A stretch of 64,000 nt of DNA, taken from Chloroflexota bacterium (lineage in GTDB: Bacteria > Chloroflexota > UBA11872 > VXOZ01). Every line of letters begins with the position of its first letter. Position 1 is the first letter of the stretch. The translations under genes were made by a program, and so were the position numbers. The DNA lies in contig OZ244922.1 in NCBI GenBank assembly GCA_965221905.1, positions 1,664,001 through 1,728,000 on the forward strand, in the 5' to 3' direction. The notes beneath the pieces are model-generated. The model made no database searches. It saw nothing but the letters and a program-made list of their open reading frames with translations, and was not told the DNA's origin. This document shows positions 1-64,000 of the stretch, one piece after another.

Positions 1-912
1 CTTTCCGGCAACCAAGGCTCACCGGACGATGAAGAAGGTGAAGAAGTTGTGCGGCAGTTCGGCGCGGCGCAAGCACACGGCCGCGAGAATTTCTATAACT
101 TGGCGGGCAATCATGATGCTACGTTCTATACGGAGCCGACTCAATGGTGGTTCCGCAAGTGGGTTGACCCTACGGGTGAAAACCGGCAGTTTTCCGGTGT
201 GGATCCCTCCCGACGTCCCTATCCCGTGGAAGGGACGTGGGAGCGGTATGCCTTTCGGGCGGGCAATGTGCTCTTCCTGATGATGAGCGATCGGAATGAC
301 TTGCCGCCGCCGGTCGGCCGCAATCCAAAAGGGGGAGGCTACCCATCGGGGGCGGTTACGGGCGAGACCTTTGCGTGGTGGCAAGAGCAAGTAGAGAAGA
401 ATCCCGATAGCATCATTGTTTCTGCGCATCATCACATGCTCAAGGAGACCACTGTGGCGTCCGGTCCCTGGGAAGGATACCGCCAGGATGAAAATGGCGC
501 ATGGCGCGGCCACTACCACGGCTACTTTGCTGACGGCGGCCCGGCAGGCGCTTCGTATTTGTACTTCTTGGATGACAAACCCGATGCGCAGGCATTCGAA
601 GGCTACCTTGCGAGCCAGCCCGGTGCAATTGACCTGTGGCTCGGCGGCCATACCCATACCCATCCCAACGACCGCCACGGCGGACGGTCGCACGTCGAGC
701 GCAAGTGGGACGTGAGCTTCATCAACTGCGCCGCCCTTGCGCGCCATCACGCTGGGCGCACGACCCTACCTATGAGCCGCCTCTTGACGTTTACGTTAGG
801 CAGCGATGAGGTCCGCGTGCGGTGCTATCTCCACACCGCCGACTATGCGCCGCAAGGCTGGTATGCAAAGGCCGAACGTGTTGTCCGAATGGGGAAGCCG
901 TATCAACCGTAG
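1..912 (+). CDS. Metallophosphoesterase (calcineurin-like) family protein, 5' end outside window
   Basis: Frame is open from position 1; motifs LAGNHD, SAHHH and WLGGHTH. Confidence 0.75.
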   Translation, partial: LSGNQGSPDDEEGEEVVRQFGAAQAHGRENFYNLAGNHDATFYTEPTQWWFRKWVDPTGENRQFSGVDPSRRPYPVEGTWERYAFRAGNVLFLMMSDRNDLPPPVGRNPKGGGYPSGAVTGETFAWWQEQVEKNPDSIIVSAHHHMLKETTVASGPWEGYRQDENGAWRGHYHGYFADGGPAGASYLYFLDDKPDAQAFEGYLASQPGAIDLWLGGHTHTHPNDRHGGRSHVERKWDVSFINCAALARHHAGRTTLPMSRLLTFTLGSDEVRVRCYLHTADYAPQGWYAKAERVVRMGKPYQP

Positions 913-972
913 GGGGAGACTTTTCATGGCTCGGCCAGGCAAGCCGGACTGAGCAGAAGTGACGGGGATTTG

Positions 973-1007
973 CCCTCACCCTAGCCCTCTCCCTCGTGGA
1001 GAGGGGA
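973..1007. repeat. REP-like palindromic element, family A (CCCTCACCCT...CTCTCCC...GGAGAGGG)
   Basis: Near-identical copies at 35462-35495 and 46320-46355, partial copy at 47283-47305; all intergenic near gene 3' ends. Confidence 0.7.
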
Positions 1008-1146
1008 CGCCGGGCTCCAGGATAGGGGAGAATTGCTCCGGACCATGGATGCGCAGAGGTTTCCCTTATGGAGAGTGCATAAGCGGGCAGTTTCAACTCG
1101 TTTGAAAACTGTGAAAAAGACAGTTTATAGACTGTGAGGAGGATAA

Positions 1147-1569
1147 ATGAACGCGCGAGCTAACTCTGAAAAGTATCAGTTCTACGGCATTCAGCCCGTG
1201 CTGGAAGTCGCGGATGTTGAAGCTACGGCGGCGTGGTACTGCGAGATCCTGGGGTTCTCACTGGACTTCGTGGACATGGCACACGGCGGGCATGCCCGGG
1301 TCTCTATTGGCGGCGGGGCCGGCAAGAGTCCCCAGCGTATGCGATTCACCGGCTACCGCCGCCGCCACGGCACTGAACCGATAACGGCGGGATACACCTA
1401 TGTCCACTGTGTGCTGATAGACGAACTCTACGCAGAGTATCGGCAGAAGAGCGTCACGATCCGACCGGAGTATGAAAACGGGCCTGTCACCAAGCCATAC
1501 GGTTTACGCGAATTCGAAATAGAAGACTGTAACGGCCATATCCTGCTCTTCGCCCAAGAGGGTGGATAA
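1147..1569 (+). CDS. VOC/glyoxalase/bleomycin-resistance family protein
   Basis: PVLEVADVEATAAWYCEILGF and PYGLREFEIEDCNGH motifs; strong RBS GAGGAGG. Confidence 0.85.
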   Translation: MNARANSEKYQFYGIQPVLEVADVEATAAWYCEILGFSLDFVDMAHGGHARVSIGGGAGKSPQRMRFTGYRRRHGTEPITAGYTYVHCVLIDELYAEYRQKSVTIRPEYENGPVTKPYGLREFEIEDCNGHILLFAQEGG

Positions 1570-1600
1570 AGGCAGCGCGCCGATTTGACCCAGAAGCAGG

Positions 1601-3052
1601 CTAGTCTGCTAATGAATCTACCGTCCAATCGTCCAGCGGCGTGAATTGGGTGGTATCGAGCGTAAAGCCGTAGCCGAACGGCGCGTCCACGATGCTCGAT
1701 ACGTCCACGCGCCCTTGCCGCACGTCGAGCGCAGGAAACCCTTCCTCGTGGCGGCGATAGAAAGTGCTGTGGCTCGCGAGCACCTGAGACTGGACGCTCT
1801 GCGGGTACATGCTCAGTCCCGCAAAGTAGTGATGGCCGTTGCGTTCGGCGTGTGTAATTCCGAGATTCGCCGCCACGGTGAGGTCTTGAATCATGGCAAC
1901 CGGCCCCACGCTGCAGAGGTCTTCGCTGCTCAAGATAAACGCGCGACTTGGATCGCGCTGACGAAAATGAGCAAGGAGACAGGCGTTCACGATCCCGCGA
2001 AAGACTCCTTTGCAGTTCTTGTGACTGCCGCCGGCATAGCCGCAAGCCAAGGCGTCGGCAAGGCTGTTCAACTCGCCATCGGACTCATCGATGATCAACG
2101 GCGGGCGGTCATGCCAGCGCTGGAGGTCCGCTTGCACAGACTCCCCGAGCGCAACGTCGCGATGGAACGGCTGCTCCACGAAGAGCGCACGGTCAAGGAA
2201 GGAACGGAGTGAAGGTTCGGACTGAATCGTCTCCCAGAAACGCTGAAACGGGCCGACTTCCGTGTAGAATTCGTTGCCGTCCAGCGTGTGGGCGTAATCG
2301 TCGGGCGCATGCGATTCCATGATCCGTGCAATGCGCTGCAGCCGCTTGATGTCTGCGCCAGTTTCACCAGATAACTTGATTTTAAGGTGCGTCAGGCCGT
2401 AGAAGCGAACGCTCGCTTCCAGGGATTGGGGTAGTCCGTCTTCTAGGCGTTCTTCTTGGGGAACATCGCTATCGGTAATCGGGTCGGCCAAGCCAACCGT
2501 GTGACGGATGATCATAGTACGATTGGCGCGATCCGGCAGCAGCGCGGCGGGTTCTTTACCGGCAAGCTCCCGATGGAGGGCCTCGAGTCGCACGCCGAGA
2601 GAATTGTCCCGCACCGCTTGCTCGAACGACCTGCCGGTGGCGCGGCAGAAGGCGTCGACCAAGGCCCGTTCCACCATGCTCACGCCAAAGCCCCAGAGCA
2701 GGGGTGGAAAGCTCGTTTCGGCCGCCCACGCTGTCTGGCGTTGGAAGACCTCTTCCCAAAGATCGAACGGGCTCGCGGCTGCAGGCGCGTCAAGGGCAAA
2801 CTTTACCGCTTGCCGAATCACCGTGAGCATCTCGTCGAGGTCTTCGGCAAAAGACGTTTCGGGATTCTTGGTAAACCACTTCGGCGGCAGACCTTCTGCG
2901 GAAACGCCAACGGCAGTCGCTCCGTCAACTCTTGCGGTCACACGCAAAAAGAGGTGGGGAACAGACTCCAGCGAGGCAATGCCGTACCGAAACGGCATGC
3001 GAGTCCGCATGTTGAGGACGTTAAGATCAATGTCTTGGACTGAGATATTCAA
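1601..3052 (-). CDS. Enolase-superfamily (mandelate racemase/muconate lactonizing enzyme-like) protein
   Basis: KxK motif (LKIKL) and metal ligands LDGNE, VEQP, IDES. TTG start at 3052 is inferred; the ORF track extends to 3193. Confidence 0.7.
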   Translation of the reverse strand: MNISVQDIDLNVLNMRTRMPFRYGIASLESVPHLFLRVTARVDGATAVGVSAEGLPPKWFTKNPETSFAEDLDEMLTVIRQAVKFALDAPAAASPFDLWEEVFQRQTAWAAETSFPPLLWGFGVSMVERALVDAFCRATGRSFEQAVRDNSLGVRLEALHRELAGKEPAALLPDRANRTMIIRHTVGLADPITDSDVPQEERLEDGLPQSLEASVRFYGLTHLKIKLSGETGADIKRLQRIARIMESHAPDDYAHTLDGNEFYTEVGPFQRFWETIQSEPSLRSFLDRALFVEQPFHRDVALGESVQADLQRWHDRPPLIIDESDGELNSLADALACGYAGGSHKNCKGVFRGIVNACLLAHFRQRDPSRAFILSSEDLCSVGPVAMIQDLTVAANLGITHAERNGHHYFAGLSMYPQSVQSQVLASHSTFYRRHEEGFPALDVRQGRVDVSSIVDAPFGYGFTLDTTQFTPLDDWTVDSLAD

Positions 3053-3354
3053 AGAGATGCATCCAGTTTTGGCTTGCTCTGCTCCATGATACCCCGCAGC
3101 ACGCGCGAATTCATCTCCACGTGCGCAAGGCACTTCGACAAGCGCAGTGGAAACTCTGTCGAAGCACGTGCCAGCCGGTGTCATCTTTCCCAAACCGGAG
3201 AGTATCCAGGAGGGATAGTGCTCCCATTTACTCTCGGTGTGGATAGACAGGCAGCGCCCATGCGCTATTCTCTCAGATTGCTTTCATATAAGTTTGACAT
3301 GATATAGGGAAAGTGCCCGCAACAACTGGGAATAAGTGGAGGAACTAGAGTGAA

Positions 3355-4332
3355 ATGGCGCGAAACAGATTCCTTTGGCGGATATTCGGTCTGTACCTTA
3401 TCAGCGGTCTGCTCATTGGATGCGCCGTAACGCCTGCTGCGACTGCTCCCAGCCAAACTGCGGAGCCGCGCAAGGAGGCTCCTGTAGAGGCCCCTTCAAA
3501 AGCTCCTGAAAAGGCTCAGAGCGTCGTGAACATCCTGCTGCTTGGCGTGGATTCATGGGATACACTTTCAGGCCGCAGTGATGCTATTGTCATGGTCAGC
3601 GTAGACTTGGAACACGAGCGCGTGTTGCTGACATCCGTGCCGCGGGACTTGCGCGTCAACCTCGGCGATCTCCCACAGCCGCAGCGCATCAATGCCGCGT
3701 ATGCGTATGGCGGCGGCGAACTGGCGCGCGCCACGCTCGAGCGAGTGCTCGATGTTGAAATTCCCTACTATGCGGTCGTGAACTTTGCCGGTTTCGCGCG
3801 CATAATCGATACGCTTGGCGGTGTAACGGTTGACGTTCCGGAGAACATCATTGACTTGGAGTTTCCGGCAGTAGACGGCATAGAATACGAGCCGTTTGTG
3901 CTGCTGGCGGGCGTCCATCACTTCGACGGCGAAACTGCGCTAAAATATGCGCGGACGCGCAAGTCTAGCGAGAATGGTGACTTCAGCCGGATGAACCGTC
4001 AGCATCAGGTGATGCGGGCACTTAAAGCGCAGGCGCTGACGCCCCGCACGCTGCTCCATATTCCAGCCCTCTACAGGGATTTCCGTTTTGCGGTCGACAC
4101 CAACATCTCGCTAGAGATAGTCCTGCGCCTGGCTAGGGTTGCCAGCAGCATTGAGGGAGACTCCGTGGAATCCTATGCGATAGATGAGGCGTCCGGGCTA
4201 GTAACTTCCCAGATGGTCGACGGGATGTTTGTACTCGAACCTGATCTCGTCGGCATTCGAACGGCAGTAAGCGAGAGAATCTCATCGCTTGCTGAAGAAG
4301 GGACGCAGGTTGTGGGAGCGGCAGGCTCCTGA
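3355..4332 (+). CDS. LCP (LytR-CpsA-Psr) family lipoprotein
   Basis: NILLLGVD, GRSDAI, SVPRD, RINAAYAYGG, YARTR and DFSRMNRQ motifs; lipobox-like LLIGC. Confidence 0.92.
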   Translation: MARNRFLWRIFGLYLISGLLIGCAVTPAATAPSQTAEPRKEAPVEAPSKAPEKAQSVVNILLLGVDSWDTLSGRSDAIVMVSVDLEHERVLLTSVPRDLRVNLGDLPQPQRINAAYAYGGGELARATLERVLDVEIPYYAVVNFAGFARIIDTLGGVTVDVPENIIDLEFPAVDGIEYEPFVLLAGVHHFDGETALKYARTRKSSENGDFSRMNRQHQVMRALKAQALTPRTLLHIPALYRDFRFAVDTNISLEIVLRLARVASSIEGDSVESYAIDEASGLVTSQMVDGMFVLEPDLVGIRTAVSERISSLAEEGTQVVGAAGS

Positions 4333-4441
4333 GTCGCCCTGGATTCACAGAGCGCATTCGGTCGGGCGCGAATTCCCTTGCCCAGTGTGATCACATTAGA
4401 GAAGGGCGCGGTTGGTAAGACCCCATTTGCGCCAAGTGGAT

Positions 4442-4507
4442 CGCAGGTTTGTAACCTGCGCTACCGGGAATGGCGACTCATGCTGGGCGCAGGTAGCAAG
4501 ACCTGCG
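4442..4507. repeat. REP-like hairpins, family C (GCGCAGGTT..AACCTGCGCTAC), two copies
   Basis: Two CGCAGGT/ACCTGCG inverted repeats between convergent genes; third copy at 36335-36361. Confidence 0.65.
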
Positions 4508-4600
4508 TCAAATGACTTCGCCTGAGCGGCGTAAAGTGATTCCCCTGGGCGGATCGATCGCCCTGCTTTTCACGGTGCCGCTTGGTCGGACAGCGCCGGC

Positions 4601-5527
4601 CTAGATGCCCATCACGTCGACCAACTCGCGGACCGCGTCCGCAGATTGATTGAGCAAGGTGCTTTCTTCTGCGGTGAGGTCGAGCTCAACGATACTCTCT
4701 ACGCCGCCTGCGCCAAGTTGTATCAAGACGCCAACGTAGACCCCGCTGATGCCATACTCGCCCTCCAAGTAAGCCGCGCACGGCAAGACCCGTTTCTGGT
4801 CGAGCAAAATAGCGTCGATCATCTCGACAAGCGCCGCGCCCGGCGCTTCATAAGCGCTGCCCAGCTTGAGGAGGTTCACGATCTCGGCGCCGCCGTCGCG
4901 GGTGCGCTGAATGATCTCTTCCAACCGCTCAGGCGCGATGAAGTCGGTGATCGGTTTGCCGGAAACGCTGGAATACCGTGGCAGCGGGACCATCTGGTCG
5001 CCGTGGCCGCCGAGCACGTAGCCGGTAATGTCGCGCATAGAGACACCGAGCTCTTGGGCGAGAAACGTCCGGTAGCGGGCTGAATCGAGCACGCCGCCCT
5101 GTCCCACGACGCGGTTCGTGGGAAAGCCGCTTACTCTCCAGGCGAGTTGCGTCATGGCATCAACGGGATTGGTGACGACGATGATGATGCAGTCGGGCGA
5201 ATGCTTGGCAATTTCGCCGGTTACGGCGGTGATCACCTTCTGATTAACGGCCAGCAAGTCGTCGCGACTCATACCGGGCCTGCGGGGACTGCCACTGGTA
5301 ATAACGACCAGGTCGGACCCGGCGGTATCGGCATAGTCATTAGTGCCGACGATGCTGGAGTCGTAGTTGACTATTGGCGCTGCCTGCAGGATGTCGAGCG
5401 CTTTTCCTTGGGGCAACCCCTCAACGATGTCAATCAACACGATATCCGCATAATCCCGCTCAGCTAAGCGCCGGGCGCAGGAGCCGCCGACTTGGCCGGC
5501 GCCAACTATTGTCACTTTCTTACGCAT
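4601..5527 (-). CDS. mdh: Malate dehydrogenase (LDH-like)
   Basis: GAGQVG Rossmann motif, PRRPGMSRDDL substrate loop, VTNPVD, LDSAR, GGHGD. Confidence 0.96.
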   Translation of the reverse strand: MRKKVTIVGAGQVGGSCARRLAERDYADIVLIDIVEGLPQGKALDILQAAPIVNYDSSIVGTNDYADTAGSDLVVITSGSPRRPGMSRDDLLAVNQKVITAVTGEIAKHSPDCIIIVVTNPVDAMTQLAWRVSGFPTNRVVGQGGVLDSARYRTFLAQELGVSMRDITGYVLGGHGDQMVPLPRYSSVSGKPITDFIAPERLEEIIQRTRDGGAEIVNLLKLGSAYEAPGAALVEMIDAILLDQKRVLPCAAYLEGEYGISGVYVGVLIQLGAGGVESIVELDLTAEESTLLNQSADAVRELVDVMGI

Positions 5528-5753
5528 TACTTGATGACCTCCATTGTCCTATTCATGTCTTCATGCCAACTGAGTGCTGAATTGTCGTGTCCACGTGAGG
5601 CGTGGAGTCGCATGGGGTTTCGTGTATGTTAGCGCACGCATCGGCGCTGCCAGGCATTGTTGTCGTGTCTTCGGGGTACTTAGCAAGCAGTCAGAACACA
5701 ATTCCACAAGACACGGTTGCCGGGATTGCAGGTGCACGCCAGCTCCACGCGAG

Positions 5754-6644
5754 CTATGCCAGCGGCAGCGCATGCAGGCGTTCCCGCACCGGATTGGTGG
5801 AAACGACGTGACGATTGAGGCCCAGGGCCGCCTCGTCGATGCCCAGCGCCATACCGATAAGTTGGGAGAGGTGGAGAATCGGCAGATTGAGAGGCGTCTG
5901 CACAACTCTGGCGGCATCAGGCTGCTGGGCGTCTAGATTCAAGTGACAGAGCGGGCAGGGCGTTACCATGAAGTCGGCGCCCTTCCCCTGTGCTTCACCC
6001 ACATGGTTACCGGCCATTGTGAGCGAATTTGTGCGGTTCATGGTGATGATGGGGAAGCCGCAGCACTTCTTCTTGCCGGAATAGTCCACCGGCGTGGCGC
6101 CACAGGCCTCGATAATCATCTCGAGGTAGCGCCCGCGCTCGGGGAAGTCGTGGTAACCGAGCACGTCGGTGGGGCGTGAGATATAGCAGCCGTAGAAGGG
6201 CGCAACGTTCAGTTCGGTAAGAGGACGTTTCACGAGCGACCTCAGGTTATCCAGACCAAAGTCTTCTACTAATACCCACATGAAGTTGCGGGGATCGGCA
6301 TTGCCTGAATACGCTAAGTCTTCCTCAGCGAGCATCTCATTGATCTCTGCCAAATACTCCGGGCGCGCCTTGAGCCGCTCATTGACGCTGCTCATAACGC
6401 CCTGACACGTGCTGCAGATGTTCATGAGCGGGAGCCCGGTCTGCTCCGCGAGTGCAAAGTTGCGCGCGTTCAGAGCGTCGGCCAGTTTCTGGTTGCGCTC
6501 GCTGATTACGCCGGCCCCGGTGCACGAAGCGGTCTCCATGAGTTCCAGTTCCATGCCGATGTGTTCCGCTACGGCGGTGAGCGACTGCATCAGTTCAGGA
6601 CACGCGCCGCGGGAGACGCAACCGGGAAAGAAGGCATACTTCAC
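5754..6644 (-). CDS. CCG-domain, HdrB-like anchor subunit of a type-E succinate dehydrogenase/fumarate reductase
   Basis: FFPGC, SCTG, CSTC, FYGC, KCCG and PCPLC motifs; start overlaps the sdhB stop; no transmembrane cytochrome b features. Confidence 0.88.
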   Translation of the reverse strand: MKYAFFPGCVSRGACPELMQSLTAVAEHIGMELELMETASCTGAGVISERNQKLADALNARNFALAEQTGLPLMNICSTCQGVMSSVNERLKARPEYLAEINEMLAEEDLAYSGNADPRNFMWVLVEDFGLDNLRSLVKRPLTELNVAPFYGCYISRPTDVLGYHDFPERGRYLEMIIEACGATPVDYSGKKKCCGFPIITMNRTNSLTMAGNHVGEAQGKGADFMVTPCPLCHLNLDAQQPDAARVVQTPLNLPILHLSQLIGMALGIDEAALGLNRHVVSTNPVRERLHALPLA

Positions 6645-7636
6645 TGTGAGGATTTCACTCCTTGTGCAGACTCAACTGCTTGTGCGGAGTCCACCTTTTC
6701 AAAGAGGCGCTTTACGTTGCCATGGTCCGGAATCTTGTGATGGAACGGGCCGGAAGCCAACGGCAGTTTGCCGGCGCGCAGGAGACGCAGGCCGCCGGGC
6801 ACATTCTTAACCTGCTCGACCGGATTCAGGCCAATCGAACGGAGCAAGAGCATCGGCTCATCCAGAATGCCGCTGTCCCGGATGATGCCTTCAAAAGCTT
6901 TCGCATGGCGCGTACCGGCATTGTTCGTTACGCCGGCGTGCTGGGCGCGCTCGCGAATTTCCACGATGCGCTCCAGCGGCGCGACGCCTTTCGGACAGAC
7001 CTCAACACAGAAGAAGCAATGGGTGCAGTCATAGACTCCGCCGTAGTCGCTGAGCTCTTCCAGGCGCTCCTGTCTGGCATCGTCGCGTGGGTCGTCAACG
7101 AAGCGGTAGGCTTTTGCCAGCGCCGCCGGGCCGATGAAGTTCTTGTCGACTTCCAACGACGTGCAATCGGAAACGCATGCGCCGCACATGATGCAATTCA
7201 TAGCCACGGTGAGGTCGAGAATTGTCTCGTTGGGTACCAGATATTCACGCTCAGGCACAGGCTGAATCGGCTCCAGCCATGGTTTTACCTGGCGAATCTT
7301 GTTCCAGAACACGTCCATATCCACTATCAGGTCTTTGAGCACCGGCATGTTGCCGCCCGGCTCGACCGTGATCATCTCGGAGTTATCCTGCATTTCCTTG
7401 GCTTTGGTAGCGCAGGCCAACCGTGCCTGACCATTGACGCGCACCATGCAGGAGCCGCAAATGGCGGACCGGCATGAGCAACGTACGGCAAGCGTGCCGT
7501 CAATGTACTCGCGAATGTGGATGAGGCAGTCCAACACAGTGGAAGTTTCCGGTAGATCCACGTCATACGCACGCCAGTAAGGGGCCGGATTTTCCGCCTC
7601 GGGATCGTAGCGCCGCACGTTGAGCTTGAACTGCAT
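6641..7636 (-). CDS. sdhB: Succinate dehydrogenase/fumarate reductase iron-sulfur subunit
   Basis: SCRSAICGSC [2Fe-2S] motif plus CIMCGACVSDC and CTHCFFCVEVCP. Confidence 0.95.
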   Translation of the reverse strand: MQFKLNVRRYDPEAENPAPYWRAYDVDLPETSTVLDCLIHIREYIDGTLAVRCSCRSAICGSCMVRVNGQARLACATKAKEMQDNSEMITVEPGGNMPVLKDLIVDMDVFWNKIRQVKPWLEPIQPVPEREYLVPNETILDLTVAMNCIMCGACVSDCTSLEVDKNFIGPAALAKAYRFVDDPRDDARQERLEELSDYGGVYDCTHCFFCVEVCPKGVAPLERIVEIRERAQHAGVTNNAGTRHAKAFEGIIRDSGILDEPMLLLRSIGLNPVEQVKNVPGGLRLLRAGKLPLASGPFHHKIPDHGNVKRLFEKVDSAQAVESAQGVKSSQ

Positions 7637-9313
7637 CTAGTACGTTCTCCTCGCGGGTTGCCACTGGGTGATCGTGACTGGCAACGTCTCCAACCGCGCT
7701 CCCTTGCCACTTTGGTAGACCAGCGTGTGTTTCAGCCAATCGTCGTCATTGCGGTCGGGGTAATCGGTGCGGAAGTGGGCTCCACGGCTCTCCGTGCGGT
7801 ACAGCGCACTCGCTACGATTGCCTCGGCCACGTCGAGCATCAGTCCGACTTCCAAGGCGAAGAGAAGGTCGGTGTTAAATACCTTCCCCTTGTCGTCGAC
7901 GCTGACGTTTTGAAAGCGCTCCTTAAGGTTTGCCACTATAGATTGCGCTTCTTCCAGGTCCTTTTGATTGCGGTAAACGCCAACGTGGTCGTGCATGGTT
8001 TGTCCCATGGAAAGCCGAAGCGCTGCTGCACGCTCGCCGTTGTTGCCGTTGCGAGCCAAGATGCTGCTGATGTGCTCCCGGTCTTCCTGCAAGCGCGATT
8101 CCGGCACGTCTGGGGTGGAGATACTGTCCGCATACAACACCGCGGACGTGCCCGCCCGCTTGCCGAATACGAGGGTGTCGAGAAGTGAGTTGGCCCCAAG
8201 GCGGTTGCCGCCATGTACCGAGACGCACGCCGTTTCGCCGGCGGCGTAGAGGCCCTTGACGAACGTCGCCCCTTCGATGTCAGTTTTGATGCCACCCATC
8301 ATGTAGTGCATGCCGGGCCGCACAGGGCAGGGCTCTTCGATAATGTCCACGCCTTCATATTCGAGCCCAAGCTCGCGAATCTGGCTGAGCTTTTGCAGAA
8401 TTGTGTTGCGGTCGATGTGGCGAACGTCGAGGAGAACACAGCCGTCTATGTCGCGGCCTTCGTTGATTTCGGTCTGCTCGGCACGCGAGACTACATCTCT
8501 GGAGGCAAGCTCCATCATATTCGGCGCGTAGCGCTTCATGAAGCGCTCGCCGTTGGCGTTGATGAGATAGGCTCCCTCGCCGCGTGCCCCTTCCGTCATT
8601 AGCGCGCCGTTACCGGGAAGCGTGGTGGGGTGATACTGGACCATCTCCATGTCCATCAGGGGCGCTCCCACCCGATAGGCCTGGGCGTAACCGTCACCGG
8701 TGCAAATCAGGGCGTTGCTACTGGGTTCATAGACGCGACCGGCGCCGCCAGTGCAGAGAATCACGGCTTTGGCTTTGATCAGATGGAGCTCGCCGGTGCG
8801 CATGTCCATTGCCACTACACCGCAGACGGTATCGTTTTGGCGCACGAGCGAGGTCACGAACCATTCTTCATAGACCCTGGTTCCCGCCTTCATGAGCTGC
8901 TCGTAAATGACGTGGAGCAGCACTTGGCCGGTAATGTCCGCCACGTAGCAGGTACGCTTGCGTGCCTGGCCGCCGAAGGCGCGCAGGTCAATTTGGCCGC
9001 GGGGGCCACGATTGAAGATGACGCCCATGTGTTCAAGCTCGATGATTGTCTCGGGAGCTTCACTGCAAAGCACTTCGATGGCGTCCTGGTCGCCCAGGAA
9101 GTCGCTGCCCTTCACCGTATCGTAGGCGTGATCTTCCCATGGATCGTCTTCTTCCATGGCGGCATTGATCCCGCCCTGTGCAGCATTCGAGTGGCTGCGT
9201 ACAGGGTGCACTTTCGAGAGTATGGCAACGCTCACGCCCTGCCGTGCCGCGTGCAGCGCAGCCTGCATGCCGGCAAGACCGGCGCCTACCACTATAACGT
9301 CATGCTCCAGCAT
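7637..9313 (-). CDS. sdhA: Succinate dehydrogenase/fumarate reductase flavoprotein subunit
   Basis: GAGLAG, RSHSNAAQGG (covalent FAD His), QYHPT, HYMMGG, HGGNRLGANSL, ESRGAH. Start set at MLEHDV (9313). Confidence 0.96.
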   Translation of the reverse strand: MLEHDVIVVGAGLAGMQAALHAARQGVSVAILSKVHPVRSHSNAAQGGINAAMEEDDPWEDHAYDTVKGSDFLGDQDAIEVLCSEAPETIIELEHMGVIFNRGPRGQIDLRAFGGQARKRTCYVADITGQVLLHVIYEQLMKAGTRVYEEWFVTSLVRQNDTVCGVVAMDMRTGELHLIKAKAVILCTGGAGRVYEPSSNALICTGDGYAQAYRVGAPLMDMEMVQYHPTTLPGNGALMTEGARGEGAYLINANGERFMKRYAPNMMELASRDVVSRAEQTEINEGRDIDGCVLLDVRHIDRNTILQKLSQIRELGLEYEGVDIIEEPCPVRPGMHYMMGGIKTDIEGATFVKGLYAAGETACVSVHGGNRLGANSLLDTLVFGKRAGTSAVLYADSISTPDVPESRLQEDREHISSILARNGNNGERAAALRLSMGQTMHDHVGVYRNQKDLEEAQSIVANLKERFQNVSVDDKGKVFNTDLLFALEVGLMLDVAEAIVASALYRTESRGAHFRTDYPDRNDDDWLKHTLVYQSGKGARLETLPVTITQWQPARRTY

Positions 9314-9478
9314 GAATTGGCACTCCCGTGCAATCGCTCTTCTTACCCGGCGCGCTGGCGCCGAGAATTGTTGCAAGGACTACTGCAAGAGTTACTACAA
9401 AATAGGCTGGAAAATTGCCTCGCCAAGTCCGACGTGGCGTACACGCTAAACTTCGGGAGTTACCAGCCCTCAGCCACT

Positions 9479-9508
9479 AGTATACAGTCCAAACAGCATG
9501 AATGTTAA
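9479..9508 (-). promoter_or_regulatory. Possible sigma70-type promoter for the sdh operon
   Basis: Minus strand reads TTAACA-N18-TATACT upstream of sdhA. Confidence 0.3.
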
Positions 9509-9608
9509 GCAAGTCTTCGACGCCCACCAGCAGGCGCACAAAAGCGAACCCCAACTTCATGGAGTCCGCTTGCGATAAATCTCGATTGAGGAGCGACACT
9601 CTTGCGTG

Positions 9609-10475
9609 TTAGCTCATCTGATCGAAGAGATTCTCCACCACGGTCATGGCGTTCTGCGTTACTTCCGGCCGGTTTCGCTTGATATGGTCCTCGAACGTAG
9701 GCTGCTGGGCTTGGTAATGGAGCCCCAAGTAGAGTGGGTCTTCGCTGGCAGCGTACTGCAGAGCGCTGCTGAAGTCGGTGGGATCAAAGTCGGCGGGCAG
9801 GTCTTCAGTGGCGTCCCGATAATACTTGAACGTATTGACCGTATTGAAGGTAGGGCACGGGCTGTACGTATCAATAAAAGCGAACCCCTCGTGCGCGATG
9901 CCGCGCGAGATAAGGTCGGCCAATTCCTTGGGCTTGCTTGAGAACCCACGGGCCACGAACGTGCAGCCGGTGGCAAGAGCGAGCAGAAGCGGATTTACTG
10001 CCGGATCGCTGGCCCCCTGCGGCGTTGCTTTCGTTGCAAGGCCGCGCTCGGCGGTGGGAGAGGTTTGCCCTTTGGTGAGACCGTAGACGGCGTTATCCAT
10101 CACCACGTAGCAAATGTTGAGGTTGCGGCGGATGGCGTGGATAAGATGCCCGACACCGATGGCAAAAGCATCGCCGTCTCCGCCCATTGCGAGAACTGGC
10201 ATATCAGGCTGCACCGCGCGAATCCCGGCGGCAACGGGCATAGCGCGTCCGTGCACCGTGTGGAAGCCGTAGGCATTGGTGAAGAAGGGCAGGCGGCTGG
10301 AGCAGCCGATACCCGATACGATGATAACGTTCTTGGGATCGAAATTGTGTTCGCTCAGCGCCTTGAAAACGGAGGTTAGAACGCCAAAGTCGCCGCAACC
10401 GGGGCACCAGGTTGGGCGCTCATCGCCCTTATAGTCGGCGACCTTTCGCTTCTCTACGGTTACTACACTAGACAT
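9609..10475 (-). CDS. korB: 2-oxoacid:ferredoxin oxidoreductase beta subunit
   Basis: WCPGCGD, SGIGCS, HGR, GDGD...MDN TPP motif, YGLTKGQ. Confidence 0.93.
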   Translation of the reverse strand: MSSVVTVEKRKVADYKGDERPTWCPGCGDFGVLTSVFKALSEHNFDPKNVIIVSGIGCSSRLPFFTNAYGFHTVHGRAMPVAAGIRAVQPDMPVLAMGGDGDAFAIGVGHLIHAIRRNLNICYVVMDNAVYGLTKGQTSPTAERGLATKATPQGASDPAVNPLLLALATGCTFVARGFSSKPKELADLISRGIAHEGFAFIDTYSPCPTFNTVNTFKYYRDATEDLPADFDPTDFSSALQYAASEDPLYLGLHYQAQQPTFEDHIKRNRPEVTQNAMTVVENLFDQMS

Positions 10476-12246
10476 GCTGTGCCACTCCCTCTCTTATCTT
10501 ATCCAGGAGCCAGTCGACGCGGAACGGCATGCCGCCGAAAATGTTGATCCGCACGTATTCGCGTGGGAACCGGCTCGTGATCATGTTGGCAAACTGACCG
10601 CTATAGTTGACTTCGGGTAGGAATATGATTCGTTTGCTTTCTATGAATGGGCGCAATTGCTCGTCCGGCAGCGGCATTAGCATTCTTGGCGCTAACATAT
10701 CGAGCTTCAAGCCATCCAGTGCGGCGCGGTCAATTGCTTCAATAACGGAGCCTACAGTGGAGCCCCAGGTGAGAATGCCGATCTCAGCGGTAGGATCGCC
10801 ATAGCGGTCCGCTTCCGGGGCTTCCAGGGCGGCGCGCTCCAGCTTGCGGAAGCGCTTCTTGGTCATGATAGTGTGCGTGGCCTCGTCATACCGGTGGAGA
10901 CCTTCTTCGTTGTGCTCAAGCCCGGTGGCAATGTATTGCCCACCCGCTTGACCTGGGATTGCCATGGGGGAAACGCCGTTCTCCGTGAGCACGTAACGAC
11001 TATACTCACCGTTTATGCTGCCGACCTCGTCACCGACGCCGACTTCGTCACCGACGCCGTTGCCGTTCTCCGAGAACAATAGACGGTCTACAACCTCGAC
11101 TTCGTTTAGGTCAGGGCGCGGAATGCTCTCTGAACGCACGTTGAGCAGCGTATCGCCAAGCAGGATAACCGGCGTTTGATACTTTTCCGCGAGATTGAAG
11201 GCGTTAACTGTTTGGTAGAAACAGTCTCTTACCGACGTGGGCGCAAGCACGATGCGCGGACACTCACCATGGCCGGCGAAAGCGGCCGAATTGAGGTCTC
11301 CCTGTTCATGTCGAGTCGGCATGCCGGTAGAAGGACCTGCCCGCTGCGCGTCGACGATGACGCAGGGGAGCTCTGCCATCGCTGCGAGGCCGAGCATTTC
11401 AATCATCAGGCTGAATCCTGGCCCGGAGGTCGCGGTCATTGCCTTCGATCCCGCATACGAAGCGCCTAGCACCATGCCGATCGCCGCCAGTTCGTCCTCT
11501 GCCTGCAATGCGTGACCGCCCGTCTTTGGAAGATGGATTTCCAGGAATTCTTTGATGTCGCTGGCAGGCGTAATCGGATAACCCGCCATGAAGCCGCATC
11601 CGGCGGCAATAGCGCCAAGGCCGATCGCTTCGCTGCCGCTAACCATGATTTCGCCGGAATGGGATTTTTCCGGGTAGAGGGCAAAGTTTTCCCGCTGTGG
11701 GATGTGTTCAATGACATAGTCGATGCCGGCCCGGAGCGCATCCAGGTTCTTTTGCACAACCGCTTCGCCTTTACGCAACCACTTCTCCTCGATGAGAGAA
11801 TCAAGGTGTTTTGTCGGCAAGCCAAAGAGCTCCGCCAGCGCGCCAACCGCCACAACATTCTTAGCAATGGGGAACTTAAGTTGGTTCTTCGCTATGTCGT
11901 TGAGCGGAAACTCCACGTGTGCAAAGTGACTGTCGACGGCCGGCGTGACCTCTGAAGGATCATAAACGAGCAAACCGTCGTCCTTGGTCTCGGCAGCGTT
12001 GCGGTCGTAAGCTTCTTGATTGAAGGCGAGCAGAATGTCAACGGAATCGCCTTTGCTGTAAGAGGGTTGGGCACTAAGTCTAATCTGGAAAAAGGCGTGC
12101 CCACCCTTGATCTCCGATGGCGGCTGGGAGTAGGTAAGTATGTGGAATCCACCCCGCAATGCCGCCTGGGTGAGCAATTGTCCTGTGGAGACAATGCCTT
12201 CGCCGGCCTCGCCGGCGACGCGAACGACTAGATCGTTTCTCGTCAT
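10468..12246 (-). CDS. korA: 2-oxoacid:ferredoxin oxidoreductase alpha subunit (gamma-alpha fusion)
   Basis: AGEAGEG, GYPITP, QAEDE, TSGPG, QRAGPSTG motifs; overlaps the korB start. Confidence 0.93.
   Translation of the reverse strand: MTRNDLVVRVAGEAGEGIVSTGQLLTQAALRGGFHILTYSQPPSEIKGGHAFFQIRLSAQPSYSKGDSVDILLAFNQEAYDRNAAETKDDGLLVYDPSEVTPAVDSHFAHVEFPLNDIAKNQLKFPIAKNVVAVGALAELFGLPTKHLDSLIEEKWLRKGEAVVQKNLDALRAGIDYVIEHIPQRENFALYPEKSHSGEIMVSGSEAIGLGAIAAGCGFMAGYPITPASDIKEFLEIHLPKTGGHALQAEDELAAIGMVLGASYAGSKAMTATSGPGFSLMIEMLGLAAMAELPCVIVDAQRAGPSTGMPTRHEQGDLNSAAFAGHGECPRIVLAPTSVRDCFYQTVNAFNLAEKYQTPVILLGDTLLNVRSESIPRPDLNEVEVVDRLLFSENGNGVGDEVGVGDEVGSINGEYSRYVLTENGVSPMAIPGQAGGQYIATGLEHNEEGLHRYDEATHTIMTKKRFRKLERAALEAPEADRYGDPTAEIGILTWGSTVGSVIEAIDRAALDGLKLDMLAPRMLMPLPDEQLRPFIESKRIIFLPEVNYSGQFANMITSRFPREYVRINIFGGMPFRVDWLLDKIREGVAQHV
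11020..11059. repeat. In-frame 18-bp tandem repeat inside korA (encodes GVGDEV x2)
   Basis: GCCGACCTCGTCACCGAC GCCGACTTCGTCACCGAC GCCG; permuted unit is 16/18 identical to the dnaE2 44069 unit. Confidence 0.7.
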
Positions 12247-12486
12247 AAGTCGTGTGCTTTACTTCCTGCGACTGTCCAGTGTTGCTCTACTAGCGCTGTG
12301 CTTGCCCGGGATATGCTTCTATAGGCGCTGTGCAGCAACGCAACGTTAGTATAGTGTATTCATCTCCAATTATATACCAGCGGGCGTATCAATACAGCAG
12401 CTACGAGGGTGGTAGCCGCTAATTACGCCAATATCGTGCCGGCCAATGTGAGTAGGTAATACGCGCTGTCAAGCAAGACGCGCGTG

Positions 12487-13809
12487 TTAGAGCGCAGCGA
12501 TTTCCTGCTGCAATTCAAGCGCCGCGCGCACGAGTTGCTCGCCGGAGCCGGGTAATACCCGGCTGGACGTCGGCTCGTAGGCGCCTTGCGGGTAGGACGC
12601 TTCAGTGCAGATGTATCCTAAGTTGCCGTTTGCAAGCTCTGCCAGCAGATTGTGTTCAAATGGCGAGTGCTCCTTGATGGATAGCCCAAGCTCGACGAAC
12701 ATCTCGCCGGGAAGCGCCGTAATCGCGACATTGCCAACTGCCATCACCTGGACTTCCGTATCGAATTGCTGCTTTTTCAACTCCTGAAGCGCCAGATCAC
12801 GGTGGGCGCGTACTAAGTCGTCCCGGCCGGGGCCGCCGCCCATGGGCGAGGCTGCCACTGCCTCTTGCGCCCAGGCTATGTCTGCCGCCGTCGGCACCAC
12901 GGCCGGCAACGCCTCGACGCGTTGGAGTGCATGTACGGTCTCACCTTTTACGGGCTCTAAATGTGACAGCGCCTGGGTAGCGCTTTCCGCCAACGCACGG
13001 CCAATGCGTTCGGACTCCTCAAAGCCCTTTAGTTGATCCGGATCGTTCACGTTGACGTGATTGATGTCACCGCAGAATCCATTGGCGTAGAGGAGCACCG
13101 TATCGTCCAGCTCAGGCGACATGTTCTTGAAGTGTTTTTCCATCCAACCGGAGTAGTCGGCGGAGATCTGGTCGCCGCCGGTCGTATCTGCGTGAAGGGA
13201 GTAATTTACGAGGACCCCAATGGGATCGCCCGCGCCTGATTCCGCGAGTAGCACGTAGACATCGGGATCGATGGGACCGACCGGTCCGATGATTTCCGGA
13301 TTGTTCTTGCCCGGATTGGTCTTCACACTGCCGTCGCGCATGTGGAAGCGCCGATTGAAAGCGATGCGGGCCTCATGTGATTTGCCGATGCGCAGCGTGC
13401 CGGGGGCCCGTGACTCCCATGCCTCCGTCACCGCCGCGGCAATCTGCGCTTCCAGAGTCGCCATGTACGACTCGCTCATGCTGCCAAAAGTCGCGGAACT
13501 GCGGTCGCCGCGCGTTATGGGCCCCGTGTGGGTGTGCGTACAGCAGACGAGCACGTTAGCGCCGGGAATGGCGGTAGCTTCCGCAATCTGCCGTCGCGCG
13601 TTGATCACACTCTCTTCACGAATGGAAACAAGATCGCACGTTACGAGTGCAATTACCGTACTGCCGTCTTCGATTACGAGCGCCCGCGCGTAAAGGTCAT
13701 CGTGCACGGCAATCGCCGGACGCACGTGGTAGTAACCGGCCATGTTGGTGCCCAAAGGCGGTGAAATGTTGCGCTGTGCTGCGCCAATTGAGAGTGCCAT
13801 CAGTCTCAT
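12487..13809 (-). CDS. Neutral/alkaline ceramidase-like metallo-hydrolase
   Basis: VHDDLYARAL, THTHTGP, NYSLHAD, ISADY, GFCGDIN, LPGEMF motifs. Confidence 0.8.
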   Translation of the reverse strand: MRLMALSIGAAQRNISPPLGTNMAGYYHVRPAIAVHDDLYARALVIEDGSTVIALVTCDLVSIREESVINARRQIAEATAIPGANVLVCCTHTHTGPITRGDRSSATFGSMSESYMATLEAQIAAAVTEAWESRAPGTLRIGKSHEARIAFNRRFHMRDGSVKTNPGKNNPEIIGPVGPIDPDVYVLLAESGAGDPIGVLVNYSLHADTTGGDQISADYSGWMEKHFKNMSPELDDTVLLYANGFCGDINHVNVNDPDQLKGFEESERIGRALAESATQALSHLEPVKGETVHALQRVEALPAVVPTAADIAWAQEAVAASPMGGGPGRDDLVRAHRDLALQELKKQQFDTEVQVMAVGNVAITALPGEMFVELGLSIKEHSPFEHNLLAELANGNLGYICTEASYPQGAYEPTSSRVLPGSGEQLVRAALELQQEIAAL

Positions 13810-13840
13810 ACCCTCCCGTTGCGTAGATACTCTTCCAGCA

Positions 13841-14713
13841 TTACCGCTCTATTCGCTCGGCCGCCAGCAGCGCCGCTTCGCGGGGGAAGTCCGCCACGTG
13901 CACGCCCGCGGCCTGAAGCGCCTCGATCTTCGACTCTGCCGTGCCAATCCCTCCGGAGACGATTGCCCCCGCATGTCCCATGCGCTTTTCCGGCGGTGCG
14001 GTGCGACCGGCAATGAAACCAACGACGGGCTTAGTCATGTGCGCTTTGATAAAGGCCGCGGCCTCCTCCTCATCGGTGCCGCCGATTTCGCCAATCATGA
14101 CGACCGCCTCAGTCTCCGGGTCTTCCTCGAACATGCGCAGGACGTCTATGAAACCGGTCCCAATCACCGGATCGCCGCCGATGCCGATAACAGTGGACTG
14201 TCCAACATTCTCGCCGGTGAGATGGGAAACTACCTCATACGTGAGCGTGCCGGAGCGGCTGACGACGCCGACAGGACCGGAGATGTGGATGTCGCCTGCC
14301 ATAATGCCCACTTTGGCTTTGCTAGGAGAGATCAGGCCGGGACAGTTCGGCCCCTGCAAGCGGGCGCCTCTAATATTTACATAATGATACACGCGCAGCA
14401 TGTCCTGGACGGGGATGTGCTCGCTGATACAGACCACGAAGGGAATGCCGGCATCCACGGCTTCGATGACGGCGTCCGGCGCAAAGGGGCCGGGCACGAA
14501 GATAATCGAGACGTTAGCTTCGGTCTCGCGCACCGCTTGGGCGACAGTGTTAAACACCGGCGCCCCGCAGGCTTCTTGTCCACCGCGTCCGGGGGTTACA
14601 CCGGCCACAACCTGCGTGCCGTATTGCACCATCTGCTCGGTATGAAACGTGCCTTCGCGGCCGGTGATGCCCTGCACGAGCAGGCGGGTGTTTTCATCGA
14701 CAAGTATGCTCAT
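13841..14713 (-). CDS. sucD: Succinyl-CoA synthetase alpha subunit
   Basis: [26 protein letters not shown] phospho-His motif. Confidence 0.97.
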
Positions 14714-15861
14714 GAGCTCGTCGCCTTTGGCGCAGCCGCCACTCTCACTACTTCCTGCGCAGCGGCATGCATGGTGTCGGCGGCCACGAGACCGGCCTCT
14801 TGCAAGATCGCGCGTCCCTCTTCCTGGTTGGTGCCGACCAAACGCACTACCATCGGCACCTGGCGGGAGAGCGACGGCAAGGCACTGACAATGCCCCGAG
14901 CGACTTCGTCACACCGGGTGATGCCGCCAAATATGTTGAAGAGGATTGCCGTTACGTTCTCGTCATCCAGGATGATATGCAGGGCGTTTTCAACACTCTC
15001 CGCGCGGGCCCCGCCGCCAATATCGAGAAAATTGGCCGGACTCCCGCCGCTCAGTTTGATGGTATCCATGGTCGCCATGGCGAGGCCGGCGCCGTTGACG
15101 ACACAGCCGATGGTGCCGTCGAGCTTCACAAACGATAGCCCCGCTTCGCGCGCCGCGCGTTCGGCGGGCTCTTCCTCATCATGGTCGCGCAGTTCTGCCA
15201 GGGCCTTGTGGCGGAAGAGGGCGTTGTCGTCCAGGTTGATCTTGGCGTCGATGCACTGCAACTCGCCGTCCTCAGTAATGACCAGCGGGTTGATCTCGAC
15301 CAACTCGCCGTCGTTCTCGGTGAGCGCCTGCACGAGCGTGCGCACGATGCGCGCGAAATCTCTGCTCAGGTCGGAAGGTATGCCAATCGCAAAGGCCAGT
15401 TGGCGGCCTTGATAGTCGGCGTACCCCGCGAGCGGATGCACGTGAATGCGATGAATCTTCTCCGGTGTCTCGCGGGCGACTTCCTCGATCTCCACGCCGC
15501 CCTCGGCGCTGGCCATGATGGTGATGGCCTTCGTCGTGCGGTCGAGGATGACGCCGAGATAAATCTCGGAGGCGATGTCTACCGCCTGAGCGACTAATAC
15601 CCGCTGCACGGTGATGCCTTTGATGTCCATGCCCAGAATTGCCGCCGCCTTTGCGGCAGCCTCGTCCGGCGTTTCGGCGAGCTTTACACCGCCGGCCTTG
15701 CCGCGCCCGCCAACGAGCACTTGCGCTTTTACAACCACGGTGCCGCCAATCCGGGCCGCCGCCTCCCGCGCCTGATCCGGCGAGGTTACGACGTGACCGG
15801 GCGGAATGGGCAAACCATACCGCGCCAAGATGTCTTTCGCTTGATATTCGTGAATTTTCAT
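14710..15861 (-). CDS. sucC: Succinyl-CoA synthetase beta subunit
   Basis: [38 protein letters not shown]. Confidence 0.97.
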
Positions 15862-16146
15862 AAAATAAGAACCGTACCTTGACCAATCCAGAGAATTGCC
15901 AGCATCAGGATACCGGAAAGTCCAGCCGTATGTCGAATGAGAATTGCTGCCGGATGAAGTGGAGAACGCGAACTACCCAGTTGGCCCCCAATCTGACTCA
16001 ATCCGCAGTCCAGAGGGTTGTGCTAGAAAATTCTTGCTACGACAAGTCTGAGGGCAGGACAATTGTAGTTGTTCTCGCTAGTGATGGAGAAAGCAAAACG
16101 ACCGTGGAAAGATTGGCAAAGGAACTGAATGCATGAATCGGCGCGC

Positions 16147-19100
16147 TCAATCCTCGACTCCCTTCCTGGCCCGTAGCTCCCTGAGACTGTGCTTCGTATC
16201 CTCAGGGATACTCGCTTCAAGGAGGATACCGGTCAGTTCCTGTGCTTGCCGCCAAGCTCCTTGCAAATCGAACTTTTCCAAATGTAGCACCAACTGTGCG
16301 ACCGCTTTCGGATAACGCTGTGGCAGATTGCTTTCCGCGAGATCATGTATCACCAAGCTATTTTGCAAAGGGAATGTGTCCATTCTTGCGGCTAGCGCGA
16401 CGGCCTCGGGGAATACGGCTGGCAGGTGCGCCGGCCAGCGCAGCATCTGCGCGATTTCTTTCTGGGTGAGAGCGACTGGGGTTCCCTGCAAACGCCTTAC
16501 CCAGTATTCCTTGAGCCAACGCTGCCACCACTCCTGTTGCGTCGATTCATCCATCTCACGCAAGAATTCTTCATAGAGGTTCGACGTGAACACTTCTCCA
16601 ATGTCCTCACGTCCATATTTGAAGAGCTTGGAAATCCAAGTGTCGAGAGGGTCTTCGACAAAGTACGCGATCATGTAGATATAGCGCATGATGAACTGGT
16701 CGCGCAGATAAGCGTTCGTGGAGCTACACCATTCAACTGCCTCAAGGAAGGCATCTTCCAAGAGTTCCCCCACAGAAGGATTGAGGTCGACGCGCGCTAA
16801 ACCTTCTCGCGCTACTTCCCACTCATCACTTCCGGGGTCAAAGAATGGGAGCACTATCTCCCGTGTCCATGCTTCATCGGCCGCCAATAGGAAAGCGAAC
16901 TCTTTGATGAAGACTGAGCGGCTCAGCTTGCCGGGCAACGTGGGGTCCTGCACCATTGCTTTCAAGGCCGCGCGATACTCATCGTTCATGGCCCTGGGTG
17001 CGGGGTCTTGCGCATCGCGCCACACCGAGAGTCCACACAGCCAAAAGAGCGCCAACTTCCCCGCTGTGTGGCTCATCGCTCTCTTTAACCAATCGACATC
17101 TTCCTCAGCCGTCTCGTTGCGACCGAGTTCCTGCGATAGGGCGACGGCAATTCTGTTGGCCTGCGGGAGCAGGTTCAGCGCGTAGGGCTTTCCTCCACTT
17201 ATCACCAAGGAGATCAACACCTCGGCAATCTTGCGAGCATGTTCAGGGCACAGTTCGGTCCTACCAAGCCAGGGAAGTACCTTGCGGTACTCGTCCTCAC
17301 TCAATTCCATGGCCGACCAAGCGCTGAACAAGGCGGACCAGGGGTAGTCTTCCCATTTTCCAGCCTCGGCTAATGCGTCGGCCAGCGCAAGACCCCACTC
17401 GAAGCATCTTACCGCCGCCAAGGTGATGTTGCGCTCCCGCCCAAAGCGCGCATGTGGGCGATCCATAGGTTGAAACGACAACAATTCATCCACCCAGGCG
17501 GCAGCCGGCCCCGCCAGCAATTCTTCGACCGTGGGGCGTATTTCAGGAAGTGGACTCCGCCACGTCAGGAAGTCCGGGAGTTCTCGCGGTTCGTAGCCTG
17601 GGATAAGCTTCTGCGCGTCATCACGCGCTTGCTTCGCTAGTGGGCAGTCTGGATCACTCTCATGCAGCCAACGACACCAGTTGAGGTGATGCCACGCGGT
17701 AAGCTGTATATCACTCAATCTAGACTCTGTTTCGCCCACCCAGCGGTATTCATGGACTGCCACAATGAGCGCTTTTCGGTACTCCTGATCGGCTTTGGGA
17801 TAGGCTTGCTCCGCTAGTCGAAATACCTCGTGGTGAAACTTCGAATCGTGTATGTCTAGGTTGGTCAGTAGCCAGGTGATCTTGTCGTTTGCTGTCACTG
17901 CATTCTCTGTGAAGACGGTATGTATAGCAAGGCGTCTCAAGAGCGGTACCTCAGAAGCGGCAAGTTGATCACGCCACGAGGCCGCCGCTTGCGCTTGATT
18001 CTCCACGAGCCACTCAAGGCAGTCCCGCGCCACGTCAATTAAGATGTTCGGCGTGTCGTAGCCGCTGTTCTGTCCATGAGATTCGATAGCCGGGCGGCTT
18101 TCTTCATGCCCCCAGGGACGTAGCATGCAATGACGTTCTTCCAAGCGCTTGACTGCTCGCGTTAGTAGGGGTTCCGCAATCTCACTCAAATTCGGCTTGA
18201 GGCTTTGCTCCCACAGGTCCCGAAGAGCATATGTGGCGCCAATCATTGGCAAACCTGCGCGAATTGGGATTTCCTCATCGTCGTCCAAAGGGAAGTCCGA
18301 CTTGAGACTTAGCCGGCTCACCGTCATCGCGTCGAAGATCTGCAACAGACTAGCGTAGTCGCTATGACTGATGCAACGCATGCCAAGTTCTGCAAGCACA
18401 TAATGTTCGTGGCTTCTAGCTGTGGTAAGAGTGCCAAGCAGAACGGAAACCCACCGAGACAAGAGCTCTGGGTCTAGCTTCGCTTCGTCGAATTGTCCGA
18501 GTTGCCATCCCAAGCGATGCCACAGATCCGGGTGCAAGCGCATGCCGTGCCGGCCGAATAATAAGAACAACTCGTCGGCAGAACTGCACGCGAACCGTTC
18601 GGCCAACCACTGGATTAAGTGTCTATCCGTATTGCTGAGGTCACCCTCGCCAAAGAGCGCGTCCAGGTGCTTGCGCTTATCGAGCCAATCGATCCATTCA
18701 GGTGATGAAGCATGCTCGGTAAAGAATCTCGTCTTGACTTCGTCTCTCAATGTTTCTTGGATTCTGTCCGCGTCTTCCTTATTGACAGGAGGCGGCCTTT
18801 GCGCGATCTCTCTTATCAATTTCCTCCAATCCAAAACTCCGCGGCGAACGTAGTCTGCCAGGCGTTTGACCCCTTCATCAAGCGCGCTGTAGTCTTCTCC
18901 ACTTGGCTTCTGATAGATGATTGGTTTGATTCCCCGGGCTTCCCAAAGCTGCGTTTCATTGTCGTCAGAACCAATTAGGGCAAAGCGCTTCGCCTCTGTT
19001 TCCGGCAGGGCGCGCGCCAAGTAGTGCATGTCTGTGTCACTATGGCTATAGCCTACGAAGAGGACTGTGTATTGGCGGAAGAGGGAGACGAGAAAGCGGC

Positions 19101-19641
19101 GTGCCCAACCTTCGGTCAGATACGCCCTGCCAAAATCTTTGTCAGTGAGCACCATTTCGTGGGGACGGCTGACCGCGCCGTGCACATGGACGATGCCGCT
19201 GAAGTTGTGGCCCAAGGGCAACGCGGGCGCGTGAAACACCTCGGGTTTTGTGTCAAACAAAAGCTCAGTGTCTGCCACCTGCTCGAACAATTCGTCGAAG
19301 TTGGTAGTTACGAAACGAACGCCCTTATCCCGAGTAAAGAGCCGCAAGAGATTGAAATGAAGGCCGGTTGCCATTAGGCCCTCTCGCGAAAGGGCTTTGG
19401 CGGCAAGGGCATGTACATCCGTCCCATTCTCGTGCCGGAGTCGGCCCAGGAAGCGATCTTCGGTTTCGCCCTTTTGCGATTCAACGCCAGTCCCACTTGC
19501 GATCTCGCAAGCCAACTGTTTGAAATCTGGTAGGCGAGCCGGTTCCCCCTTAGAGACACCTGCTCCAGCGAAGACAACAAGCGTGTTGTCCCGTAAGGCA
19601 TCCATTACTTCTCGAGGGAAATCCATGTCTGCAATTCTCAT
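16147..19641 (-). CDS. Large SIR2-domain protein with long helical C-terminus (Dsr1-like defence-associated sirtuin)
   Basis: VFAGAGVS, VTTNFD, VHVHG, LFVGYSHSD sirtuin motifs followed by about 900 aa of Trp-rich helical sequence. Confidence 0.8.
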   Translation of the reverse strand: MRIADMDFPREVMDALRDNTLVVFAGAGVSKGEPARLPDFKQLACEIASGTGVESQKGETEDRFLGRLRHENGTDVHALAAKALSREGLMATGLHFNLLRLFTRDKGVRFVTTNFDELFEQVADTELLFDTKPEVFHAPALPLGHNFSGIVHVHGAVSRPHEMVLTDKDFGRAYLTEGWARRFLVSLFRQYTVLFVGYSHSDTDMHYLARALPETEAKRFALIGSDDNETQLWEARGIKPIIYQKPSGEDYSALDEGVKRLADYVRRGVLDWRKLIREIAQRPPPVNKEDADRIQETLRDEVKTRFFTEHASSPEWIDWLDKRKHLDALFGEGDLSNTDRHLIQWLAERFACSSADELFLLFGRHGMRLHPDLWHRLGWQLGQFDEAKLDPELLSRWVSVLLGTLTTARSHEHYVLAELGMRCISHSDYASLLQIFDAMTVSRLSLKSDFPLDDDEEIPIRAGLPMIGATYALRDLWEQSLKPNLSEIAEPLLTRAVKRLEERHCMLRPWGHEESRPAIESHGQNSGYDTPNILIDVARDCLEWLVENQAQAAASWRDQLAASEVPLLRRLAIHTVFTENAVTANDKITWLLTNLDIHDSKFHHEVFRLAEQAYPKADQEYRKALIVAVHEYRWVGETESRLSDIQLTAWHHLNWCRWLHESDPDCPLAKQARDDAQKLIPGYEPRELPDFLTWRSPLPEIRPTVEELLAGPAAAWVDELLSFQPMDRPHARFGRERNITLAAVRCFEWGLALADALAEAGKWEDYPWSALFSAWSAMELSEDEYRKVLPWLGRTELCPEHARKIAEVLISLVISGGKPYALNLLPQANRIAVALSQELGRNETAEEDVDWLKRAMSHTAGKLALFWLCGLSVWRDAQDPAPRAMNDEYRAALKAMVQDPTLPGKLSRSVFIKEFAFLLAADEAWTREIVLPFFDPGSDEWEVAREGLARVDLNPSVGELLEDAFLEAVEWCSSTNAYLRDQFIMRYIYMIAYFVEDPLDTWISKLFKYGREDIGEVFTSNLYEEFLREMDESTQQEWWQRWLKEYWVRRLQGTPVALTQKEIAQMLRWPAHLPAVFPEAVALAARMDTFPLQNSLVIHDLAESNLPQRYPKAVAQLVLHLEKFDLQGAWRQAQELTGILLEASIPEDTKHSLRELRARKGVED

Positions 19642-19824
19642 CTGTGAAGTGTCTTATGCATCCAGTAGCCACACCTGAGTCTCTACACCTATCATTATAC
19701 TTTGCAGACTTGCGTGGGTTGACTGCGGACTTGATTCGCATTGCAATGCTAGTAGATGCTTGGAGTCTGTCTAAGGAATTTAGGCACAGCTTTAGAAGCA
19801 ATACCTTGTAAAGGAGACTGGAGA

Positions 19825-20784
19825 ATGCAATACCGTACGTTGGGTAGGACGGGTATACGCATCTCGGAGGTGGGGCTGGGGACGTGGGGGATGGGCGGCG
19901 ACCGTTATGGGAGGGTGGACGATGGGGAGTCGCGGCGGGCGATTCTGCGGGCGCTGGAGCTTGGCATCAACCACATCGATACCGCACCCTTATACGGAAA
20001 TGGCCGTTGTGAAGAGGTAATTGGCGAAGCCATTGCGGGACGGCGGCACGAGGTGGTGCTGGCGACGAAGGTGGGCATGTTTCCCGGCGGACGTCAGAAC
20101 TTCGACTATTCGGGCGTCGCGGTCATGCGCGAGGTCGAGCAGAGCCTGCGCCGCCTGCGCACCGACTATCTCGACATCTACTTTCTCCATAGTCCTGATG
20201 AAGACCTGTACCGCGACGACGGGTTGGAGGCGCTCGTCCGCTTGAAGGAGCAGGGCAAGATTCGGGCCACCGGATTCTCCGTAATGTCGGTGGACGAGGG
20301 CATTCCGCTGGCGATGCGTCTCATCGAGCAGGGGCACGTGGACGTCATTCAGCAAGCTTTCCGTCTGCTGTACACGCTGCCCGCCCAGGAGCTCTTCCCG
20401 CTGGCGCAGGCGCATGACGTGGGCGTGGTCGCGCGTGAGAACTTCTACTTTGGGTTCCTTACCGGAGCGATAACGCGGCAAACGGTCTTCGACGACCGTG
20501 ACGATCGGCGCAAGTTCTCGCCGGCCTTCATCGACGCCGTGCTCGCGCGCGTCAAGAAGCTGCGCTTCCTCACGCAAGGGAGAACGATGCCGCAAGCGGC
20601 GCTGCAGTTCGTGCTGGCCACGCCGGGTGTGCACGGCGTGATCCCCGGGGCAATGACCGTACGCGAGGTGGAAGAGAACGTGCGGGCATCAGGCGGCCAT
20701 CCAATTACCACCGAGGAGATGGCGCAGATCATGACCTTGGAAGCGCGCGACTACGACCTGCCGCCGATACCACCGCCGGTGTGA
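19825..20784 (+). CDS. Aldo/keto reductase
   Basis: YRTLGRTG, IDTAPLYG, VLATK, SLRRLRTDYLDIYFLH, VIPGA; start at MQYRT with RBS GGAG. Confidence 0.93.
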   Translation: MQYRTLGRTGIRISEVGLGTWGMGGDRYGRVDDGESRRAILRALELGINHIDTAPLYGNGRCEEVIGEAIAGRRHEVVLATKVGMFPGGRQNFDYSGVAVMREVEQSLRRLRTDYLDIYFLHSPDEDLYRDDGLEALVRLKEQGKIRATGFSVMSVDEGIPLAMRLIEQGHVDVIQQAFRLLYTLPAQELFPLAQAHDVGVVARENFYFGFLTGAITRQTVFDDRDDRRKFSPAFIDAVLARVKKLRFLTQGRTMPQAALQFVLATPGVHGVIPGAMTVREVEENVRASGGHPITTEEMAQIMTLEARDYDLPPIPPPV

Positions 20785-20878
20785 GAGGGTGTGTACTTGA
20801 GTGAGATAGTGTTTACCTGTGTGACAGTGTGTACCTGTGTGAGAGTGTGTGCTTGAGTGAGATAAGGTGTACTTGAGT
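20779..20878. repeat. Degenerate 18-20 bp tandem repeat (about 5 copies)
   Basis: Units approximating GTGAGA(TA)GTGTGTAC(C/T)TG immediately after the AKR stop codon. Confidence 0.6.
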
Positions 20879-20887
20879 TTTCCAAGT

Positions 20888-21077
20888 CCGTTCGTGGTGA
20901 GCGTGCCGAATCACTATTGGCCCTTCGACAGGCTCAGGACGAACGGATGGAGAGGCCTTCTACAGCGTCAGGGCGAACGGATGGTGGCGCTCAGCATCGT
21001 TCAGGCATGCATGTTCAGCATCGCTCTTGCATGCGCGTTCAGCTATTGGCCCTTCGACAGGCTCAGGGCGAACGGAT
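20888..21077. repeat. REP-like cluster, family B (CCCTTCGACAGGCTCAGG.CGAACGG and inverse)
   Basis: Two full copies, one degenerate copy and one inverted arm; same family at 27729-27883, 39239-39390 and 51404-51510. Confidence 0.75.
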
Positions 21078-21192
21078 GGTGGCACTCAGCGTCGTTCATG
21101 CATGCGCGGTCAGCATAACGGCTCACGAAATCTGTACGAAGTCAACTGAAGCGTGCAAAGACTAGGTCTCTTAGTGTGCGCAAAGACGAGAC

Positions 21193-22248
21193 TTACAGCG
21201 TAATGACCTGTCCCGCGGCTTGGGTGTAGCCGAGATACATGCGGATCACCTCGTGGGCGTCCTCGAGTGTGGCTGTGGTTGGTGGTGTGTTGTTGAGCAC
21301 GCTTTCAGCGAAAGCGATGATTTCCGGGGCATAGCCCAAGAGAAACAGCCCTTTGTTCGCGAGGCGCCCGTGCGAGAAGTCGGGCAGCCAGCGGCGCGGC
21401 GCGCTGGCATCGTCGCTGACAAACGAGTTCGGAGAGCGGGGTTGGCCCGGTGGGTAGTAGGTGAGGTCGATGCCGTTTTCAACGACGAGCGATGCGCCTT
21501 CGCCATTCACCTCCACACGGTCCCATGGCGCGTTTTCCCCCTTGCCCGCGGCCTGATGCAGACAGCCGATGCTGCCGTTAGCAAAGGTGAAGACGCCAAG
21601 CGAGCTACCCTTTCGCGATTCGTCGGCTAAGTAGAGCGTCTGCGGCGCGCCGAGCAAATATTGAAGAATCGACAACGGATGACAGCCGATTTGGAGAAAA
21701 CGCATCATCTCTCGGCTATGGGGGCGTCCCTCGGCTGGCGGCAGGTCCACGGCGTAGTGGACGTAGGCGGAGGTGGGCGCGCCAAACTCCGGTTGGGCCA
21801 TCAGGTGCTTTGCGTGCTGAATCGCGGGGTAGAAGGGCTTCTTAAATCCTACCTGGACAAAGCGTTGGGCCTCGTCGCGCGCCGCTTGCATGTCCTCGAT
21901 TTCCGCCAGCGTCGAGGCCGGCGGCTTTTCAATCCAGACGTGACGGCCCGCCCGCAGCACGTCAATTGCCACCGGCGCGTAACGGGGTCGTCCTGACGCA
22001 TCGTGATTGAGCACCACAAATACCGCGTCTAGCTCTTCCTGTTCGAGCATTTCGGCATAGTCCGTGTACCAGCGCCGGGCGCCAAACTGACGGGCGCAGA
22101 ATTGGGCCCGCTCCGGCACGAGATCGCAGATTGCGACCAACTCTACCGGCGCATACTGGAAGCTCGGCAAGATGCTCTGGAAGGCATGCCTACCGCAGCC
22201 GATGAATGCAGCGCGTATGTGCTGCTTGTATTCATGGTTGAAGGGCAT
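21193..22248 (-). CDS. Gfo/Idh/MocA family oxidoreductase
   Basis: AFIGCG, ELDAVFV, HVWIEKP, IGCH motifs. Confidence 0.9.
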   Translation of the reverse strand: MPFNHEYKQHIRAAFIGCGRHAFQSILPSFQYAPVELVAICDLVPERAQFCARQFGARRWYTDYAEMLEQEELDAVFVVLNHDASGRPRYAPVAIDVLRAGRHVWIEKPPASTLAEIEDMQAARDEAQRFVQVGFKKPFYPAIQHAKHLMAQPEFGAPTSAYVHYAVDLPPAEGRPHSREMMRFLQIGCHPLSILQYLLGAPQTLYLADESRKGSSLGVFTFANGSIGCLHQAAGKGENAPWDRVEVNGEGASLVVENGIDLTYYPPGQPRSPNSFVSDDASAPRRWLPDFSHGRLANKGLFLLGYAPEIIAFAESVLNNTPPTTATLEDAHEVIRMYLGYTQAAGQVITL

Positions 22249-22338
22249 CTGGCTGATTCCTCTGTTTCGGCAGAATGAGGCTGCTAGTGATTAGGGCCGG
22301 TGCTACTCGGCGAGCATGATTGCTCGCAAAAAGCTGCG

Positions 22339-24315
22339 CTACCGACTGCCGCTGCTCTTACGGAGAATATTGCTGCGGCCGCGCGGCGGGCCTTCCGGCA
22401 GCCCGGAGGCGTCAACTTCGCGGCGGCGGCGCGCCTCATCCGAGAAGTACTTGGCCCATTCGCCGGGCGCATCGGGCTCTATGCCGCCGTGGCGGGTGAT
22501 CCGCTGCCTTACGCGTATTGCAAGCGGCGTGTTGACCGCGGCACCGGCCACGATCGCCTGCCCCTTGGAGAGCGCCGGCAGTTCCGCCAGGAGATCATGG
22601 CTCGCGCTCTCAACGGCGGCAGCCACACTACTCTGGTCGTATTCATTAACGATACGCAGTAAGAACTGCGTCATGCACTGCGAGAGCACGTCCGAGTCGA
22701 GCTTGCCCGGACGCTGGCTGATGAGGCCGACTCCTACCCCAAATTTGCGTCCCTCTGCCAGGATGGTCTTGAGTATATTCGTAGTTACCACGTCTTCATT
22801 CGCCGGAGCAAAGTGATGGGCCTCTTCGAGCAAAATGAAGACCGGATAGTCGAGGCGGTCTTTGGGGTTGCCTGTGCCTTTGACGGCGTTCATGCGCGCT
22901 TTCCATACCATCCGTAAGAGCACAGCCACGATTACTTGCTGCTGGCGGCGGTCGATCTCATTGAGCTGAAGCACTGAACAGAGGCCGGGGCGGAAGACCT
23001 GCTGCAGGTCCATGGTCTCAACATTGTCGAAGTTTGGAGACTCGGCAAAGAGGCTCTTCAGTCGCCAGTCGAGCGCCCGTGCACTGCCCCGCATCTGAAC
23101 ATCGGGCTTGGCGCGCGTGCTCTGCTGCTCCTGTCGGCCGGCGTTTTCGAGCCAGTCGAGGTCGCCGTCGCCTGAAGATGGATTCCCGCTTTCGCGGGAA
23201 TGACGGGCCGGGTCGGGCTGGGTCTCCTCTTCGCCATTCTGCATGTATGCCAGCGCCGCGTAGACATCGTTCATCGTCCAAGCGGTCTTGTCTTTGCGGT
23301 CGCCTTCTACTCGATCCAACGCCAACCGCAGCACGTATTCCATGGGCCCGGAAAGGCCGAATTGCGCGCCGAGCAGAAAGCGCAGATCGTGGAACGTGAG
23401 ATCGGAAACTCGGATCTTCACTTGGCCCTGGGGGACGACCTTCACATCCGCCTTGTAGCCTCCGTCGTACCCGTCGTCGGTGCGGAATTCTTTGGCATTG
23501 CGGATTTCTTCCAGCGTGTCGTACTCGCCATGGGGGTCGACAACCAGAATGCTGGCACGGTTGATGGGTTTCATCATCTCTTCGATGAGGACCGAGGCCA
23601 AGTAGCTCTTGCCCGCGCCGGTACCGGCGATAATTGCCATGTGGGTTGCGGTGATGGAGCGGACGTCCAACACCACCGGCACACCAGCGCCATCCTCTGT
23701 CAATCCCTCTTCCTCCGTTACTTCCGCGCCTTCTGCTATTCCCGCTCCCTCTGTCGTTCCCGCGGAAGCGGGAATCTCAGCGCGGCGTTTCAGGGGATTG
23801 AAAGCAGGGCGTGAAAGCAGCGACCCGACGAAAGCGCCGCCCCGCTGCGCCTCGCCTTCTTCCCAGTTGAAAGCGACCCGGTTCAGTACCTGCGCCAGCG
23901 CGTCGTCCGGGGCCAAATAGATTTTCCAGCCAATGCGGGGCGGGATACGTGGGTTGACGAAGGCACTCAACTGCGGATCGTGGTAGCCCATGATGCTCAC
24001 GTGGATTTCGAAGAGCTCCGCAGAGGCAGCGTCGGCATCGCGGTCGCCATCCAATGAAACGCCATTGGCGTTGGAGTAACCGACAAGGGCCGCCATTTGC
24101 GCTGGATCGACTTCCGGGTGGGCGAGAAAAGAGTCCGGGTATAGACGCAGCGGCACGCGTCGAATTACCCGCCCCAGGATCTGTCGCCGGACGCCATCAA
24201 CGTCAGCTTCGTAATAGACGAATTCGCTCGTCTTTACCCGACGCTCCGTGTCTGGAGTGACGAACGTGTACTCGTTCGGCGTCTCGCCGGGACCCTTGGC
24301 AATCCCTATATTCAT
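22339..24315 (-). CDS. herA: HerA-type ATPase/helicase with N-terminal HAS-barrel-like region
   Basis: Walker A AGTGAGKS, VVDPHGEY, Walker B LLEEAHHF, EGRKFG, ISQRP. Confidence 0.85.
   Translation of the reverse strand: MNIGIAKGPGETPNEYTFVTPDTERRVKTSEFVYYEADVDGVRRQILGRVIRRVPLRLYPDSFLAHPEVDPAQMAALVGYSNANGVSLDGDRDADAASAELFEIHVSIMGYHDPQLSAFVNPRIPPRIGWKIYLAPDDALAQVLNRVAFNWEEGEAQRGGAFVGSLLSRPAFNPLKRRAEIPASAGTTEGAGIAEGAEVTEEEGLTEDGAGVPVVLDVRSITATHMAIIAGTGAGKSYLASVLIEEMMKPINRASILVVDPHGEYDTLEEIRNAKEFRTDDGYDGGYKADVKVVPQGQVKIRVSDLTFHDLRFLLGAQFGLSGPMEYVLRLALDRVEGDRKDKTAWTMNDVYAALAYMQNGEEETQPDPARHSRESGNPSSGDGDLDWLENAGRQEQQSTRAKPDVQMRGSARALDWRLKSLFAESPNFDNVETMDLQQVFRPGLCSVLQLNEIDRRQQQVIVAVLLRMVWKARMNAVKGTGNPKDRLDYPVFILLEEAHHFAPANEDVVTTNILKTILAEGRKFGVGVGLISQRPGKLDSDVLSQCMTQFLLRIVNEYDQSSVAAAVESASHDLLAELPALSKGQAIVAGAAVNTPLAIRVRQRITRHGGIEPDAPGEWAKYFSDEARRRREVDASGLPEGPPRGRSNILRKSSGSR
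23179..23205. repeat. REP-like palindrome, family D (ATTCCC-N8-GGGAAT), in frame inside herA
   Basis: TGGATTCCCGCTTTCGCGGGAATGACG, translated as RHSRESGNP. Confidence 0.8.
23692..23777. repeat. Second family-D palindrome in herA plus four degenerate 18-bp units derived from its arm
   Basis: GTCGTTCCCGCGGAAGCGGGAATCT at 23753-23777 (EIPASAGTT). Coding-strand units: GCGGGAACGACAGAGGGA / GCGGGAATAGCAGAAGGC / GCGGAAGTAACGGAGGAA / GAGGGATTGACAGAGGAT. Confidence 0.7.
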
Positions 24316-24395
24316 CTATTCGCGTTCCCAGCTCTTTGCGTTGGCAGACTAGTGCGGTGGCGGCGGTCTTGGCTGCATCTGCCGTTGAGTCTCTC

Positions 24396-25169
24396 CTACA
24401 ACTCTCGCCGAATTACGTCCAGCTCATCGGTCGCGCCCTTAATGAGAAAGCGTTGATCGTTAGCGAGGCCCATATAGCGAAAGCCCTGCTCAAGTCGCTT
24501 GTTCAACGCCTGACCGGAGCTCGTATGGATACCTGGAGCGACACCGTATTTCTGGGCCACGGTAACGACCTGGCTGACAGCGGCTTCAAAATCGGGATGG
24601 TCGCTATCGATGCTCGGTGGAATTCCCATTGAAGCGCAAAGATCGTTGGGGCCGATGAAGGCTGCGTCGATACCGGGCACGCTGAGAATGTCATCGAGAC
24701 GTCGAATGGCGTCGGCGTGCTCGATCTGAATTATGACGAGAAGCTGGTCGTTGGCGTGCTCCAGGTATGCAGCTTGGTTCGTGCGGAAGGCATAGTGGTT
24801 GCGCCCGCTGCCGATGCTGCGAATACCGGCCGGCGGATAGAGGCATGCTGCCACGGCCCGCTCGGCTTCTTCGCGCGTGCGCACCATCGGTACCACCACG
24901 CCATATGCGCCGGCATCGAGCACACGCTTAATCCAAACGTGGTCGTTCCAGGGCACGCGGGCGGTGGGTACCACGTCTGTCGTGTTGATGACCTGGAATA
25001 AGGCGCGGGTCTCGCGCACGTCAATGGAACCGTGCTCCATGTCCACGTTGAGCCAATCAAAGGCCATGTGGGCCAGGGTCTCGGTAGCCAGTGGGTCGCC
25101 AAGGGTAAGCCAGGCGCCGATCGCGGGTTTACCCGCTCTGAGGAGTTGCTTCACCGGATTTTCGCGCAT
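24396..25169 (-). CDS. HpcH/HpaI aldolase family protein
   Basis: DMEHG, RVPWND, LDAGAYG, IQIE, FIGPNDL motifs. Confidence 0.92.
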   Translation of the reverse strand: MRENPVKQLLRAGKPAIGAWLTLGDPLATETLAHMAFDWLNVDMEHGSIDVRETRALFQVINTTDVVPTARVPWNDHVWIKRVLDAGAYGVVVPMVRTREEAERAVAACLYPPAGIRSIGSGRNHYAFRTNQAAYLEHANDQLLVIIQIEHADAIRRLDDILSVPGIDAAFIGPNDLCASMGIPPSIDSDHPDFEAAVSQVVTVAQKYGVAPGIHTSSGQALNKRLEQGFRYMGLANDQRFLIKGATDELDVIRREL

Positions 25170-25299
25170 ACGCTATTTTCCTCGTGCTCTGCTAGGGAAG
25201 GAACTGTGTTCCACCATAGTGTACCAGAGCGATCGCGCCACAATAGATTCCCGATAAATCAGGAGCGCGATCCTACCAAGAGAGGTAGTGGCGAGGCCG

Positions 25300-25725
25300 T
25301 TATACCAAGGTGGCTTTATCCACCAACGTTTCGGCCTTTGCGCGGTCGTCAGCGGCAAGCGCAACAATTGTGTGGCCGGATTGGCGCTCGAGGATATGCA
25401 GGCTCTGTATGTTCACGCCGGCCTGCTTGAACCGCTCGGCTACTTTAGCCAGAGCCCCCGGCTCGTCGGGGAGCCTGAGTACCAAGGACTGGTCTGAGAT
25501 TGCCTTGAAACCGGCATCCGCGAGAACTCGCAGGGCAGCGTCCTGAGCGTCAGTAGTGAGGGTGACGGTGCCGTGATCGTCGAGTCCTTCGGCGCTGATG
25601 GTCTCTATGTTGATTTCTGCGTCGGCCAGCGCCCGGCTAATATCGGCGATGACGCCCACTTCATTCTTCGCTATGACGGTAATCCTATTCATCTTCATCC
25701 TGCTGTCCTTTACTGTTGCTGTCAT
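25300..25725 (-). CDS. Tandem ACT-domain protein
   Basis: NEVGVIADISRALADAEINI and DEPGALAKVAERFKQAGVNI; ATGA overlap with the decarboxylase stop. Confidence 0.85.
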   Translation of the reverse strand: MTATVKDSRMKMNRITVIAKNEVGVIADISRALADAEINIETISAEGLDDHGTVTLTTDAQDAALRVLADAGFKAISDQSLVLRLPDEPGALAKVAERFKQAGVNIQSLHILERQSGHTIVALAADDRAKAETLVDKATLV

Positions 25726-26828
25726 ACCAGGCAGTCGTCTACAACCAAATCTATCGTTTCACGAGTCACGTTGGGCATAGCAATCAGATGCGCGATGTCC
25801 TCGTAAGGCGCGAGTTGCCACTTGCGTATCACCTCGGCGGAAGGCTTTGGAAACACCACCGTGACCGAGTTCTGGTTCCGCCACGCCGGGATGCCGCAAT
25901 CGTTGAAGCGGGCCACGGCGTACTGGGCGACGGCCAGACACTCTGCTACGATCTCGCGGAAGCCATCCAATCCGTGCTGCTGGAGGGCGTACCACATGAT
26001 GAGCGGAGAAATGGCGTTGCGCGACCCCGCCAGTGTTGTGTCCAGCACGCCCACGTATTCTATGGAGCGAGCGATGCGCGCGACGTATTCACCCCGCGTC
26101 AGGGCGATTCCGCAGGGCAGGGGCGAACCGATCATCTTGTGGCCGCTGATCGAAACGCTATCGAACCCGGCATCGAATCCATAGGGCTGCGGCTCGTCTA
26201 CGAACGGCAAGATCATGCCGCTCAGAGCCGCGTCCGCGTGAATGTAGTAACTTGCAACCGCCAGATCGTCCAGGATCCCGCGCACCTTGCGCATGTCATC
26301 CACGGCCCCTTTCATGGTGGTGCCGATGTTCGCCAAGACAATGACAGGCGCGTCGCGGTTGATGCGGATGGTTTCGCGCAGATCGTCGTAGTCGATTTCG
26401 CCGTTGTCCCGGCTCTTGATCATGATGTTCCGCGCTTTCAAAACGCGCAGTATCTTGACGACGCTGTAGTGCGTATCCTGCGAAAAGTAGACCACGCCTT
26501 CCGGGAACATCTCGCGCGCCAAATAGAGCCCGTACATGTTGCCTTCGGTACCGCCGGAGGTGACATAACCCCACGCCTCATCGCGCGGCAGATGCATCAG
26601 GTCGGCGAAGGTTCCGATGACTTCTCTTTCGATCTCGTGCGTGTTGCTCTGGAAATTGCTGTCGTGAAACGGATCCCCGACGTTATTGGGACTGTACTCG
26701 AGGAAAGGCAGCAGCGCCGTGTAATCGAAATCTAAGTTGCAGGGGTACCCCACCGACCGTGCTCTCAGGTCGGCAAAGTCACGCAACAGGTCATCGAGCC
26801 GCTCTTGTGTAGAAGTTTTGGTTTGCAT
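25722..26828 (-). CDS. hdc: PLP-dependent histidine decarboxylase family enzyme (group II)
   Basis: GYP, NNVGDP, GGTEGNMYG, THYSV, IHADAALSG, SISGHKMIGSPLPCG (PLP lysine); start at MQTK (26828). Confidence 0.88.
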   Translation of the reverse strand: MQTKTSTQERLDDLLRDFADLRARSVGYPCNLDFDYTALLPFLEYSPNNVGDPFHDSNFQSNTHEIEREVIGTFADLMHLPRDEAWGYVTSGGTEGNMYGLYLAREMFPEGVVYFSQDTHYSVVKILRVLKARNIMIKSRDNGEIDYDDLRETIRINRDAPVIVLANIGTTMKGAVDDMRKVRGILDDLAVASYYIHADAALSGMILPFVDEPQPYGFDAGFDSVSISGHKMIGSPLPCGIALTRGEYVARIARSIEYVGVLDTTLAGSRNAISPLIMWYALQQHGLDGFREIVAECLAVAQYAVARFNDCGIPAWRNQNSVTVVFPKPSAEVIRKWQLAPYEDIAHLIAMPNVTRETIDLVVDDCLV

Positions 26829-26961
26829 CGTTGATTCCTCACTGTAACGTTTCACTTTTGAGCATAGTGCAAACTCCGTGATAACTCCAATTCACTTGTC
26901 GCCAATATCTGCAAATTGATCCAACATCTTTTCTGTCAATGGGCGAGCGGCTGGGAAATGG

Positions 26962-26992
26962 GCAGGCCGCCGCAATCGCTGCGGCGGCCTGC
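26962..26992. terminator. Perfect 13-bp GC-rich hairpin (terminator-like or part of a structured leader)
   Basis: GCAGGCCGCCGCA-ATCGC-TGCGGCGGCCTGC; no long U tract. Confidence 0.45.
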
Positions 26993-27234
26993 TATTGCCT
27001 CGCCAGGTGGGTTGCCCTGCTGCATCCGCAACACAGGCGGCGAAGATGGGCCTTGGCATGTGCCGAATGCATTCACCAAGAGTTGCAAAGTGCATAGCCC
27101 TATTGGGACGTGCCAACCTTCTGGCCCGGGTCGGCTGGCACGGCATCGTGGGAAAGACCCGACGCGTACCGCTCTACGTCCGTGCCTTCAGCCACAACTG
27201 TGCCGTCTCCACCTAACGCGGTTCTGAGAGAACC

Positions 27235-27420
27235 CTAGTCTTGGGCCGGAGTAAGGGGACGAAATGAACGAGGAAGCTTGCGCATGAAGTCTGCGTCGAG
27301 GTTCGACTTGAGAAGCCGGTAGAGGAAGACCAGCCCAAGGACCGCCGCGGCCGTGATCACGGACGCCAGCAAACCGTGTTGCCTAACACTGTGCCTGATG
27401 CTCTCGCTGTGAATGCCCAT
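27235..27420 (-). CDS. Small single-pass membrane protein, hypothetical
   Basis: GGAGG RBS before MGIHSES; one hydrophobic segment (LLASVITAAAVLGLVFLY). Confidence 0.45.
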   Translation of the reverse strand: MGIHSESIRHSVRQHGLLASVITAAAVLGLVFLYRLLKSNLDADFMRKLPRSFRPLTPAQD

Positions 27421-27728
27421 GGCGCCACCTCCCAAATGGCTTAGACGGTTGCCCGCCGTTCCGATACGCCGATTTACATACACACAATCGCAATCTCTCT
27501 ACCTCCAACATACGGCATGAATAGAGGAATGTGTCGGAAGTTAAGCAAACTCCTAGCAAGGTCTTAGGCGGCTCTAAGAGAAGACGCCGAGAGGCGTAGA
27601 TGGGAGAAGACGGGGGTACAATCCAGGCGATTTGGCGGAGGCAATTCAGGACTACGGCGTGACCTGTCCGGGATGCCGATACCGCGTACAATAGTAGAAG
27701 CTATCATATAAATCGGTTCGATAGCCGA

Positions 27729-27883
27729 TTCGTGCTTCGCCCCTGCGTCAAGCCTGTGCTGAGCTTGTCGAAGTGCTCGGGACAGGCAAGCTCAGGATAA
27801 GCGAGTTCAGCACGAACGGATTCTTGCCTTTTTCCGTTCGCCCCCGTATCGAGTACGGGGCAGGCTCTGAGCCTGTCGAAGGG
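27729..27883. repeat. REP-like cluster, family B
   Basis: CTGAGCTTGTCGAAG, AGCTCAGG, ACGAACGG, CCGTTCG and CTGAGCCTGTCGAAGGG arms. Confidence 0.7.
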
Positions 27884-27974
27884 CAAGTCTACACAGAGCG
27901 ATGTATATACGAGATAGCTTCCAGTCACGTATTTTTATTTCCATGTATGTCGGATTGAAGGAGCCGCAGCAGAG

Positions 27975-30878
27975 ATGGCGCGCCAGACCGAGCCAAGCGT
28001 GAACAACGCCCTGGGCGGATTGCTGCAAGGCATGCTGTCCCGCAGTGATGTGCTCTCTGAGAATACGCAGACTATTACCGGACACGCGGGGTTTCACCCT
28101 GACATTCTCATCGTGGATCCGGGCCGCTCGCCGGTGGTGATAGAGGCGGAATACATGCCCGGCGCGAATGTGGAAGCCGAGGCAAAGTCCCGTTTGGGGC
28201 TGGACGTGGCGGCGAGCGGACGCCGCATCGAAGCCGTTATCGCGCTACGCTATCCCGACGCGGTGAGTGACGCCGATGATCTCCGTGCCGCGCTAGAGCA
28301 GGCCCGGCTCTCCTACTGCGTTTTTACGGAGGAACGCAAGGGCGTCAGTCGCTTTCCGGAGTCCGGCTGGCTGGATGGGTCGCCGGAAGACGTGGCCGAT
28401 CTGGTGCGCTTGGTTTCCGTGCCGCAGCGCGCCGTGGATGATGCCACCACCACGCTGCAAGAGGGCATTAGCGCGGCGGCAAAAATCCTGGACGAGATGG
28501 ACACCAATCGCCAGGCCGTCACCAAGGAGATTGCCCGCCTGCTGGGCATGAGCAACGTGCCGCAGACGCGCCGCATGGCCTGCGCCATCATCGCCAACGC
28601 CTTGGTGTTTCACGAGCGCATTGCCGGTATGCACAAGGGAGTCGATTCCTTAGAATTGGTCTGCGGCGATGACGTTGCCAATCCGAAGGGCGCGGTACTC
28701 GCGGCGTGGACGGATATTTTAAAAATCAATTATTGGGCGATTTTTGCCGTGGCGAAAGACATTCTGGCACACGTGCCCGCGGCTGAGGCGGCGCGGATTC
28801 TGTGGCGGTTGCGCGACACGGCACAAGCGGTGAGATCAATGGGCGTGGAGAATTCCCACGACCTGACCGGCCGCATCTTCCAGCGCCTCATTGCCGACCG
28901 CAAGTACCTGGCGACGTTCTACACCTTGCCCGCGTCGGCGGCGCTGCTGGCGCGGCTGGCTGTTGCCAAGCTGCAGGGCGTGGACTGGTCGGATGCTGAG
29001 GCCATCGGCAAGCTGCGGATTGCCGACTTTGCCTGCGGCACGGGCGCGTTGCTCTCGGCGGTGTACGAGCAAATAGCCGCCAAGCACGAGCGCGCCGGCG
29101 GCGATCCGGCTGCCCTGCACCGCGCGATGATGGAAGATGTGCTCTACGGCTGCGACGTCATGCCCTCGGCCATCCACATCACCGGCTCCACCCTCTCGGG
29201 CGTAGAACCAGCGGAAAGGTTTGGAAATTCCCGCCTCTATACCATGCCCTACGGTCGCCAGCCCGACACTTTTGTGAAGATTGGCTCCCTGGAGTTGCTC
29301 GTTACTGACTTCACGCTGACGCTCCTCAACACCAGCGACCCGGCTCTCCGCACCGGCAGCGTGGGTGAAGAGACCGCAACCCAAGTTACCGCCGAATTGC
29401 CCCATGAGAGCTTTGACTTGGTGATCATGAATCCGCCGTTCACGCGGGCGACAAACCATGAAGGTGCCCACGCAGACATCACTAATCCTGCGTTCGCTGC
29501 CTTTGACGCTACGCCTGAAGACCAGACCGAGATGGGGAAGCTTATCAACAAAATGGGTAAAGGGACGTGTTACCACGGCAACGCCGGCATCTCATCCGCC
29601 TTTGCCGCACTAGCAGACCGCAAGCTTAGACCCGGCGGCGTCTTGGCGCTTGTCCTCCCTTTGTCAGTTGCCGCTGGGATGTCTTGGCAGGGATTCCGTA
29701 AATTGCTGACGAGCGATTACACAGACTTGACGGTCCTCAGCATATCGGCAAACGGACACGAAATGTCGTTTTCCTCCGATACCGGCATGGCTGAGTGCTT
29801 GGTAATCGCCCGCAAACTCCATCCGGAAGAGTCCCGTCAAGAGAAGTCGTTCTTCCATTCACTCAATCGCAGGCCGAGCAGCTTCGCCAACGCAAGCTTT
29901 CTGGCAGGTCAGGCCAACTCCAACAGTGGAGTTAGGGCAATTGAAAGTGGCCCGTACGGAGGCACACGATTGATGGTGGGGGAAGAGCAATTGGGTGCAA
30001 GTGTATCTGTGCTTTGTCATACGGGTGGATTCAAGTGGGGTGCCGTTCGTCTCTCCGATTTCGCGGTAGGACAAGCCGCATTCGCTTTGTCGCAATCCCA
30101 ATTTTGGCTGCCTGGCAAGTCCAATCCCTTAGAGCTAGATCTGGGCACCCTAGGGGATGTTGGCAAGCTTGGCTTGGTGCACCGTGACATCACCGGGCCA
30201 GCTCCTCGAGGGCCTTTCGACAAGATTGCGCCAAGTCCCACAGCTACATATCCCGCGCTTTGGAACCATGATGCTGCCAAGGAGACTCGGATAGTTTGCG
30301 AGCCTGACAGTCAACTGCAGGTCAGGCAAGGTCTGGAAGATAAAGCTGCCATTGTTTGGGGCACTGCAGGTCGCTCCCATCTGAATCTTGACTTTACCTT
30401 TGGATCCCAACCTCTAGCTGTGGCATTCACCGCCCAAGAATCCATTGGAGGCAGAGTCTGGCCTAATGTCAACTTCTCAAGTAGAGCCTTCGACTATGCC
30501 TTTGCAGTGTGGGGAAATAGCACGCTTGGCTTACTTTCCTACTGGTGGCACTCCAGCCGTCAGCAGTCAAGCAAGGCTAGCATTACGATCCGTTCCGCCG
30601 AGTCACTCCCCGTGCTGGATTTCCGCGTTCTCAGCGACGAGCAACTTATCATGGCGGAGCTAATCTTCGACGAGTTCCGCGACAAAGAGTTCCAGCCGGC
30701 CTATCTGGCGGACGCCGACCCCAACCGCGCCCTCCTCGACCGCCGCGTAATCTGCGACCTCTTGGGCTTCGACGAAAAGACCTACGAAGGCGTCCGCCGC
30801 CTCGCCGCCAAATGGTGCGCCGAACCCTCCGTCCACGGCGGCAAGCCCCGACCCAAAACCGCCAAGCTGTTCATCTAA
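27975..30878 (+). CDS. Type IIG-like fused restriction endonuclease / amino-methyltransferase / target recognition protein
   Basis: N-terminal PD...EAE nuclease-like motif, motif I DFACGTG, motif IV NPPF, long C-terminal region. Confidence 0.82.
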   Translation: MARQTEPSVNNALGGLLQGMLSRSDVLSENTQTITGHAGFHPDILIVDPGRSPVVIEAEYMPGANVEAEAKSRLGLDVAASGRRIEAVIALRYPDAVSDADDLRAALEQARLSYCVFTEERKGVSRFPESGWLDGSPEDVADLVRLVSVPQRAVDDATTTLQEGISAAAKILDEMDTNRQAVTKEIARLLGMSNVPQTRRMACAIIANALVFHERIAGMHKGVDSLELVCGDDVANPKGAVLAAWTDILKINYWAIFAVAKDILAHVPAAEAARILWRLRDTAQAVRSMGVENSHDLTGRIFQRLIADRKYLATFYTLPASAALLARLAVAKLQGVDWSDAEAIGKLRIADFACGTGALLSAVYEQIAAKHERAGGDPAALHRAMMEDVLYGCDVMPSAIHITGSTLSGVEPAERFGNSRLYTMPYGRQPDTFVKIGSLELLVTDFTLTLLNTSDPALRTGSVGEETATQVTAELPHESFDLVIMNPPFTRATNHEGAHADITNPAFAAFDATPEDQTEMGKLINKMGKGTCYHGNAGISSAFAALADRKLRPGGVLALVLPLSVAAGMSWQGFRKLLTSDYTDLTVLSISANGHEMSFSSDTGMAECLVIARKLHPEESRQEKSFFHSLNRRPSSFANASFLAGQANSNSGVRAIESGPYGGTRLMVGEEQLGASVSVLCHTGGFKWGAVRLSDFAVGQAAFALSQSQFWLPGKSNPLELDLGTLGDVGKLGLVHRDITGPAPRGPFDKIAPSPTATYPALWNHDAAKETRIVCEPDSQLQVRQGLEDKAAIVWGTAGRSHLNLDFTFGSQPLAVAFTAQESIGGRVWPNVNFSSRAFDYAFAVWGNSTLGLLSYWWHSSRQQSSKASITIRSAESLPVLDFRVLSDEQLIMAELIFDEFRDKEFQPAYLADADPNRALLDRRVICDLLGFDEKTYEGVRRLAAKWCAEPSVHGGKPRPKTAKLFI

Positions 30879-30962
30879 TGACTGCGTAGCGACACAACGA
30901 TTCACTATTCTGCGAATGGCACAGCGAGGGACCACCGAGGAAGAAACTTTAACAGAAATTGA

Positions 30963-31205
30963 TTAGTGCTTCTTGTCCTTTGGTGGGTTTGGATCATTGC
31001 CAGGCGGGACTGTATCAGAATCACGCCACTGCCCATCCCTTCCCTGAATGGGTACCTCTCCACCACCAAGGTTTTCAACAATCTCCTTAGCTCGCGTCTC
31101 AGCTTCACGCTGTGTACTGTGAACACTGCTGGCACGCTCCGCGTTTGGTTTCTTAACGGCCCAGCCATCGGGATGGTTGACCACAAACCGTCTGTTCTTA
31201 CTCAT
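30963..31205 (-). CDS. DUF2188-like small protein
   Basis: GWAVKKPNAERASSVHSTQREA...IQGRDGQWRDSDT; start at MSKNRR with GGAGG RBS. Confidence 0.8.
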   Translation of the reverse strand: MSKNRRFVVNHPDGWAVKKPNAERASSVHSTQREAETRAKEIVENLGGGEVPIQGRDGQWRDSDTVPPGNDPNPPKDKKH

Positions 31206-31570
31206 GGAACCCTCCATATAATGCGTTTGCTTCTTATAAAGAGTACCACATATAGTGATTATTTGCAAGAGCGTGTGAGGGAAAACTTGCTGCCTTACCG
31301 GGCAGCGTGCAAGATTACGGCTGTTCGTTATTCCACAGATATGGGCCTCCCGCAAAGACTAACGGTGCGCCTAAAGAGGATATGTCGCACGATGCTTGCC
31401 GGCCTTCGCTCTTGAATGCGTACCCAAAGGTTTCACTCCACTTGCTAAGGGACTCTTGGCCGAGGAAGGCCGTATACTGTGATGGAGGTAACGAAGTGAT
31501 TCGGCGAATTGCTGAAGGGTGCCCACTACCAATTGCTTAGAGGCACGAGGTCTTCAATTAGGGAGAAGGC

Positions 31571-33532
31571 ATGAGACTTAGTAAGGTGCAAGTTACGAGT
31601 TTCCAGAGTGTGCAAGACTCTACTGAGTTTGAGATTGATGATATTACTTGCTTGGTGGGTAAGAATGAGGCTGGTAAGACGGCATTGTTGAAGGCACTGT
31701 ATCGACTTCATCCAGTTAACAGGGCAGATCATAGCTTTGACGCAACAACTGAATACCCACGACAATTGGTAGCCGAGTACGAAGACGACGTTGCTGCTGA
31801 ACGCCGAGAACCAGCGAAAGTCATTCAAGCCACGTTTGCGTTCGAATCTGAAGATGTCGCCGCTGTTGAAGCTGTGTTTGGTTCGGACTGTCTTGAAAAC
31901 GCAAACCCAACCCTAACTCTTTGGAAAAGATACCCTGCCTCAATGTATTTCAGAATCTCTAGTGTGAATTCTGAGGCAGCTTTGAAGTATCTTGTTGAGA
32001 CTGCTGGTCTGCCTGCACCGGTTTCTACCGAACTGCTTGAGCTAGATACGGCCGAAGCGATGGTGGATGCTCTTGCAGAAGCCGAGCAGACAGAGGCTTC
32101 GCAGGAGCTTGAGCCAATACTTGAGAGTATCGCCGAGAAAAACGTCCATTTTGTCATTTACGATCGCATTCTCAGTGATCGTATCCCTAAATTCCTCTAC
32201 TTTGACGAGTACTACCAGATGAAAGGACAGGACAATCTTGATGCCCTCCGACTGCGAGTTTCAAGTGGGACCCTTGAGGATTCGGACCACCCGTTACTGG
32301 GGCTAATCCAGCTTGCAGGTCTCAATCTTGACACGCTTGCGCGCCCTGGGCAGACAGAAGCTCTGATTTCACGGCTTGAGGCTGCTGGGAATCATCTTAC
32401 ACAGAAAGTTCTCCCCTATTGGTCGCAGAACCAACACCTAAGGATGAAATTTGACATTCGCCCAGCGCAACCCGAAGATCCGCCGGGTATGAACAGTGGA
32501 TCAAACATCTTGGGACGCGTAGAAAACACAAAGTACTTCGTCACAACGCCCCTAGGAACCCGATCTCGGGGATTTGTTTGGTTCTTCTCTTTTCTTGCTT
32601 GGTATCAAAAGCTTCGCCAAGAGAACGAAAACCTCATCTTACTGCTGGACGAACCGGGGCTTTCACTTCACGCAAAGGCTCAGGCAGACCTGCTTCGTTA
32701 CTTTGAAGAGGAACTCAAGCCTCATCACCAACTCATCTATACTACCCATTCACCTTTCATGGTTGATCCCACGCATTTCGAGCGCGTACGAATCGTCCAG
32801 GACCTGAGCATCGAGCCAGATTCGGAAGATCTACCTGCCGAGCAACAGGGCACGAAAGTCATTACTGAGGTTCTCGATGCAACACCAGACAGTCTGTTTC
32901 CGCTCCAGGGTGCACTTGGCTACGAGATTTCTCAGACTCTATTCCTTGGCCCCAACTGTCTCATCGTAGAGGGCGTGTCAGACCTAATGTACATTCAAGT
33001 CATGTCGGCCCTCCTCCAAGCCAACGGAAAGACAGGTTTAAGCGCTGACTGGACCATAACGCCAGTAGGAGGATCTGATAAGGTTCAGACTTTCGTTGCC
33101 TTGATTGGCGCCCAGAGCAATTTGAGATTGGCAGTTCTGATTGACTACCAAAAAAAGGACAAGCAGAGCATTGAAAACCTCTACAAGGAGAAATTGCTTG
33201 AGCAGAAAGCGGTTCTCACTTATGCGAACTTTGCTCCAGGAACAGAAGCCGACATAGAAGACATGTTTAACCCTGGATTCTACCTGAAACTCGTGAACGG
33301 AGAATTTGGGACATCCTTGACTGTGAACGATCTGCCGGCAGGATCGCCTCGTATCCTTAGCCGACTTGAGAAGTATTTTGAGAATAACCCACTACCAAAG
33401 CACGCGCCTTTCAATCACTACCGACCGGCTCGTTACTTCAGCGAAAACATTGGGTCTCTGGGAATTAAGCTGACCGATTCTCAGCTTGACCGCTTCCAAC
33501 AAGCCTTCGACGCTTTGAACAGCCTGCTTTAG
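31571..33532 (+). CDS. OLD-family-like ABC ATPase-TOPRIM fusion nuclease
   Basis: Walker A GKNEAGKT, signature RSRG, LLLDEP, TTHSP; TOPRIM IVEGVSD, LIDYQ, DIEDMF. Confidence 0.85.
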   Translation: MRLSKVQVTSFQSVQDSTEFEIDDITCLVGKNEAGKTALLKALYRLHPVNRADHSFDATTEYPRQLVAEYEDDVAAERREPAKVIQATFAFESEDVAAVEAVFGSDCLENANPTLTLWKRYPASMYFRISSVNSEAALKYLVETAGLPAPVSTELLELDTAEAMVDALAEAEQTEASQELEPILESIAEKNVHFVIYDRILSDRIPKFLYFDEYYQMKGQDNLDALRLRVSSGTLEDSDHPLLGLIQLAGLNLDTLARPGQTEALISRLEAAGNHLTQKVLPYWSQNQHLRMKFDIRPAQPEDPPGMNSGSNILGRVENTKYFVTTPLGTRSRGFVWFFSFLAWYQKLRQENENLILLLDEPGLSLHAKAQADLLRYFEEELKPHHQLIYTTHSPFMVDPTHFERVRIVQDLSIEPDSEDLPAEQQGTKVITEVLDATPDSLFPLQGALGYEISQTLFLGPNCLIVEGVSDLMYIQVMSALLQANGKTGLSADWTITPVGGSDKVQTFVALIGAQSNLRLAVLIDYQKKDKQSIENLYKEKLLEQKAVLTYANFAPGTEADIEDMFNPGFYLKLVNGEFGTSLTVNDLPAGSPRILSRLEKYFENNPLPKHAPFNHYRPARYFSENIGSLGIKLTDSQLDRFQQAFDALNSLL

Positions 33533-33628
33533 GTGGTTGAGCGTTATGTACCGCGTACTGATCAAAAGTATGATCGCCCCTGAAATCAGGTCGCGACTTT
33601 CCTTCACTGAAAATAGTCGACAATCGCC

Positions 33629-34738
33629 ATGTCTGAAGATGATCTGCATCTCCCCAATCTAACCATAAGAAGGTTTCGCGGTATCCAAGACCTCTCGATT
33701 GAGCGCTTGGGCCGCGTGACTCTCATTGCTGGCAAGAACGGCGTCGGCAAGACGACGGTGCTCGACGCAGTGCGCGTCTACGCATCTTGCAATCGGCACT
33801 TTGTACTCGCTGACATATTGAGCAATCGAGAGGAACTAAAGGGTTCACGAGGTGAAGATAGTGGTGACTTGGCTTCGCCTGACTGGGATGCGTTATTTTA
33901 CGGTCGACAGACCTCACCGAATAGTCCGATTGTGATTGGTCCGACAGGGATTTCTGCAGGGCTCAGAATCAGGATTACTCCGCTCAATAGAGAGGATGAG
34001 AACCGCTGGGGGAGAGGCCTATTTGATTCCGTATCGGCCGATGATGCAAGAGTGCTTCGAGTGGCACTCGACGGAAGAGAACATGCCATTCCGCTCTCTA
34101 TACCAACAAGGCATTGGGGTCACACAACAATTCTTGGAGAGTCTGATTTACCAGCTGGTAGTCAGTGCGAGTTCCTAGGGCCGAACGTGCTGGACAACTA
34201 TGATATTGCGCGGTTTTGGGACAGGGTTGCGCTCACGGACGACGAAAATCGCGCGGTAGAGGCGCTGAGACTGGTATTTGGTGAAACGATAGAACGTGCT
34301 GCCGTGATTGGTGATGACCGAAGTTCAGGCTCTCGTTTTGGTCGGCGGGCGGTGGTGAGGATTGCAGGCCAGGAACGTCCGGTGCCTTTGCGGAGTCTGG
34401 GCGACGGCGCGGTGCGCTTGTTTGGTGTCGCATTGGCGCTTGCCAACAGTCAGGGCGGGTTTCTGCTGATCGACGAAGCGGAGAACGGCATTCACTACTC
34501 GCTGCAGCGCGACTTCTGGCGCATGGTGCTGCTGACGGCGCAGGAGAGCAACGTGCAGGTGTTTGCCACCACGCATAGCTGGGATTGCGTGGCGGGATTC
34601 GCGCAGGCTGCGGTTGAAGCTGAAGGCGTGGAAGGCGCGCTGGTGCGGCTGGATAGCGATGGCGAGGACATCCGCGCGGTGGAATACTCGGAGCGCCAAC
34701 TCCATGTGGCGGCCGAACAGGGCATCGAGGTGCGCTAG
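33629..34738 (+). CDS. AAA_15/AAA_21-type ABC ATPase
   Basis: FRGI, GKNGVGKT, LGDG, LLIDEAENGIH, TTHS. Confidence 0.88.
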   Translation: MSEDDLHLPNLTIRRFRGIQDLSIERLGRVTLIAGKNGVGKTTVLDAVRVYASCNRHFVLADILSNREELKGSRGEDSGDLASPDWDALFYGRQTSPNSPIVIGPTGISAGLRIRITPLNREDENRWGRGLFDSVSADDARVLRVALDGREHAIPLSIPTRHWGHTTILGESDLPAGSQCEFLGPNVLDNYDIARFWDRVALTDDENRAVEALRLVFGETIERAAVIGDDRSSGSRFGRRAVVRIAGQERPVPLRSLGDGAVRLFGVALALANSQGGFLLIDEAENGIHYSLQRDFWRMVLLTAQESNVQVFATTHSWDCVAGFAQAAVEAEGVEGALVRLDSDGEDIRAVEYSERQLHVAAEQGIEVR

Positions 34739-34741
34739 CCC

Positions 34742-35374
34742 ATGGCGCAACCCCTTGGCCCGACGCCGAGCCGCGTGCTGCTGGTGGAAGGCGTGGATGA
34801 CAAGCACGTGGCGCGGCACGTCTGGCAGCGCATTGAAGGTCAACCTGACTTCTGCATCAAAGAGAAGCGCGGCGTCGTTCAGTTGCTCGATTCCATTGAC
34901 ACTGAAATTCAGACATCCGGCCTACAGGCGATGGGCATACTGGTGGACGCGAACGAGGACGTGGCCGCGCGTTGGAACGCGGTGAAGGATCGGCTTGCGC
35001 CAGCGAAAGTCGATTTGCCCGACAGCCCCGTTCCATCCGGCACGATCATCGATGGACGTCCCCACGATGGCATTCCCCGGGTCGGCGTGTGGCTGATGCC
35101 GGACAACACCGAGCCGGGCGAACTTGAAAACTTCGTTGCACTGATGATCCCCGTCTGCGATCCGGTCTGGCCCTTGTCGCAATCCTACATTGACGGTATA
35201 CCGGAGGCAGCGAGGAAGTTTCGCGAGAAGAAGGTGAGAGCGCAGGTTCACGCCTGGCTGGCGGCGCGAGAGGACCCGCGGCAGATGGGCGCCGCGATTG
35301 GCGCGCGCGACTTGGACGTTAACAGCGCGCTCAGCCAAGCATTCGTCGCTTGGCTGACAAGGCTATTCAGCTAG
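34742..35374 (+). CDS. DUF3226-like TOPRIM-fold partner protein
   Basis: LLVEGVDD, GILVDAN, VGVWLMPDN..PGELENF, HAWLA; starts 3 bp after the ATPase stop. Confidence 0.8.
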   Translation: MAQPLGPTPSRVLLVEGVDDKHVARHVWQRIEGQPDFCIKEKRGVVQLLDSIDTEIQTSGLQAMGILVDANEDVAARWNAVKDRLAPAKVDLPDSPVPSGTIIDGRPHDGIPRVGVWLMPDNTEPGELENFVALMIPVCDPVWPLSQSYIDGIPEAARKFREKKVRAQVHAWLAAREDPRQMGAAIGARDLDVNSALSQAFVAWLTRLFS

Positions 35375-35461
35375 CGGGTGGATGCGAACCTACTGAGCCT
35401 TTCCCTGCGCAGATGTTTGCGTAGCTCTGCCAAACCCTAGGGTAGCCGGAGTGAAGTCTTT

Positions 35462-35495
35462 CCCCTCACCCTAACCCTCTCCCCAAGGAGAGTGA
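35462..35495. repeat. REP-like element, family A
   Basis: CCCCTCACCCTAACCCTCTCCCCAAGGAGAG. Confidence 0.65.
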
Positions 35496-35520
35496 ATATA
35501 CTAGCGCGATTATCGTGCTT

Positions 35521-35548
35521 ATGACCATGGTCATGACTATGGTATAAT
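35521..35548 (+). promoter_or_regulatory. Toxin-antitoxin operator palindrome and extended -10 promoter
   Basis: Perfect palindrome ATGACCATGGTCAT (35521-35534) followed by TGGTATAAT (35540-35548), upstream of the antitoxin. Confidence 0.65.
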
Positions 35549-35581
35549 TGACGCAAATCCTCCAAACTAGGATGGCGGGGC

Positions 35582-35866
35582 ATGGAAAATGACAACGATC
35601 TTACGACCGGTGGGGTGCGGGTGATTAAGGCGTCGGAGTTCAAGGCGAAGTGTTTGCAGCTTATGGACGAGGTGGCGGCGAGTGGTGAGGAGATCGTGAT
35701 CACCAAGCATGGTCGGCCGGTCTCGCGCTTGGGGCCTTACCAGCGGAGGCCGAAGAGCCTCTTTGGCATCGACAAAGGGAGAATTGACATCCTGAGCGAC
35801 ATTGTCGCGCCATTGGACGAGGAGTGGGAGGCTGAGAGCGATCCGGACCGGGTGCTGGATCCGTGA
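35582..35866 (+). CDS. Phd/YefM family antitoxin
   Basis: IKASEFKAKCLQLMDEV...IVITKHGRPV; GTGA overlap with the toxin. Confidence 0.92.
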   Translation: MENDNDLTTGGVRVIKASEFKAKCLQLMDEVAASGEEIVITKHGRPVSRLGPYQRRPKSLFGIDKGRIDILSDIVAPLDEEWEAESDPDRVLDP

Positions 35867-36261
35867 TAATCCTCGATACGCATGTCATGCTGTGGCTCAG
35901 GACAGGTAGCGAGCGCTTAGGCACGCGTGCCCGACATGTGATCGACGAGGCCTGGCAGTCGGGTGGGGTCTGTGTCTCCGCGATCTCCTATTGGGAAGTA
36001 GCGCTGCTCGAAGAAAAGGGGCGAATCAGGTTCCCTGAAGACATCGGCCTGTGGCGGCAGGAACAACTGGCGCAAGGCATGATCGAAATCCCCGTAAGCG
36101 GCGCCATCGGCATCCGCGCGGCTCTTCTACCAGACTTGCACGGCGACCCGGCCGACCGCCTCATCGTGGCCACCGCGCTGGAAGGCCACCAACTCATCAC
36201 CGCCGACGAACGCATCCTCGCCTGGCCGGGCAATATTCGCCGCTTGCGCGCTACGGAGTGA
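35863..36261 (+). CDS. vapC: VapC/PIN-domain toxin
   Basis: ILDTH, SAISYWE, HGDPADRLIVATA, LITADE. Confidence 0.92.
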   Translation: MIILDTHVMLWLRTGSERLGTRARHVIDEAWQSGGVCVSAISYWEVALLEEKGRIRFPEDIGLWRQEQLAQGMIEIPVSGAIGIRAALLPDLHGDPADRLIVATALEGHQLITADERILAWPGNIRRLRATE

Positions 36262-36334
36262 GGGCGGACAGAAACACAATCGGGTGAACAGTCGCCGGGC
36301 GCGCGATTTGAGCAATCGAGACTTGAAGGCGGGG

Positions 36335-36361
36335 GCGCAGGTTGCAAACCTGCGCTACCGG
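36335..36361. repeat. REP-like hairpin, family C
   Basis: GCGCAGGTTGCAAACCTGCGCTACCGG. Confidence 0.65.
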
Positions 36362-36418
36362 ACATAGGTACGCAGGAACGTCACCCCCATAGCGCGCGTG
36401 CCGGACTTCAGATATGAC

Positions 36419-36449
36419 TTGACACACTGCGACAAGTGTGTCATATACT
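36419..36449 (+). promoter_or_regulatory. Promoter with overlapping inverted-repeat operator
   Basis: TTGACA (36419) and TATACT (36444), 19-bp spacer, containing TGACACACT-N6-AGTGTGTCA. Confidence 0.55.
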
Positions 36450-36537
36450 TGCATGACTGGGCCTGCGATTGGGGACAATCGCACGACAGAGTTAAGCAGT
36501 GGCGCTCTCTGATGCAAACCAAAGGAGGTTTGGCGGC

Positions 36538-36972
36538 ATGGCAATTGTCAATCGCGCTTTAGCGGTCTTTCTGGTCGCTGTGGGATTCTTGGTGTGGGCC
36601 AATCTGATAGCGACGCCGATCTACCACGACGGCTCGCCGGACTATCCGGTTTGGCAGATCCTCAACTACTTTATGGCGGTGGCTGCCGTCATCATTTTGG
36701 TCAAAGGGTTCTTGATGCGGCGCGCCCATGCGCACCAGGACGGCGCGTGTGCCGATACGCTTGAGCATCTGCGGGTAAGCATTGCCTTCTATGGGGCAAT
36801 CGTCCTGACGATGCTGTTCTTCTGGGAATGGATCTGGACCCTGAACCCTGCAAGCGAGACCGGCGACGCGGTCACCTCGCACTTGATCTACTTCCCGATA
36901 GTGGATGCGCTGTTGGTCGTGCTTGCGATCCTTGTCGGACGCCGCTTCTGGAAGGAAGGCAGCGGCTCCTAA
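36538..36972 (+). CDS. Four-TM membrane protein, hypothetical
   Basis: AGGAGG RBS before MAIVNR; four hydrophobic segments. Confidence 0.75.
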   Translation: MAIVNRALAVFLVAVGFLVWANLIATPIYHDGSPDYPVWQILNYFMAVAAVIILVKGFLMRRAHAHQDGACADTLEHLRVSIAFYGAIVLTMLFFWEWIWTLNPASETGDAVTSHLIYFPIVDALLVVLAILVGRRFWKEGSGS

Positions 36973-37090
36973 GTCTAGCGGTGCGGCTAGAAGCTCGTTC
37001 GTACGACGTCCAAAGTTAAACCGAAGAGGGTCGAGACCATCATGTTCGGTCTCGACCCTCTTGCTTGTTTGCCAAGTGAATGGCCCGGCG

Positions 37091-38479
37091 CTAGTAGAGG
37101 CTGTCCTTTGTGGTGGAGTAGCACCACTGGGAGGTCAGCAAGAAGTGCACCAGGGCATCCTGTGCCTCTTGCGTGCCGATGCGGCGCAGCGCGTGGACGG
37201 CCTTGCCCCGCACGTAGCGATCCTCGTCATTCAGGGCATGGGCCAGGGCGGGCGTGGCCTCTTCCGCTTGCTTGCCGATGCGCGACAGGGCGAGGGCTGC
37301 GCTGCGACGAGTAAACTCGTCTTCATTGGAAAGGGCATCGATTAGGGCCGGCACGCCGGCTGCGGAGTGCTGTCCGGAGATGCCGAGCGCATCTACGGCA
37401 TGGCGGCGCACCTCGATTGATTCGTCGTGCATTGCCGCCGCCAGGGTCGGTATGACCTCATCTCCCAGAAAGGCCAGATCGGCCAGGGTCTCTACTGCCA
37501 TGCTGCGCGTGCCCTCGTTCTCATCTTGGCTGGCATCCAGCAGGGCGGGCACGGCGCCGGCGCCGATAGTGCTCAGGGCGTAGCTGGCGTTGCGTCGCAC
37601 GGCTTCATTGTCGTGACGGAGCGTGTCAATCAACGCAGGCACGGCCGCATCACCGAGCGATCCCAGCCGATAAGCGGATTCCAGGCAGGTAGCTTCATCG
37701 TCAACCTTCAGGTTCTCAATCAACACCGGTATCGAGCCATTGCCATTGGCGGACGGGGAGCCGTTGTTGGCGCCGCCGGTATACCAGCGCCACATGTGAC
37801 TCCACAAACCGTTGAGGTTGCTGTCGTCCTCGGCAACCCACTCGCTGTCCTGATTGTCCCAACTTGGGGCCTGGGGCTCTTCGATGCGGGCTAACATGAA
37901 CTTCATCATGTAGCGCTTCTTGTCGGTAGAGTTGCCCATGCCGCGATGCCACAGGTCGTAGTGGACCATCAGCACGGTCCCGGCCTCCACGACCACAGGG
38001 ACCTCACCCTCGGTGGAGTCCAAGCGCATGTTAAGGCCGATCGGGCCCCGCAGCCAATTGAAGTAGTGCGAGCCCGGAAGCACGCCGGTCGGCCCCATCT
38101 CGACGGTCGTATCCTGGGGATAGTACATGGCCAGCAGCCAGCGGGTGCGGTGCCGTCGCTTGGTGAAGGAGTCTCGGTGAATCTGCTGTCCTTCGCTGTG
38201 GGGAGGCCGATAGTGGCAATGGCGGTGCGGGTGAATGAAGTAGCTGTTGCCCAGCACACCTGCCAGCGCGCCGTCTACGGCCGGATCGTCGAGTATTTGG
38301 CGTATGGCGGGGATTCTGGCTATCAGGTTGTTGCCGGGGTTGCCCTCCTCATCGAAGAGCTTTTCCGTCTGATTCCAAATGTCCTGGTGAAATTCGCGGG
38401 GATGCCCGGTCTTGACAGCGACATACCCATTGCGGATGAAGCTGCGCATTTGCTCATCGGTGAGCCTGGTGAGAGCCAT
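37091..38479 (-). CDS. Phytanoyl-CoA dioxygenase (PhyH) family / HEAT-repeat fusion
   Basis: HxD (IHRD), GPTGVLPGSH, WHRG; C-terminal repeats such as VPALIDAL...RRSAALAL. Confidence 0.88.
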   Translation of the reverse strand: MALTRLTDEQMRSFIRNGYVAVKTGHPREFHQDIWNQTEKLFDEEGNPGNNLIARIPAIRQILDDPAVDGALAGVLGNSYFIHPHRHCHYRPPHSEGQQIHRDSFTKRRHRTRWLLAMYYPQDTTVEMGPTGVLPGSHYFNWLRGPIGLNMRLDSTEGEVPVVVEAGTVLMVHYDLWHRGMGNSTDKKRYMMKFMLARIEEPQAPSWDNQDSEWVAEDDSNLNGLWSHMWRWYTGGANNGSPSANGNGSIPVLIENLKVDDEATCLESAYRLGSLGDAAVPALIDTLRHDNEAVRRNASYALSTIGAGAVPALLDASQDENEGTRSMAVETLADLAFLGDEVIPTLAAAMHDESIEVRRHAVDALGISGQHSAAGVPALIDALSNEDEFTRRSAALALSRIGKQAEEATPALAHALNDEDRYVRGKAVHALRRIGTQEAQDALVHFLLTSQWCYSTTKDSLY

Positions 38480-38686
38480 TGGTGACCTCCTGTGGCGTTG
38501 CTACACGCTGCTGGCGTGGCCCCGCATGTGGGGCGTTCTACATCTCACTTGTCAGCGTCGGAACACATGCGGATGCTGGACGAAGAGAAGGATTTATATG
38601 ACTCTATTACGGAAAGCAGCCGCTGTCAAAGTCCTAGGCCTTGCGCCGTGCGTGAACACTGAATTTCGAACAAATGAGGGATTTAC

Positions 38687-38755
38687 GTGATCAATCCTGG
38701 AATAAATGGAAAGGTCGCGCTGGTTACCGGCGGCGGGTACCGCATGCATCAATGA
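38687..38755 (+). pseudogene. N-terminal remnant of a short-chain dehydrogenase/reductase
   Basis: GAGGG RBS and GTG start, translating MINPGINGKVALVTGGG with a stop after 22 codons. Confidence 0.55.
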
Positions 38756-38894
38756 AGGGGCCGTAGCGGCAGTGGCCTATCGCACGAAGGATTTTGTCTC
38801 ATGCACCTTTGAACAAAACACGCGAACCGCACTATCATGGCTGTAGCGTTGGTAGTAAGTAACCCGTTGCCAAATCTACATAAGGAGAAAGAGC

Positions 38895-39218
38895 ATGTAC
38901 GTTATTGTTGCGCCGATACAGATCAAGGAAGGCTACAGGGATGCCTTTGTCGAAGCGATGTTGGGCGACGCGAAGGGATCGGTCAATGACGAACCCGGCT
39001 GCCTGCGGTTCGACGTGATCCAGGACGCCGGCGACCCGAACCGCATCTGGCTCTACGAGGTCTACGTGGACGAGGCCGCATTCCAAGAGCATTTGAAAGC
39101 GCCCCATTTCATCAAGTGGCGGGATACGGTCAAGGACTGGACGGAAGAGCGGCCCCCGGGAGCAGGAGCCGCGAGGGGTAGTTCCAACATCTGGCCAACG
39201 GACGACGAGTGGAAATAA
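38895..39218 (+). CDS. Antibiotic biosynthesis monooxygenase (LsrG/YgiN-like) family protein
   Basis: EPGCLRFDV, LYEVY, HLKAPHF. Confidence 0.9.
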   Translation: MYVIVAPIQIKEGYRDAFVEAMLGDAKGSVNDEPGCLRFDVIQDAGDPNRIWLYEVYVDEAAFQEHLKAPHFIKWRDTVKDWTEERPPGAGAARGSSNIWPTDDEWK

Positions 39219-39238
39219 AGGGTGCGTGAAAAGAGTAT

Positions 39239-39390
39239 CCGTTCATCCTTCGACCCTTCGGCAGGCTCAGGACAGGCAAGCTCAGGACGAACGGATACTG
39301 GCTTTTTCCGAAGGACTTTTCTTTTTTAAGGGATCATTTTTCCGTTCGTGGTGAGCACTTCGGCAGGCTCAGTATAGGCTTGTCGAACCA
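39239..39390. repeat. REP-like cluster, family B
   Basis: CCGTTC, CCTTCGAC, GCTCAGGACGAACGG, CCGTTCGTGGTGAGC, CTTGTCGAACC arms. Confidence 0.7.
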
Positions 39391-39520
39391 TGATCGGCGA
39401 TTGGCTGTGAACTTCTCACACACCTTCTAGGTCGTGTTGCGTGCAAATATCGCCAGTTGCCTCCTGGCTAGTTCTGTATCTGCTTGAATTTGCTAGACGC
39501 GGTCATCAGCTTCCCCTTTC

Positions 39521-39589
39521 CGTCATTCCTGCGTATGCAGGAATTCAAGGGTGCGGCGAAGATAGATTCCCGCGAAAACGGGAATGGCG
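39521..39589. repeat. REP-like doublet, family D (intergenic copy)
   Basis: CGTCATTCCTGCGTATGCAGGAATTC...GATTCCCGCGAAAACGGGAATGGCG. Confidence 0.7.
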
Positions 39590-39759
39590 GAGTCCAAATC
39601 TCCGATGCGCGTTCAGTGCTGGCTTCCTTTCGTCATGCCATGGTGAACTTCTGATCTCTCCATTGCGGTTTCTGCGCAAAAAGGAAGTTCTTAAGTGGCA
39701 ACGGCATAGATGCCAAACGGCATTTATGTCATAGGATTCGAGACGAGAGGTGAGGCATC

Positions 39760-41202
39760 GTGAAGGTTGCCTGTGTGCTTATTACCCACTTGCGCGCCAA
39801 GTGCGAGTTGCGGCGGCAGCCCGCGCTGGCGGCAGCGTCGGCTGTGATTGTCGACCGCTCGGCGGGCAGCCCTCAGGTCAGTGACGTCTTCCCGGCCGTT
39901 ACCGGGGTAGCGGTGGGCATGTCGCTGGAAGAGGCGCTCTCCCATAATGCCAACGCCGTCGTCATAGAAGCCAACGAACCGGCATACCGGCGGACATTCC
40001 GGCAGGTGCTTACCTCCTTGCAGGAGATTAGCGACCGGGTGGAGCATGCGGCGCCGGGCGTCGCGTACGTGCGCCTCGACGGACTGGAGACCCTCTACGG
40101 CAGTGAAGAGCGGCTTGTTGCTGCCCTGCTGAACGCCGTCCCGCCGGATCTCGCGCCGCGTGTGGGCGTGGCGGACACAAAATTTCCCGCTCTGGTTGCC
40201 GCTCAAGCCAGCCGGGCGGGTGCGGTAACGCGGATTCCCGATTATGCGGCTGCGTTCTTGGCGCCGCATCCCGTTACGCTTTTGCCGCTCGGTCCCGCAG
40301 TGCTGGCGCGCATGCAACGCTTCGGCTTACGCACCCTGGGCGACGTGGCGGCCATGCGTGTAGACCAACTCAGCGACCAGTTCGGCACTGACGGTACACG
40401 GGCCTGGCAGCTCTGCCACGGCATAGACGACGAACCCTTTGTCCCGCTAAAACACGAGGAGTCTGTCACCGCGCACGTCACGCTGCCGTTTGTCTCTACC
40501 TCCCTGGAACTCTTCATGGTAACGTTGGACGGTCTGTTGAAGAGCGCGTACGCGCGACCGCAAATGCGGGGGCGGTATGCGGAGAAGGCCACCATACAGT
40601 GCAGCCTTTTCCGCTCGCTGCCGTGGGAGAAGGTAATCAACTTCAAGCACGGCGTGGGCTGCGAGCGGGCCGCGCGCATCATCAGAAGCCGTCTGGAATC
40701 CGACTATCCTCCCGCGCCCGTCGAGGAAGTGACGCTCACCCTGGCGAATCTAACGGGCGAGTCCGCTATGCAGATGGGGCTGCTCCGCGATGTCCGCAAG
40801 GATAGGACCGACCGTTTAGTAGAGGCGGACAGACAGCTCCAAGCCCGTATGCAGGGCAAGCGCGCGCTGTTCCGGGTGGTGGATATTGCGCCCTGGCATC
40901 CCGCGCCGGAGTTGCGCGCACTGCAGGTGCCCATCGATCCGGCAGTGAAGGACAGCATGAAACCGCTGGCGACGCCCACGGCAGCGGAAGTGCGGGCAGG
41001 TGAGGATAACCAGCCCGTAGCCGTACGCCTGAAGAACCGTTGGCACCAGGTAGCCTGCATCGACGACCAGTGGTGCTTCGATCTCTGGTGGCTGGCTGCG
41101 CCGCTTACGCGTACCTATTACCGGGTGCGGCGGGCAGATGGTATTCCGCTCACCCTGTTCCATGACCGGAGAGGCGGACGCTGGTATCAGCAGGTCTCAT
41201 AG
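39760..41202 (+). CDS. imuB: Catalytically inactive Y-family polymerase ImuB
   Basis: Y-family fold motifs without the catalytic acidic residues (VACVLITH; VEHAAPGVAYV), clamp-like motif QMGLL, C-terminal W..WW...RTYYRV domain. Confidence 0.85.
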   Translation: MKVACVLITHLRAKCELRRQPALAAASAVIVDRSAGSPQVSDVFPAVTGVAVGMSLEEALSHNANAVVIEANEPAYRRTFRQVLTSLQEISDRVEHAAPGVAYVRLDGLETLYGSEERLVAALLNAVPPDLAPRVGVADTKFPALVAAQASRAGAVTRIPDYAAAFLAPHPVTLLPLGPAVLARMQRFGLRTLGDVAAMRVDQLSDQFGTDGTRAWQLCHGIDDEPFVPLKHEESVTAHVTLPFVSTSLELFMVTLDGLLKSAYARPQMRGRYAEKATIQCSLFRSLPWEKVINFKHGVGCERAARIIRSRLESDYPPAPVEEVTLTLANLTGESAMQMGLLRDVRKDRTDRLVEADRQLQARMQGKRALFRVVDIAPWHPAPELRALQVPIDPAVKDSMKPLATPTAAEVRAGEDNQPVAVRLKNRWHQVACIDDQWCFDLWWLAAPLTRTYYRVRRADGIPLTLFHDRRGGRWYQQVS

Positions 41203-41212
41203 GGACAGCCGC

Positions 41213-44200
41213 ATGTTTTCGACAAAGTCGCCGTCTTCGACGCAGTCGCCGTCTTCGACGCAGTCGCCGTCTTCGACGCAGTCGCCGTCTTCGACGCAGT
41301 CGCCGTCTTCGACGCAGTCGCCGTCTTCGACGCAGTCGCCGTCTTCGACGCAGTCGCCGTCTTCGACGCAGTCGCCGTCTTCGACGCAGTCGCCGTCTTC
41401 GACGCAGTCGCAGTCCGCCGGATACGTTGAGCTGCACGCCAAGAGCTTCTACTCCTTCGGGACGGGAGCCTCCCACCCGCACGAGTTGCTCGCCCAGGCC
41501 AAGGCGTTCGGCTATGCTGCGCTCGCCCTGACCGACACCAACCTCTGCGGTGCGCTGGACTTCGCACGCCTTGCCAACAGCCTGGAGGTCCGGCCCATCA
41601 CCGGCGGCGAGCTCACCCTGCTGGATGGTTCGCGCCTTGTTCTTCTGGCCAGGACGCGGGAGGGCTATGCCAACCTTTCGCGGCTGTTCACGCTGGCGAA
41701 CGCCGTGGACCGTCGGGAGCCGCGGCTGGACCCGGCACATCTCCCGAAGCATGCTGCAGGCCTGATTTTGCTCACCGGCGGCCGTGACGGAACGCTGGCG
41801 CGATTAGTCGAGGCAGGCCGCCACCAAGCAGCGATGACACTGCTGAAAGAGTATGTGGCATGGTACGGCGACTTCGTCGAAGACAACGACCTCGTTGGAG
41901 ACAACCGGGACGCGGTGTACGTGGAACTGCAGCAGAACTTCCTGCGCGGCGACACCAAGCGCAATAGCGAACTGGCGCGGCTTGCCCAGGACGCAGGCGT
42001 ACCCGTGGTCGCTACCAACGACGTGCACTATCACGCGCCGGAGCGCTACCGGCTGCAGCACGCGCTGGAGGCCGCCAAGCGCAATATCACCATCGACCAG
42101 GCGCTTCCCCACCTCAAACCTAACCATCACCTGCACCTGAAGTCCCACGCCCGGATGGAGCATGTTTTAAAAGACTATCCTGAGGCCATTGCCAACACCG
42201 CGAAGATCGCAGAGCAATGCACGTTCGATCTCAGTACCGATCTTGGCTACACCCTGCCTGATCCCGACGTGCCGGAGGGCTTCACGCTCATTGCGTACCT
42301 GCGCGCGCTCTGCGAGACGGCAGCGGTGCGGCGCTACGGCACAATATCGGTACAGGTGAAGGCACGGCTGGACGAAGAGTTTGACCTGATCGAGAAACAC
42401 GGGCTCGCCGGTTTCCTGTTGCTGTATCGGGAGATCGTGCGCATTGCGCGGCAGATGATGGTGGAGCGCGGTTTGGTGAGCCCTGAAACGCCGTTGGAGG
42501 AGCGGCCGCCGGGCAGAGGGCGCGGCTCATCGGTGGCGCTCTTAGTCGGATACCTCATCGGCATCAGCCACGTGGACCCGCTCAAGTGGAATCTCACCCT
42601 GGAGCGCTTCATTTCCGCGGACATGACCATGCTGCCCGACATCGACCTGGACTTTCCGCGAGAGCTTAGGGACCCGTTGCTGGAGCGGGTGCACCGGCAT
42701 TTTGGGCCGGAGTACGCTGTGCTGGCCGGCGCTATCGCTACCTATTCGGTAAAAGGAATCGTCCAGGACCTGGGGAAAGCCCTGGGACTGCCCAAGGAAG
42801 ACCTGTCGCTCCTTTCCAAGCAACTTCACTCGCACGATGCCGTCAATCTCAAGGAAGAGATGCTGGCGCTGCCGGCTTTTCGGGAGAAAGTGACGGCTGC
42901 GGGGTGGCGCGACCTCATCCGGCTCGGGCCTGCGCTCATGGATGCACCCAAGGGACTTGGTCAGCACGTCGGGGGCATGATCCTGAGCGACACGCCCATT
43001 TCGGCGCTGGTACCCATTCGTGCCGGCGCTATGGAGGGCCGCTACATCATGGACTGGAACAAGGATTCCGTGGCGGATGCCAACTTTGCCAAGATCGACC
43101 TGCTCTCCCTGCCCGTCCTCGACCAGATCGAAGAGGCGCTGGACCTGATCGCAGCCAGAGAAGGAGCGCGGCCGGACCTGAGCCGGGTCGATCCTGAAGA
43201 CTCGCAGGTGTACGATATGATCAACGCGGGGCGCTCCATCGGCATCTTTCTGCTCCAGTCGCCCGCGCAACTCAAGATGGGGCAACGCCTGCGGTCGCGG
43301 ACTTTGCTGGATTTAGCCTATCAAGTGGCGCTTATCCGTCCCGGTGTCGGCGTGCAGGGGAGTGCGGTCTCGCAGTTCGTCGAGCGGTACCGGCACGGCG
43401 TCGCCTGGGAGTACGATCATCCCTTGGAGCAGCGCGCGCTGGAGCGGGGCTACGGCATCATCGTGTGGCAGGAGCAGGTGGTGCAACTCATCATGGACGT
43501 GGCCGGCATGACGGCGGCGCAAGCCGACGAAGTGCGGCGAGCGTTCGGCAAGCCCAACAACGCGCACCTGATCGCCATGCACTGGCAACATTTTTTAAAA
43601 GGCTCACGGAGTAGGGGAGTGCCTGAGGCAGTTGCGGAGAAGATTTTTGCCAAAATCAACGGTCACTACATGTTTCCGGAGAGCCACAGTCATGCCTTCG
43701 CCATCACGGCCTATCAGGCTGCCTGGCTGAAGCGCTACTACCCGCTGGAGTTCTTCATCGGCTTGATGAACAATCAGCCCATGGGCTTCTATCCGCTGGA
43801 AACCCTCAAGCAGGACGCGCAGAGCTTCGGCGTGCCGTTTCTGAATCCGTGCGTGAACCGCAGCCAGGTGCGGTGCATCCCCGCGGAGGGCGCGGTGCTG
43901 CTGGGGTTGCGGTTCGTCAGGGATATAGGGGAAGAGGTGGCGCAAAACATCGTTGCTGAGCGGGAGAGCGGCGGCCCTTACACCGGAGCGAGCGACTTCG
44001 TGCGGCGCACGGGGGTGAAGCCCCAGGCAGCGCAATCGCTGGTGCAAGCGGGGGCGTTCGACGGGATCACGCCGACTTCGTCGCAGACGCCGACTTCGTC
44101 GCAGACGCCGACTTCGTCGCAGACGCCGACTTCGTCGCAGACGCCGCATCGTCGGGTAGCGCTCTGGGAGGCCGGTCTCGCTATTCCTCCCGCCAAGCAT

Positions 44201-44665
44201 GGGCAACGCGCCTTTCCGGTGGCGACGGCAGACAATGTGCCCCAGATGGCGGACTTCGACGACTTCGAGCGGATGGTGGGCGAGTATGCGGTCATGGGCA
44301 TCTATCCCAAGGGGCACCTGATGGAGCACTTCCGACCCTCGCTGGGCCCTGAGGTGCTGCCCACCGTCGCGATAGAAGACGTGAAAGAGGGTGAGCGGAT
44401 ACAGGTAGCCGGGTGGCCGGTGGCGCGGCAGCATCCACGCGGCAGGGACGGCACGGTGTTCGTCACCATCGAGGACGAGGTGGGCAGCGTACAGCTCATC
44501 CTCTGGCCGCGGGTCTTTGCCCGCCACCGGAGAGCGCTGGGGAGTCAGGTGATCCTGGCGCACGGTGTGGTGTCACGCTGGGACGGCACCACCAACGTCA
44601 TCGTCTCAGCGGTGCGGGCGCTTGACGCCTCGGTGCCCATGCCTGCCTCTCACGACTGGCACTAG
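41213..44665 (+). CDS. dnaE2: Error-prone DNA polymerase III alpha DnaE2/ImuC
   Basis: YVELHAKSFYSF, TNDVHY, GRGSS, PDIDLDF, KIDLLSL, FPESH, NNQPMGFY, terminal SHDWH; ATG at 41213 just after the imuB stop. Confidence 0.95.
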   Translation: MFSTKSPSSTQSPSSTQSPSSTQSPSSTQSPSSTQSPSSTQSPSSTQSPSSTQSPSSTQSPSSTQSQSAGYVELHAKSFYSFGTGASHPHELLAQAKAFGYAALALTDTNLCGALDFARLANSLEVRPITGGELTLLDGSRLVLLARTREGYANLSRLFTLANAVDRREPRLDPAHLPKHAAGLILLTGGRDGTLARLVEAGRHQAAMTLLKEYVAWYGDFVEDNDLVGDNRDAVYVELQQNFLRGDTKRNSELARLAQDAGVPVVATNDVHYHAPERYRLQHALEAAKRNITIDQALPHLKPNHHLHLKSHARMEHVLKDYPEAIANTAKIAEQCTFDLSTDLGYTLPDPDVPEGFTLIAYLRALCETAAVRRYGTISVQVKARLDEEFDLIEKHGLAGFLLLYREIVRIARQMMVERGLVSPETPLEERPPGRGRGSSVALLVGYLIGISHVDPLKWNLTLERFISADMTMLPDIDLDFPRELRDPLLERVHRHFGPEYAVLAGAIATYSVKGIVQDLGKALGLPKEDLSLLSKQLHSHDAVNLKEEMLALPAFREKVTAAGWRDLIRLGPALMDAPKGLGQHVGGMILSDTPISALVPIRAGAMEGRYIMDWNKDSVADANFAKIDLLSLPVLDQIEEALDLIAAREGARPDLSRVDPEDSQVYDMINAGRSIGIFLLQSPAQLKMGQRLRSRTLLDLAYQVALIRPGVGVQGSAVSQFVERYRHGVAWEYDHPLEQRALERGYGIIVWQEQVVQLIMDVAGMTAAQADEVRRAFGKPNNAHLIAMHWQHFLKGSRSRGVPEAVAEKIFAKINGHYMFPESHSHAFAITAYQAAWLKRYYPLEFFIGLMNNQPMGFYPLETLKQDAQSFGVPFLNPCVNRSQVRCIPAEGAVLLGLRFVRDIGEEVAQNIVAERESGGPYTGASDFVRRTGVKPQAAQSLVQAGAFDGITPTSSQTPTSSQTPTSSQTPTSSQTPHRRVALWEAGLAIPPAKHGQRAFPVATADNVPQMADFDDFERMVGEYAVMGIYPKGHLMEHFRPSLGPEVLPTVAIEDVKEGERIQVAGWPVARQHPRGRDGTVFVTIEDEVGSVQLILWPRVFARHRRALGSQVILAHGVVSRWDGTTNVIVSAVRALDASVPMPASHDWH
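41228..41407. repeat. Perfect 18-bp tandem repeat x10 (TCGCCGTCTTCGACGCAG; SPSSTQ) at the dnaE2 N-terminus
   Basis: 180 bp of exact copies with partial flanking copies. Confidence 0.95.
41865..41905. repeat. Degenerate 18-bp repeat x2 in the dnaE2 PHP domain (GDFVEDNDLVGDN)
   Basis: ACGGCGACTTCGTCGAAG is 17/18 identical to the permuted reverse complement of the 41228 unit. Confidence 0.6.
44069..44146. repeat. Perfect 18-bp tandem repeat x4 (ACGCCGACTTCGTCGCAG; TPTSSQ) in dnaE2
   Basis: Four exact copies plus ACGCCG, just after the conserved AGAFD motif. Confidence 0.93.
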
Positions 44666-44755
44666 ACGCGGGGCAAGCCGGTGTAACGCGCGGCGCGGGT
44701 ATGGGATAATGGCACGCAATGAAGGTGCGCATGTGTCATACGAGCGGAGGGTACC

Positions 44756-45433
44756 ATGTGCGGCAGATATAGCCTCAAAGCAGACATCGCACAGCTCGCC
44801 ATGCGGTTTGAGTTTGCCGCCGATGAGGCCATACACGAACCGGCTTACAACATCGCGCCCACGCAGCAGGTGCTCACGGTCACGAACGACGGCGAGCGCC
44901 GCGCCGGGTATATGCGCTGGGGTCTGATCCCGTTCTGGGCCAAAGACGCGAAGATCGGCTACCGCATGATCAATGCCAGGGGCGAGACCGTAGCGGAGAA
45001 GCCCAGCTTTCGCACCGCGCTGCGCAAACGGCGCTGCTTGATTCTCGCCGATGGTTTTTACGAATGGCAAAAGCTCGGCGGCAAGCAGAAACGCCCGATG
45101 CGGATCATACTGAAGTCGGGGGAGCCCTTCGCGTTCGCCGGTCTCTGGGAGACATGGAAAGACCCCGAAGGCGAGATGGTAAAGTCTTGCACCATCATCA
45201 CGACGGCGGCAAATGACTATCTACAACCGATTCATGATCGGATGCCGGTGATTCTCCCGCGAGAATCGGAATCGTTCTGGATGGACAAGGATGTGGAAGA
45301 CCCCTTGGCGCTTACGAGTGTGATCGCGCCGTACCCTGACGATGAGATGGACGCATTCGAGGTCTCGACGCTGGTAAACAATACCCGGAATAAAGGGCCT
45401 GAGGTGATCGACCCTGTAGCGAGATTGGTCTAG
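44756..45433 (+). CDS. SOS response-associated peptidase (SRAP/YedK/HMCES family)
   Basis: N-terminal MCGRY, YNIAPTQ, INARGET, GFYEW, IHDRMP. Confidence 0.95.
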   Translation: MCGRYSLKADIAQLAMRFEFAADEAIHEPAYNIAPTQQVLTVTNDGERRAGYMRWGLIPFWAKDAKIGYRMINARGETVAEKPSFRTALRKRRCLILADGFYEWQKLGGKQKRPMRIILKSGEPFAFAGLWETWKDPEGEMVKSCTIITTAANDYLQPIHDRMPVILPRESESFWMDKDVEDPLALTSVIAPYPDDEMDAFEVSTLVNNTRNKGPEVIDPVARLV

Positions 45434-45511
45434 GTGCGGAGAAGCGCAACGAGCGACCACCCTTGTCGTGAGCGCTGGAAAGCTCAACACCGGACGTAAC
45501 GTGGACTCTTC

Positions 45512-46204
45512 ATGAAACAATCTTCTCACCCACGCGGCGACGTCGTGGAACCGGCAGGCCAGGGCGGATTGCCCCGGCGGACGGACTATGTCGGGCAGTT
45601 TGTCACGCTATCGCCGGTTGATTCCGAGGCGGATGTGAACCAACTCTTCCTGGGCACACATGGCTCCGCCATCAGAGAGCTCGTTTGGGAATACATGGCG
45701 TACGGCCCCTTTGAGACGGCAGAGGACATGCAACGCTGGCTCGAAGAGAGGGCAGCGTCCGATGATCCGCTCTTCTTCACCGTGCACCACCATGAATCTC
45801 AGCGGCGGGTGGGGATGGCGAGCTTTCTCAACATTGAGCCGGAAATGCGGCGTTTGGAATTGGGCCACATCTGGTATGCGGCGGACGCGCAGGGGACACA
45901 GGCAAATACCGAGGCTGTGTACCTCATGCTGTGCGAGGCCTTCGACAGGCTCAACTACCGTCGGGTGGAGTGGAAGTGCGATGCTCTGAACGCCCGTTCG
46001 CGGACGGCGGCTCTACGCCTCGGCTTCAGCTTTGAGGCCATCTTCAAACAGCACATGATCGTCAAGGGACGCAATCGGGATACCGCTTGGTTTGCACTGC
46101 TGGACAGCGAGTGGCCCTCCATCAAGAAGAACTTTCAGAGATGGCTCTATCACAATCCGGACTGGAAGTTGTCGCTCGCCGAACTCAACCGCGGTAGGCT
46201 CTAA
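45512..46204 (+). CDS. GNAT (RimJ/RimL-like) N-acetyltransferase
   Basis: LELGHIWY, YRRVEWKCDALNARS, GRNRDTAWF. Confidence 0.9.
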   Translation: MKQSSHPRGDVVEPAGQGGLPRRTDYVGQFVTLSPVDSEADVNQLFLGTHGSAIRELVWEYMAYGPFETAEDMQRWLEERAASDDPLFFTVHHHESQRRVGMASFLNIEPEMRRLELGHIWYAADAQGTQANTEAVYLMLCEAFDRLNYRRVEWKCDALNARSRTAALRLGFSFEAIFKQHMIVKGRNRDTAWFALLDSEWPSIKKNFQRWLYHNPDWKLSLAELNRGRL

Positions 46205-46319
46205 GTTAGAGGCAATAGTTATCGGGGACTTCTTGCAGGCCTCTACGACGATAGATTGCATAGACTTGCACCGCTCTTCAGGGACTTTTGAAAAACAGTT
46301 CGGAATGTGGAGGGATTCA

Positions 46320-46355
46320 CCCTCACCCTAACCCTCTCCCTCGACGGGAGAGGGA
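46320..46355. repeat. REP-like element, family A
   Basis: CCCTCACCCTAACCCTCTCCCTCGACGGGAGAGGGA between convergent genes. Confidence 0.7.
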
Positions 46356-46482
46356 ACTGGTCCGCTCCGCGAATCGTAGTGCAAGGGTCTCGGTTGGTGG
46401 AGAGGGGACGCTCTCACGTTTGCCCAAGCCAATCAAGTGTCTCTCAGCATCCAAGAATCTGCGTTGTTGCCGCTGTTCGCGG

Positions 46483-47151
46483 TCAGATTACAGAAACCGC
46501 GGACGGAGCGAGCGCGTTGGCGACCTCTTCCCGGTTTGCCAGTACGGCCCAGTGCTGGCCGACCAGCGCGGGGAACAGGTGCTTTGAAGTCTCATTGCCA
46601 TAGAGGATGCAGTCCTCCAGCCAGAGCCGCTTCTTGAAGTTGAGTTCCCTGCTTTGAATCAGGGAATAGAAGACGCAGGCGCTGCCGTACTGCCCGCATA
46701 GCACCAGGTTTTCAATGCCGGCGTTGTGCAGCAGATACTCCAGCCCCGTACCGGTAAATACGGAGCCGGTCGTTTTGCGTACCAGCAGTTCCCCAGGCAG
46801 GGGCGCCAACTGATCGATCACCGACATGGCGGGGGTGTCGAACAGGTCGTAGTCCCTTTCTTGCATGTGGAGTGGAGCATCTCGCTTGTCAAGCGTCCAC
46901 CTGGCGCAGACGGCATGGACGACGAGCGCACCGGCTTCGCGAAATATGTGAAGTGCGTCGGTGACGTTGGGAATCACGTAATCGAGCTCGCGTGCAAACC
47001 ACTCAGCCTTTTGGTGGTTGCCTTGTGCCAGCCACACCGGATTGCAGAACCGGTTCATCATGTCGATGATGATCAGCGCGGTCTTTTCCGGTTCGAGGAT
47101 TTCGTCTTCAGCGATACGCTGCGTGACGAACGAGTCAGTGTCGATGAGCAT
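46483..47151 (-). CDS. Isochorismatase-family cysteine hydrolase
   Basis: TALIIIDMMN (Asp), VRK (Lys), SACV (Cys) triad; start at MLIDT with GGAG RBS. Confidence 0.85.
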   Translation of the reverse strand: MLIDTDSFVTQRIAEDEILEPEKTALIIIDMMNRFCNPVWLAQGNHQKAEWFARELDYVIPNVTDALHIFREAGALVVHAVCARWTLDKRDAPLHMQERDYDLFDTPAMSVIDQLAPLPGELLVRKTTGSVFTGTGLEYLLHNAGIENLVLCGQYGSACVFYSLIQSRELNFKKRLWLEDCILYGNETSKHLFPALVGQHWAVLANREEVANALAPSAVSVI

Positions 47152-47349
47152 GCGACAGTCTCCCCTTGTAAAAAGTTTGAAACGAATATTCAGGGCGCAT
47201 CTAGGCACTCTGTGCAACGACTGGGAAGGGCATAGGTAGTAAGCCTAGTGCAATTTCATTTCAACTGTACTCTGATGCGTTGCCCTCTCCCTCGGGATAG
47301 GGGACAGAATCGGAGCGTCGTTGGGTGTTGGAACTAGGTTGAAACGGTA

Positions 47350-48279
47350 CTAGGCCTCTACTTCAACAGGCTGCGTGGACGGCTTCTTGGGCGGATCGGT
47401 TGCCCAATACCCGTGGTCGAGAAGTTCCTCGTACGTATCGGGACGGCGGTGATTCCAGGCGTCTTCACGGAAACTCGCGAGACCGGTTGTGCCACCCCGC
47501 ATGACCATCCGCGGACGGTCGAGGTCAAGTGTGGCAAGGGCCACGCCCCAGTAGCGCCCGCGGTCCGCCAACGCAATGCCGTCCGGTCCAATCACACTGC
47601 TGCGATTGAGGCACATGCCCGGCATCCAGGGCTCATGGTCTGTGAAGCCGTAGTTTACGGGACAGACGTAGACGCAGTTATCGATGGCGCGAGACTGGAT
47701 CACGGCTTCCCAGCCGACCTCGCCATACATGCTGTACATGGTGGGGTGAAAGATGATGTCGGCGCCTTTGAGCGCGAGAATGCGGAACCCCTCAGGGAAG
47801 AAGACATCATAGCAGATGGTAATGCCAATCTTGCCGAAATCCAGTTCGAAGACCGGCCAGGAATCGCCGGCGGTGAGACCCCACACTTCCTCTTCAGTGA
47901 CAGTGAGATGGACCTTGTGGTACCCGCCGATGTAATCGCCGTTGCGGCCGATGACCATTGCCACATTGCGGTGAACCCCGTCCTCCACGCCAACTACGGG
48001 AGCAACGACATACATACGGTGCTGCCGCGCGATAGCCGCCATACGCCGGTAGGTTTCCCCGCCGGGTACCGGTTCGCGCCAGCGGTGATTAGTCCCGCCG
48101 TCGCTGATGCCGCGAATGGTAAATGCCTCCGGTAGGCAGGCAATATCCGCCCCCTGCGCGGCAGCCTCGTGGAGCAATTCCTCCGCTTTGCCCAAGTTGA
48201 ACTGATAACGTTCCTCGTCACTCTCTCCAAGCACGGTATTCGGAGTGGAGCAAACGGCCACTTTCGCCAATCGAGCCAT
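47350..48279 (-). CDS. Carbon-nitrogen hydrolase (nitrilase superfamily)
   Basis: CLPE, YHKVH, ICYD catalytic Glu-Lys-Cys triad. Confidence 0.92.
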   Translation of the reverse strand: MARLAKVAVCSTPNTVLGESDEERYQFNLGKAEELLHEAAAQGADIACLPEAFTIRGISDGGTNHRWREPVPGGETYRRMAAIARQHRMYVVAPVVGVEDGVHRNVAMVIGRNGDYIGGYHKVHLTVTEEEVWGLTAGDSWPVFELDFGKIGITICYDVFFPEGFRILALKGADIIFHPTMYSMYGEVGWEAVIQSRAIDNCVYVCPVNYGFTDHEPWMPGMCLNRSSVIGPDGIALADRGRYWGVALATLDLDRPRMVMRGGTTGLASFREDAWNHRRPDTYEELLDHGYWATDPPKKPSTQPVEVEA

Positions 48280-48434
48280 GTCTAAACTCCCCTATCCGTT
48301 AGAGATTGCCAAGCAAACCAGACTCATACTCGCATGCTATTGAGTCGTGCGGCAAGTTCCAGGCAATGCAACGCCTAAAAGAGAACCAGGGGAGCGGGCC
48401 GCGCTCCCCTGGTCGAGTAGTCACGTTGTCACGT

Positions 48435-49781
48435 CTACCAGAGACAACCGCGATCGTCCAGCCAAATTTGGACTTGATCCTGCGTTTTTTGCAGCGCTTC
48501 GGGTACGGTGAGCGAGCCTTCCAAGATTGCCGGCCACGTCTCATTACGCCAGATATCGTTGAAGTCGCCCTGTTGGATGAGTGTCGGCGTCGCGTTGGCA
48601 ATTTCCGCCATCTTCTTGTAGACGCTCGCGTCCTCGTAGTCCTTGGTCGTGATCGGCTCGCGGCGCAAATCCGCCGGATAGCGTCCGCCGCCCTGTGGGA
48701 CCCAGATCTCCTGCAGGTCGCCGATCACCGTGTGCTTGATGAACTCCCAGCCACCCTCGACGTTCTCGGCCTGAGAACCGAGGTGGATGGCTACCACGGC
48801 ATAGGCGGCCTTGCGACCACCCGGCCCATTCGGGGTCGGCGCCATGCCGACTTCAAACAGGTCATTTGCCGTGACCTGTTCATTGATGCGCCGGATTTGG
48901 AAGTGCCCAGTGTGATAGATGGCCGTGTTCCCCTCGAAGTAGTTGCCGCCCTGCACTCTGTGCTTGTTAAAGGTATCCGCTTGGAACTGTACAGCTTCGC
49001 GGAATTCATCGCTGCCGAAGCCGGCCTGCGAGCAATCCGGATTCCAGAAATCGGCGCCCCACGCCCATGAGTAATACGTCAGCACAGAGGGGACATGCGG
49101 CTGAGTGCCGAGACCGCCCTGGACGACTTGATCGCCTTCGATCTTAGTCAGCTTCTGGGCTGCTTCCAGGGCAGCTTCCCAGGTCCAGTTACCCTCAGCC
49201 TCGAGCTCGGTTGGGGTCTTAAGACCGGCATTGACGATGAGGCTCTTGTTGTACCAGATTTCCCGCGAGTTGATCCACCAGGCCACGCCGTAATTCTGGC
49301 CCTTATGGATCCACTTGGCAGCATCATGGAAGTTGGCGGGATCGATGGCTGGGTCCGTGGCAATGATGGGATCGAGGGCCTGGACAATGTTGCCCGCGAC
49401 AAAGGTACCTACCCACCCAAAATAGCCGTAAATGATGTCAAATTTGAGCCCGCCCGCTTGGGCAGCCGCCGCTTTGGTCGGCAACTCGCCAAACGCAGAG
49501 TCGGCAATCTCTACCTTGTGACCGGGATTCTTCGCCTCAAACGTCTCTACCACCTCTGCCCAACCGTTTTGCCAGGTCTCATTCTGGCCTTCGAGTACGT
49601 GGAGGAAGTTGATCGTCTTTGGGCCTTCTTCCTTGGGCGCTTCCGCCGCCTTGGGCGCATCGGGGGCTTTTTCCGTCTCCGCCGGCGTTACAGGTACAGC
49701 GCCACAGGCTGCTGAAATCGCAACCGCGCCGGTTACCAGCGCGCCGCGCAAGACGGTTCGTCTAGAGAGTGTATCCGCCAT
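48435..49781 (-). CDS. Extracellular solute-binding lipoprotein (sugar-family), Tat-exported
   Basis: SRRTVL twin-arginine signal, ISAAC lipobox, Pro/Ala/Glu linker, WYNK, NWTWE; AGGAGG RBS before MADT. Confidence 0.88.
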   Translation of the reverse strand: MADTLSRRTVLRGALVTGAVAISAACGAVPVTPAETEKAPDAPKAAEAPKEEGPKTINFLHVLEGQNETWQNGWAEVVETFEAKNPGHKVEIADSAFGELPTKAAAAQAGGLKFDIIYGYFGWVGTFVAGNIVQALDPIIATDPAIDPANFHDAAKWIHKGQNYGVAWWINSREIWYNKSLIVNAGLKTPTELEAEGNWTWEAALEAAQKLTKIEGDQVVQGGLGTQPHVPSVLTYYSWAWGADFWNPDCSQAGFGSDEFREAVQFQADTFNKHRVQGGNYFEGNTAIYHTGHFQIRRINEQVTANDLFEVGMAPTPNGPGGRKAAYAVVAIHLGSQAENVEGGWEFIKHTVIGDLQEIWVPQGGGRYPADLRREPITTKDYEDASVYKKMAEIANATPTLIQQGDFNDIWRNETWPAILEGSLTVPEALQKTQDQVQIWLDDRGCLW

Positions 49782-50281
49782 GGTATCCCTCCTTTTAGAG
49801 GAAGACTTCGATAATGGAATTACACGGACAGAAGTGCGGCCGATGCTACATTGTACTCCACCCCCTTTTACTCCATCAAGCCGCTCCGCACCTAATATAG
49901 CAGTGACAAGCATCTCGGCGCAATTATCAAGGACTTGAATTTCCCGGTTGTGTCGCTAGAGCATGCCATAACTTTGCCTTCCCAGGGTTGAAATGACGTC
50001 CGTTGAGCCGGACTTTCCCGGTCAAGCTGCCTCCTTGTCCCGTTGGCGTAGGCGGTCGATACTAGGGTGACGGTAGACATCCTTCTTCAATCCAGGCCTG
50101 TTGCTTCTTCACGTGGCAACCGCTCGCTCCATCATCTAAAGTTAAGTTGATCATTTTGGTTAGCTGATTCACGAGCGCTAAGCCAAGGGTTAACATTGCG
50201 TTGGCTGTCCACTAAGTGAATTCTTGTACAGGACCTAAGGACGATCCAGTTGGTTCCGCAACCTAAATTAAGAAGGAATGA

Positions 50282-51208
50282 ATGAAGAAACTCTCGCAAG
50301 CGGCATTTGAAAGCGCCAAGACTTTTGTTTTGGATCAGGGCAGAGACTTAGACCGAGCACTTATTGCATATAACTTCGAAGCCGGGTCTAAGAATGATGT
50401 CTTGGCTGCGCTGGCGGCGTACCAGAACGACGACGGTGGTTTCGGCCACGGTCTGGAACCCGATCTCAGAACTCCGGCGTCGTCAGTCATTGCGACGACG
50501 GTGGCGTTCCAAAACTTCCGGTCTCTTCGCGTCCCAGCAGACCATCCAATGGTGCGTAGGGGAATTGAATACCTACTCGAAACGTACGATGTGTCCCGGC
50601 AGGTGTGGCCGATTATTCCACCCGAAACTGCTGATGCGCCCCACGCTCCTTGGTGGGACTATGCCGGTAGCGAAGCGGGATTTGGCGGGTTCTTGGTCAA
50701 CCCGCGTGTTGAGATAGTCGGCTACTTGCACGACTACAGCGGAATAGCGCCGACAGACCTGCTGGATACATTGACTACGTCGGTTTTCGAGCACCTGGAA
50801 TCGCTGCCCGATGAAGTGGAGATGCACGACATCATTTGCTTTGTCAGCCTCGCGGAAACCGCATCTCTGCCCCAGCCCTACCGAGACCGCATTTGGGCGA
50901 AACTGGCTAAGGCTGCGGAGCACGGTGTCGCCCGACAGCCTGAGCAATTGAGTGGTTATGTGCTCAAGCCCCTGTACTTGGTATCCTCCCCGGATTCACC
51001 GCTGGCGGCTGGGCTTGCGGACGAAGTGGCGATGAATTTGGATTTCGAGATCGAGCAGCAAGGCGAGGACGGCGCCTGGTCGCCAAACTTCTCATGGGGA
51101 GACCAGTATCCTGAGGCATGGCAGATCGCCAGGAGAGAATGGCAGGCGAGGATTACGCTGAGCACTCTGCGAGTGTTGCGTGATTTCGGTCGCATCGAGA
51201 CCGTCTGA
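50282..51208 (+). CDS. Alpha/alpha-toroid (prenyltransferase/squalene oxidase repeat-like) protein
   Basis: YQNDDGGFGHGLEPD, PHAPWW, QGEDGAW QW-like repeats. Confidence 0.7.
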   Translation: MKKLSQAAFESAKTFVLDQGRDLDRALIAYNFEAGSKNDVLAALAAYQNDDGGFGHGLEPDLRTPASSVIATTVAFQNFRSLRVPADHPMVRRGIEYLLETYDVSRQVWPIIPPETADAPHAPWWDYAGSEAGFGGFLVNPRVEIVGYLHDYSGIAPTDLLDTLTTSVFEHLESLPDEVEMHDIICFVSLAETASLPQPYRDRIWAKLAKAAEHGVARQPEQLSGYVLKPLYLVSSPDSPLAAGLADEVAMNLDFEIEQQGEDGAWSPNFSWGDQYPEAWQIARREWQARITLSTLRVLRDFGRIETV

Positions 51209-51311
51209 GTCAGCGTTGCCTTTCTCGCCCCTAGGCTGGCGCCTGACCCTTGGAGGGTGCTGTCCGCGCTAAGCGCCTTGCCTGAGATGATGTGTACGTT
51301 TCGCGCCAAGA

Positions 51312-51336
51312 AGCGGGGGACAAACCTCCGCGCTAC
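51312..51336. repeat. REP-like hairpin, family E (GCGGGGGACAA.CC.CCGC)
   Basis: Related to the hairpin at 61693-61727. Confidence 0.55.
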
Positions 51337-51403
51337 GGCTGGTTAGCAAGGATTGAGCGTACTACGCGGCAAGAGAACATAACTGCGGCAAGGTGCTCAG
51401 CAA

Positions 51404-51510
51404 CGTTCGCCCTGAGCTTGTCGAAGGGCGAACGTTGCAATGGGGAAGCGGCGTTAGAAATGCCGTTCATGCTTCGACAGGGACTTGGCGGAGCCGCCTC
51501 AGCACGAACG
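51404..51510. repeat. REP-like doublet, family B
   Basis: CGTTCGCCCTGAGCTTGTCGAAGGGCGAACG ... CTTCGACAG ... CTCAGCACGAACGG. Confidence 0.7.
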
Positions 51511-51557
51511 GTTTTCATGGGCCTTGCAAACACTCTCCTAAACGCGCGCGGCTGGCC

Positions 51558-52280
51558 TTAAGGCACGTCCATGGTGCGCAGGCGATACAACGCAAGCAAG
51601 AAGAAGGCCACGATCACGACGCCGGTCCCAACGATTGCGGCGGGAAACTCAATTACGCGGGCTTCGAGGGATGCAAAGCTGCTCCCGTCCATGCCGTGAA
51701 GAAGCGCCAGTGTATAGCCGCGTACACTGAGATAGCGAACGCCGCTTATGATGGTGCTCAGCAGCCCTTCCCACACGAGCACGTACACCAGACCGTAGGC
51801 GAGCGCCCGTGGGGTCAGCAGTCCGGCCAGAGTGAAGATCGAGGCGTAGGCGGTCACACCCGCTACGAGAGCAACCGCGAGCGTGCCGAGAGTAGCGATC
51901 TCAGCGCCTATCAGCGCAGACGCCACGAGCCCGCTTGCCACTACCAATGGCAGGGCCACGACCAATGTCGCAAGCAGTTTTGCAAGCACAATATACACTC
52001 GCGAGACCGGTTTAAGCACAAGATAGTAGAGGGTCTTGTCTTCGAGTTCGTTGCCGAAAGCGGCCGTGGCTAGGGCCATCGTAACGATTGGCATGATGCC
52101 GCCGATGACCATGCCGTCGACTATGGTGTCAATGAATTCCTGTTCGAATCCGATGTCTGACTCGCCTAGGAGTCTTATCAATAGGATGAGCAATGTCGGA
52201 AGGGCAGCTAGGAGCAGAATGACGAGCACGCGCCAGCGGCTAAGAAGCTGCCGGAGTGAGAGCAAGAATACCTCAGCCAT
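51558..52280 (-). CDS. ABC-2 type transporter permease
   Basis: About six TM segments; ELEDKTLYYLVLKPVSR motif. Confidence 0.88.
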   Translation of the reverse strand: MAEVFLLSLRQLLSRWRVLVILLLAALPTLLILLIRLLGESDIGFEQEFIDTIVDGMVIGGIMPIVTMALATAAFGNELEDKTLYYLVLKPVSRVYIVLAKLLATLVVALPLVVASGLVASALIGAEIATLGTLAVALVAGVTAYASIFTLAGLLTPRALAYGLVYVLVWEGLLSTIISGVRYLSVRGYTLALLHGMDGSSFASLEARVIEFPAAIVGTGVVIVAFFLLALYRLRTMDVP

Positions 52281-53210
52281 CTAGCCCTCCACGATGTAGC
52301 TGAAAACGCTCTCGAGCGAATCGTCCAGCGGTTCCACGCGCTCGAGGCGAATATTGCGGTCCTTGGCCATGCGAGCAAGCGAGCGTTGCAGTACTGCCAC
52401 GTTCCTACTGAGTACGATCACGTCGTTGTCGGCTCCCAGCGAGACCGATTCGATGGTCTCCAACTCGATAAGCGCTGCCGCCATCTGTCGAGGTTCGCTG
52501 GACACGATGCGCACGTTATAAGGTTGCTCGTCGAGCTTGGCGCGAATCGCCCGGAAGTCGCCGGAAGCGGCCAATTTGCCGCTTACCATCAGGAGAATCC
52601 GGTCGGCCAGGGTTTCGACCTCTTCCAAGATGTGCGAAGAGATCAAGATTGTCCGGCCTTCGTCCGCCAGGTGGCGCATGAGATCGTGGAACTCCAGGCG
52701 CTGGCGCGGGTCGGTGCCGTTTAGCGGTTCATCGAGGATGATCGCCTCGGGCTCGTGCACGATGGTTGCTGCCAGTCGCATTCGTTGTCGCATCCCGCGC
52801 GAGTACGTGCCAAGCGGTCGGTGCTGCGCATCGGTCAGTCCCACGCGCTCGATGGCGCGTTCGGTTGCTTCATCTATGGCGGTAACGCCGTGTAGCTTGG
52901 CGGACCACTCGACGAATTGTCTGCCGGTCTGGAAGCCGTACACGGCCTCGTGCTCCGACATGACACCGACGCGGCGAAAGAGATTCGGGTTGTTGCGCGG
53001 CGATTGTCCAAAGATGGTGACAGAGCCGTCCGATGGGGAGGCAAGGCCTTCGATCATCTTTAGGAGCGTCGTCTTGCCCGCGCCGTTCGGACCCAGCAAG
53101 CCGGTGATCCCCTGCTCGACGGTGAGGGTAACGTCGTTTACCGCCACGACGCTCCCATACCATTTCGAAATACTCTCGACGGCAATGATAGGAGCATCAG
53201 GGCCGGTCAT
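52281..53210 (-). CDS. ABC transporter ATP-binding protein
   Basis: GPNGAGKT, YSRGMRQ, ILDEP, SSH. Confidence 0.93.
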   Translation of the reverse strand: MTGPDAPIIAVESISKWYGSVVAVNDVTLTVEQGITGLLGPNGAGKTTLLKMIEGLASPSDGSVTIFGQSPRNNPNLFRRVGVMSEHEAVYGFQTGRQFVEWSAKLHGVTAIDEATERAIERVGLTDAQHRPLGTYSRGMRQRMRLAATIVHEPEAIILDEPLNGTDPRQRLEFHDLMRHLADEGRTILISSHILEEVETLADRILLMVSGKLAASGDFRAIRAKLDEQPYNVRIVSSEPRQMAAALIELETIESVSLGADNDVIVLSRNVAVLQRSLARMAKDRNIRLERVEPLDDSLESVFSYIVEG

Positions 53211-54163
53211 ATCTTCATTCTCCAGTACCGCAGCAACAGGAGCGCACCCGGTCCGACGACCAAGAGACCATACCAGCCTATGGGTACGGCCAGGGGCAGC
53301 TCGGCGACAAGGGCGGACGCGTCATCTTGGGTGTCATCGTCGAACATCAGGTCGCTGAGGTGCGTGGGAGCGCGGCCAACGTCCAGCAGCACGAACCACT
53401 TGGCATAGTCGCCGGTTAAGCGTCCACATTCTTCTACCCCATCCTCGGCGACAACTTCACCGCTGTCCACGGCATACGACACCGAGGTCTCGCACCATTC
53501 GGTTGTGAGCAGTCCCGACATCGGCGTGGTGATCACAAAGAGTGCGATGACAAACGCCGCGGCGTAGGCCCGCCGGTCGGTGAATGCCGCTACTGCCATT
53601 GGAATGGTCGTTACAAACACGGTGATGATGACTCCGGCCAAGATGAAGCTGGGTATGTCCAGCCAGTTCTCCCGCAGGAATTCACCAGGCTTCTCCGCTA
53701 AGAGCAGGTTTCCGGCGAGTACGAGCACCTGTCCCATAAGAGTGACCGCGAGCGTGACGCAGAGAAATGCCGACCAACGTGCCGCGACGTAGTCGAAGGC
53801 GGTCAGAGGCCGCACCAGGTAAAGAGTAGTGACACCGCTCCGCCGATCGGGAATGAGCAGCTCCGGTGCGATGATGGCTGAGAAGAGAAGCAGAAGTATC
53901 GCCGTAGCTTCGTAGAAATCAGCATGGCTGACCTGTTCCGCAACCGGCAATACCGCTGCCAACACGAGGAAGACGGCAGGCGGGGCAACGACGAAGAGTG
54001 ACATGAGCACCGGCAAGATCTTAGCGCGGGCGCCCCGACCTAAGCCAAGGGTCGTTCGGAAGCTATTCACCCACAATGAACGCACGGCTTGAATCCTGCC
54101 GCCGCGTGGGCCGTCGTAGTGTTGGTAACCGAGATCGTAGATCTCGCCCTGCGCCTCAGTCAT
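53207..54163 (-). CDS. ABC-2 type transporter permease
   Basis: Multiple TM segments; DRRSGVTTLYLVRPL motif. Confidence 0.85.
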   Translation of the reverse strand: MTEAQGEIYDLGYQHYDGPRGGRIQAVRSLWVNSFRTTLGLGRGARAKILPVLMSLFVVAPPAVFLVLAAVLPVAEQVSHADFYEATAILLLLFSAIIAPELLIPDRRSGVTTLYLVRPLTAFDYVAARWSAFLCVTLAVTLMGQVLVLAGNLLLAEKPGEFLRENWLDIPSFILAGVIITVFVTTIPMAVAAFTDRRAYAAAFVIALFVITTPMSGLLTTEWCETSVSYAVDSGEVVAEDGVEECGRLTGDYAKWFVLLDVGRAPTHLSDLMFDDDTQDDASALVAELPLAVPIGWYGLLVVGPGALLLLRYWRMKI

Positions 54164-55080
54164 CCTGCATTCCTCCGGAAGATGTCTGAGAGTTCGCCGC
54201 GACTGGGGGCGAGTCGCCGCAACCGGGCCTTTGCCTTTACCAGCGCGTCGCGGACGTCGTCGAGTTGGTCGTCACCATGCAATCGGACCACCAGCGATGC
54301 TCCACTAATAGACGCCTTGATGCCACGGACTTCGAGAGCGGTAATCACCTCTTCACGACGATCGTCCACGTCGAGGTAAAACGTCTCGGTCTCTTGCGTG
54401 AAATCGGACACGTCGCCCTGCTCGATGATGCTGCCGCCTTCGATCACGACGATGCGGTCGCAGGTACTCTCAACATCCCCCATGAGGTGTGACGAAAGCA
54501 TGATATTGATACCGAATTGCTTGCCGGTCCGCCGCACGAGTTCCAGCATCTCTTCGCGTCCGCCCGGGTCAAGGCCGGCGGTTGGTTCGTCGAGCAGCAC
54601 CATCACCGGGTCGTGCACCAGGGCTTGTGCCAGCTTCACACGCTGCTTCATGCCGGTGGAGTATTCTTTGATGTGGCGGTAGCGTTCTTCATCCAGGCCC
54701 ACGTGCCGGAGCATGTCGGCGGCGCGGGTGCGGGCGTGTTTGGGAGGAATGCCGCTCACCTGGGCCATGTGACTGAGAAATTCCGATGCCGTGAGAAAGT
54801 CTGGCAGGCAATCGTGCTCCGGCATGTAGCCCAGACGCATGCGAATGGCGACATCTTCGTAGGGCTTCTCTCCCAAGACCGTTGCCGCGCCGGCGGTGGG
54901 CCTGAGCAACCCGAGAAACAGCTTCATAGCCGTGCTCTTGCCCGCGCCGTTCGGCCCCAACAATCCCGTGATACCTTCGCGAACCTGCATATCAACTTCG
55001 TGCAGCGCGATTGTTTGGCCGTAGTGCTTGGTCAGGTTTTCTGCTTCGATAAGAGGTTCGCCCACTGTTGTTCCGTTCAT
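54160..55080 (-). CDS. ABC transporter ATP-binding protein
   Basis: GPNGAGKS, YSTGMKQ, LLDEP, SSH. Confidence 0.93.
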   Translation of the reverse strand: MNGTTVGEPLIEAENLTKHYGQTIALHEVDMQVREGITGLLGPNGAGKSTAMKLFLGLLRPTAGAATVLGEKPYEDVAIRMRLGYMPEHDCLPDFLTASEFLSHMAQVSGIPPKHARTRAADMLRHVGLDEERYRHIKEYSTGMKQRVKLAQALVHDPVMVLLDEPTAGLDPGGREEMLELVRRTGKQFGINIMLSSHLMGDVESTCDRIVVIEGGSIIEQGDVSDFTQETETFYLDVDDRREEVITALEVRGIKASISGASLVVRLHGDDQLDDVRDALVKAKARLRRLAPSRGELSDIFRRNAG

Positions 55081-55150
55081 AGGCTCTGATGCAGGGCTAC
55101 ACTTCCAGCCTTAGGGTAGTTACGGTTTAGCTTTAGGAATAAATAGATTG

Positions 55151-55186
55151 TTTATAATTATAAATGTCTAATCAGAATGGTGTCAA
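55151..55186 (-). promoter_or_regulatory. Consensus sigma70 promoter with palindromic operator over the -10 box
   Basis: Minus strand TTGACA-N18-TATAAT; perfect palindrome TTTATAATTATAAA at 55151-55164. Confidence 0.7.
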
Positions 55187-55318
55187 ATAAAGTCAAGTGA
55201 TTGATAGAAAAACTGTAAGCGAAGTTATGATTTCCATTGACAGGATACAAGGGGTGTGGCATTGGAGCAAACAGGACGTACAGACTGAAGGCGTACGGAT
55301 TGAGGCAGCCAGTGTGTG

Positions 55319-57142
55319 CTAGCGGTACCAACTCGCCTGCATCGAGTAGAGTTCGGCGTAGCGCCCATTTGCGGCCATGAGTTCCTGATGGGAACCGGTC
55401 TCTATGATGCCTCCGTCCTCAAGTACCATGATGTTATCCGCCATGCGCACGGTAGAGAATCGATGCGAGATTATGAGAGCCGTCTTACCGGCAATCAACT
55501 CTCGGAAACGTTGGAAGAGGTGGTACTCGGCCTCGGCATCCAGCGCAGCGGTCGGCTCATCGAGAATTACGAGCGCGGCATCGCGCATGAAGCCGCGCGC
55601 CAGCGCAACCTTCTGCCACTCCCCGCCGGAGAGCTCCACCCCGCCTGAGAATCGGCGGGTGAGTTGCGTGTCGTAACCTCTTTCTAATCCGGCAGCCACC
55701 TGGTCTGCTCCCGCCCAGACTGCCGCTTGCCGCATGCGCTCCTCGCTCGCGTCCAGACCGCCGCTGCCCACCGTGATGTTTTCCCCAAGGCTCAAGGCAA
55801 AGCGCGCAAAGTCCTGGTAAACAACGGCGATGCGCCGACGCAGGCTCTCCAAGTCGTACTCGTGTAAGGGCTGGCCATCCAGCAGGATTTCTCCCTCCAC
55901 GGGGTCGTACATGCGGGTAAGCAGCTTGACGAGCGTACTCTTGCCGGCGCCGTTGACACCCACCAGTGCGGTTACCTTGCCTGCAGGGAGTGCCGCACTG
56001 ACTCCACACAGGACATCTGATTCGCCCTCTGGGTATTGGAACGTGACGTTCCGCAGCGAAATACCCTGTTGGAGAAGTGTAGGTGCGTCGAGGGCGTCGG
56101 CAGGAGCGGGAAGTGCAATCCGCGGCTCGCTGCTGTCCAGGAAGCTGAAGATGGTGTCGAGCCGCAAAGTCGTTTCGTAGAGCCTGCCCACCCATTGTCC
56201 TATGTAGCGGAGCGCCGTTTCGGACTGAGTGATGGCGCCGAGATAGAGGGCGATGTCTCCCACGGTGAGTTGGCCCGCTCCGGCCTGAGCCGCCACGTAC
56301 CAGAATCCGCCGCCCAAAGCCGCGGCATAGAGGGCGCCAAAGAAGCCGTTGCTCCGCAGGTGTTTCAGTCGCACCCGATCGAGCTCGCGGAGTGCCCGCA
56401 GACGCCGCTCTTCGAAACGTTGGAGGAAGAGGCCGCCCAAGCCAAAGACGCGCACTTCCTTGGCCGATTGTGGTTCAGTGGCTACCTGAGTGTAATACGC
56501 CATCTCACGAGCCGCGCGAGATTGCTCTTCGATGGCCTTGTGGCGGTTTCTCGCCATGCGCCGCTCGCTAATGAGGTAGGGAATGGTTGCGAGTAACAGG
56601 ACCAGGGGTATGAGCGGATGCAGCCGCACGAGCAGAACGAGCAGACCCGCCAAGGTCAAGGCAGGGCGCAAGCCGCTCTGCAGGAACCCCACCAGCCGGG
56701 GCACGATGCGGCTGCCAAACATGGCATGCGCAAGTCTCTCTTGGAAGGACGGCCGCTCAATGTCATAGAGATCTACCATGCGACCGCCTGCCGCCATGAG
56801 ACGACGGTCGAATTCGCCAAGGGCCCGCTCTTCCAGCCTCGCGGTGATAGCTTCCTGAACGGGCTCCAGGGCTGTCTTCAAGACCATTATCAAGGCGTAG
56901 AATGCGGCTGTTAGCAAAATAGCAGACAGCGCTATTGCGGCCCCGCCCACTGCGAGCGCGAGCTGGTCCAATAGCACCTTGGCGAGCCACACTTGAGCAA
57001 CCGGCATAGCTGAAGTTAGCAAAGCCAGAGCTACGAAGATCGTCGCCACGCCCGGTGTCGGCGCTAGGCCCAGGTGGAGCCCGCGACCGAAGAGGACGAT
57101 GGTGGACCGCACCATGCGGAGTTGCTTTAACAATAGATTCAC
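55319..57142 (-). CDS. Fused permease/ATPase ABC exporter (half of a probable heterodimer)
   Basis: TM domain, AKEVRVFGL, GVNGAGKS, LSGGEWQ, ILDEP; GTG start overlaps the upstream stop (GTGA). Confidence 0.9.
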   Translation of the reverse strand: MNLLLKQLRMVRSTIVLFGRGLHLGLAPTPGVATIFVALALLTSAMPVAQVWLAKVLLDQLALAVGGAAIALSAILLTAAFYALIMVLKTALEPVQEAITARLEERALGEFDRRLMAAGGRMVDLYDIERPSFQERLAHAMFGSRIVPRLVGFLQSGLRPALTLAGLLVLLVRLHPLIPLVLLLATIPYLISERRMARNRHKAIEEQSRAAREMAYYTQVATEPQSAKEVRVFGLGGLFLQRFEERRLRALRELDRVRLKHLRSNGFFGALYAAALGGGFWYVAAQAGAGQLTVGDIALYLGAITQSETALRYIGQWVGRLYETTLRLDTIFSFLDSSEPRIALPAPADALDAPTLLQQGISLRNVTFQYPEGESDVLCGVSAALPAGKVTALVGVNGAGKSTLVKLLTRMYDPVEGEILLDGQPLHEYDLESLRRRIAVVYQDFARFALSLGENITVGSGGLDASEERMRQAAVWAGADQVAAGLERGYDTQLTRRFSGGVELSGGEWQKVALARGFMRDAALVILDEPTAALDAEAEYHLFQRFRELIAGKTALIISHRFSTVRMADNIMVLEDGGIIETGSHQELMAANGRYAELYSMQASWYR

Positions 57143-59001
57143 GCCCCGTCTTCCTCTTGCGTTGCATCCGTATACTGCGCTGCCTGCAGTCGGTAAAGGC
57201 GAGCGTACCCTCCGTCCTGCGCCGTGAGTTGGTCGTGGGTACCTGCTTCGGCAATACGCCCATCTGCCAAGTACAGGATGCGGTCGGCCATGCGCACCGT
57301 GGAGAAGCGGTGACTGATGAGCACGGTGATCTTGTCCCGCGTTAGCGCGTGGAAGCGCTGGTACACTGCGTACTCGGTCTCCACGTCCAGCGCAGCGGTC
57401 GGTTCGTCGAGAACAATGAGTGGAGCGTCCCGCATGAAGCCCCGCGCCAACGCGAGTCTTTGCCACTCGCCGCCGGAGAGTTCGCGTCCGCCGAATTGCC
57501 GGCCCAATTGGGTCTCAAGACCGTCCGGCAACCTCTCGAAGACCTCGTCGGCGCCGGATTGGGCGGCAGCGGCGAGGATACGCTCTTCGTCGTCAAACAC
57601 TTCCACCTGACCCAGCCCTACGTTCTCGCCTGCCGTCAGCTCGTATTGGACGAAATCCTGGAAGATCACACCCATTCTGCGACGCAGATCGGCTAGGTCA
57701 TACTCGCGCAAATCGACGCCATCTAACAGAATGCGCCCGCCGGTAGGATCGTAGAAGCGCAGCAGCAACTTGACGATGGTTGTCTTGCCGGCTCCGTTGT
57801 GCCCCACGAGCGCCGTGGATTGGCCCGGCTCGAAATGGAATGAAACATCCTCCAATACCGGCTTGTTGGTGCCTGGATAAGTGAAGCCGACGTGTTCGAA
57901 GACGATGCCTTCCCGGATAGGGCTTGGCGTCGGTTTGGGTTGGCTGGGCTGTGGCAAGTCCGGTGGCGCTTCCAGGATGCGCTTCAGTGTGCGCAGTCTG
58001 CTAAAGGCGAGAGGGAGAAAGCCCATTTGAAATCCAACATAGAGGAGTTGCTGGTGGAGTAAGGCGGCCGCCCCACCGTAGAGCAAGAAGGCGCCCAAGG
58101 ACTCTTCACCGAGAAACACACGCCACGCCAGCCAGACCCAGAGCACGCCAACCCCCAGCGCTGCAAGCAAACTTGCCAGCGTTACGCGCGGCACCATGGA
58201 GTGGCGTACGCGGTAGAGCAACTCCAAGGTGCGGTCGAAGATGGTTGTGTATCGCTGCGCGAAAAACTCGTTCAGTCCGTAGAAGCGCACATCCTTAGCG
58301 GGTTCGGGGGTCAACATCATGCCGCGGCTGTACTCGAGACGGCGTGTCTCAGGGGTCTGCACATAAAGATGACTGCCCATGCGGTCGGAAAAGTCCCACC
58401 GCTGCCCAATGGCTGGGAGCGTGAGCAGTAGGAGTACTATCGGCACAAGGGGATGCAAGGCCGCCAAGACCACTGCCATACCAATGGCGGTGAGAAGGGA
58501 TAACGCCGCGAACTCACCGGTTCTCATGATGTCCATCCCGCCGCCGCTAACGTACCGGCGGGCGTGTGCCAGATCGTCGGCAAATTGTGGGTTCTCGAAC
58601 CGTGCCAGGCCCTGCCAGCTATTGGCGACGCGGATCAGTTCACGCCCAACGAAGCCCGTGATGCGATCATCCACCATGACCGGAAACGTGGCGGAAAGGG
58701 GCTGCAAGAATTGGGAGAGGGCGACCGCCGCGGCCGCAAGGCCGATCCAAGCGCCAAGGGGAAGTAGCCGCACCACGTCAGGTGCTTGCGCGGTCAATCC
58801 AAGGTCGAACGTGAGCCGGTCTACCAGGGCCTGCGTGAACCAGAGGAGCAGGGGCGGGAGGGACGCCTGCACGGCGAACAACAGCAAGAGGAGGCTGCCC
58901 AGAAGCGGCTGGGCGCGCCATGCCAGCCAGACAGCCAGGCGACATAGATGGAGCGTCTCCGGCGCCCGCTTGAAGAAAGACCTCTCATGATGTGGGACCA
59001 T
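57139..59001 (-). CDS. Fused permease/ATPase ABC exporter (other half)
   Basis: TM domain, AKDVRFYGL, GHNGAGKT, LSGGEWQ, VLDEP. Confidence 0.9.
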   Translation of the reverse strand: MVPHHERSFFKRAPETLHLCRLAVWLAWRAQPLLGSLLLLLFAVQASLPPLLLWFTQALVDRLTFDLGLTAQAPDVVRLLPLGAWIGLAAAAVALSQFLQPLSATFPVMVDDRITGFVGRELIRVANSWQGLARFENPQFADDLAHARRYVSGGGMDIMRTGEFAALSLLTAIGMAVVLAALHPLVPIVLLLLTLPAIGQRWDFSDRMGSHLYVQTPETRRLEYSRGMMLTPEPAKDVRFYGLNEFFAQRYTTIFDRTLELLYRVRHSMVPRVTLASLLAALGVGVLWVWLAWRVFLGEESLGAFLLYGGAAALLHQQLLYVGFQMGFLPLAFSRLRTLKRILEAPPDLPQPSQPKPTPSPIREGIVFEHVGFTYPGTNKPVLEDVSFHFEPGQSTALVGHNGAGKTTIVKLLLRFYDPTGGRILLDGVDLREYDLADLRRRMGVIFQDFVQYELTAGENVGLGQVEVFDDEERILAAAAQSGADEVFERLPDGLETQLGRQFGGRELSGGEWQRLALARGFMRDAPLIVLDEPTAALDVETEYAVYQRFHALTRDKITVLISHRFSTVRMADRILYLADGRIAEAGTHDQLTAQDGGYARLYRLQAAQYTDATQEEDGA

Positions 59002-59307
59002 CTAGGTGCCTTCCAATGAAGAGATGAAGTATTGCATAGATGTTCGTGTGGTGCGGTGAAGCCCTTTATGAGAGCTCACTCCTACACATAGGTGCAATTG
59101 TGACGCAAGAGTCGTGCACTAATGCAACATGGCTCGTTGGCTGAGGAGCCCCACTCCAATTAGTGCAGCGTGAGAGGATCGAAGAGAAGCCACAGGAATT
59201 GAAAGTCGTGACTTCGTTGAGGGATGAATCTATATCCAACACGACCGGGGCAAAGGGAGGAATTGCCAGACAGTTCCAATGCATGAATAGAGAGAAAAAA
59301 CAGAAAC

Positions 59308-59889
59308 CTAGTCTATTGATCTATCAAATTCAATAAACTCTCGTATGGCAGCCGGAAATCTTTCAACAAAGTTTGTCGCTTTTCGGTATAGATCAAAAAC
59401 CTCATCAACGGTCTTGCTTAGTTGAAAGTCCGCATAGTTTCCGTGAACCATTTGATTCCTAAGGTTTCCAATTTCTAAGAATGCTTTCACCGATTGATCT
59501 AAGGAAATGTCCTCTCTAACCTTTCCCTCCATGTAACTCTTGAACTCTGGGCCAAATTTCCGATAGAAAGAGTTAGCATTCTGACTGGTTCTGCCTTCAT
59601 TACCCCACTCGAATAGCTGAGCAAAGCGCCTTCCAATTGCCTGTTTCTTAACGAACTGTGCGAGAGCGTCTGCCTCCCGTGTTGTTTCATAGTAAAGTTC
59701 AACTATTGATTGCGATAGTCTCGTTTCGAAGTAACTTGCCGCTGCTATGATGAGTGTCTTGCTGAACGCGTCTTCTATTCTGGACTGTAACCGTAACTGG
59801 CTGCGAGATTGCAGGTAGGCCACCAAGTCCCTATGGTCACTCCACAACTCTTCAATTCGGTTGTTTGTATCCGGTCCTGGTTCTACCAT
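59308..59889 (-). CDS. HEPN-domain predicted ribonuclease
   Basis: Rx4H motif RNQMVH and upstream AASYFE helix; starts 4 bp after the DUF262 stop. Confidence 0.8.
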   Translation of the reverse strand: MVEPGPDTNNRIEELWSDHRDLVAYLQSRSQLRLQSRIEDAFSKTLIIAAASYFETRLSQSIVELYYETTREADALAQFVKKQAIGRRFAQLFEWGNEGRTSQNANSFYRKFGPEFKSYMEGKVREDISLDQSVKAFLEIGNLRNQMVHGNYADFQLSKTVDEVFDLYRKATNFVERFPAAIREFIEFDRSID

Positions 59890-59893
59890 GGAA

Positions 59894-61102
59894 TTATTCC
59901 AGCACCAATATGTCCCGAGCTCGTTCTAGACGCCTCTTCACGTTCGCCATGCTAGTTGTTTGGCTCTGGGTAGCACCTCGAAAAACATCGTCCTCCTTTA
60001 GGGAATTCAGTGATTCAAGGTTTACGCTCCCTTCAACCACGGTTCCTACGCTGTAGGGCTCCCGACAAGCAGCAACAAATACTGATTCAAAAATCATTGG
60101 GCTAAATCGACCTTGGATATTTTGGAAAGCATTTGATGGCAAGTCCTGACAACTTATCAGAAAAGATTCTAGCAACTGCTGCAGTTTACTAAGTTGGCGG
60201 GCATCGAATAATTTTGCTTCTTGAGAGAACTTGTTTAGAAACTTAACCATAGAAGGTCGGTAGGACTCTTCATTGATTAGCATTGCAAATCCACGAAGCA
60301 GAATCTCCACATCTCTCATACGCGTGTCTGGGATCTGTGTACCTACCAGGTTTCGCCACTCTTCTTGGGTGTTGGTTCTGTAAAGCATTTCATAGAAATT
60401 CGAGTCGAATGTACACCTTCGAATTTCCTGGGGCGTCAAGTTAATGCCGCCCGAATTAAGCCGATTGAAAATCTCATACATGGCTTCATCACCGGTCGGC
60501 CCCACCTGTCGTACTATGATGTGTCTTATCGTCCGGAGGTCAAAAGAAGACCGATATTCGTCATCTAAGTTCGAGTAGCTTAGTTTGTGGAACCGGTTTG
60601 GCCGCTCTGGGATGCTCACTGGCAGGCTTAGTCGAAAGTCGACGAAGTACTCGTCATTAGAGAGTTGATCCGCTGGCACTGAGCTTTGGCCTTCCGCGAG
60701 CAAACGGAGTTCTGCTAGCTTTTCCTTCCGAGGAAACCTCTCCTTGGCAAAGTAATAAATCGACATTAGCCTCTGCTGTCCGTCAATTACTAGGAATTCG
60801 TTGCGCCCCTGTTCGTAGAGGAAAATCTGCGGTATAGGGAGCCCAACTATTATGGACTCAATCAGTCTTGATGCCCTATTTATGTCCCAAACGTAGTTGC
60901 GTTGAAATCCGGGAATGACAACAACACCCGAGTCAATGAAGTCCACGAGAGTTTTCGTATTGAAGTCGTTAGGTGAAGAAACTAGATCGTATTGGTCAAT
61001 TGGATACGAGTCGTCGCTTTCATCGCTGCCTACTGCATCCGTCTCGAATTTGTCATTCTCCATACTGTCTACAGTCTCTTGCGTTTCGCGAGGCAGGATC
61101 AT
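59894..61102 (-). CDS. DUF262 (ParB/Srx-like, GmrS-type) domain protein
   Basis: PGFQRNYVW, SRLIESIIVGLPIP, IDGQQRL, IFNRLNSGG motifs. Confidence 0.9.
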   Translation of the reverse strand: MILPRETQETVDSMENDKFETDAVGSDESDDSYPIDQYDLVSSPNDFNTKTLVDFIDSGVVVIPGFQRNYVWDINRASRLIESIIVGLPIPQIFLYEQGRNEFLVIDGQQRLMSIYYFAKERFPRKEKLAELRLLAEGQSSVPADQLSNDEYFVDFRLSLPVSIPERPNRFHKLSYSNLDDEYRSSFDLRTIRHIIVRQVGPTGDEAMYEIFNRLNSGGINLTPQEIRRCTFDSNFYEMLYRTNTQEEWRNLVGTQIPDTRMRDVEILLRGFAMLINEESYRPSMVKFLNKFSQEAKLFDARQLSKLQQLLESFLISCQDLPSNAFQNIQGRFSPMIFESVFVAACREPYSVGTVVEGSVNLESLNSLKEDDVFRGATQSQTTSMANVKRRLERARDILVLE

Positions 61103-61692
61103 CAGTTTGGTCTCCTCAATCTAAAGACCCACTTGCAGTGGCCAAGTTACGCCTTGATTTCCCGACTACAACCAATTCAAACATAACCGATCCACATTCT
61201 TCAATCCATTCCTCGGAAAGCTTGACAACTAAGTAAGCCATGATGCGATCGGCCGAAGCTTTCCAGCTCGAGTCCGCACTTCTATGGGGCTCTTGAACCT
61301 CTGAATGGGCATGCTTTCAGGCCGATTCATGCGCGTATCCGAGACAAGAAGGTAAATTGAAGGACAGGTCCTCTTTTATAGGCGGACGTGTCCTTATTCA
61401 GAGTATTTGTCTTAAAACAAGCCATCTGAAAGTGTCTGACGAATCCGGCCGGTTGTGTCAGCATAGCGTGGAGAGCGAGATTGTGCTGCGGCCTGCCGAG
61501 TCGCTGTCAGAAACCGCTGCCAGCCGAAAGATAGCAATGGGACCCTAGCGCTTCGCAGTTAAGGTCTTTCAAAACCCGGTACATCCCTGTGAATTCCAAC
61601 CACTTGGCAGCTCAATTTGCGGGCCCGGTGTCTCTGGGTTTGTGGCATATGGTCAACTCACCACCTTGCCTGAGATGGAGTATTCATATCCT

Positions 61693-61727
61693 GCCCTAGA
61701 GCGGGGGACAAGCCCCCGCTCTAGGGC
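61693..61727. repeat. Perfect 15-bp hairpin (family E; may act as terminator for the holin gene)
   Basis: GCCCTAGAGCGGGGG-ACAAG-CCCCCGCTCTAGGGC. Confidence 0.6.
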
Positions 61728-61784
61728 TTGTCGGCCGGAATCGAGCGTGCACGCGGCAAGACGACCCTAACCGAGACTAGGTGT

Positions 61785-62054
61785 CTAAAGCAGCTCTTCC
61801 GGCGGGTTCTTGGTCGCTTGGCGGCCGATCTCATACAGGCCGACGGCAGCGCCGCCTGCCAGTATGCCCAGCACTAGACCCGCGTACCAGTCCGCACCGG
61901 TAATGTTTCCGCCAACGCTCCCGGCAATCGCTCCGAGCGTCACCGCGGTGAGTGGGGCGAAGCGTTTGGGCAGCCCTGCCTGCTTGAGGGCGGAAACGAG
62001 AATGCGAACGCCAACAGTAATGCCGCCTAGGCCGGCCAGTTCAACTCCAGTCAT
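61785..62054 (-). CDS. Phage holin-like small membrane protein
   Basis: 89 aa with about three hydrophobic segments; LVSALKQAGLPKRFAP...GAAVGLYE pattern; AGGAG RBS; follows an amidase. Confidence 0.7.
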   Translation of the reverse strand: MTGVELAGLGGITVGVRILVSALKQAGLPKRFAPLTAVTLGAIAGSVGGNITGADWYAGLVLGILAGGAAVGLYEIGRQATKNPPEELL

Positions 62055-62179
62055 GCAGTCTCTCCTGTTTCTTGGATTCGGTTCGTTACAATGTACTCGG
62101 TTTCTCTGGGACGCCGGCGCCGGATGATGATGTGGAACAAAGCGGTCGCGCCGGGAGTAGGATCACGAGAGAACGCTTC

Positions 62180-62968
62180 TCAAATCTTCCCAGCCCACTT
62201 TTCATTGAGAATTCGCAGCCGATCTTCTCTCGTCATGCCGCCGAGATCGTTGGGGTGCCTGGCACCGTTGGCTATGCGAATGGCGTAGGCCAAGTCGGTG
62301 CGATCTGACATCAATTCCCCATACATTTGCTCGAGCATGGCATCCCGCTGTGCGATGAGTTGCTGTTTTTCCAACGCGCACCGAGCATGAATGCCCCGAT
62401 CTAATGGCAAGTGCGCCTGTATTCCATTCGCGATGCCCTGCGCAAAGCGATCGGGATGCCGCTGAAGCTGCAGCGCGTCGCTTTCGTAGTCCAGAAACGC
62501 CAATTCCAGCAGCGCATCGTTGGCAAGCTGTGAAAAGGTGTACCAATTAGTGCGTGTCGCTGAACTACCTACTTTCAGTCCCCGATTCGGCACCAATTCC
62601 ATATCGCAAATGCCCTTTTCCAGCGCTGCGGCAAATGCCCGAGAAGATTCGTCACCATCCTGGTACCAGACCTCGCTGCCCGTTCCGCCACCGGCATTGG
62701 CATGAATACTGATGTAGGCGTCTACCTGCTCCGCCAAGGCCAAGCCGGTGCGCTCGTGAAGCGGCACGTCCACATCCGCTTCGCGGGTCAACAGCACCGT
62801 ATAGCCGAATTCGCGGAGAGCCGCCGCAGCCAACAGCGAAACATTGAGGGTGACGTCCTTTTCTTGCAGCCGCTCATTGGGCTCCATGCCGTCCGGCGGG
62901 TCTGCCAGCGGGACCCCAATCGCACCGGGATCACGCCCGCCATGACCGGGGTCCAAGACAATCTTCAT
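62180..62968 (-). CDS. N-acetylmuramoyl-L-alanine amidase (Amidase_3)
   Basis: IVLDPGHGG, EKDVTL, ISIHANA, LLELAF zinc and catalytic motifs; start at MKIVLD. Confidence 0.9.
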   Translation of the reverse strand: MKIVLDPGHGGRDPGAIGVPLADPPDGMEPNERLQEKDVTLNVSLLAAAALREFGYTVLLTREADVDVPLHERTGLALAEQVDAYISIHANAGGGTGSEVWYQDGDESSRAFAAALEKGICDMELVPNRGLKVGSSATRTNWYTFSQLANDALLELAFLDYESDALQLQRHPDRFAQGIANGIQAHLPLDRGIHARCALEKQQLIAQRDAMLEQMYGELMSDRTDLAYAIRIANGARHPNDLGGMTREDRLRILNEKWAGKI

Positions 62969-63570
62969 TCGGTTTTGGCTCCAGGAGAATTGCAAGTGTA
63001 CCCGCATGTGGGTAGGACGAATCCGGGCTTGGGTCTCATTAGATCCATTGAGGCCGCGTCGTGCCCGGTGCTAGGGATGCGGTGGAGGAGTCCTTGCCGT
63101 ATGCAGTGACCGAAAAGTCTAACTGCAGCATCAGCGAGTACTTTCGCCTCCGCAGGAAAGCCCTGCCGGACTAATGGCGTATTTCGCTCCACATGATTAG
63201 ACATTCACCGACTGCCGCCAAAAGCAAACACACCTGTTGGCGCTGCTAAGTCTCCTACGGAAGGGCCTCACGAACACGCTTTCAGATTGTTAAAGACTAG
63301 ACGGCAAACGCTGGTTGTAGGGCGCAACTCGCGGCTCCGTTCATTGTCTTTCGGTGTCTCCAGCTTCCCAAATCGGTATTCAGGCTTAAGGTCTTGCAAG
63401 CTCTTCAGTGTCATGGCATGCGCGGAACTTGCCGCTTTACGCCACCTTGCCGATCAAAGATCATTAACTTGATATACTAAAATGTCAATAACTAAGTGAG
63501 CACGGAACGTAAACTATTAGGTATACTTAAACTATGAGAACATTAATCTGAATGCTCCCTGGAGGCTGCA

Positions 63571-64000
63571 TTGATTGCATTCATCACTAATCTCGCGCTG
63601 CGCCGTCGCTCAGTTACGGTGCTCGCCGTCATTCTGGTATTGGCAACGGGCATTTTCACTTACAGCAGGTTGCCTGTGGAGCTATTTCCGGAGATCGAAT
63701 TCCCTCTGGTTACGGTCACGACCTTCTATCCTTCGGCCAACCCTGAATCGGTTTCAGAGAACGTAACGATTCCAGTAGAGAATGCAATTGTGGGGATCGA
63801 CGGTCTCGATGTTATCCAATCGATATCCACGGAGAACCAATCCATCATCATTGCCACCTTCGAGTTTGGCACCGATATGGAAGAAGCGGAAAACATCATT
63901 AATTCAAAGGTGTCCGGGCTCCGTTTCCCGGATGGAGTTAATGAGCCCATTGTCGGCCGCATCAACCCGGATTCCTTCCCGGTAATACGGATTAGCATCA
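63571..64000 (+). CDS. RND efflux permease (AcrB/SwrC-like), runs off the window
   Basis: Not in the ORF track. GGAGG RBS plus TTG start gives MIAFITNLALRRRSVTV...LPVELFPEIEFPLVTVTTFYPSANPESV. Confidence 0.88.
   Translation, partial: MIAFITNLALRRRSVTVLAVILVLATGIFTYSRLPVELFPEIEFPLVTVTTFYPSANPESVSENVTIPVENAIVGIDGLDVIQSISTENQSIIIATFEFGTDMEEAENIINSKVSGLRFPDGVNEPIVGRINPDSFPVIRISI

Follow-up and report, generated by a model that had tools for sequence, protein, structure and literature searches.

The window, i.e. the entire 64 000-nucleotide stretch of DNA analysed, contains an error-prone DNA polymerase III alpha gene of the dnaE2 type that hosts three sites of an 18-bp tandem repeat, an ImuB-like gene upstream of it and a further member of the same repeat family (Table 1). 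The dnaE2 product has the PHP, DNA_pol3_alpha, finger, HHH_6 and OB domains (Pfam) of a Pol III alpha architecture. Its top NCBIfam match was NF004225 ('error-prone DNA polymerase') at 765 bits, which does not reach the curated cutoff of 939, compared with 579 bits for the DnaE equivalog model. The ImuB-like gene, in which every match to DNA polymerase IV was weak and far under its cutoff, ends 10 nt before the start of dnaE2, and a separate, replicative DnaE with 29% identity to the dnaE2 product is encoded elsewhere in the source genome; the features by which DnaE2/ImuC is recognized are therefore present. No in-frame ATG, GTG or TTG was found from 41213 to the conserved YVELH motif, so that synthesis of the conserved N-terminus requires translation of the N-terminal array.

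Table 1. Repeat sites and associated genes in the window.
Feature	Position	Strand	Details	Basis
Y-family-polymerase-like gene (ImuB-like), upstream of dnaE2	39760-41202	+		Pfam IMS, E 1.2e-11
dnaE2-type (error-prone) DNA polymerase III alpha gene	41213-44665	+	Hosts three repeat sites	ORF list
N-terminal array	41218-41415	+	Period 18, 11.0 copies, 98% matches, degenerate ends	Tandem Repeats Finder and sequence
Two degenerate units inside PHP region	41865-41905	+	Tandem Repeats Finder: 41869-41905, 2.1 copies, 84% matches	Tandem Repeats Finder
Internal array	44069-44154	+	Period 18, 4.8 copies, 97% matches, ends in partial unit	Tandem Repeats Finder and sequence
Family member inside 2-oxoacid:ferredoxin oxidoreductase (POR) alpha gene 10471-12258 (-)	11020-11059	-	2.2 units	Tandem Repeats Finder, Pfam

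All three dnaE2 arrays are in frame within the single open reading frame. The N-terminal array contains ten exact copies of TCGCCGTCTTCGACGCAG (41228-41407), translated as (SPSSTQ)x10, and the internal array, located in the linker joining the HHH_6 and OB domains (Pfam), contains four exact copies of ACGCCGACTTCGTCGCAG (44069-44140), translated as (TPTSSQ)x4. A first-pass annotation of this DNA had reported three segments of 18-bp units with ten and four exact copies and a degenerate pair, and both the sequence and Tandem Repeats Finder bear this out. As it had also stated, TCGCCGTCTTCGACGCAG and ACGCCGACTTCGTCGCAG differ only at positions 1, 7 and 13, spaced 6 bp apart and all A/T, and every dnaE2 unit reads C-GCA-G on the coding strand and C-GAA-G on the opposite strand. 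Its description of the degenerate pair was likewise correct: 41867-41884 (GGCGACTTCGTCGAAGAC) shares 17/18 positions with the first unit in reverse complement (and 16/18 with the second unit read on the same strand), and the pair is in another frame, in which GWC is read as codons to give the peptide GDFVEDNDLVGDN.

Alignment of DnaE2 orthologues, which the annotation had proposed as a check, identified the three segments as insertions: orthologues from outside the genus had no residues at any of them, and lengths within the genus differed by multiples of 18 bp. Relatives carried 0-5 units of differing sequence at the N-terminal site and 0, 18, 36, 72 or 90 extra bases at the PHP-region site; the internal site was empty in G010 and in 5/5 out-of-genus orthologues and was hypervariable within the genus. 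That dnaE2 has three arrays is probably because the gene is non-essential and tolerates them, because the repeat spread locally, or for both reasons.

The element is not specific to dnaE2: arrays of the same 18-mer were found at at least eight other loci of the 3.52 Mb source genome (G000), their consensus units (Tandem Repeats Finder) being identical to one of the two dnaE2 units at 15-18 of 18 positions. By Pfam, the hosts are LeuRS (leuS), a TPP enzyme, an AAA_5 ATPase, POR alpha, a NuoG-like oxidoreductase, a transglutaminase core protein, SHMT (glyA) and RnpA. The family skeleton is (G[A/T]C-NNN)x3, with the common form GAC TTC GTC GCA/GAA GAC GCC or its near-identical reverse complement. 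The arrays are located in frame at the N- or C-termini and in the inter-domain linkers and loops of many housekeeping genes; one lies just past a stop codon, the family otherwise being nearly always coding. The N-terminal arrays of leuS and glyA could sit upstream of the real start codon. A genome scan for periodic G[AT]C triplets, also suggested in the annotation, returned ten runs of at least five triplets at 6-nt spacing (lengths up to 33) versus 0-2 runs in 12 triplet-block shuffles, and the 33-nt pattern (GWCNNN)5GWC gave 55 matches per strand versus 0 for a backwards control. With the arrays masked, matches with 0-1 mismatches summed over the 18 rotations numbered 32 versus 1 for the backwards pattern; these solo-unit matches collapse to about eight short places of 18-27 nt with an ambiguous coding context.

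In the source genome the family is read in four of the six frames and the two arginine-rich frames are unused. Eight of its 11 coding sites are in the Ser/Thr phase, three are in the Asp/Val phase and none are in the Arg phase, with both strands used; by our own arithmetic, the chance of 0/11 in the Arg phase is (2/3)^11 = 0.012. Seven more hosts in relatives use the same two phases. Two Arg-phase arrays from longest-ORF calls (L114 and L117) were rejected, as by eye they look like Arg-rich antisense frames; at L117 a 736-residue frame on the opposite strand looks like the true gene and has the array in the Ser/Thr phase. One 18-mer consensus gives TPTSSQ in dnaE2, DFVADA in glyA (same strand, other phase), ASATKS in the AAA ATPase (opposite strand) and GVGDEV in POR, where the array is read as GVGDEVGVGDEVG. 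The reading of the 18-mer in four of six frames in unrelated housekeeping genes supports the view that DNA, not peptide, is common to the family members. Counts of loci overstate the support for the family as a whole, since loci common to related species are not independent.

The likeness could instead have arisen at the peptide level, with flexible linkers rich in Ser, Thr, Pro and Gln being selected and the DNA resemblance following from codon bias (NCG codons). Such selection would suit the location at termini and linkers, the NCG codons found throughout the unit bar one (WCT) and the three A/T swaps, all of which are Ser<->Thr in the SPSSTQ/TPTSSQ frame. In the GWC phase, however, the same swaps are Asp<->Val and non-conservative, the four different hexapeptides come from a single consensus, one array lies just past a stop codon, and the array peptides are not conserved between species. 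The peptide-level reading is largely refuted by frame usage and we regard it as improbable; the encoded peptides most likely have no function of their own.

The annotation had gone further and proposed that DNA structure rather than peptide is conserved. The preference for DNA over peptide stands on the frame usage described above, while the hairpin structure is unsupported in the form in which it was stated. GNA triloops closed by a C-G pair are described, in parts of PMC13037366 and PMC3201870, as very stable mini-hairpins, and the 18-mer units contain this loop and closing pair as there defined. An element kept for its C-GNA-G mini-hairpins by compensatory change, acting in insertion seeding, replication or mRNA, would agree with the occurrence of this stable triloop type on opposite strands of each unit. 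It would also agree with the frequency of complementary neighbouring GWC triplets, which is at its ceiling within the genus (64/95 in G000 and 90/147 in the fetched loci) compared with 5/37 out of genus, and with the pairs flanking TTC, which by our own count are complementary at 31 of the 34 places listed within the genus. The A/T swaps do preserve the stems, as claimed: CGTC-TTC-GACG and CGAC-GCA-GTCG in one unit become CGAC-TTC-GTCG and CGTC-GCA-GACG in the other. However, six of the eight A/T combinations of the three GWC triplets in a unit yield two complementary neighbour pairs, so that a test for compensatory swaps has little power. Moreover, the two dnaE2 units may be related equally well by strand inversion of a near-symmetric unit: the reverse complement of GAC TTC GTC GAA GAC GCC is GTC TTC GAC GAA GTC GGC, and GAA-type intermediates are present in the source genome and in G004. 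Common descent from one unit with strand inversion gives the same pattern, and the 'compensatory swap' argument for structure is weak. In the canonical GCGAAGC a G-C pair adjoins the closing pair; here that position is A-T, and predicted single-strand DNA folds were no stabler than dinucleotide shuffles (z = +0.84, +0.44, +1.35 and -1.07), although nearest-neighbour models may miss GNA loops. In relatives, these dnaE2 sites have also seen the expansion of arrays that lack CGWC stems (AASSPQ x5, TPASEK x4 and APTSQD x3), the element is not confined to dnaE2, and the arrays have no conserved position relative to gene features that would suggest a function. Selection on structure thus appears unlikely, and a hairpin role in array expansion is unproven.

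The loose pattern (GWCNNN)5GWC was present in all 17 genomes of the genus, with 2-63 matches each versus 0-1 for the control. It was rejected as a genus marker because it also occurred in 48/81 out-of-genus genomes of the class (65/98 including the genus), where the matches, among those listed, were mostly GAC-only Asp repeats; being unspecific, it was replaced by a tighter pattern. This specific pattern was found in 11/11 genus genomes sampled and in 8/390 other Chloroflexota genomes, of which seven had uniform A or T, one was mixed and none had the alternating form. Among the genomes searched, the family is confined to one genus. In the literature searched, the lists of intragenic REPs in the supplementary tables of PMC3733652 excepted, only related concepts and not the family itself were found.

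Copy number varies between species by whole 18-bp steps, zero included, and arrays have been gained repeatedly. Orthologues of the POR alpha site in 17 genomes contain 0, partial, 1 or 2 units, those of the TPP-enzyme site 0-3 units, and those of the transglutaminase site 0 units in 2/16 genomes and approximately 3-6 units in 14/16. The single unit of the TPP enzyme could have originated locally, out of a variable linker that was there before. At the start of aroB the array is absent in 13 of 16 genomes and present in G005 (+54 bp), G012 (+18 bp) and G015 (+72 bp), which belong to three different well-supported clades and each stand beside relatives with an empty aroB start. The gene begins ATG GAA GAC G... 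in all three filled alleles and in the empty allele of G000; most empty alleles read GAA GAA GC. Arrays at the aroB start arose independently in the three clades, at a site already bearing a 9-nt match to the unit. No identical donor for the G005 array was found by BLAST against G005, G012 and G015, the best paralogous match being 86% over 51 nt, so that templated copying can only be proposed.

We consider the dnaE2 arrays to be members of a family of quasi-palindromic 18-bp coding minisatellites particular to this genus, in which microhomology provides the seed, slippage the expansion and peptide tolerance the filter, and put the probability of this reading at roughly 0.6. A new array would be seeded at a short pre-existing match to the unit within a gene, such as GAAGACGCC at the aroB start, by microhomology-primed copying from an existing array without a transposase. 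It would then grow and shrink by replication slippage, which fold-back of the self-complementary unit may help, and insertions that break folds or make poly-Arg tracts would be removed by selection. The annotation had likewise suggested a slippage-prone repeat in permissive places, which agrees with the position of the arrays at termini, linkers and loops and with their 18-bp steps. Long-range microhomology-primed copying is, to our knowledge, not established in bacteria. Quasi-palindrome or short-range template-switch mutagenesis, which according to parts of PMC7954356 and PMC13100816 changes several bases per event and makes or homogenizes inverted repeats, could account for the triple A/T difference with no selection on structure; it is known as a local, within-fork process, however, and a version with longer reach would be required to seed arrays at distant loci. 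In a bolder form, which we hold to be doubtful, the 18-mer would be a transposase-free, self-propagating 'mobile minisatellite' that copies itself into coding sites with about 9 nt of microhomology by switching templates where forks stall or gaps occur, perhaps via the ImuB/DnaE2 mutasome, whose own gene has been colonized three times, and adds disordered segments to core enzymes genus-wide.

Coding VNTRs and minisatellites resemble the family in their head-to-tail units of a multiple of three bases and in copy numbers that differ between close relatives, and differences in multiples of 18 bp were seen across orthologues at dnaE2, POR, the TPP enzyme, transglutaminase and aroB. The sequence of an ordinary VNTR is specific to its locus, whereas here a single unit family, found on both strands and in several frames, recurs at 12 or more loci that are unrelated to each other, and the same site has gained arrays more than once. 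PARCELs are also intragenic tandem repeats of coding DNA with dyad symmetry, and their authors proposed that palindromy aids spread into ORFs. They have 75-nt (25-residue) units, are defined by a protein HMM and occur in accessory or surface proteins with horizontal gene transfer, unlike the present family, which has no conserved peptide, has core-enzyme hosts and is found in one genus only among the genomes searched. A PARCEL assignment was rejected because the period here is six residues, which excludes a 25-residue repeat; no repeat-family match was listed at E<=0.001 in Pfam scans of the host proteins. Rickettsia palindromic elements (RPEs) are single elements of ~100-150 bp in Rickettsia, unlike the 18-bp tandem units with copy-number turnover described here in Chloroflexota. 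As characterized in parts of PMC3733652 and PMC2996958, they share with the family the appearance of selfish palindromic DNA inserted in frame at tolerated sites of functional housekeeping genes.

Intragenic REPs (GTAG- and CGTC-tagged) are described in parts of Di Nocera et al. (2013; PMC3733652) as often grouped units that code for 20-30 residues, located at linkers or termini and argued to be neutral. They too are small palindromic repeats within genes, and the hosts named there include tRNA synthetases, DNA repair genes and DnaE2. REPs are, in the same parts of that source, 20-40 bp long, have stems of 5-13 bp and a tag that is unpaired, lie mostly outside genes and are not arranged in head-to-tail arrays, whereas the present family has an 18-bp unit, a 4-bp stem and a 3-nt loop, is always tandem, is nearly always coding and changes in 18-bp steps. 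The CGTC-tagged superfamily (Table 1 of PMC3733652) has a stem of 8-9 bp, a loop of 4-5 nt, an unpaired CGTC tag and a 3-bp tail; it was rejected as an assignment, as only 4-bp CGWC/GWCG stems with 3-nt loops were found here and CGTC is part of the stem. Movement of the arrays by a RAYT/IS200-type tyrosine transposase, as proposed for REPs, is suggested by a Y1_Tnp homologue above cutoff in the source genome and by the intragenic REPs in DNA repair genes, but this Y1_Tnp gene (G000:C1:3327899-3328216) adjoins a different hairpin repeat family (3328331-3328595), and a REP/RAYT (REPtron) assignment was rejected. The stem and loop are far from REP dimensions, no tetranucleotide is common to the insertion flanks and the insertions are integral tandem units; we regard transposase mobilization as very improbable.

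If the minisatellite reading is true, the family would be a new and very small class among the repeats that colonize bacterial protein-coding DNA (RPEs, intragenic REPs and PARCELs), one whose tandem units come and go six codons at a time and are tolerated in four reading frames. It would show that essential enzymes can acquire low-complexity stretches, probably disordered, with no selection acting on the peptide, and the three gains at one microhomologous site in aroB would offer a handle on the birth of such insertions. For annotation, Ser/Thr- or Asp/Val-rich hexapeptide repeats in these MAGs would then be taken as products of DNA dynamics and not as functional motifs.

An assembly or sequencing artefact in repeat-rich MAGs was considered using three public runs from two studies that hold 94-96% of the sampled words and are kept as short-word contigs; no RNA run was among the public runs listed as holding these sequences. 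The contigs break inside the arrays, stopping approximately 30-40 nt into each dnaE2 array (ending at 41255 and 44098 and resuming at 41382 and 44117), and contig G008:C7 of one relative begins within an array. Against an artefact, which we find hardly credible, arrays recur at orthologous positions in as many as 16 genomes that were assembled separately, array length is in every case a multiple of 18 bp with the reading frame intact, and the array flanks are identical in contigs of runs from the two studies. Assemblies may nevertheless break or be mis-sized at array sites, and the contig loose ends at the internal dnaE2 array lead to the flanks of other family loci.

The window is G000:C1:1664001–1728000 of the source genome (G000), a single contig of 3,520,010 bp with 58% G+C. 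The array-bearing ORF is reasonably labelled dnaE2 on the strength of its domain order, its top NCBIfam model NF004225 (error-prone polymerase; 765 bits, below that model's cut-off of 939 and above the 579 bits of the DnaE equivalog), an IMS-family ImuB-like gene directly 5' (Pfam) and a separate DnaE elsewhere in the genome (29% identity). No imuA-like gene was seen adjoining this cassette among the window ORFs searched with Pfam; a small ABM-family monooxygenase gene (38895–39218) lies 5' of the imuB-like gene.

Features carrying members of the 18-bp family, in window coordinates where given
Feature	Location	Strand	Basis
dnaE2	41213–44665	+	ORF; Pfam order PHP, NTPase, finger, HHH, OB (Pol III alpha subunit)
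dnaE2 N-terminal array	41218–41415	+	Tandem Repeats Finder: period 18, 11.0 copies, 98% matches
dnaE2 site 2 array	41869–41905	+	Tandem Repeats Finder: period 18, 2.1 copies, 84% matches
dnaE2 internal array	44069–44154	+	Tandem Repeats Finder: period 18, 4.8 copies, 97% matches
POR (2-oxoacid:ferredoxin oxidoreductase) alpha subunit	11020–11059	-	Pfam
Leucyl-tRNA synthetase (leuS)	array at N-terminus		Pfam
TPP enzyme	array in linker, middle to C-terminal domain		Pfam
AAA_5 ATPase	array immediately 5' of first P-loop		Pfam
NuoG-like oxidoreductase	array in C-terminal tail		Pfam
Transglutaminase core	array in loop preceding HAWVE motif		Pfam
Serine hydroxymethyltransferase (glyA)	array at N-terminus		Pfam
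RNase P protein	single unit		Pfam

The three dnaE2 arrays reported in the first-pass annotation are confirmed in the assembled sequence: all lie in one ORF with a period of 18, with ten exact copies of the first unit at the N-terminus and four of the second in the internal array, read as (SPSSTQ)10 and (TPTSSQ)4, and with GDFVEDNDLVGDN at site 2. The three A/T differences between the two units, their stems and their C-GCA-G/C-GAA-G loops are as it described, read from the sequence, and reverse-complementing the first unit does give 17/18 matches with 41867–41884. The stretch from 41213 to the conserved YVELH motif has no in-frame start codon, so the N-terminal array must be translated if the conserved N-terminus is made. 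The gene holds, in 3.4 kb, three of the roughly dozen family sites in 3.5 Mb; by a rough estimate this is unlikely to be chance. A dispensable gene may tolerate such insertions, or they may have spread locally.

That the three segments are insertions was upheld by an alignment of DnaE2 orthologues (n = 16), in which the five from outside the genus have no residues there. Within the genus, site 2 holds 0, 18, 36, 72 or 90 additional bases, site 3 zero to about 60 residues and the N-terminus about one unit up to ten. Site 2 is missing in G004, the nearest relative, and present in both nearest relatives of G004, an exact loss. The dnaE2 unit of G004 is GTC TTC GAC GAA GTC GCC (SPSSTK), the source genome having GCA for GAA; the arrays of three other relatives (G009, AASSPQ ×5; G015, TPASEK ×4; G007, APTSQD ×3) are without CGWC stems (GWC, G[AT]C). 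Across 16–17 genomes the POR site holds 0, partial, 1 or 2 units and the TPP enzyme site 0–3; the transglutaminase site has about 3–6 units in 14 genomes and none in two. Unit variants tend to track locus rather than genome, so frequent homogenisation across loci is not indicated. Short-word contigs of public runs break inside family arrays, and one relative's contig (G008:C7) starts within the array of a signal-peptidase-like gene, which indicates that assemblies break at these repeats. In another relative dnaE2 is split between G003:C1:1070138–1072864 (residues 248–1150) and G003:C1:1111686–1112309 (42–253), ∼40 kb apart, the break lying roughly 20 residues 3' of site 2.

Whole-genome TRF returned 51 period-18 rows, nine of whose consensus units match a dnaE2 unit at 15–18/18 on either strand; a mismatch search added one two-copy site and some single units. 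Hosts were identified from stop-free frames around the arrays, followed by Pfam; one array sits immediately after a stop codon. By phase, the consensus 18-mer reads S/T-P-S/T-S-S/T-Q or D-F-V-x-D-A on the same strand and A-S-A-T-K-S or G-V-G-D-E-V on the opposite strand; the two unused frames would read LRRRRR and RRLRRS. Among 11 coding sites in the source genome, eight are in Ser/Thr phase, three in Asp/Val phase and none in Arg phase, the chance of the last under equal phases being (2/3)^11 = 0.012. Seven further hosts in relatives, fetched with patterns allowing either A or T at the variable positions, are likewise in Ser/Thr or Asp/Val phase; among them are the aroB start, a loop of a short-chain dehydrogenase and the C-terminal tail of a signal-peptidase-like protein. 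By eye, two arrays in relatives that seemed to be in Arg phase look like Arg-rich antisense frames. Use of four of six frames across unrelated hosts suggests that DNA, not peptide, is what the family shares; this part of the earlier proposal thus stands, on stronger sequence evidence than it had. The N-terminal arrays of leuS, glyA and aroB could lie 5' of the true start codon. One 736-aa frame (L117; G011:C1:553100–556132) carries two insertions in differing phases, Asp/Val-rich EDVVCDEDVVCDEV... and Ser/Thr-rich GSVSTTGSASTTGS. The signal-peptidase-like gene, named by eye, has a long terminal array at three loci (L113, L118 and L119), that of L113 (G008:C7:1–1533) reading VVFDEV ×7 or more.

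The clearest case of array birth is the aroB start. It is empty in 13 of 16 genomes (ATG GAA GAA GC..., except ATG GAA GAC GCC in the source genome) and filled in G005 (+54 bp), G012 (+18 bp) and G015 (+72 bp), with family units directly after ATG GAA GAC G. Since these three fall in separate well-supported clades, each with empty neighbours (four-protein tree, 1559 columns), three gains are far more parsimonious than a single gain followed by at least seven exact losses. Present at this site is GAAGACGC(C), half of the unit GAC TTC GTC GAA GAC GCC. In a second case, a 518-aa protein begins with three exact copies of the first dnaE2 unit in G006 and with a diverged array in G001, the source genome having only the proto-unit-like TCGCCCCCATCTTCC there. 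Existing arrays may be copied, primed by microhomology at the target, with slippage then acting on the new array. BLAST of G005, G012 and G015 found no donor identical to the G005 aroB array, so we can only infer such priming.

The other part of the earlier proposal, conservation of the hairpin itself, was not borne out in the form given. Because a unit has three GWC triplets, an odd number, no more than two of its three neighbour pairs can be complementary. Arrays from the genus reach this ceiling (64/95 pairs in the source genome and 90/147 in fetched loci, against 5/37 out of genus); among the matches listed for the genus without the source genome, both pairs flanking TTC were complementary at 31 of 34 places, with two places mixed and one non-complementary. 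The C-GNA-G loops of the unit agree with a stable motif already published (excerpts of PMC13037366 and PMC3201870). Six of eight A/T combinations reach the ceiling, however; the unit hardly changes on reverse complementation, so that a strand flip together with the GAA-type intermediates observed can connect the two dnaE2 units; predicted folds are no better than shuffles, and stem-less arrays expand. Fold-back is therefore only a plausible aid to slippage, with no demonstrated constraint on the family.

The genome scan suggested as a check found (GWCNNN)5GWC in 17/17 genus genomes, at 2–63 matches per strand against 0–1 for the backwards control, related genomes being non-independent samples in such counts. 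Outside the genus it mainly matches GAC-only Asp repeats. The tighter pattern GWCTTCGWCNNNGWCNNNGWCTTCGWC, run on 401 genomes, matched 11/11 from the genus and 8/390 other Chloroflexota, seven of these eight being uniform A or T and one mixed.

The annotation did not recognise the 18-bp family as a described element, and the literature consulted gave no description of it. The nearest described systems are intragenic REPs, Rickettsia RPEs and PARCELs (excerpt of PMC2996958). In the excerpted text of PMC3733652, intragenic REPs are hosted by tRNA synthetase and DNA repair genes including DnaE2, and Di Nocera et al. argue for linker sites. The family unit falls outside REP dimensions, and none of the three shares its tandem six-codon unit.

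Another period-18 array in the window, GAGAGTGTGTACCTGAGT (20785–20862; 4.2 copies, 77% matches), is unrelated (9/18). The source genome abounds in further hairpin repeat families (TRF; G000:C1:2566060–2566455 and many other places), such as CCGTTCGCCCTGAGCTTGTCGAAGGG, with a perfect 26-bp ×15 array, and CGCAGGTTTGTAACCTGCG, in arrays with periods of 42–180. A homologue of the IS200/RAYT-type Y1_Tnp that scores over the Pfam cut-off (L139; G000:C1:3327899–3328216) adjoins one of these families, not the 18-mer: about 100 nt away lies an 80-bp-period repeat with GGGGAACAAGCCCC hairpins (3328331–3328595), and the two may form a REPtron of that other family.
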